Notes under the pieces: generated by a model
Database searches by the model: none
What the model saw: the letters and a program-made list of their open reading frames with translations, nothing else
What the model was told of the DNA's origin: nothing
Shown: positions 1 to 29,633 of the stretch, piece after piece
Layout of the letters: each line of letters begins with the position of its first letter
Position numbering within the stretch: position 1 is the first letter of the stretch
Translations under genes and position numbers: made by a program
IMG/VR virus record: IMGVR_UViG_3300047669_000652
Span: 1 to 29,633 of that record
DNA: 29,633 nt
Origin: a virus
Taxonomy: Duplodnaviria > Caudoviricetes
Strand: one strand, 5' to 3'

Positions 1-98
1 TTAGTTCTAAGTATATGGAAAGAGGTCCCTGGACTAAGACTGAAACACCAGATGTATTTGAGTCTCGAATCGCAAGGGTAACTCTTATATTTGATTAG
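1..98 (+). CDS. 3' end of an upstream gene (truncated by window edge), unknown function
   Basis: Open frame from position 3: SSKYMERGPWTKTETPDVFESRIARVTLIFD then TAG at 96-98; next ORF starts 9 nt later. Confidence 0.55.
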   Translation, partial: SSKYMERGPWTKTETPDVFESRIARVTLIFD

Positions 99-107
99 AA
101 GAAGAAT

Positions 108-512
108 ATGAATATAGATAAAAAAACTTATGAACTGTTGCTCTTAAGATATAATGAGATGCACTCTGCTATATTAAAACCTTGTGCTGAGAAAGAAAAG
201 TTCGCAACACTAATTAAAGAGGTAGAACAGCACTTAGAAAATGCAGGCAAAACTATTGTATACTCTGGTGGTTTATCAGTGTTAGAATATGCAACAAAGT
301 TAGCGAAAGAGGCAAACGAAAGAACTAATACAGTGCCAGAGAAATCATGGTCGAAAATGAATGAAGAAGAATTAAAAAGTCCTATAGCACCTGACCCAGA
401 TATTGAATATACTTCAGATGAATGGTGTTCTTGTGGACATAGAAAACTAGATTGCGACTGTAAAGCAGGGTGCAAATGTGAGTGTAATAAGAGATTTTTG
501 GGTGCTTATTAA
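108..512 (+). CDS. hypothetical protein with C-terminal Cys-rich (metallothionein-like) motif
   Basis: 134-aa ORF ending in CSCGHRKLDCDCKAGCKCECN. Confidence 0.75.
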   Translation: MNIDKKTYELLLLRYNEMHSAILKPCAEKEKFATLIKEVEQHLENAGKTIVYSGGLSVLEYATKLAKEANERTNTVPEKSWSKMNEEELKSPIAPDPDIEYTSDEWCSCGHRKLDCDCKAGCKCECNKRFLGAY

Positions 513-538
513 CTTACGACTTAATTTTTAATAAAATA

Positions 539-546
539 GATAAATA
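539..546 (+). promoter_or_regulatory. T4-like late promoter (GATAAATA)
   Basis: One base from T4 gp55 consensus TATAAATA; intergenic, upstream of tail tube gene; recurs before other structural genes. Confidence 0.75.
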
Positions 547-594
547 CTAGTGTTAAAACCATAGTTCATAATACTATTATAGGAGATAAAGAAA

Positions 595-1188
595 ATGGCA
601 AGAACATTAAACAATTTTGGTGTACCTACAGATTCTGGTTCCGCTGTCGGCACTGGTATCTTACAACCAAAACTTAACTATAGATTTCGTGTAGTAGTTG
701 CTGGTTTTGGTGGTATAGGAACATCATCACAAGAATTTACAAGACAGGTTATGAATGTATCCCGTCCTAAGGTATCACATGAGTCAATTCCATTAGATTC
801 ATACAACTCACGTATGTATGTCATGGGTAAGCACACATGGGAACCAATTACAATTACATTGCGTGATGATATCGCAAACAATCTAACTAAACTAGTTGGT
901 CATCAAGTACAATCACAGTTAGACCATAGAAATCAAAGAGGTCCTTCAGCAGGTACTAATTATAAGTTTTCAACATTGATTGAAATCTTAGATGGTAACT
1001 CTGGTGATGCAACTGAAACGTGGCAATTAGAGGGCTGTTTCATTACGAATGCAGATTACTCACAGACAGACTACGCAGTTTCAGACCCAGTTACAATTAC
1101 GATAACGCTTCAGTATGATAATGCGATGTTGAATGATGACTTAATGCCAGACCAGGTATTTACTTCTGACTCTTCTTCTGCGGGTTAA
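595..1188 (+). CDS. gp19: tail tube protein (T4 gp19-like)
   Basis: AGGAG RBS; QPKLNYRFRV, GKHTWEPITITLRDD, TWQLEGCF, ITITLQYDNA are typical contractile tail-tube motifs. Confidence 0.85.
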   Translation: MARTLNNFGVPTDSGSAVGTGILQPKLNYRFRVVVAGFGGIGTSSQEFTRQVMNVSRPKVSHESIPLDSYNSRMYVMGKHTWEPITITLRDDIANNLTKLVGHQVQSQLDHRNQRGPSAGTNYKFSTLIEILDGNSGDATETWQLEGCFITNADYSQTDYAVSDPVTITITLQYDNAMLNDDLMPDQVFTSDSSSAG

Positions 1189-1212
1189 TAACTTAATCAG
1201 AAGGAGGCTGTA

Positions 1213-2847
1213 ATGGCAACACCTCAAAGGCCTGCTCATAAGAATCGTATTCTGTATGATAGTGCAAATGCAAAATGGAGATTTGGTTATGAACCAAGCC
1301 ATGGATATAAATTAGGCGATAACGCTCCAAAAAATTCTGACTTATGGTTTTTGGAATATACAACAGTTACTAATGATGCTAAGAACGACCTTTCAAATGT
1401 TTCTGTACTAGCAAAGTCAGTTTCCCCTATCTCAATACAAACATCTAGTATGCCCGTTGACCAATATGGTAAACGGGTGTATATACCTACTCGTGTCGAT
1501 TTTCCAGAAGTAGCACTCACAATGTATGATGATATTAGTGGCAAAATGTTTGATTTTGTTGAACACATATACTCTAAGTTTTTTATGAACAATGATGCAG
1601 GCGCACAGATATCTGGCGCAAATGCTGAATCTGTGTTAACAGAAGTTGGAAGACATGGTAGAAAGATACCAGATGGCAAGCATAATTATTATCATCAACA
1701 CTTTGAAAAGATTACAATATATCATTTCTTTGGTAACCTTGAACAAACAGTAGATAGTGATTTTGTAATGATTGCCGGAAAGAGATTTCCTACCTCACAT
1801 AACAAAGGCCAAGGAACACTTCAAAAAATTGAATTAATCAATCCATTAGTCACTTCTATACAATTTTCTGGTAGTGATTACAGTACTACTGAGTTGAGAA
1901 CTGTAGATTTGTCACTTCAACCAGAAAATATAATTATGGGCAAACCAGACGAAGTTCATTTCCCAGCATGGATGACATGGGGAATGTCGTATATGATGGA
2001 CACATTGGCGCCCCTAGATAATAAAAGACGATTTGAAACATATCCAGCAACGGGCGATCCAGAGCAATATTTATTTGATAATAATTTATCGCCAGAAGAC
2101 CTTAAAAAACAACAAGCAAGAAAAGAAGAACAAGATTCTAAAGATACTCAAAGAAAACTTCAAGAGTTATCGAAATTATACAATGCTGGTCTTAAAACTG
2201 TAGGTGACATGGATGAGTTTTATATGTTTCAAAGTGAAGAAGGCAATGAGGCAATGAGAACGGCTCTAGCAAACCGCATTGGTGTTATAAATGCCGCACA
2301 GGCAAACAAGTGGACTAAACAACCTCAGAAAACTTTTGTAGATGATTTTAATAAAAGAGGCGAATCCACTTTTGAATCAACATATTTAAACCCAGACGTT
2401 CCTTCATTTGGTGAAATAGGTTCTAGTAACCCACCTATAAATAAATATACACCGTATGAGGCTAGTATTGATGATTCTATGGTACAAGAACTTGTTGGGG
2501 CTGCTTTTGGTAGACGTGATTTTAACCTCAACAATATAGTTGGTAACGCAATTACAGGTAATCTCAAAGATACAATGAGAGGCATTGCCAATAATGCTCT
2601 TGCCAATAATGCTCTTTTTTCAACGGCAAACTCTGCTATCAACTCAATAGCAAATGGTCTAAAAATAGATGGCTCATCTTTAACAGAGAGTCCTACGAGA
2701 CCAATAAAGCGACCACTAATGACTGGAACTACAGAAAAAGCATTTAGGGATTTTCCATTAGAAGAAAATGTAAACTTAATTAATACTGGAAATCATAGTG
2801 GTATTAGTAAAGTAATTAAGACCTGGAATGGGAGTGGACCAGAATGA
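1213..2847 (+). CDS. baseplate/tail-tube junction protein (gp48/gp54-like tube-fold N-terminus) with long C-terminal extension
   Basis: AAGGAGG RBS; N-terminal half has tube-fold pattern (LAKSVSP...DQYGKR...FPEVALTMYDD...LINPLVTSI...DYS); follows tail tube gene. Confidence 0.6.
   Translation: MATPQRPAHKNRILYDSANAKWRFGYEPSHGYKLGDNAPKNSDLWFLEYTTVTNDAKNDLSNVSVLAKSVSPISIQTSSMPVDQYGKRVYIPTRVDFPEVALTMYDDISGKMFDFVEHIYSKFFMNNDAGAQISGANAESVLTEVGRHGRKIPDGKHNYYHQHFEKITIYHFFGNLEQTVDSDFVMIAGKRFPTSHNKGQGTLQKIELINPLVTSIQFSGSDYSTTELRTVDLSLQPENIIMGKPDEVHFPAWMTWGMSYMMDTLAPLDNKRRFETYPATGDPEQYLFDNNLSPEDLKKQQARKEEQDSKDTQRKLQELSKLYNAGLKTVGDMDEFYMFQSEEGNEAMRTALANRIGVINAAQANKWTKQPQKTFVDDFNKRGESTFESTYLNPDVPSFGEIGSSNPPINKYTPYEASIDDSMVQELVGAAFGRRDFNLNNIVGNAITGNLKDTMRGIANNALANNALFSTANSAINSIANGLKIDGSSLTESPTRPIKRPLMTGTTEKAFRDFPLEENVNLINTGNHSGISKVIKTWNGSGPE
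2585..2616 (+). repeat. in-frame 15-bp tandem duplication (TTGCCAATAATGCTC x2; ANNAL ANNAL)
   Basis: Seen directly in sequence. Confidence 0.85.
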
Positions 2848-3107
2848 AACTAGATATATTAACTGCAAAAATGTTGAAAAAGGGCTTCTCACAAGAAAAA
2901 GCAGAAGCATATGCTGTTGAAATTACAAATATAGCAAAGATATATGGAGTCAATCCGTATGACTTTATTAATGAACTTTCAGCAGAATCAGACTTCAACG
3001 AATTGGGCGCATTCGTCTTTAATAATGCATTGCGATTTGGTTATAAGACGGGCAAGATGGCTCAACGAAAACCAAACACTTATATCGCAAGGGCAATTAT
3101 TAAATAA
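2844..3107 (+). CDS. hypothetical protein (morphogenesis operon)
   Basis: 87 aa; ATGA overlap with upstream stop and TAATG overlap with downstream start; GGGAG RBS. Confidence 0.8.
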   Translation: MKLDILTAKMLKKGFSQEKAEAYAVEITNIAKIYGVNPYDFINELSAESDFNELGAFVFNNALRFGYKTGKMAQRKPNTYIARAIIK

Positions 3108-3580
3108 TGGCTAAATTCCATCAAGGCAAATACACAGTAATAAACGAAGAAAAATACTCAGGAAACGGAACGCCCGTTTTTAGAAGCAGTTGGGAGCAGA
3201 CTTTTATGCAGTTCTGTGACAACAATCCAAACGTTATGGCATGGGCAAGTGAACCAGTCAGAGTTACTTACAAACATCCTTTAACTGGCAAATTAACAAC
3301 ATATGTTCCTGATTTCGTTGTTGTGTATAGAGATTCCAATGGTAAGAAAAACGCAGAATTAATCGAAATCAAACCAGCAAATCAATCAAATCCAAAATTC
3401 GCACGTGGCAGGGCACAACAGTCACAAGTAGCAATAAATTATGCTAAGTGGGAAGCCGCTACACAATGGGCTAAAAAAAGAGGTATGAAGTTTAGAGTTC
3501 TTAATGAAGGCGATATTTATGCTAACACTAAGAAACCTAAAGCAGTTAAAAAACCTAAGAAGCCAATCAAACCAAGATAA
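3107..3580 (+). CDS. gp4: head completion nuclease (T4 gp4-like, TnsA-type PD-(D/E)xK)
   Basis: FRSSWE..FM.FCD.NP.V..WASE, YVPDF, LIEIKP, NYAKWEAA motifs. Confidence 0.85.
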   Translation: MAKFHQGKYTVINEEKYSGNGTPVFRSSWEQTFMQFCDNNPNVMAWASEPVRVTYKHPLTGKLTTYVPDFVVVYRDSNGKKNAELIEIKPANQSNPKFARGRAQQSQVAINYAKWEAATQWAKKRGMKFRVLNEGDIYANTKKPKAVKKPKKPIKPR

Positions 3581-3582
3581 CA

Positions 3583-3690
3583 CACCTTAGGACCGATATA
3601 AGTTTCGGCTTTGCTGTTACATATGTCTTATAGGTGAGGATGCCGTTATCCTTTATTCATATCGCTACTATGACTACAAAAAACGGCAAC
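3583..3690. ncRNA. candidate structured RNA (several stems, possible pseudoknot); family unassigned, strand uncertain
   Basis: Pairings 3583-3593/3625-3636, 3593-3596/3605-3608, 3637-3641/3648-3652, 3657-3661/3669-3673 and 3641-3647/3682-3688 in a non-coding gap that is GC-richer than its flanks. Confidence 0.55.
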
Positions 3691-3699
3691 TTTATTTTT

Positions 3700-3707
3700 G
3701 ATAAATA
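3700..3707 (+). promoter_or_regulatory. late promoter GATAAATA
   Basis: Consensus copy upstream of putative TerS. Confidence 0.7.
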
Positions 3708-3735
3708 CGTATATAATTAATTAAGAGTGTATATT

Positions 3736-4254
3736 ATGACAAAGAAACTAGAAGAAACTTTTAATATTGGACCAACAGAAGAAGAACCTGTTGAGACAAT
3801 TGAAGAGGAAACACCCTCAATAGAAGAATCGAAAGAACTAACAGAAATTCTATACTCAGAGTTGAAGACTACTGAGAAGATTGATAGTGCATTACCACTA
3901 GTATCAGACCTTAATCAACATGACAAAGAAATGGACGATATTCATAAAATGGCATTAGATGCGTTTAACGATTTGGTTCAATTAGGAATGAACGTAGAAG
4001 TACATGCTGGTGCTAAATTACTAGAAACAGCAAACCAGATGCTAAAAACAGCCATGGAAGCAAAAGATAGTAAGGTAGATAGAAAATTAAAGATGATTAA
4101 TCTTCAACTTCAAAAAGCGAAGTTGGACCATAGTGTCCAGAAGTCACTACCAGAGGGTACAGAACTAGAAAGTGACGGAGCAATAACAATTGACCGTAAT
4201 GAACTGCTAAAACGCATAGACAATGCCCAAAAAGATATAAAAAATGATAAATAA
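3736..4254 (+). CDS. putative terminase small subunit (gp16-like)
   Basis: Acidic N-terminus, helical coiled-coil core (ALDAFNDLVQLGMNVE...MLKTAMEAK..K..RKLKMINLQL) and C-terminal strand-helix (ITIDRNELLKRI) like the gp16 layout; near TerL. ATG 3736 chosen over GTG 3727. Confidence 0.5.
   Translation: MTKKLEETFNIGPTEEEPVETIEEETPSIEESKELTEILYSELKTTEKIDSALPLVSDLNQHDKEMDDIHKMALDAFNDLVQLGMNVEVHAGAKLLETANQMLKTAMEAKDSKVDRKLKMINLQLQKAKLDHSVQKSLPEGTELESDGAITIDRNELLKRIDNAQKDIKNDK
4246..4253 (+). promoter_or_regulatory. late promoter GATAAATA overlapping upstream stop codon
   Basis: Consensus copy ahead of the 4295 ORF. Confidence 0.65.
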
Positions 4255-4294
4255 GAATAGAACAATTATACTTTAAAACATTATTGGAAGAGTT

Positions 4295-4867
4295 ATGAAA
4301 ACATTTAAACAATATTTAACAGAGTCAACAAAAGAACATAAGTTTACCCTTAGATTTTGTTGTGACTTAGACGAAACAGAAGAAAATCGCATTGAGGCAT
4401 TCTTGTCAAAATATGACCTTAAGTCTATGTCTAAGACATCTACGACTCCAATCACTAAGAACCCAATGTTTTTTAAAGAAATAACAAATGCAAAAGTTTC
4501 AAAAATTGACATAGTTACAGGATATCCATTATCAGCAGACATTCTACAACAACAATTGAGTGATTTACTTAGTGTATATCTTACTCATGTCGTGGTTCAT
4601 CCAGAAGGATGGGAACCTGAAGAAGAAGTTGTAGATGAAGATAAAGAGGCACTATTAGCATCAGATTATGACGAAACGTCAGATGATGGTAAGACTTATG
4701 GCAAAACTTTCGTAGATAAATTCTTAAATGATTTAGAGAAAAAAGAGCATGACGTAGTAGAAAATGAACTTAGCGTTACGCCAAAATCTGACAAAGCACA
4801 AGAACAAATGGACAAAGAAGAAAAATCTACTCCATCTGTAATCTCAGGAGATGAAAATGGAAAATAA
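4295..4867 (+). CDS. putative internal head protein
   Basis: N-terminus MKTFKQYLTE resembles the T4 internal-protein capsid-targeting sequence (MKTYQEFIAE); acidic C-terminus; late promoter. Confidence 0.6.
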   Translation: MKTFKQYLTESTKEHKFTLRFCCDLDETEENRIEAFLSKYDLKSMSKTSTTPITKNPMFFKEITNAKVSKIDIVTGYPLSADILQQQLSDLLSVYLTHVVVHPEGWEPEEEVVDEDKEALLASDYDETSDDGKTYGKTFVDKFLNDLEKKEHDVVENELSVTPKSDKAQEQMDKEEKSTPSVISGDENGK

Positions 4868-5576
4868 TAAACAGTACAACTTGACGCAAACTGAAGATAA
4901 TGGTCAGTCAGTAACGACTACTACTACAACTACAGAACATGCTGATGAAATTTTACGTATGATGAAGTTAGCAGGTCTTGAAACTGCTCACGTTCATGGA
5001 CATGATGAATCAATTGAAGAAGAAGTAGAAGCAGAGGTTTATGAGCCTACTGAAGCAAATGACAAATTAGACTTAGATGACTATTCTAAAAAGTCACCTG
5101 AAAGCATCTCAAAGCAAAAGAAATCAATTCAACCAACTCTTGGTGATAATCCATTAGAGTATTCATTAGATGAAAATGAAATTTATGAAGCGATGATGAC
5201 AGAATTTAATGCAATGCAAGAAGAAGTTAACGAAGAAGAAGTTAACGAAGCACAAAGTCCAGCACAGAAGGCAGCATTTGCGAAAATGTTAGCCGCTAAG
5301 AATCCTAAAAAAGATGAAGCAGTTGAAGAAAAAGAAGAAACTACTGAAGAAAAAGTAGAAGAAACTACTGTTGAAGAAAATCTTGAAAAAGCACAAGAAG
5401 AAATTGACGAATTAAAAGAAGAAACTATATCTGAAGATTGTGGCTGTGGTCATGGTTCAGATTGCGATTGTGGTCCAGAATGTGATTGCGGTTGTAACTC
5501 AGTCAATGAAGAAGTAACAATACAAGATGCAGTTAACGAATCACAAGAAAGACTTAGAAATTTAATTAACTGGTAA
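4857..5576 (+). CDS. very acidic putative prohead core/scaffold-associated protein with Cys-rich motif
   Basis: AGGAG RBS 6 nt before ATG 4857; Glu-rich with several V-N-E/I-S-E protease-type sites; CGCGHGSDCDCGPECDCGCN. Confidence 0.65.
   Translation: MENNKQYNLTQTEDNGQSVTTTTTTTEHADEILRMMKLAGLETAHVHGHDESIEEEVEAEVYEPTEANDKLDLDDYSKKSPESISKQKKSIQPTLGDNPLEYSLDENEIYEAMMTEFNAMQEEVNEEEVNEAQSPAQKAAFAKMLAAKNPKKDEAVEEKEETTEEKVEETTVEENLEKAQEEIDELKEETISEDCGCGHGSDCDCGPECDCGCNSVNEEVTIQDAVNESQERLRNLINW
5218..5250 (+). repeat. in-frame 15-bp tandem repeat (AAGAAGAAGTTAACG x2; EEVNE EEVNE)
   Basis: Seen directly in sequence. Confidence 0.8.
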
Positions 5577-5595
5577 AAACATCAATTCAAACAAT

Positions 5596-5622
5596 AAAAA
5601 GTCTCCTAGTGAGACTTTTTTT
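5596..5622 (+). terminator. intrinsic terminator (possibly bidirectional)
   Basis: AAAAAGTCTC-CTAGT-GAGACTTTTTTT. Confidence 0.8.
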
Positions 5623-5635
5623 GTGGGCGCCCAAT

Positions 5636-5663
5636 AAAAAACCCGACATAAAGCCGGGCTTTC
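5636..5663 (-). terminator. intrinsic terminator for the minus-strand gene
   Basis: Minus strand GCCCGGC-TTTAT-GTCGGGT followed by a T run, just after the stop at 5683. Confidence 0.75.
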
Positions 5664-5682
5664 TAATTTATTAGATTATGAT

Positions 5683-5976
5683 TTAGTAACCATATGCTTC
5701 ATCATTATAACCTAGTCCTGAAGACGCGGTTGTAGTAATTGAACCAAAATCCTGTGTGTCAACTCTAACACCTGTAATTACACCCATACTAGTGTGACCA
5801 CGAGTTCTGCCTGTTGAACCACCAGTTGCTGAACTATGTCCTGCACCTGAAGTTGGTAAATCATCACCGCTTGAAGTAATCGAACCAAAATCAGACATTT
5901 CTCTTAAATCAATTGAACGTCTAACCTTAATACGAGCCATCCCTGCGATTGCTCTAAGACCTCTGTATCTTGCCAT
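5683..5976 (-). CDS. small late protein: Arg-rich N-terminus, G/S/T-rich body, two DFGSIT repeats
   Basis: GGGAGA RBS before ATG 5976 (MARYRGLRAIAG...); own late promoter and terminator. Confidence 0.8.
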   Translation of the reverse strand: MARYRGLRAIAGMARIKVRRSIDLREMSDFGSITSSGDDLPTSGAGHSSATGGSTGRTRGHTSMGVITGVRVDTQDFGSITTTASSGLGYNDEAYGY

Positions 5977-6029
5977 TTTATTTCTCCCATAAAGTTGATG
6001 TCGAGGTGGGAATCCCCAATCATCAATAG

Positions 6030-6037
6030 TATTTATC
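6030..6037 (-). promoter_or_regulatory. late promoter GATAAATA (minus strand)
   Basis: TATTTATC on + strand, upstream of the 5976 start; divergent from the terL promoter. Confidence 0.7.
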
Positions 6038-6064
6038 ATTCTTGGCGGTATCATTATAATCAAA

Positions 6065-6072
6065 GATAAATA
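6065..6072 (+). promoter_or_regulatory. late promoter GATAAATA for terL
   Basis: Consensus copy 33 nt before the ATG. Confidence 0.7.
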
Positions 6073-6105
6073 CTTATAGATAATTAAGTGAGTATATAAT
6101 AATAG

Positions 6106-7665
6106 ATGGCAGATTTAACAAAAAAACCATATCAAAAAACCCAATTTAGTAACACACAGTTGCTAGAATTTAGTAAGTGTATGAATGACCCTTTCTATTT
6201 TTTGAATAAGTATTTCTGGATTCAGCATCCTACTAAAGGGCAAATATTGTACCATGCATATGATTACCAACAAGAATTAGCAAATTCTTATCATAATTTT
6301 AGATTTTCTATATCTATGTTAGGTAGACAGATGGGTAAGTCAACTACTGCTGGCGGGTATTTATTGTGGTATGCAATGTTTAATGCAGACCAAACAGTTC
6401 TGATTGCGGCGCACAAATATTCTGGTGCCCAAGAAATTATGCACAGAATTAGATATGCATATGAGATGTGTCCAGATTTTATTCGTGCTGGTGTAACAAA
6501 CTACAACAAAGGTAGTATTGAATTTGATAATGGCTCTCGTATCATTGCTCAAGCAACGACAGAAAATACTGGTCGTGGTCTTTCAATCTCATTACTCTAT
6601 GCAGATGAGTTTGCGTTTGTTAGACCTACGATAGCAAAAGAATTCTGGACTTCTATCTCACCAACACTAGCCACAGGTGGTAAAGCAATCATTACATCAA
6701 CTCCTAACTTAGATGATGACCAGTTTGCGACTATATGGTCAGGTGCTAATAAGAGATTAGATGATTATGGAAATGAAACAGAAGTTGGTATTAATGGTTT
6801 CAGACCATACAAAGCATTATGGCATCAACATCCAGACAGAGATAAACAGTGGTCAGTTGAAGAAGAAGCACGTGTTGGTAAAGAACGTTTTTTAAGAGAA
6901 CACGAGTGTCAGTTTATTGCATATGATGAAACATTAGTTAACAGTCTGAAGTTATCGGGAATTAAAGGAAGAGAACCGATACTAAGAACAGGACAAGTTA
7001 GATGGTATGAAAACATTAATAAAGATTCCTCATATGTTATAGGATTAGACCCGTCAATGGGAACTGGAGGAGATAACGCCGCTATTCAAGTATGGGCATT
7101 ACCAGAACTAATACAAGTTGCAGAATGGCAAAATAATAGAACTGATGTACGTGGTCAGGTAGTTACAATGCATACTATTCTTACTATTATTAAAGATGAA
7201 ATGGTTGAACTTGGTAATAGTAATCCCGATATATACTGGTCAGTAGAGAACAATTCACTAGGAGAAGCCGCTCTGATAGTCATTGAAGAAATGGAAGAAG
7301 ATAGATTTCCTGGGACATTCCTACATGAACCTAAAAAGAAAGGCAGACAACGTGTCTCCAGAAAAGGATTTACTACTACATACAAGACAAAGATTACTGC
7401 TTGTATGAAGATGAAATCATGGATTGAGAGTGATAAGATGGTTCCTACAAGTAAAAACTTCATAAGAGAACTGAAAACTTTCATAGCAAAAGGAAAAAGT
7501 TATGAAGCAAAAACAGGTGAGACAGATGACTTAGTGTCAGCAACATTGTTATGTGTTCGTCAAATACAGTTTATATCTAGGTTTGAAGAAGGATATGAAG
7601 TAATGCTCGGTGAGAGCCTGGATGGTGATGTTGAATACAATGAACCACTTCCTATCATTTTTTGA
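6106..7665 (+). CDS. gp17: terminase large subunit (T4 gp17-like)
   Basis: Walker A GRQMGKST, Walker B LLYADEFAF, coupling motif ITSTPN, nuclease IGLDPSMG...DDLV. Confidence 0.95.
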   Translation: MADLTKKPYQKTQFSNTQLLEFSKCMNDPFYFLNKYFWIQHPTKGQILYHAYDYQQELANSYHNFRFSISMLGRQMGKSTTAGGYLLWYAMFNADQTVLIAAHKYSGAQEIMHRIRYAYEMCPDFIRAGVTNYNKGSIEFDNGSRIIAQATTENTGRGLSISLLYADEFAFVRPTIAKEFWTSISPTLATGGKAIITSTPNLDDDQFATIWSGANKRLDDYGNETEVGINGFRPYKALWHQHPDRDKQWSVEEEARVGKERFLREHECQFIAYDETLVNSLKLSGIKGREPILRTGQVRWYENINKDSSYVIGLDPSMGTGGDNAAIQVWALPELIQVAEWQNNRTDVRGQVVTMHTILTIIKDEMVELGNSNPDIYWSVENNSLGEAALIVIEEMEEDRFPGTFLHEPKKKGRQRVSRKGFTTTYKTKITACMKMKSWIESDKMVPTSKNFIRELKTFIAKGKSYEAKTGETDDLVSATLLCVRQIQFISRFEEGYEVMLGESLDGDVEYNEPLPIIF

Positions 7666-7671
7666 TAAATA
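7664..7671 (+). promoter_or_regulatory. late promoter GATAAATA overlapping terL stop
   Basis: Consensus copy ahead of the 7698 ORF. Confidence 0.65.
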
Positions 7672-7697
7672 CATGAAACAAGTACGGAAAACTAATT

Positions 7698-9143
7698 ATG
7701 GCAATAAATTTAAACGACATATCAACAAAAGTAATGAAACTGATGCAAGGCAGTGGGCATGCAATGAAAATGTTTGACGCTAATAGCGGCAAAAGTGTTG
7801 CAACTCCTGAAGAAGCACGGTTTTTTTATGTTAAAGAACCAAACATGATGGTTCATATCGATGGAACAACTAATGAACTAAAGTTTCATATTGGTGAAGA
7901 TGTCGATATTGATAACGAAAGTGTCAATAATATGATGAATCAATTGAAAAACTTAGCACGAACTAATATGCTAGACTTTGATATTCGTTCATTCGGAAAA
8001 CATATAGAGCCTAAAAACTATGCATATAAGGTTAAACAAAATAAGGAGCAAACCATGACAGACCACGTCAATGAAGGCATGGGCCCATTGTCGGGTTCAT
8101 CGAAAACAAGTAGACAGACATTAGAAAATGTCCGACTAATTTTAAAACACCGTGCGCCAGTAAACGAAGAATCTCGTGGTTCTCGTTCACGCAACATCTC
8201 AGCAATATTCGTTGAGACTGGCGAAGGCGAACGTTTTAAATACCCATTTATTCACTTAAACGGTGCAAGAGCAATGGCACGTCACGTAGCATCAGGTGGT
8301 GAAACACATGATATGGTAGGCGAAGCAATTATAGAGATGTCTGATAATTTAGCAAGACTAAAAGAGTTTATGCATCTTGTCAATAAACAAGAATTAGTAA
8401 ATGAAACAAATCGTGCTGATGTTTGGAATGTAAAGCGTAGTGTACAATCAATTAAAGAAAAAGTACAGAGAATTCAAGGTGCAAAAGGTTATGCTAATTG
8501 GGTATCAGATATGGCACTTAACGATGTTCAACCACAAGTAGAGATTTCAGAAGAAGCAGTAGATAATTTTGTACAGAAGTTTACAAAAACAACATTCGAA
8601 GAATCACTAAGAGATATTTTTCCATTACTACACAAAGTTAATGAAGAAGAAATGGAAAATCGTAGAGATAACCAAACTGCAAGAGTTCTAGAAATAATGA
8701 CTGCAAAAGTCAAAAAGACTGGTGAAAAAATAAACACAATTTCTTTTGGTGCTCCAAGTTCTTCATCTTATGACTACTCACAAATTAAAAAGCAGTTCGC
8801 AGAACCACGTACTCCAGAAGAAGCGACTCAAAACAAGATTTCTAAGATAGCAATGACATTTGATGATTTGGCTGACAGAGTTCAAGTAGATACATTATTA
8901 GACAAGAAAGGTAAAAAGAAAGGTCATGATTTAGCGGCTGAAGTTTCTTTTTTCTTAACTGATATTGCTAACGAAATTCGTTCAAATCCAAGAGGCATAG
9001 ACAAACAAGATATGCAAGTTGCTGGACACTTACTTAAGATGTCAAAAGCATCAGTAGAAACAGCAGAACCAAAAACAGCAGATACACAAATATCTGAGAT
9101 GCTCGAAGAGGCTTTCTCAAAGTTTAATGTAGATAAAGTTTAA
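7698..9143 (+). CDS. hypothetical late (probably virion/head-associated) protein
   Basis: 481-aa ORF with late promoter; several V-N-E/I-S-E motifs; no enzymatic motif recognised. Confidence 0.75.
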   Translation: MAINLNDISTKVMKLMQGSGHAMKMFDANSGKSVATPEEARFFYVKEPNMMVHIDGTTNELKFHIGEDVDIDNESVNNMMNQLKNLARTNMLDFDIRSFGKHIEPKNYAYKVKQNKEQTMTDHVNEGMGPLSGSSKTSRQTLENVRLILKHRAPVNEESRGSRSRNISAIFVETGEGERFKYPFIHLNGARAMARHVASGGETHDMVGEAIIEMSDNLARLKEFMHLVNKQELVNETNRADVWNVKRSVQSIKEKVQRIQGAKGYANWVSDMALNDVQPQVEISEEAVDNFVQKFTKTTFEESLRDIFPLLHKVNEEEMENRRDNQTARVLEIMTAKVKKTGEKINTISFGAPSSSSYDYSQIKKQFAEPRTPEEATQNKISKIAMTFDDLADRVQVDTLLDKKGKKKGHDLAAEVSFFLTDIANEIRSNPRGIDKQDMQVAGHLLKMSKASVETAEPKTADTQISEMLEEAFSKFNVDKV

Positions 9144-9166
9144 TGTAAAAATAAGTAATTTTCTTG

Positions 9167-9196
9167 TTGACATTCATAGTCAACCTATGCTATAAT
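9167..9196 (+). promoter_or_regulatory. sigma70-type early promoter
   Basis: TTGACA-N18-TATAAT with TGn extended -10. Confidence 0.75.
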
Positions 9197-9198
9197 AG

Positions 9199-9225
9199 AG
9201 AAGAGTGTCAAAACTCTTCTTTTTT
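9199..9225 (+). terminator. intrinsic terminator ending the late block
   Basis: AGAAGAGT-GTCAAA-ACTCTTCT-TTTTT. Confidence 0.7.
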
Positions 9226-9277
9226 ATTGGGCAATAACCACTAGGTTAAAAAACTTTCAAAAAGACGTATTTAACAC

Positions 9278-9306
9278 TTGACTTTGACGAAAAAGATAAG
9301 TATAAT
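9278..9306 (+). promoter_or_regulatory. sigma70-type promoter for gp32
   Basis: TTGACT-N17-TATAAT. Confidence 0.8.
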
Positions 9307-9337
9307 AGTATCATTAGTAGAAATATGTATGGTACAT

Positions 9338-9400
9338 AAAAACTAATAAAAAACTAATAGTAATAAGTAACAAAAAACTAATAAAGGCTAATATAGGAGA
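9338..9400 (+). promoter_or_regulatory. A-rich repeated leader (CTAATA x4), putative autogenous translational operator of the SSB gene
   Basis: CTAATA at 9343, 9354, 9378 and 9388, directly before the AGGAG RBS. Confidence 0.6.
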
Positions 9401-9405
9401 AAATA

Positions 9406-10389
9406 ATGGCTACACTAGCAGAAATCCGTGCGAAACTTCTCGCACAAGACAGTAAAGCATCAGACAATGCATCCTCAAACAGAGGCACAGATGCTGTATA
9501 CCCTTTCTGGAATATGGACAACGACAATACAGCAGTATTGAGGTTCCTTCCAGACTCAGACCCAACAAACACATTCTTTTGGAAAGAACGCCAAGTTATC
9601 AAACTTCCGTTCCCAGGTGTTAAAGGTGGTGATGAACAAAAACGAGTAATCGTTCAAGTACCTTGCGTTGAAATGTGGGGCGAGTCTTGCCCAATTCACG
9701 CTGAAATTCGTCCTTGGTTTAAAGACCCAGCAATGGAAGACTTAGGTCGTACATACTGGAAAAAACGTTCATACGTTTTTCAAGGTTTGGTTGTAACTGA
9801 CCCAATTGGTGGTGAGCAACCCGAAAATCCAATCCGTAGATTTATCATTGGACCACAAATCTTCAAGTTATTGAAGGCGGCTCTAATGGATCCAGACATG
9901 GACAATCTACCAACGGAATATGAAAACGGTACTGATTTCCGTCTAACTAAAACAACAAAAGGTCAGTATGCTGACTATTCAACTTCATCGTGGTCTCGTA
10001 AAGAGCGTTCACTAAATGAAGATGAACGTCAAGCGGTAGAAACTAATGGTCTTTATGACTTGAATGAGTTTATGCCTAAGCGTCCAACGGCGGATGACAT
10101 GCGAATTATCACAGAGATGTTTGAAGCATCTGTTGATGGTGAATTGTATGACCCAACTCGTTGGGGACAGCACTATAAACCTTATGGGTTAGATGTTCCT
10201 GCAGGAACTTCTGTACCAACTCCAACACCTTCTGCTCCGAAAGTAGAAGAAGTTAAGGTAGTTGCTCCAGTAGAAACTGTTACAGAAGCATCAGCACCGA
10301 CTCCAGCACCAGCACCAGCCGAAACGACTGATGCATCTGGAAATGCGGCAGATATCTTAGCAATGATTCGTAGTAGAAAAACAGACTAA
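9406..10389 (+). CDS. gp32: single-stranded DNA-binding protein (T4 gp32-like)
   Basis: AVLRFLP, C...GESCPI, YWKKRSY, GTDFRLTK...YADYSTS motifs; Pro/Ala linker; position before uvsX. Confidence 0.88.
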   Translation: MATLAEIRAKLLAQDSKASDNASSNRGTDAVYPFWNMDNDNTAVLRFLPDSDPTNTFFWKERQVIKLPFPGVKGGDEQKRVIVQVPCVEMWGESCPIHAEIRPWFKDPAMEDLGRTYWKKRSYVFQGLVVTDPIGGEQPENPIRRFIIGPQIFKLLKAALMDPDMDNLPTEYENGTDFRLTKTTKGQYADYSTSSWSRKERSLNEDERQAVETNGLYDLNEFMPKRPTADDMRIITEMFEASVDGELYDPTRWGQHYKPYGLDVPAGTSVPTPTPSAPKVEEVKVVAPVETVTEASAPTPAPAPAETTDASGNAADILAMIRSRKTD

Positions 10390-10400
10390 GAACCAATATT

Positions 10401-10434
10401 GAGTGGGGGAGAGTTATTCTCCCCTTACTCTTTT
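10401..10434 (+). terminator. GC-rich hairpin (terminator or mRNA-stabilising) between gp32 and uvsX
   Basis: GAGTGGGGGAGA...TCTCCCCTTACTC followed by TTTT. Confidence 0.6.
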
Positions 10435-10455
10435 ATATCACATAAGGAGAAATAT

Positions 10456-11538
10456 ATGGCACGAGCCTTTGATGCGAGTAAGTTTCGCAAAAATATAACA
10501 AAATCTGTTCCTGGTATGAGTGTTGGTTTTAGAGACCCAGACACTTGGGTTTCAACAGGAAATTTCACATTAAATAAACTTATCAGTAACGACTTCCATA
10601 AGGGAATTCCACTTGGTAAAGTAACAGTCTTTGCAGGTGAAAGTGGTGCAGGTAAATCATTTATCGCCGCTGGTAACATAGTTAAAAACGCACAAGACCA
10701 AGGAATTTTTGTAGTTCTAATCGACAGTGAGAATGCACTAGACGAAACATGGTTACATGCACTCGATGTAGATACTACGCCAGAAAAACTATTAAAATTA
10801 AACGTAGCAATGATTGACGATGTTGCTAAAATCATTTCAGACTTTATGAAAGGTTATAAAGAAGACCACGCAGATAGACCAGACGAAGACCGTCCTAAGG
10901 TTTTATTTGTGATTGATAGTCTAGGAATGATGATGACCCCAACTGATGTTGACCAGTTCAATAAGGGAGACATGAAAGGTGATATGGGTCGTAAGCCAAA
11001 AGCATTGGCATCGTTAGTACGTAATAGTGTGAATATGTTTGGTGACTATAACGTAGGTTTAGTTGCGACAAATCACACGTATGCATCACAAGATATGTTT
11101 GACCCAGACGATAAGATATCAGGTGGTCAAGGGTTTATCTATGCTAGTTCTATTGTAGTAGCAATGCGTAAACTTAAACTAAAAGTAGATGCAGATGGTA
11201 ACAAAACTTCACAAGTGCATGGTATTAGAGCGGCTTGTAAAGTAATGAAAACACGATACTCAAAACCATTTGAGAGTGTGCAAGTTGAGATTCCATACGA
11301 AACTGGTATGAGTCCTTATAGCGGTCTAGTTGAGTTCTTCGAAGCAAAAGGTTTACTTGTTAAACAAGGAAATCGATTGAAGTATATGGCTAAATCTGGC
11401 GAAGAGATGATTGAATTTCGCAAGAATTGGTCAGATGAAAAACTTGATATTGTTATGAATGATTGGAATGAAGAGAACATTGATGCTGAAAAACACGAAT
11501 TAGAATCAGTTGAAACTGTGGACTCTGAAGAAGTATAA
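10456..11538 (+). CDS. uvsX: UvsX/RecA-like recombinase
   Basis: Walker A GESGAGKS, LIDSENA, FVIDSLG, TNHTY, SGGQG; TAAGGAG RBS before ATG 10456. Confidence 0.93.
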   Translation: MARAFDASKFRKNITKSVPGMSVGFRDPDTWVSTGNFTLNKLISNDFHKGIPLGKVTVFAGESGAGKSFIAAGNIVKNAQDQGIFVVLIDSENALDETWLHALDVDTTPEKLLKLNVAMIDDVAKIISDFMKGYKEDHADRPDEDRPKVLFVIDSLGMMMTPTDVDQFNKGDMKGDMGRKPKALASLVRNSVNMFGDYNVGLVATNHTYASQDMFDPDDKISGGQGFIYASSIVVAMRKLKLKVDADGNKTSQVHGIRAACKVMKTRYSKPFESVQVEIPYETGMSPYSGLVEFFEAKGLLVKQGNRLKYMAKSGEEMIEFRKNWSDEKLDIVMNDWNEENIDAEKHELESVETVDSEEV

Positions 11539-11542
11539 AATA

Positions 11543-11568
11543 AAGCAATCTGTATAAATAGATTGCTT
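11543..11568 (+). promoter_or_regulatory. TATAAATA late promoter inside a perfect 9-bp inverted repeat
   Basis: AAGCAATCT-GTATAAAT-AGATTGCTT. Confidence 0.6.
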
Positions 11569-11600
11569 ATCATAACAAGAAAAAACTAAGAGGAGTCAAC

Positions 11601-11831
11601 TTGGAATCAGAATCACTTTACGAATTGTGGGAAACTTTAGTGAACTATATTCCTGGCAAAGATAGAATAGAAGCCGGAGAAATGTTCATAAAGCAATGCG
11701 ATGATTTAGGAATGAGTAGTGAAGATATAGAAATACTAATTGACGGCAACCCAATTCTTTTGGTTGCAATAGATAGATACTTCGAGGATGAAGAAGATGA
11801 AAACGAAGATGACACCGATGATTGGGACTGA
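11601..11831 (+). CDS. small acidic hypothetical protein
   Basis: GAGGAG RBS, TTG start, D/E-rich tail; TGATG coupling to uvsY. Confidence 0.8.
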   Translation: MESESLYELWETLVNYIPGKDRIEAGEMFIKQCDDLGMSSEDIEILIDGNPILLVAIDRYFEDEEDENEDDTDDWD

Positions 11832-12295
11832 TGAACTGGTATAGCAAAGTAGTAAAAGACTGGGGTGAAATTCCTAATTGTATTCAATACTTTGAAACAG
11901 AGTTAAAGGATGCAAGAAAGGAAGTGAAGATACAAGGTAATATTGAAAAAAATGCCACGTATCTTCCTGCTTATGTAGAACTTCGTTTTGGTCAGTTACA
12001 AGAGATAGAAGCCATTTTAGAACATCTAAATATATCATTACGAAAGAAAAGAAGTTCGTATCTACGAAAATATTTAGAGAACTATAATAAAGTATTGAGC
12101 AGTAGAGATGCTGAAAAATACGCAGATGGCGAAGATGAAATCGTTGCAGTTGGTGAATTGATAAACCAAGTAGCACTCATCAGAAATCAGTATCTCGGAA
12201 TAACAAAAGGGTTTGAAATTAAGCACTTTCAACTGTCTAACATAATTAAGTTACGTGTTGCAGGTATGGAAGATTCAGAGATTAACACATATTAG
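11831..12295 (+). CDS. uvsY: recombination mediator UvsY-like
   Basis: Coiled coil with Y...L..RDAEKYADGE..I...GFEIK.FQL.NIIKLR pattern; next to uvsX. Confidence 0.8.
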   Translation: MNWYSKVVKDWGEIPNCIQYFETELKDARKEVKIQGNIEKNATYLPAYVELRFGQLQEIEAILEHLNISLRKKRSSYLRKYLENYNKVLSSRDAEKYADGEDEIVAVGELINQVALIRNQYLGITKGFEIKHFQLSNIIKLRVAGMEDSEINTY

Positions 12296-12308
12296 GATAG
12301 AGGGCATA

Positions 12309-14606
12309 ATGAACGGGATTCATATAGTTAAACGAAACGGAGAGAGAGAGGAATTAGACTTAGAGAAAATGCACAAAGTCGTTTTTGAAGCATGTAACAA
12401 TATCAATAATGTATCTGCCAGTGAAGTCGAATTAAAATCTCATATCCAGTTTCATAGTGGAATGACTAGTAGCGAAATACAAGAAACATTAATTAAAGCG
12501 GCTGCTGAGTTGATAACAGAAGATACTCCCAACTATCAATGGGTAGCAGGTAATCTAATTAATTACCATATCAGAAAAGAAGTATACAATGATTTTGAAC
12601 CATGTGGTATTTTGCAGTTGGTCAATCAGAATGTGAAGTCTGGCTTTTATGATAAAGAACTATTAACGGATTATTCAGAAGAAGAATGGGAAAAGATTAA
12701 TGGTTTTATCAGACATGATAGAGATTTTGATATCACATATGTTGGGATGGAACAATTTCGTGGTAAGTATCTAGTACAAAATAGAGTTACACATAAGATA
12801 TACGAAACACCACAAATGGCATACATGCTAATTGCGGCAACGTTATTCAGTAACTATCCAAAAGAAGAAAGATTAAAATGGGTTAAGGATTATTATGATG
12901 CTATCAGTACATTTGATATCTCATTACCAACGCCTGTTATGGCTGGTGTTCGTACACCACAAAGACAATTCAGTAGTTGCGTATTAATTGAAACAGATGA
13001 TAGTTTAGATAGTATCAATGCGACATCTAGTTCAATTGTTAAATATGTCTCTCAGAAAGCAGGAATTGGGGTTGGTGCGGGTAGTATCCGTGCTATAAAC
13101 TCACCTATTCGTAATGGCGATGCAAGTCATACTGGCGTTATTCCATTCTATAAGATGTTTCAAGCGGCAGTTAAATCGTGTTCACAGGGCGGTGTTAGAG
13201 GCGGTGCCGCAACATTGTACTATCCTGTATGGCATTATGAAGTTGAAGATTTACTTGTTTTAAAGAATAATAAGGGCACAGAAGACAATCGTGTTCGTCA
13301 CATGGACTATGGTGTTCAGTTCAATAAACTTATGTATGAACGACTAATGCAAGGTGGTAACATCACATTGTTCAGTCCACAAGATGTCCCAGGATTGTAT
13401 GAGGCATTCTTTAATGACCAAGATAAGTTCCGTGAACTATATGAACAAGCAGAACGTAAAACATCTATTCGTAAGAAAACAGTACCTGCTATTGAGTTAT
13501 TTTCATCGTTTATGAATGAACGTAAGAATACAGGTCGTATCTATTTGATGAATGTTGACCACGCAAATGACCATAGTTCTTTTGATACAAAAGTGGCACC
13601 AATCAAACAATCAAATCTATGTTGTGAGATTACTCTTCCAACTAAGCCATTGAGTAGTGTGATGGATGAAGAAGGAGAAATTGCTCTCTGTACACTAAGT
13701 GCTATCAATTGGGGCAATATTAAATCACCAAAAGATTTTGAGAAGCCATGTGAGTTGGCAATAAGAGGACTTGATGCACTATTGAGTTATCAGGATTATC
13801 CACTCATTGCTGCCGAGTTGGCAACAAATAATAGGAGACCTTTGGGTGTAGGCATTATTAATTTTGCGTATTGGCTGGCTAAAAATGATACGAATTACTC
13901 TGACCCTAACTTAGAGTTAGTTGACGAATGGACAGAAGCATGGAGTTATTATCTAATCAAAGCCTCAAATAATTTGGCAAAAGAAATTGGAGCATGTCCA
14001 AAGTCTAATGAAACAAAGTATGGACATGGAGTCGTACCAATAGATACACGTAAAATAGAGATTGATGAACTTGTTTCTCATAAAGAAAGAATGGATTGGA
14101 AATCTCTTAGAGAAGACCTTAAAGAATATGGAATTAGAAACTCAACAGTGATGGCACTTATGCCTGCAGAAACATCAGCACAGATTAGTAATAGTACAAA
14201 TGGTATTGAACCACCACGTAGCCTTGTTAGTGTTAAACAATCAAAGCACGGAGTACTAAAGCAAGTAGTTCCTGGCATTCACAAGTTGAAAAACAAATAT
14301 GAACTTCTATGGGACCAGAAAAGCCCAGAAGGTTATTTAAAGATTATGGCAGTATTACAAAAGTATATCGACCAAGGTATCTCAGTGAACACAAGTTATA
14401 ATCCAGTACATTTTGAAGATGAAAAGATTCCAATGTCAGTGATGTTACAACATCTTATAATGTTTTATAAGTATGGTGGAAAACAATTGTATTACTTCAA
14501 TACATTTGATGGACAAGGTGAACTAGATATCAATGCTCTTAATAATGAAGAACCATTAGAGCCAGGATTAATAGATGATGAGGATTGTGAAGGCTGTGCC
14601 ATTTAA
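12309..14606 (+). CDS. nrdA: class Ia ribonucleotide reductase alpha subunit with ATP cone
   Basis: IVKRNG ATP cone, QFSSCVL, CSQGGVRGGA, SNLCCEI, LYY, C-terminal CEGC. Confidence 0.97.
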   Translation: MNGIHIVKRNGEREELDLEKMHKVVFEACNNINNVSASEVELKSHIQFHSGMTSSEIQETLIKAAAELITEDTPNYQWVAGNLINYHIRKEVYNDFEPCGILQLVNQNVKSGFYDKELLTDYSEEEWEKINGFIRHDRDFDITYVGMEQFRGKYLVQNRVTHKIYETPQMAYMLIAATLFSNYPKEERLKWVKDYYDAISTFDISLPTPVMAGVRTPQRQFSSCVLIETDDSLDSINATSSSIVKYVSQKAGIGVGAGSIRAINSPIRNGDASHTGVIPFYKMFQAAVKSCSQGGVRGGAATLYYPVWHYEVEDLLVLKNNKGTEDNRVRHMDYGVQFNKLMYERLMQGGNITLFSPQDVPGLYEAFFNDQDKFRELYEQAERKTSIRKKTVPAIELFSSFMNERKNTGRIYLMNVDHANDHSSFDTKVAPIKQSNLCCEITLPTKPLSSVMDEEGEIALCTLSAINWGNIKSPKDFEKPCELAIRGLDALLSYQDYPLIAAELATNNRRPLGVGIINFAYWLAKNDTNYSDPNLELVDEWTEAWSYYLIKASNNLAKEIGACPKSNETKYGHGVVPIDTRKIEIDELVSHKERMDWKSLREDLKEYGIRNSTVMALMPAETSAQISNSTNGIEPPRSLVSVKQSKHGVLKQVVPGIHKLKNKYELLWDQKSPEGYLKIMAVLQKYIDQGISVNTSYNPVHFEDEKIPMSVMLQHLIMFYKYGGKQLYYFNTFDGQGELDINALNNEEPLEPGLIDDEDCEGCAI

Positions 14607-15256
14607 TGGAACTAAGCAACCTTCCAAGTTATAAATTAGCAAAGTGTTTGTGTGTAAGACCGCTATCGCCAGATAACCCGGAATTAGGATATTTTAATTC
14701 TTGCACAGAACAACCACAGTCGAAATCAAATAAAATAGTAGAAGATGAATTTTTTTCTGGACGTGGTAGATTTTATTGGTATGACATTAAACTTGATTCA
14801 AGTGTAGACTTTTCTGTGTATCAAAAATTTATAACAGAATTTTTAAGAAGAGGCGAAACACATGATTGCTTAATACACTTATCGAATGTAATATATGAAC
14901 CTCAATACGATAAAGAATTAGTATCATTATATAACATGCCACATTTATCACAATTTATAGAAGTAACTTCTTCTATTCCGCAAACTATATATTTTGATTT
15001 GGATGATAAAAGATTTGAACCGACCTCACTAAGAGAATTAATTGAAGTAGACAAGTTGTGTAGAAAACTTGAAGGTATTCCAAATATTTCATATTTCTTA
15101 ATAAATGTATCAGTACACACAAGAAATAAGGATAATTCACTTAGTGACGTTAGCACAGTACTAGCAGTAAACGACCTTTATTACAAAGAACTAATGGTAA
15201 AAGAAGAAGAGAAAATGATGCAGAAGATAAATATGAAGCAATTGAGAGAAAACTAA
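14606..15256 (+). CDS. hypothetical protein between nrdA and nrdB
   Basis: 216-aa ORF, TAATG-coupled to nrdA; no recognised motif. Confidence 0.7.
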   Translation: MELSNLPSYKLAKCLCVRPLSPDNPELGYFNSCTEQPQSKSNKIVEDEFFSGRGRFYWYDIKLDSSVDFSVYQKFITEFLRRGETHDCLIHLSNVIYEPQYDKELVSLYNMPHLSQFIEVTSSIPQTIYFDLDDKRFEPTSLRELIEVDKLCRKLEGIPNISYFLINVSVHTRNKDNSLSDVSTVLAVNDLYYKELMVKEEEKMMQKINMKQLREN

Positions 15257-15267
15257 GAGAGGAAACT

Positions 15268-16398
15268 ATGAGCGTATTTAATTCAAACAACAAACAAGAC
15301 CACACAAAAGCGAAAGCATTTTTGGACCCGTCAGGAGGAGTGACAATCCAGCGTTATGATATGTTGAAGTATAAACAGTTTGACAAACTAACTGATAAGC
15401 AGTTAGGTTTCTTCTGGCGTCCAGAGGAAGTTGATTGTCATAAGGATGCAAACGACTTCAATAATCTTACAGATAATGAAAGACACATTTTCACAAGTAA
15501 TCTTAAAAGACAAATCATATTAGATAGTGTTCAAGGTCGTGCGCCAGTCGAAGCATTTGGACCACTAGTAAGTATTCCAGAACTAGAAGCATGGATTCAA
15601 ACTTGGACATTCAGTGAAACAATTCACTCACGCAGTTACACACATATTATTCGTAATGTGTATGCTAATCCTAGCAAAGTATTCGATGAGATGATGAATA
15701 TTCCTGAGATTACAGACTGTGCCGATGCTATTAGTACTAACTATGATGAACTTATTGCCCTTTCATTACAGTATCAATACCTAGGAGTAGGCAATCATAC
15801 AGTCAATGGCAAGAAAGTTAATGTAGACTTATACGAACTTAAGAAAGCATTATACAAAACACTAATGAGTGTTAACATCCTAGAAGGTGTTCGTTTCTAC
15901 GTATCATTTGCTTGTAGTTGGGCGTTTGCTGAACTTAAGAAGATGGAAGGCAATGCTAAAATTATTAAACTAATTGCACGTGATGAGAATTTGCACTTGG
16001 CATCTACTCAATCACTTCTAAAGATTTTACCTAAAGATGATAAAGATTATATTAAAATTGCAAAAGAAACAGAAAAAGAATGTATTCAGATGTTTGTTGA
16101 TGCAGTTGACCAAGAAAAAGCATGGGCTGAGTATCTATTTAAAGATGGCAGTATGATTGGATTAAACACACAACTATTAAGTGATTACATTGAATGGATT
16201 TGTTGCAAACGTATGATTGCTGTTAATCTAAAATGTCCATATGTTGTTCCACAATCAAATCCACTACCGTGGACTCAGAAATGGATTGCAGGTGCAGATG
16301 TACAAGTAGCACCACAAGAAACAGAAATCACTTCTTATATTCAAGGAGGAGTGAAGCAAGACGTATCAGAAGACACGTTTGGCGGAATGTCATTGTGA
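15268..16398 (+). CDS. nrdB: class Ia ribonucleotide reductase beta subunit
   Basis: FFWRPEE, LDSVQGR, ETIHSRSY (radical Tyr), EGVRFYVSF, RDENLH, VAPQETE. Confidence 0.97.
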   Translation: MSVFNSNNKQDHTKAKAFLDPSGGVTIQRYDMLKYKQFDKLTDKQLGFFWRPEEVDCHKDANDFNNLTDNERHIFTSNLKRQIILDSVQGRAPVEAFGPLVSIPELEAWIQTWTFSETIHSRSYTHIIRNVYANPSKVFDEMMNIPEITDCADAISTNYDELIALSLQYQYLGVGNHTVNGKKVNVDLYELKKALYKTLMSVNILEGVRFYVSFACSWAFAELKKMEGNAKIIKLIARDENLHLASTQSLLKILPKDDKDYIKIAKETEKECIQMFVDAVDQEKAWAEYLFKDGSMIGLNTQLLSDYIEWICCKRMIAVNLKCPYVVPQSNPLPWTQKWIAGADVQVAPQETEITSYIQGGVKQDVSEDTFGGMSL

Positions 16399-16865
16399 TA
16401 GAATTAGATAGCATAGGTAAAGTAGATTATGAAGTAAAAGATTTTGTTGCGTTAACACCTCATAACGAGGCGCACTTTTGTTTAGTACCTAGGACAGTTG
16501 ACCAAGAAACTATTTTAAAGTTACAAAAAGTAATGATGGACATAGGCAATGCAAACATTAAGAATGGAGTATGCAAAGAATACCATACTGTAATGAGATT
16601 TGTCAATGACCATCCAATTGTAGAAATACATTTAACACAGGAGAAAAGTATGACCAAAATAGGAACAGAGTTTCAAATATGGATACAAAGTACTTGGATG
16701 GAACATCTAGACGAGAAACTGGCTTGGAAAGAAAAAGTAGATTACACACAAGCCGAGTGGATTAAGAATAATATTAAATTCTTAACAAATAGATTTCAAG
16801 AAGTTAGAGAACTTCCACCTGAAGTAAAACAAAGAGCCAGAGCAATAGACGGATTTGGTGAGTAA
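16395..16865 (+). CDS. hypothetical protein, possibly a fusion of two small genes
   Basis: GTG 16395 overlaps nrdB TGA; internal AGGAG + in-frame ATG at 16650. Confidence 0.6.
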   Translation: MIELDSIGKVDYEVKDFVALTPHNEAHFCLVPRTVDQETILKLQKVMMDIGNANIKNGVCKEYHTVMRFVNDHPIVEIHLTQEKSMTKIGTEFQIWIQSTWMEHLDEKLAWKEKVDYTQAEWIKNNIKFLTNRFQEVRELPPEVKQRARAIDGFGE

Positions 16866-17620
16866 TGAAAATCGTACTTGCCACTGGTGGATTTGACCCA
16901 GTTCATTCTGGGCATATTTCATATCTTAAAGCCGCTAAAGAATTAGGTGACCATTTAATCGTTGGCTTAAACTCAGACGAATGGTTAGAACGTAAAAAGG
17001 GTAAAGCATTTATGCCCTGGAACGAACGTCTTTGTATTGTAAACAACTTACAAAAGGTAGACGAAGTGTTTACATTTATGGATGACGATGACACTGCCAT
17101 AAACTTTATAAAACAAGTCAGAGCCCACTACCCAACCGATAAACTAATTTTTGTTAATGGCGGAGACAGAACAGCAGACAATGTTCCAGAAATGGTATTT
17201 GATGATGTTGAGTTTGTATTCGGCGTTGGCGGAGAAGATAAGAAAAACTCAAGCAGTTGGATATTAGAAGAATGGAAATCACCTAAAACAATTCGTAATT
17301 GGGGATGGTATAGAGTATTAGATGATAAGTCTGGATATAAAGTTAAAGAATTAGTAATAGCACCTGGACAAAGTTTAAGTATGCAACGCCATAAACATAG
17401 AGCAGAACACTGGTACATTCTTAAAGGTGAATGCACATTTAATGTAATAAACATTTCTTCTGATATTGAAGAACTAGGAAAATATAAAGAAAATCATACT
17501 ATTACAATTGAAAAAGATAAATGGCACCAAGCATGTAACACCACAACCGAACCCTGTCACATATTAGAAGTACAATATGGTGACAAGTGTATAGAAGAAG
17601 ATATTGTGCGAATGAAATAA
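16865..17620 (+). CDS. cytidylyltransferase-like (RfaE/TagD-type) domain fused to a mannose-6-phosphate isomerase type II cupin
   Basis: TGGFDPVHSGH (HxGH), GLNSD, NGGDR, NSSS; C-terminal RNWGWY..., SLSMQRH.HRAEHW, LEVQYG...EEDIVR. Confidence 0.88.
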   Translation: MKIVLATGGFDPVHSGHISYLKAAKELGDHLIVGLNSDEWLERKKGKAFMPWNERLCIVNNLQKVDEVFTFMDDDDTAINFIKQVRAHYPTDKLIFVNGGDRTADNVPEMVFDDVEFVFGVGGEDKKNSSSWILEEWKSPKTIRNWGWYRVLDDKSGYKVKELVIAPGQSLSMQRHKHRAEHWYILKGECTFNVINISSDIEELGKYKENHTITIEKDKWHQACNTTTEPCHILEVQYGDKCIEEDIVRMK

Positions 17621-17669
17621 ATAAAAGAGCATGATAATATGTAAATTTCACAACTAAAAGGAGTAAGAT

Positions 17670-17897
17670 ATGAAACTTATTAAGACAGGAAATATATATG
17701 ACAAGGATAACTCAATGAATTTATTAAACTTAACAGAAACTGAAATCTCTCAGTTAATCGACTCTCTGGCTACAAATCCAACAATCGAAGCAGACAAAAA
17801 AGAACCAACATTGAATTGGTTGCGTGAGCAATTGTCTGAACAGAAAATAGGTGGTGCATGGAAACGAAGACTTAGAGAAAAAGGTCATGTCATTTAA
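17670..17897 (+). CDS. hypothetical protein
   Basis: AAGGAG RBS; 75 aa; possible alternative start at 17715. Confidence 0.7.
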   Translation: MKLIKTGNIYDKDNSMNLLNLTETEISQLIDSLATNPTIEADKKEPTLNWLREQLSEQKIGGAWKRRLREKGHVI

Positions 17898-18300
17898 GAA
17901 TTTAATTTATGCAATTTGTATAACGGCTGTAATTTTATTTGCATTTGTAAAGTCAGTAGAAGCCCAGCCACATAACGTGGTAGATACTGACCCAGAGTTG
18001 CTCGTTATTGCATCTGAATTAGAAGACAAAGAAATGGCTATAATGGTATTGGGTGGCATAGATTACTATGTACAGGAATGTACCCCATTAACTTCTCGTG
18101 GAGTTATATACAAAGCCAAAATAATCACATACCATGACATAAACAAGACATTATTACCAATTAATCCGACATATATCAAGGGTGCGTTAGCAGTATCAGG
18201 ATATGATTGTTATGAGATGTTCAAATTGATAGAACAATTAGAAGTAGAGGTAGTAGAAGAACCAACCCATCCAATAGATAAACAGCAAAGTATTTCGTAA
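17887..18300 (+). CDS. hypothetical exported protein
   Basis: Signal-peptide-like N-terminus MSFKNLIYAICITAVILFAFVKSVEA|QP. Confidence 0.7.
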   Translation: MSFKNLIYAICITAVILFAFVKSVEAQPHNVVDTDPELLVIASELEDKEMAIMVLGGIDYYVQECTPLTSRGVIYKAKIITYHDINKTLLPINPTYIKGALAVSGYDCYEMFKLIEQLEVEVVEEPTHPIDKQQSIS

Positions 18301-18306
18301 GATTTA

Positions 18307-18335
18307 TTGACTTGGTTACAATTATGTGTTATAAT
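18307..18335 (+). promoter_or_regulatory. sigma70-type early promoter
   Basis: TTGACT-N17-TATAAT with TG extension. Confidence 0.8.
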
Positions 18336-18361
18336 TGTTATAATTAGACTAGAGGAATAGG

Positions 18362-18586
18362 ATGATAGAAACAGATATAGTATTATTAACGGTAGCCTTC
18401 ATTGGTCTTTGTGCATATTTTAGTTATAAGAGCGGTATGAAAGAAGGATATCATCAAATGGCACTTGAAATTACCTCGGCGATAGTTGAGATACATTTTG
18501 AGAAAGAAAAAGTCGAGGCAATGAAACTCGAAGTAGAAGAAATTCAAAAAGAATGTGCAAAGTTAATGGAAGAGAGTAAGACATGA
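18362..18586 (+). CDS. small membrane-anchored coiled-coil protein
   Basis: GAGG RBS; N-terminal hydrophobic helix, then SYKSGMKEG. Confidence 0.7.
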
Positions 18587-19533
18587 AAATCATTTCAGGA
18601 AATAGTAACTTAAAACTCGCAGAAGAAATTGCATCACATTGTTTTGCCGGTTTAGTACCTGCAGAAATCAAAACTTTTGCAGATGGCGAGAGTAGTGTAG
18701 AGTTTTTAGAGAATGTTCGAGGCGAAGATGTCTTTATCGTTCAGAGTACTAGTCAACCAGTAAATGATAATCTAATGGAATTGCTCGTAATGATTGATGC
18801 CGCAAAGCGTAGTAGTGCAAAACGTATTACAGCAGTCATCCCTTATTTTGGTTACGCAAGACAAGATAGAAAAAGTGCAAGTCGCACTCCAATCACTGCA
18901 AAATTAGTAGCAAATCTAATGACAGAAGCAGGTGCAGATAGAGTTTTAACGATGGACTTACATGCTGGACAAATTCAAGGGTTCTTTGATATTCCAGTTG
19001 ATGATTTAACAAGTCGTATTGTATTTGCGAAAGATATTAAAAGAACATTAGGTGATAAAGCCTATAAAAATACAGTATTCGTTTCGCCTGATGCAGGTGG
19101 TACTATGAGAGCCCGTAAATTCGCTGAAATGTTTCATGGTGATATTGCTATCGTAGATAAACGTAGACCTAAAGCAGGTAAAAGCGAAGTGATGAATATT
19201 ATCGGTGAAGTTGAAGGTTCACACGCAATATTAGTTGATGATATCATTGATAGTGGTGGTACATTATGTAATGCCGCAAAGGCAATCATGGATGCGGGTG
19301 CATTAAGTGTACGAGCATACATTACCCACGGAGTTTTGACTGGCGAAGCATGTCAGAAGGTAGAAAAAAGTGTATTAAAAGAATTAGTAATCACAGACAG
19401 CATTGAATTCCGTTGTCCTGATGATTTAAAAAAGACACGGCAAGTTAGTGTTTCAAAACTATTCGGTGAAGCAATTCGCAGAGTAAGTAATGAAGAAAGT
19501 GTGAGTTCGTTATTTTTTAACCAAAAGGTATAA
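18583..19533 (+). CDS. prs: ribose-phosphate pyrophosphokinase (PRPP synthetase), auxiliary metabolic gene
   Basis: [50 protein letters not shown]. Confidence 0.95.
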
Positions 19534-19535
19534 CT

Positions 19536-19772
19536 ATGGACACGAAGGCATTAAAAATAGACACATTAATAGAGCATAAAGCATCTCATAGAGTAGCAAA
19601 AATCACGGATATCTATCATCCACCCGATAATCCTTTCGTTATCTCACTAACGTACAAATATATTGATACAGACAGGGTTCGTACAATAATTGACAGTACA
19701 TTAGAGAGTTTTGGTGAACATTGGGACATTTTAGACACTAAATCTAAAGAAATAGAGCAAACACCAGCCTAA
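19536..19772 (+). CDS. hypothetical protein
   Basis: 78-aa ORF directly after prs. Confidence 0.65.
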   Translation: MDTKALKIDTLIEHKASHRVAKITDIYHPPDNPFVISLTYKYIDTDRVRTIIDSTLESFGEHWDILDTKSKEIEQTPA

Positions 19773-19783
19773 TTTCTAGATGA

Positions 19784-19888
19784 ATGAAGAAGTCTAAGTG
19801 GAAATGGTTATTAAGCCTCACTTCTCTGCTAATCTTTGTTAAAATACTCATATGGGTGTTTATTTTCTATAAAATAGGAGTTTTCTAA
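19784..19888 (+). CDS. putative 34-aa single-TM peptide (not in ORF track)
   Basis: MKKSKWKWLLSLTSLLIFVKILIWVFIFYKIGVF; fills the gap before the next promoter; no clear RBS. Confidence 0.45.
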   Translation: MKKSKWKWLLSLTSLLIFVKILIWVFIFYKIGVF

Positions 19889-19907
19889 CTCTAAAAACCC
19901 CAAAAAC

Positions 19908-19935
19908 TTGACAAATCCATCTTTTGGTGTATACT
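19908..19935 (+). promoter_or_regulatory. sigma70-type early promoter
   Basis: A-tract then TTGACA-N16-TATACT. Confidence 0.7.
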
Positions 19936-19967
19936 GTAAGTATATTAAATAGAAGAGAGGGTTAAAT

Positions 19968-20346
19968 ATGGCTTATATATCAACTGATGAAGTAAAAGCA
20001 GTTCGAGTTGCTCTTAAAGAGCGTTTCAAAAACAAACTTAAGTTCTCCGTTCGTAGAGAACACTATTCAAGTCTCCAAGTTTCTATCGTTTCTGGTGAAA
20101 TCAACTTTTTTGACGGAAGTTTAAACAAAAAAGACAAGTATCACCCAGAGGCTGCCGAATATGTGTTCGATGGTTATGAACAAATCAATGAATATTATCC
20201 TGAACATTATGGAAAGCATGATAGAAGGTGGTCGTGCTTGGTATGACAATTCAGATGCAATGACTGATTATTTTGATACTGCTTACTACACTAATATACG
20301 TATCGGTAAGTGGGACAAGCCTTATGTATTTACAGGAGCGAAATAA
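19968..20346 (+). pseudogene. frameshifted early gene (resembles LPD29-type polyvalent-protein domain)
   Basis: First frame MAYIST...KFSVR...INEYYPEHYGKH continues in the +1 frame as GGRAWYDNSDAMTDYFDTAYY...IGKWDKPY; switch near 20217. Confidence 0.6.
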
Positions 20347-20696
20347 TGACGAAATTTAAACTTTTTCAAATACATCTTACAGATGCGGAAGTAGATAAAA
20401 TTAATGCTGAAGGACATGATAGTGTTCATAAGCAATCGCTAAAATTAGATATGAGCCTTAGAAAAAATGACACAGGTGCTATTGCCAAAGAGGCATTTGA
20501 CCTAGGTTATTATACTCATGTTAGTAATATTAGTGCTGAAGGACTTGAAGGTGTTTTTCATGTGGGTAATATGGGACCAGAATCACAAATCGAAAGACTT
20601 GGTGATATGTATTCTGTAAGTGTTAGTGATATCGTTATCGATGAAACTGGAAAGAAATCAGTTGTCGCAGATATTGGATTTAAGGAGGTCTTATAA
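20346..20696 (+). CDS. hypothetical protein, YodL-like
   Basis: AGGAG RBS with TAATG coupling; FQI...LEGVFHVGN...SVSVSDIV...V..IGFKEV matches the YodL-like pattern. Confidence 0.6.
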   Translation: MTKFKLFQIHLTDAEVDKINAEGHDSVHKQSLKLDMSLRKNDTGAIAKEAFDLGYYTHVSNISAEGLEGVFHVGNMGPESQIERLGDMYSVSVSDIVIDETGKKSVVADIGFKEVL

Positions 20697-20947
20697 TGTC
20701 AGTCGAACTAAAATTCAAAAATAAAAAAATTACTATAGACCTTGATGGACCACAAGGCAATGCGTTTGCTTTAATGGGATATGCACTCACGTTGTCACGC
20801 AGTTTTCAATTAAATGGAAACACCATCGTAGATGAAATGAAATCAGGTGATTATATAAATTTACTAAAAGTATTTGATGATAATTTTGGTGATGCGGTAG
20901 TGTTACAAACTGAAAATGCTGAATATCTTGAGGCATTTGCAACATAA
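20696..20947 (+). CDS. hypothetical phage protein
   Basis: TAAGGAGG RBS; IDLDGPQGNAFALMG...MKSGDY motif. Confidence 0.75.
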   Translation: MSVELKFKNKKITIDLDGPQGNAFALMGYALTLSRSFQLNGNTIVDEMKSGDYINLLKVFDDNFGDAVVLQTENAEYLEAFAT

Positions 20948-20960
20948 AAATTGCAAAAAC

Positions 20961-20988
20961 TTGACAGGTTACGGTTTTGTGTTATAAT
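20961..20988 (+). promoter_or_regulatory. sigma70-type early promoter
   Basis: A-tract then TTGACA-N16-TATAAT with TG extension. Confidence 0.78.
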
Positions 20989-21020
20989 ATAGTTATATTA
21001 AACAAATGAGAGGGTTGAAT

Positions 21021-22031
21021 ATGAACAATATAAAGATAGAAAACGGGTTGTACAATAATACAGACATCAACGGTGTCTTTCCTTTAGTTAAGGGTCTTAC
21101 AAAATCAAAAGATGGTTCGTATTTTGTAAAAATTAAAGTAAGCGATGCTGAGGACAAAGTCTTCAAAGGTCGTGATGCAGTTCGAGTTAAAATTATGAAC
21201 CAAGACCAAGTTACAGAGATTAAAAATGTCAAACTCGGTAAGAAAATGGTTGAAACTGAAGACCAAGCAATTGAACGAATTGCTGAACGTTTTAAGATTT
21301 TAGAAGAAATGACAGGTGCAACACTTGACGGTATTGTACGAGGCATGGTTGTTACAGGACCTCCAGGAGTCGGTAAGACTTATGGTGTTGAACAAGTTCT
21401 TGAAAAAGATAGTTTGTTTGATGTGATGGCTTCTCGTCCACTACGACATACATTTGTTAAAGGTGCCATGTCGGCAATTGGGTTGTATGCTAAACTCTAT
21501 GAGTATAAAGATTCTAAAAACATTCTTGTTTTAGACGATTGTGATAGTATCTTGTTTAATGAAGATGCCCTTAATATTCTAAAAGCGGCACTTGACTCGT
21601 GTAAGAAACGAAGAATTTCATGGAACACAGATTCTAACTTGTTACGCCGTGAGGGAGTACCTTCAACGTTTGATTTTAACGGTTCTGTTATCTTTATTAC
21701 TAACTTGAAGTTTGATAACATGCGTAATACGAAAATCAAAGACCACTTAGATGCGATTATGTCTCGTTGTCATTACCTTGATTTAACACTTGATACAACT
21801 CGTGATAAGATTATGCGAATTAAACAGATTGCCCGTGATGGTGGATTGTTTGATACTAAAGGTCTTACTAAGATTGAAGAAGAAGAAATTATCGAGTTCA
21901 TGGTTGAAAAGCAAGATAGATTGCGTGAAGTTTCATTGAGGATGGCTCAAAAGATTGCTGACCTACGAAATATGGATAAAAATCGTTGGAAAGTTCTTAC
22001 TGAATCAACTTGTATGAAACGTAACGTTTAA
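21021..22031 (+). CDS. AAA+ family ATPase
   Basis: Walker A GPPGVGKT, Walker B LVLDDCD, sensor IFITN, Arg finger AIMSRC; GAGAGGG RBS favours ATG 21021. Confidence 0.85.
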   Translation: MNNIKIENGLYNNTDINGVFPLVKGLTKSKDGSYFVKIKVSDAEDKVFKGRDAVRVKIMNQDQVTEIKNVKLGKKMVETEDQAIERIAERFKILEEMTGATLDGIVRGMVVTGPPGVGKTYGVEQVLEKDSLFDVMASRPLRHTFVKGAMSAIGLYAKLYEYKDSKNILVLDDCDSILFNEDALNILKAALDSCKKRRISWNTDSNLLRREGVPSTFDFNGSVIFITNLKFDNMRNTKIKDHLDAIMSRCHYLDLTLDTTRDKIMRIKQIARDGGLFDTKGLTKIEEEEIIEFMVEKQDRLREVSLRMAQKIADLRNMDKNRWKVLTESTCMKRNV

Positions 22032-22056
22032 TAAAATTTAAAAAGTTCACCCCTCG

Positions 22057-22090
22057 GCGCTGGTAATAGAAATATTACCGGCGTTTTTTT
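22057..22090 (+). terminator. intrinsic terminator
   Basis: GCGCTGGTAATA-GAAA-TATTACCGGCGT followed by a T run. Confidence 0.88.
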
Positions 22091-22103
22091 ATACAGAAAA
22101 CAC

Positions 22104-22132
22104 TTGAATTCTTGGGTGGAATATGTTATACT
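22104..22132 (+). promoter_or_regulatory. sigma70-type promoter for the uvsW operon
   Basis: TTGAAT-N17-TATACT with TG extension. Confidence 0.7.
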
Positions 22133-22159
22133 AAGTTAAATGCTGAGAAAAAACTATAA

Positions 22160-23605
22160 ATGAACAAATGTACAATCATAATCAAGGACGAAGTAAACGT
22201 CAAGTTAGAAGGCCTTGACCCGTCTACTCGCAGAAAGTGTAGTGATAAACTAAAGTTTTTCCTACCTCATGCGTTTCATATGCCTGCATATAAACTTGGT
22301 AGATGGGATGGCACAGTCCGCTTTTGTGATGTTGGTGGTAGAACTTTTCTAAATTTGTTAGACGATGTTTTACCCGTAATCATTGAACAAGGTTATGAGA
22401 TAATCATTGATGATAGGCGTGAGAACGAAGAAATGAGTTTTTCCATAGTAACTGAGAACTTCTGGGAAGGCAAGACTTGGCCTGAAGGACACATAAAAGC
22501 AGGCGAGCCCATTGTATTAAGAGATTATCAAGTAGATGTAATCAATCAGTTCATATCTGCACCACAATGTCTCCAAGAGATAGCCACGGGTGCTGGTAAG
22601 ACGATTATGACTGCTACAATGAGTAAGATAGTAGAGAAGTATGGTAGGTCAATCATTATCGTTCCAAATAAAGATTTAGTACGCCAGACAGAAGAAGATT
22701 ACAGAAACTGTGGATTAGATGTTGGTGTATACTTTGGAGACAAAAAAGAAGAAGGCAAAACACATACAATCTGTACATGGCAAAGTTTGAATTCATTACT
22801 AAAGAAGACCAAGAAAGGTGAAGCCAATATTCAGGACTTCATTGAAGATGTATGTTGTGTTATCGTTGACGAAACTCACCAAGCAAAAGCAGATGTTTTA
22901 AAAGACTTGTTAACTGGTGTATTCGCTAATGTACCTATTCGTTGGGGATTAACAGGAACTATTCCTAAGAGTGATTGGGAAAACGCTAGTCTACGTAGTT
23001 CACTTGGTGAGGTAATAAACAAACTGTCAGCAAAAGAATTACAGGACCAAGGTGTCTTAGCAAACTGCCACGTCAATATAGTTCAAACACAAGAAACTGC
23101 AATCTATTCTAATTATCAAAATGAAATGACATTTTTACTTGAAGATAAAAAGAGATTAGATTATGTTTCAGAAATGATTAAAGAAATTTCTCAAACAGGT
23201 AATACTCTTGTGTTGACTAATAGAATTAAGAACGGCGAAGCACTACAAGAATTAATAGATGGGGCAGAGTTTGTTCAAGGCTCTATGGCAGTAACAGATA
23301 GAAAGGATGCTTATAATGAGATAAATGAAGGCACAAATACAATTACAATTGCTACTTATGGAGTAGCGGCAGTTGGTATTAATATTCCTCGTATATTTAA
23401 TTTGGTATTATTAGAACCAGGCAAATCGTTTGTTAGAGTTATTCAATCGATTGGTCGTGGAGTTCGAATGGCTGAAGATAAAGATTTTGTACAAATATGG
23501 GACGTAACAAGTAGATGTAAGTTCTCAAAGAGACATTTAACAGAACGAAAAAAATACTATAAAGAGGCTTCATACCCATTCACAATAGATAAGATTACAT
23601 ATTAA
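22160..23605 (+). CDS. uvsW: UvsW-like SF2 DNA helicase
   Basis: YKLGRWDG, LRDYQ, ATGAGKT, DETH, GLTGT, QSIGRGVR. Confidence 0.92.
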   Translation: MNKCTIIIKDEVNVKLEGLDPSTRRKCSDKLKFFLPHAFHMPAYKLGRWDGTVRFCDVGGRTFLNLLDDVLPVIIEQGYEIIIDDRRENEEMSFSIVTENFWEGKTWPEGHIKAGEPIVLRDYQVDVINQFISAPQCLQEIATGAGKTIMTATMSKIVEKYGRSIIIVPNKDLVRQTEEDYRNCGLDVGVYFGDKKEEGKTHTICTWQSLNSLLKKTKKGEANIQDFIEDVCCVIVDETHQAKADVLKDLLTGVFANVPIRWGLTGTIPKSDWENASLRSSLGEVINKLSAKELQDQGVLANCHVNIVQTQETAIYSNYQNEMTFLLEDKKRLDYVSEMIKEISQTGNTLVLTNRIKNGEALQELIDGAEFVQGSMAVTDRKDAYNEINEGTNTITIATYGVAAVGINIPRIFNLVLLEPGKSFVRVIQSIGRGVRMAEDKDFVQIWDVTSRCKFSKRHLTERKKYYKEASYPFTIDKITY

Positions 23606-23614
23606 AGGACAACT

Positions 23615-24115
23615 ATGAAAATATTAACACCAGATAACAAATGTTTCGAAATGAACAGTTTACCAGATGAGATAGACGACATTCGATATTGCGTAATGGA
23701 CGTAACAGACAAAGATGACCCAGATTTCTTTTTCATCCCACTAGTGTTTATAGAAACATTTAGTGCGCCTAGTATGAATATCAGTATTGGTCCACATAAC
23801 ATTGAAATGCCAATTGATTGGAATATTATGATTGGTGAAGCAGAATTAGGATTATGTGAATTTATTCCACTAACAAGTATTAATGAACGTAAGTTCGATA
23901 CGCTATTGACAAATCCACTAAAAGGGTTTACAATGGATTGGCAACCAATTAAAGTTAACAATGTATTTGCAGATGTGAAATGGTTCTTTCCGAAACTTAA
24001 ATACGGACACATTCTTGCAATACCATTAGAATACGGAGATAGCCCTAAATGTGCATATTTTGTAAAAGACTTAAATCGAATTCCAGACCAGATGGCAAGT
24101 TATGACTTCTTCTAA
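23615..24115 (+). CDS. hypothetical beta-rich protein, possible degenerate Hint fold
   Basis: AAGGA RBS; hydrophobic pattern resembles Hint blocks without the catalytic residues. Confidence 0.7.
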   Translation: MKILTPDNKCFEMNSLPDEIDDIRYCVMDVTDKDDPDFFFIPLVFIETFSAPSMNISIGPHNIEMPIDWNIMIGEAELGLCEFIPLTSINERKFDTLLTNPLKGFTMDWQPIKVNNVFADVKWFFPKLKYGHILAIPLEYGDSPKCAYFVKDLNRIPDQMASYDFF

Positions 24116-24347
24116 GCACAGAGTAGTATTCGACACTACTCGTGGAGCAGAATCTAAGCATAGAGTAGTTATTGATGCATACAAGCAAGGAGATATGGCA
24201 TTCAAATGGTGTGCAGATAATATTCCATTGTCAGAATGGTCAACAGTTACTAGTGCAGTTGGTGAATGGTTTTATTTTAAAGACGAGAAATATGTTCAGA
24301 ATTTTTTATTAGTTAACGGCGGAAGGTATTATAAAAATGGCAAGTAA
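24102..24347 (+). CDS. small hypothetical protein (WC..N / F.DE...F.L family) with duplicated N-terminus
   Basis: SKHRVVxD twice; FKWCADN...FYFKDEKYVQNFLL. Confidence 0.65.
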   Translation: MTSSKHRVVFDTTRGAESKHRVVIDAYKQGDMAFKWCADNIPLSEWSTVTSAVGEWFYFKDEKYVQNFLLVNGGRYYKNGK

Positions 24348-24825
24348 GTTACCATTAAGTGATGTTTTAAGTGCGGTCGACAGGCGAGACTTCAATTGGT
24401 ATGCTAACTTAGATGCTGAGAAAAAGAAAGCATGGAGTAGTTGGTTGTTCATTAGGTACGTAAGTTCTACAAAGAGCAAAGACCGAGATGAACTATTACT
24501 TAATACAAATGAGTTTGTAAACAAGAACTATGCTGATATTCATAAGCACGAAGAATTAGTTTGGAAGTTAATGTGTTTGACTGGCACAGGTAAGAAACAG
24601 TTCCATGAATGGATTAAGCCACCTAACTCAAAGATAAAAACAGATGCAATATCACAATTTGTATCAGAAACATATCCTACTCTGAATGGCAGAGAAGTAG
24701 AACTGTTTCTTAAGATGAACGATGTTTCGGATCTGAAACAAATGGCAGTTGATATGGGTATGAGTGACAAAGAAATTAGTGAGATTTTTGAAAAAAAGAA
24801 AACAAAAAAGAAGAAAAGTAAATGA
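24337..24825 (+). CDS. putative clamp loader small subunit (gp62-like)
   Basis: L.DVL.A.D....W....RY.S...N...N...GK..FH.WIK pattern; replication context. Confidence 0.45.
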   Translation: MASKLPLSDVLSAVDRRDFNWYANLDAEKKKAWSSWLFIRYVSSTKSKDRDELLLNTNEFVNKNYADIHKHEELVWKLMCLTGTGKKQFHEWIKPPNSKIKTDAISQFVSETYPTLNGREVELFLKMNDVSDLKQMAVDMGMSDKEISEIFEKKKTKKKKSK

Positions 24826-25496
24826 GTTTTGAATGTCAATATTGTCAAAAAAAGTTTAAGTCTGAAAAGACTATAATGGTACACGTATGTGAGCCTAAAA
24901 GACGATATATGAACAAAGATGAAAAGTATTCTAGGTTGGCATTTTACGCCTTTAATAGATTTTATGAAATGACACAAACAATTGGTAAGCCAATAGAGTT
25001 CGATATGTTTGCAAAAAGCAAGTTCTATCTAGGATTTACTAAGTTTGGTAAACATGTACTAAATATAAATGCGATAAATCCAGAAGAATTTATTGACTTT
25101 GTTATACGAAATAGTGTAAAATTAGATAAGTGGACTTCTGATTCAGTTTATGAAACTTATATACAAGAGTTAAATAGAAAAGAATCAGCAGATAGGGCAG
25201 TTGAACGAAGCATATTACTTATGCAGAAATGGGGAGAAGAATATGATAGACCTTTTAACAAGTTTTTTGAGGAAGTCAGTAAGCCATTGGCTATACATTA
25301 TATCAAATCAGGACGCATTAGTCCTTGGGTTATTTTTAATTGTGATAATGGTGCTGAACTAATTGATAGTCTTTCTGACCATGAGTTGACTCTGATAAAT
25401 GATTGTTTAGAGCCAGCATTCTGGACACGAAAGTTTAACGCAAGAGCAGAAGATGTACAATTTGTAAAAATGATATTAAAAAAGGCAGGTGTGTAA
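24822..25496 (+). CDS. C2H2/C2HC zinc-finger-containing hypothetical protein
   Basis: FECQYCQKKFKSEKTIMVHVC at the N-terminus; ATGA coupling. Confidence 0.75.
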   Translation: MSFECQYCQKKFKSEKTIMVHVCEPKRRYMNKDEKYSRLAFYAFNRFYEMTQTIGKPIEFDMFAKSKFYLGFTKFGKHVLNINAINPEEFIDFVIRNSVKLDKWTSDSVYETYIQELNRKESADRAVERSILLMQKWGEEYDRPFNKFFEEVSKPLAIHYIKSGRISPWVIFNCDNGAELIDSLSDHELTLINDCLEPAFWTRKFNARAEDVQFVKMILKKAGV

Positions 25497-25696
25497 TGGC
25501 AACAACTAAAGAAACATCAACGATAGGCAATCTAGTCATACAGAAAGACCCAGAAACGGGAGAACTATTTTTAGAATTGCCTAAAAAAACTCTAAGGAAG
25601 TTAGGGTGGAGTGTAGACGATGAGTTAGAGTGGGTAGAAAACACAGATGGAACTTGGCAAGTAATAAAAGTGGAGAAGAAAAATGAATCCAGATGA
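25496..25696 (+). CDS. AbrB/MazE-like small DNA-binding protein
   Basis: GELFLELPKKTLRKLGWSVDDELEW swapped-hairpin signature. Confidence 0.7.
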   Translation: MATTKETSTIGNLVIQKDPETGELFLELPKKTLRKLGWSVDDELEWVENTDGTWQVIKVEKKNESR

Positions 25697-25952
25697 CTTA
25701 ATTATTAATACCGATTACTCTGGTGTAACGGTATCAGTGGATGATTATTGGAGTGATATGAGCGACCCTAGAGATGAAGACCAGGAGGCATTCAAATCAA
25801 TAAATGATAGATTGTCAACAATTGAAAGTCGTTTATCAATTCTTGTACCTGATAAAGATATGCTAGAGAAGTATGAAGTATTACAAGACATGTATAAACA
25901 ATACAAGGCCGCAGAAGTATTACTTTCTGGTCCTGAACCGGAGACTGTATGA
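25683..25952 (+). CDS. hypothetical protein
   Basis: GGAG RBS; INDRLSTIESRLSIL coiled coil. Confidence 0.7.
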   Translation: MNPDDLIINTDYSGVTVSVDDYWSDMSDPRDEDQEAFKSINDRLSTIESRLSILVPDKDMLEKYEVLQDMYKQYKAAEVLLSGPEPETV

Positions 25953-26443
25953 AAAATATTAGAGAATACACTTGGGCAGGAGTTGAAGAAGCAGTTAATT
26001 CAATTGCAATGCAAATGTTTAAAGATGAATGGCGACCAGACTATATTGTGGGTATAACTCGTGGTGGATTAGTACCAGCAGTTCTGCTTTCACATGCAAC
26101 TGACATTCCTATGAAAACATTATGTGTACAATTAGAATCAGATGGTTTAGAAGAAAATACTGAACGTAATGCTCTTATGGCTAGAGATGCATTAAAAGAT
26201 GGTAAGAAAATTTTAATCATTGACGATATCAATCGAGGCGGTGACGCAATGGAATGGATACAGAATGATTGGCAAGCATCAACAGGCATGGTAGGAGACT
26301 ACAAATCAGAAGTATGGCATACTAATGTAAGATTTGCCTCTCTAATTGATAATCCAAATTCTAAAGTTCCAATGGATTATTGTAACGAAGAAATTGATTT
26401 AGACGAAGAAGAACTTTGGATGGAGTTTCCTTGGGAGAGTTAA
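25949..26443 (+). CDS. type I phosphoribosyltransferase (Gpt-like)
   Basis: PDYIVGITRGGLVPA, ILIIDDIN, terminal W..FPWE. Confidence 0.85.
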   Translation: MKNIREYTWAGVEEAVNSIAMQMFKDEWRPDYIVGITRGGLVPAVLLSHATDIPMKTLCVQLESDGLEENTERNALMARDALKDGKKILIIDDINRGGDAMEWIQNDWQASTGMVGDYKSEVWHTNVRFASLIDNPNSKVPMDYCNEEIDLDEEELWMEFPWES

Positions 26444-26742
26444 TAAGACGTTCCAGAGTACAAGAAAGGTTAGCAAGACTTCGTAAAATTGCACAACCCA
26501 AAAAGGTTAAAAGACGGTTTGCATCAGAATTTGAAAACGAAGAATATCTAAAATGGACTCGTATATCTTCTGATAATGTAGATTACGAAGTAAAACCATT
26601 AGTAAAGGGTGCAGGTCGACTAGGAGAATTAGTAGATTGGTGTGACGATAATTGTAATGGAATATATGTTATAGGAAAATCTAATAAAATGTATTTTGAA
26701 GATGATAATGATGCGGCAATGTTCGCTTTGGTATGGAAATGA
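26431..26742 (+). CDS. small hypothetical protein (WC..N / FED..DA..F.L.W family)
   Basis: GGAG + TTG 26431 (track start 26416); VDWCDDNC...MYFEDDNDAAMFALVW. Confidence 0.65.
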   Translation: MGELIRRSRVQERLARLRKIAQPKKVKRRFASEFENEEYLKWTRISSDNVDYEVKPLVKGAGRLGELVDWCDDNCNGIYVIGKSNKMYFEDDNDAAMFALVWK

Positions 26743-27332
26743 ATATAGTAAAAACTGATATTGATATTGATGTAGTTAGCAGAGATGATTTGTTGGTTCA
26801 CTTCGACCATATCCCTGCAATTATAAAAAAGAAAGATGGTGCGTATGATAAACATAATAGTGGTGTCTATCTTCAACCTATTCCCTTTGACCAACTGACT
26901 GGATTATCATCAATTGATTACAAAGAAGCAGAAGACCGTGGCTATTTCAAGTTAGACTTTCTTAATAATAGTTTATATGAAGGCATACGTGATGAAGCCC
27001 ACCTTGATAGCCTGACGGCTCAAGAACCTATTTGGGACTTATTGCAACATGAAGGTGTTATTAAAAATCTAGCACATGTTCACAATCATATTGGAGTCTT
27101 AAGAGTGTTAAAACCACGAAGTATTATAGAATTAGCAGAAGTTCTAGCAATCATACGCCCAGCCAAAAGACCTCTCTTAAACGAGAGTAAGGAAAAAATT
27201 AAAAAAGAAGTATGGGTTAAACCAACCGATGGTTCATATTATTTTAAGAAAGCACATGCAATTGCATATGCAGTAAGTATCGTGGTGCAACTTAATCTAT
27301 TTTGCGAACAAGTTGAACAGAACGCCTCTTAA
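26739..27332 (+). CDS. dnaE: DNA polymerase III alpha (DnaE, family C)-like minimal catalytic core
   Basis: DIDID, KHNSGV, GYFKLDFL, LAIIRP, YYFKKAHAIAYA in DnaE order; ATGA overlap with upstream stop. Confidence 0.8.
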   Translation: MNIVKTDIDIDVVSRDDLLVHFDHIPAIIKKKDGAYDKHNSGVYLQPIPFDQLTGLSSIDYKEAEDRGYFKLDFLNNSLYEGIRDEAHLDSLTAQEPIWDLLQHEGVIKNLAHVHNHIGVLRVLKPRSIIELAEVLAIIRPAKRPLLNESKEKIKKEVWVKPTDGSYYFKKAHAIAYAVSIVVQLNLFCEQVEQNAS

Positions 27333-27684
27333 TTCTCTTTTGAATAATATTCGTTAAACTTGTTTCGGGACCCCATAATACTTCGGTATCTTTAGTATTC
27401 ATATTCACAATACAATCAACAAAAGGTTCTATCTGAGACCTTAGAAATAAGTTTATAGGAATTAAACGATTTGATTCCCACCACCATTGTTCGCCAAGTT
27501 CTATGAAATGCTGCCTTGCTTCCGCAGTTTCAAGCAGTTCAAAGTTGTACATTGACGTTATTGTTGCATCACTATTGATTATTATACCGAGATACTCAGT
27601 ATATTCTTTTTTGTTGCCGTATTTGACACAAGAAAAGAATGGGTAGTTCTCTTGTAACCACTGTATTTTATCTTCATCTATCAT
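27292..27684 (-). CDS. hypothetical late protein
   Basis: About 130 aa (YPFFS..., WWWESNRLIPINLFL, KRIKRRSVQLV); late-promoter-like CATAAATA just upstream; overlaps the dnaE-like 3' end by 41 nt. Confidence 0.8.
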   Translation of the reverse strand: MIDEDKIQWLQENYPFFSCVKYGNKKEYTEYLGIIINSDATITSMYNFELLETAEARQHFIELGEQWWWESNRLIPINLFLRSQIEPFVDCIVNMNTKDTEVLWGPETSLTNIIQKRIKRRSVQLVRKID

Positions 27685-27690
27685 AAACAA

Positions 27691-27730
27691 TATTTATGCA
27701 TCCTAGAAATCGTTCTCTGGAAGATAAATA
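27691..27730. promoter_or_regulatory. divergent pair of late promoters
   Basis: CATAAATA on the minus strand (27691-27698) and GATAAATA on the plus strand (27723-27730). Confidence 0.65.
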
Positions 27731-27735
27731 CAAGC

Positions 27736-28539
27736 ATGATAAACTTTAATTTATACCAATATACAAGAGAAATAGAAGTTGTTGTGCAAGATGGTGCCAA
27801 CGATTCAACTATGACTCAATTCCTGGGGAATATGCCGATGTATGATACTACACACAAACTACACAAGGGTATTGATAATACTCTTAGATTTAAATTTAGG
27901 GACACAGATAGAAAATCTGTAGACCTTACTGGAAAGACTGTTATATGGAAAATGTATGACAGAAGTTCAAGAGAAAATGTACTCTTTAGATACCTAACTG
28001 TAACTAATGCAACAAAAGGAATGGCAACAGTTTCAATTCCAACTTCAGATACAATCCTACTCCCAGAGGGATTTTATCAATTTGCTATGTATACAGTTAA
28101 AGATGGTGTAGAACAAATTATATATACAGATACAAATGATAATGCTCATGGCGTTCTTGAAGTTTTAGATGATGTTTATCCTACATTTTCACCCTCACAG
28201 TCAACAACCACTTTCTTTGATGACGGCAGTAAATACGTTTCTTCTGTATTTGATGGTGCAGGTGATACTATTAAGTCAAAGTCAATTCACACATTCGCTG
28301 TTTATTACACTGGATTTACAGGAGTTATAAAAATACAAGGTGATTTAAGTGAAGTAGCAAGTTCGGCAGATAGCGACTGGTTCGATTTAACTCCAAGACT
28401 TATGTATGACCCGTCTATTACACTTAATAACGAGACTGGTGTACAAGGATATGTTATACAAGCAAACGTTAATTGGATTAGAATTACATACCCAAATACT
28501 GCAACAGGAACTGTAGATAAGATATTAATAAGAAACTAA
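27736..28539 (+). CDS. putative virion protein with BppU-like N-terminal beta-sandwich
   Basis: DNTLRFKFRDTDRKSVDLTG...TKGMATVSI..SDT..L..GFY pattern; late promoter; T/S/G-rich. Confidence 0.6.
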   Translation: MINFNLYQYTREIEVVVQDGANDSTMTQFLGNMPMYDTTHKLHKGIDNTLRFKFRDTDRKSVDLTGKTVIWKMYDRSSRENVLFRYLTVTNATKGMATVSIPTSDTILLPEGFYQFAMYTVKDGVEQIIYTDTNDNAHGVLEVLDDVYPTFSPSQSTTTFFDDGSKYVSSVFDGAGDTIKSKSIHTFAVYYTGFTGVIKIQGDLSEVASSADSDWFDLTPRLMYDPSITLNNETGVQGYVIQANVNWIRITYPNTATGTVDKILIRN

Positions 28540-28547
28540 TTAACCAC

Positions 28548-28576
28548 TTGACTTTTGAGTTCTATTACTGTATTAT
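28548..28576 (+). promoter_or_regulatory. sigma70-type promoter for primase
   Basis: TTGACT-N17-TATTAT. Confidence 0.65.
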
Positions 28577-28582
28577 AACTAC

Positions 28583-29581
28583 ATGGAACTACAACAATCT
28601 GTTTATCAATTCATACCCGGAAAGACAAGACAAAGTTCAGGCGGATGGCTGAGTTTTAATTGTCCGTGCTGTATCGACCAAGGAGAGGCTCGTTCTGATA
28701 CAAGAATGAGAGGTGGGTTAAAGAACGAGGGTGATTTGGTATCATATCATTGCTTCAATTGTGGAATAACCGCATCTCATAGAAAAGGTCAAGTCATAAA
28801 CAAGAATTTTATTAAGTTTATGAGATTACTTGGTGTGCCCGAGAGTGAGATAAAAAGACTACAAATTCAAAGTATAAGAGACAAAGAATTATCAGAGGGG
28901 CCATGGGTGTTTAAATCAAGAACCCAGACTACAAGAATACCATCATTTGCTGGCATGGAATTACCAGAGAGTTCAGAGTCATTAGAAGATATACTAAATA
29001 AAGATACACCACCTGAGGGCGCAATAATGGCCGCAAAATATCTACTTGATAGAGGTGTATATGATTTTGTGGATACATATTGGAGTAGTGCGTTTGGTTT
29101 TAAGAACCGTATTATATTTCCATTCACACAAGGCGACAGAATAGTAGGTTATACAGGAAGAGACTTTACAGGTAAATCTGAGTCTAAGTATATGACAAAA
29201 CAACCAAAGAATTTTTTATATAATTCTGATAAGATTAAAGAAGACAAAGAATATTTAATTGTAGTTGAGGGAACGATTGATGCCGCTGTATTAGGCTGTG
29301 TTGCTATAATGAGTAACGAAGCATCTCAAAATCAAATCGATTACATTAATCAATTCAAGGGAGAAGTTATTGTATGTCCTGATAGAGATAACGCTGGAAA
29401 GAAGTTGATATATCAGGCACAAGAAAATGGTTGGAGTGTTTCATTTCCAATCTGGGAAGACCATATTAAAGATGCCGCAGATTCAGTAAAAGAATACGGA
29501 AAGTTATATACTCTGAAATCAATTGTTGATGGGCGCATAAGTAATAGTACAAAGATAAGTGTAAAAACACGAATAATGTAA
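28583..29581 (+). CDS. gp61: DNA primase (gp61/DnaG-like)
   Basis: Zn-binding CPCC...YHCFNCG, YLLDRG, RIIFPF...GYTGR, TOPRIM VVEGTIDA and PDRDNAG, IKDAAD. Confidence 0.9.
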   Translation: MELQQSVYQFIPGKTRQSSGGWLSFNCPCCIDQGEARSDTRMRGGLKNEGDLVSYHCFNCGITASHRKGQVINKNFIKFMRLLGVPESEIKRLQIQSIRDKELSEGPWVFKSRTQTTRIPSFAGMELPESSESLEDILNKDTPPEGAIMAAKYLLDRGVYDFVDTYWSSAFGFKNRIIFPFTQGDRIVGYTGRDFTGKSESKYMTKQPKNFLYNSDKIKEDKEYLIVVEGTIDAAVLGCVAIMSNEASQNQIDYINQFKGEVIVCPDRDNAGKKLIYQAQENGWSVSFPIWEDHIKDAADSVKEYGKLYTLKSIVDGRISNSTKISVKTRIM

Positions 29582-29633
29582 TTTTAAATAGCGGGTGAAC
29601 CAAACGACCGCACAAAAAAGCGTAGGAGCAAAT

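What the first reader, a model, noticed from the sequence alone, without database searches (positions are those of the whole stretch)
3583..3690. Structured, possibly pseudoknotted non-coding element between the gp4-like nuclease and putative TerS
Seen: nearly all of this 110-nt gap can pair. CACCTTAGGAC pairs with GTCTTATAGGTG (11 bp, one bulge) around a CCGA/TCGG hairpin. AGGAT/ATCCT closes the loop GCCGTT, which is exactly complementary to AACGGC at 3682-3687 (pseudoknot, or an alternative 7-bp TGCCGTT/AACGGCA helix, i.e. a switch). A TCATA-TCGCTAC-TATGA hairpin lies between them. On the minus strand the element shows a GCGA GNRA-type loop and CCUAAG, half of the 11-nt tetraloop receptor, so the functional strand is unclear. 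It is not shaped like a simple terminator and lies upstream of the next late promoter, so it is not that transcript's 5' UTR. Inference: an unassigned phage ncRNA, ribozyme/riboswitch-like element or packaging-related signal. I cannot match it to a family I know.
Basis: partly seen in the sequence, partly recalled or inferred. Interest (0 to 1): 0.8.

Follow-up and report, generated by a model that had tools for sequence, protein, structure and literature searches.

The report
Phage RNA antisense to host rRNA
The gap holds a real, folded 110-base RNA of a widespread family of large aquatic phages, whose conserved segments are complementary to the host ribosomal RNA where the two ribosome halves join, so it likely acts by pairing with the host ribosome.

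Summary
The pairings exist, and the element is real. It is a marine variant of a large phage RNA family with no Rfam match. The family has three hairpins and a pseudoknot with strong covariation, one copy per record examined, and sits behind many unrelated genes, so it is not a packaging signal.

Its invariant bases match bacterial rRNA in antisense. Here 3584-3595 complements 23S 1920-1931. The 3584-3620 arm is predicted to form 32 pairs with helices 68-69, and loop 3662-3668 complements 1930-1936.

In relatives loop 3 is re-aimed at neighbouring 23S strands (1964-1979) and loop 2 matches the 16S 530 loop. Gene orientation and G-U pairs point to the plus strand.

Best reading: a late, trans-acting antisense RNA that would clamp the subunit interface of free or immature ribosomal subunits. 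Binding and effect are untested, and stranded reads were unavailable. The scan found this family before on other DNA (e1-6031727). The 16S match and the loop re-aiming are not in the part of that note I could see.

The parts
3107..3580 (+). Head-closure (T4 gp4-like, TnsA-type nuclease fold) gene; the RNA begins at its stop codon
   Evidence: phrog_218 E 1e-39; PF08722
3581..3690 (+). The RNA element; an exact 110-nt block that is present or absent among close relatives
   Evidence: model R1 42.8 bits, E 1.8e-8, only full match in the window, though the window row was in the model's alignment
3584..3595 (+). Guide 1: perfect 12-nt complement of 23S rRNA 1920-1931 (E. coli numbering)
   Evidence: longest match to E. 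coli rRNA (reference)
3584..3620 (+). Extended antisense arm, predicted 32 pairs with 23S 1897-1931 (helix 68 3' strand and all of helix 69); partly masked by its own hairpin P1 (3583-3587/3632-3636 and 3595-3600/3622-3627)
   Evidence: duplex -43.4 kcal/mol, best of 218 rRNA windows, 0 of 100 shuffles as good; pairs counted
3638..3651 (+). Hairpin P2 with loop 2 (3642-3647). Candidate targets: 16S helix 11 (257-267), 23S 1916-1922 or 23S 1900-1905. In the common form of the family this loop complements the 16S 530 loop
   Evidence: pairs
3657..3673 (+). Hairpin P3 with loop 3 (3662-3668), complement of 23S 1930-1936
3681..3688 (+). 3' tail that pairs with loop 2 (pseudoknot); 3681-3687 is identical to 23S 1899-1905, so it would act as a built-in mask of the loop
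3699..3707 (+). Late-promoter-like motif for the next gene, outside the element and kept in relatives that lack it
   Evidence: motif recurrence near gene starts; function inferred
3736..4254 (+). Next gene, putative small terminase subunit (identity not tested)
   Evidence: phrog_16202, unknown function

Best explanation
The element is a plus-strand, single-copy phage non-coding RNA whose conserved segments are complementary to host rRNA, and it likely works in trans by pairing with 23S helices 68-70 (and probably 16S) of free or immature subunits, which would keep them from joining. Shown: a conserved covarying fold, the complementarity, its re-aiming between lineages, independence from neighbouring genes, and co-orientation with the upstream gene. 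Inferred: it is made late, here as the 3' end of the head-closure transcript. Its loops would nucleate pairing, after which the self-masking helices (P1, pseudoknot) would be displaced. The clamped region carries intersubunit bridges (own knowledge), so bound subunits would drop out of translation or assembly and be exposed to the decay that starts near helix 71, freeing nucleotides for a 300-350 kb genome. I put pairing with rRNA at about 0.75 and this particular outcome at about 0.45.
For: (1) Fold: 15 of 17 pairs show double changes in 94 sequences, 89.8% of cells paired against 28-48% when slid. (2) The window arm's best duplex over 218 rRNA windows is at 23S 1896-1931 (-43.4; shuffles -31.3 +/- 2.2, 0 of 100). 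Cofolding gives -43.4 against -17.0 and -12.7 for the two RNAs alone. (3) Tests in sets whose search pattern did not fix the segment. Guide 1: 93 of 107 pair fully with 1921-1930 (81 exact, 12 wobble only). Loop 3 region: 82 of 100 have at least 8 nt antisense to 23S 1890-1990, against 117 of 4200 for 42 other rRNA windows. Loop 2: 65 of 79 common-form members have 10-11 nt antisense to 16S 506-535. (4) Re-aiming: of 27 non-standard loop-3 regions, 15 match 1966-1979 (12 with at least 8 nt) and 6 match 1964-1969. (5) Strand: upstream ORF co-oriented in 109 of 112; G-U against A-C cells 142:37 and 23:5. (6) Trans action: no constant neighbour among 79 upstream and 68 downstream proteins; one match in each of 10 records; a late-promoter motif directly upstream in 7 of 118, against 1 on the other strand. 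(7) Contigs of 3 of 7 RNA runs laid, from 2 studies, cover the element or part of it. (8) Unrelated phage elements carry the same complement followed by a hairpin and U run in 4 of 22 distinct loci. (9) Initial cleavages in E. coli 23S quality control fall at helix 71, in the subunit interface (PMC4179960, passages).
Against: No binding, strand or effect was measured; the RNA data are unstranded contigs. A late RNA that blocks subunits could harm the phage's own late translation. In the window subfamily guide 1 is largely paired inside P1. 14 of 107 guide-1 variants carry a mismatch to 23S, and one likely member (L438) shows no guide 1. Without the pseudoknot the G-U to A-C ratio is only 59:33, and a strand-neutral folding test was flat (18:16; plus more stable in 64 of 121). 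Sequences are related, so counts overstate independent events; the re-aimed loops may be 3-4 lineages. 8 of 39 close relatives lack the element at this site. All rRNA positions come from E. coli; the host is unknown.
Confidence: 0.45

Rival explanations
1. It pairs with rRNA as a guide that brings a phage or host enzyme to modify or cut a nucleotide near G1930/U1931, like a snoRNA.
For: Guide 1 (1920-1931) and loop 3 (1930-1936) meet at G1930/U1931. A virus-encoded rRNA methylation guide exists in EBV (PMC13597479, search listing with start of abstract).
Against: No C/D or H/ACA boxes among the conserved columns. The guide order is parallel to the target, unlike an H/ACA pocket (own knowledge). 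Loop 3 moves to other sites in other lineages. No RluD-like, RNase III or LSM-family match in 5 records, 2 of them at least 90% complete (the LSM model rang only in archaeal controls, so it does not test for Hfq). No constant neighbour gene.
Confidence: 0.15
2. It pairs with the same sites to protect idle subunits from host defence or starvation RNases, keeping ribosomes for the phage.
For: Same complementarity data. The subunit interface is where unprotected ribosomes are degraded, and hibernation factors shield it (PMC7913689, passages).
Against: A predicted 32-pair duplex across helix 69 would be hard to reverse and would itself disable the subunit (inference).
Confidence: 0.13
3. It acts in cis on ribosomes finishing the upstream gene, catching the split subunits to aid recycling, re-initiation or mRNA stability.
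For: Guide 1 starts within -6 to +22 nt of the upstream stop in 86 of 109.
Against: Upstream genes are unrelated, there is one copy per record, 7 of 118 have their own promoter motif, and promoters abut stop codons just as tightly in these genomes.
Confidence: 0.1
4. The functional RNA is the minus strand, an rRNA look-alike that decoys an rRNA-cutting defence nuclease or an rRNA-binding protein.
For: Other phages carry a sense copy of helices 69-70 on the strand of their tRNA genes (5 loci). One strand test was flat.
Against: Co-orientation 109 of 112, G-U excess on plus, pieces in an order and in hairpin loops that do not rebuild the rRNA fold, and loops that move between rRNA sites.
Confidence: 0.07
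5. One reading: self-cleaving ribozyme, riboswitch, terminator cassette or packaging signal.
For: Compact pseudoknotted fold; lies between a stop codon and a promoter, as PeSL cassettes do (PMC4122927, first third and passages).
Against: No Rfam family. One copy per record where PeSLs come in series. A U run follows in only 22 of 118. Far from the head-closure/terS-like pair in other phages. None of these explains the rRNA complementarity.
Confidence: 0.06

Closest known systems
Trans-acting base-pairing sRNAs and loop-kissing antisense RNAs of bacteria, plasmids and phages (RNA I/RNA II, CopA, P1 c4; recalled, no call)
   Same: Small folded RNA that presents short complementary seeds in loops; can come from a 3' UTR
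   Different: Known targets are mRNAs or primer RNAs; here the matches are to universally conserved rRNA, with three or four separate arms, a masking pseudoknot and no terminator hairpin
C/D and H/ACA rRNA guides and chaperone snoRNAs of archaea and eukaryotes, including EBV v-snoRNA1 (PMC13597479, listing only)
   Same: Antisense elements to functional centres of rRNA; two guides next to each other on the target
   Different: Bacterial virus; no box motifs; no partner enzyme found in 5 records for the three families tried; target site shifts between lineages
PeSL promoter-terminator cassettes of T4-like phages (PMC4122927)
   Same: Stem-loop between a stop codon and a promoter; patchy among close relatives
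   Different: Single copy, three hairpins and a pseudoknot, conserved loops rather than a conserved promoter, mostly no U run
Candidate structured RNAs from IMG/VR (Fremin et al. 2023, PMC10690425)
   Same: Same database and kind of motif; the family could be among the 8,495 candidates
   Different: The passages seen mention no rRNA complementarity; the alignment files could not be read, so overlap is untested

Membership tests
Any Rfam 15 family (ribozymes, riboswitches, sRNAs) | Covariance-model match at gathering score | tested here: not met
   0 in the window; 3 chance snoRNA hits at E 3.9-8.4; 0 in 16 relatives; one hit at E 0.48 outside the element in 8 further relatives
Self-cleaving ribozymes | Site-specific self-cleavage | not testable with these tools
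   Only contigs were available, so no read ends
Riboswitches | 5' leader of a constant gene class | tested here: not met
   Unrelated downstream genes; promoter-like motif after the element in 53 of 118
Packaging signal or packaging RNA | Fixed link to terminase genes | tested here: not met
   Element 87-173 kb from the head-closure gene in G004 and G001, whose gaps are empty; missing at this site in 49 of 80 relatives
PeSL cassettes | Series of copies per genome, each stem-loop plus early promoter | tested here: not met
   One match in each of 10 records; sigma70-like motif follows in 15 of 118
C/D or H/ACA guides | Box motifs | tested here: not met
   None among the conserved columns of alignments A1 and A2, judged by eye; box motifs recalled
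C/D or H/ACA guides | Guided modification of rRNA | not testable with these tools
   Needs modification mapping
Trans-acting base-pairing sRNA | Conserved exposed seed complementary to a target RNA | tested here: met
   in the window subfamily guide 1 is partly masked
Trans-acting base-pairing sRNA | Discrete transcript of defined strand | tested here: inconclusive
   RNA contigs cover it in 3 of 7 RNA runs; unstranded
Trans-acting base-pairing sRNA | Pairing with the target in cells | not testable with these tools
   Needs cross-linking or compensatory mutants

The most novel reading that the evidence does not exclude
Large phages encode a multi-armed, re-aimable antisense RNA that grips the bridge helices of 23S and a loop of 16S rRNA at once: an RNA-only device for taking control of bacterial ribosomes, in a domain of life where no rRNA-directed guide RNA was found in my searches.
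Probability: 0.6. Interest if true: 0.93.

Novelty: categorically new. Interest (0 to 1): 0.84.

Why it matters
rRNA-directed small RNAs are a hallmark of archaea and eukaryotes. My searches found none described for bacteria or their viruses. A family with an estimated 420-980 stored stretches in IMG/VR, whose loops are re-aimed between neighbouring rRNA strands, would be a new route by which phages control host ribosomes. It would also point to which rRNA stretches a natural RNA can reach in cells. The targets are conserved in E. coli, so the claim can be tested at once with purified subunits and a laboratory strain.

Tried and rejected
Rfam on the window and on 24 relatives gave nothing. blastn against GenBank phages with the window element and with a common-form member gave only chance hits, so no cultured phage was found to carry it.

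The genome-contig scan showed no clear family member among 120 loci, judged by eye; many were 23S genes, which is how the complementarity came to light.

Pairing between guide 1 and loop 3 inside the RNA was considered and dropped, because loop 3 changes completely while guide 1 stays.

The phage's own mRNA as target: a 10-nt complement of guide 1 occurs twice more in the window (764-773, 10892-10901; expected 0.03). Both encode Arg-Pro-Lys-Val. The exact site is kept in 15 of 69 distinct uvsX genes parsed from 84 loci, and the tail-tube site is lost in the one relative where it could be read. CGT and CCT codons are over-used at the uvsX site (51 and 53 of 69, against 47% and 35% elsewhere), which I did not explain.

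A repeated mobile element was rejected (single copy). A homing-endonuclease decoy was rejected by inference, as the site is split and reordered.

A strand-neutral mismatch count and a folding comparison did not separate the strands. One search used a mis-registered structure and is discarded; one search replaces it.

Whether relatives lacking the element here carry it elsewhere is open: 0 of 5 fragments matched, but they are 5-24% complete.

RNA contigs of run X2 pile up on 3587-3763, three starting at 3587-3588 and one spanning 3588-3686, with no cover of most of the flanking genes. Run X1 of the same study bridges the gene end and the element (3480-3708). Contigs cannot show ends or levels, so this is not counted as evidence of a discrete RNA.

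Paper searches without a description of the family.

Full report
Setting. The window is a 29.6-kb fragment of a T4-like large phage. The closest cultured relatives of the head-closure protein are jumbo phages such as SCTP-2, Atu_ph07 and PA5oct at 44-48% identity. RNA runs holding the region are labelled marine, seawater or aquatic. The element lies between the head-closure gene (3107-3580) and a late-promoter-like motif at 3699-3707.

Observation. Rfam has no match. Among 80 viral loci with a related head-closure gene, 29 carry the element right after the stop codon, 2 are cut off and 49 lack it. Among the 39 closest, 8 lack exactly this block while keeping the promoter. On a tree of 36 distinct rows, presence needs 5 changes, at least 3 forced by well-supported branches.

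Family. Pattern scans found a much larger family, estimated at about 420 and 980 stored stretches for two patterns; only 119 and 120 loci were returned. The common form has three hairpins. The first shows guide 1 in a bulge or, in minimal members, in a plain loop. The second has a 7-nt loop that pairs with the 3' tail. The third has a 9-nt loop. In 94 aligned members, 15 of 17 pairs counted show changes on both sides, with 89.8% of cells paired against 28-48% for slid controls; P1 was not counted there because the alignment is ragged. Common-form members also miss Rfam. A model built from them finds one match in each of 10 records, two of them at least 90% complete. Neighbouring genes vary without pattern. 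In G001 and G004 the RNA lies 173 and 87 kb from the head-closure gene, whose gap is empty.

Strand and expression. Of 124 representatives, 114 were scored for flanks (2 mis-parsed and 8 with short flanks dropped). The upstream ORF is co-oriented in 109 of 112 with a call, and guide 1 starts within -6 to +22 nt of its stop in 86 of 109. A promoter-like motif follows in 53 of 118 and a late-promoter motif precedes in 7 of 118, with 1 each on the opposite strand for the late motif. G-U cells outnumber A-C cells 142:37 and 23:5, but only 59:33 without the pseudoknot, and an unanchored test was flat. I laid 8 of 24 listed runs. Contigs of 3 of the 7 RNA runs, from 2 studies, cover the element or part of it, without strand.

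Complementarity to rRNA. A scan of bacterial genomes with the family pattern returned the reverse strand of 23S genes. Against E. coli rrnH, window 3584-3595 pairs perfectly with 23S 1920-1931 and loop 3 with 1930-1936. The stretch 3583-3622 has its best duplex at 23S 1896-1931: 32 pairs, -43.4 kcal/mol, against -31.3 +/- 2.2 for 100 shuffles, none as good. Cofolding favours the hybrid by about 14 kcal/mol over the separate naked RNAs.

Because my patterns fixed some segments, I retested each in a set that left it free. Guide 1 pairs fully in 93 of 107 members; 4 further pattern matches had no guide 1, of which 3 look like chance hits and one (L438) a real member. Loop 2 of the common form has 10-11 nt antisense to the 16S 530 loop in 65 of 79. 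The loop-3 region has at least 8 nt antisense to 23S 1890-1990 in 82 of 100, against 117 of 4200 for other rRNA windows. Of 27 non-standard loop-3 regions, 15 point to 1966-1979, 6 to 1964-1969, 4 share a loop that could pair with 23S 1938-1947 or 16S 1379-1386 (my reading, with wobbles), and 2 are unassigned or near-standard. This re-aiming within one small region of 23S is the strongest sign that pairing with rRNA is what is selected, though it may rest on only a few lineages.

Two weaker matches. In 104 of 121 representatives, loop 2 and the tail also match 23S 1070-1076 and about 1099-1105 in the GTPase centre, at 7 nt each. In the window subfamily the best duplex of hairpin 2 is 16S 256-267. 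Its two loop alleles mirror two alleles of that 16S loop, found in 37 and 25 of 201 genomes sampled from the class of a Pseudoalteromonas genome (24 without one unpublished genome). This is suggestive only, since the same loop also matches 23S 1916-1922 and 1900-1905.

Mechanism. I favour a late, trans-acting RNA whose loops start pairing with rRNA, after which its self-masking helices give way. The main targets line the subunit interface and mature late in 50S assembly (own knowledge), so free or immature subunits are the likely substrates. Quality-control cleavage of E. coli 23S begins at helix 71, in the interface (PMC4179960, passages), and unprotected interfaces are degraded in starvation (PMC7913689, passages). 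The window encodes ribonucleotide reductase, which fits reuse of released nucleotides but does not show it. Guiding an enzyme, protecting subunits, acting in cis at termination and acting as a minus-strand mimic remain open. No RluD-like, RNase III or LSM-family gene was found in 5 records.

Wider theme. Two 17-nt scans showed unrelated phage elements with the same complement. In 4 of 22 distinct loci a hairpin and U run follow on the antisense strand. In 5 loci tRNA genes lie on the other strand, so those transcripts would carry an rRNA-sense copy. The second group keeps the mimic rival alive in general, though not for this family.

Novelty. Ten paper searches found no description; the library lacks most subscription papers. 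The alignments of Fremin et al. 2023 (PMC10690425; passages and supplement list seen) could not be read, so the fold may be among their candidates. PeSL cassettes (PMC4122927; first third and passages) differ in copy number and build. I reached that reading before seeing it and do not count it as support.

Verdict. A real and widespread phage RNA of a kind I could not find described, very probably aimed at host rRNA, with its effect untested.

Noticed in passing
L599, L603, L605, L620, L622 (match at 401-417): Phage tRNA arrays hold a 17-nt or longer copy of 23S helix 69-70 on the tRNA strand, i.e. in rRNA sense; no Rfam match other than tRNA and tmRNA.
   Followed up: partly
L563, L585, L609, L611 (also L566, L570, L582): Unrelated small phage elements with a 17-22 nt complement of 23S 1915-1936 followed by a hairpin, four with a U run.
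   Followed up: partly
L058:2433-2500: A different structured motif sits in the same gap after the head-closure gene, before an ORF that looks like an HNH nuclease by eye; no Rfam match and no rRNA match above 8 nt.
   Followed up: partly
window 764-773 and 10892-10901: Two 10-nt complements of guide 1 in the tail-tube and uvsX coding strands; codon use at the uvsX site is skewed.
   Followed up: yes
L170, L393, L411 and 12 others: In 15 of 109 loci the upstream ORF ends at the UAG inside guide 1.
   Followed up: no
L039, L040, L048, L049, L059-L063, L075, L076: The same gap holds extra ORFs of about 540-730 nt in more distant relatives, so it is an insertion hot spot.
   Followed up: no
L184, L200, L239, L398, L454: Common-form members with a built-in sense copy that masks guide 1, as in the window subfamily.
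   Followed up: no
window 16865-17620 and 18583-19533: Auxiliary metabolic genes: cytidylyltransferase-cupin fusion and ribose-phosphate pyrophosphokinase.
   Followed up: no
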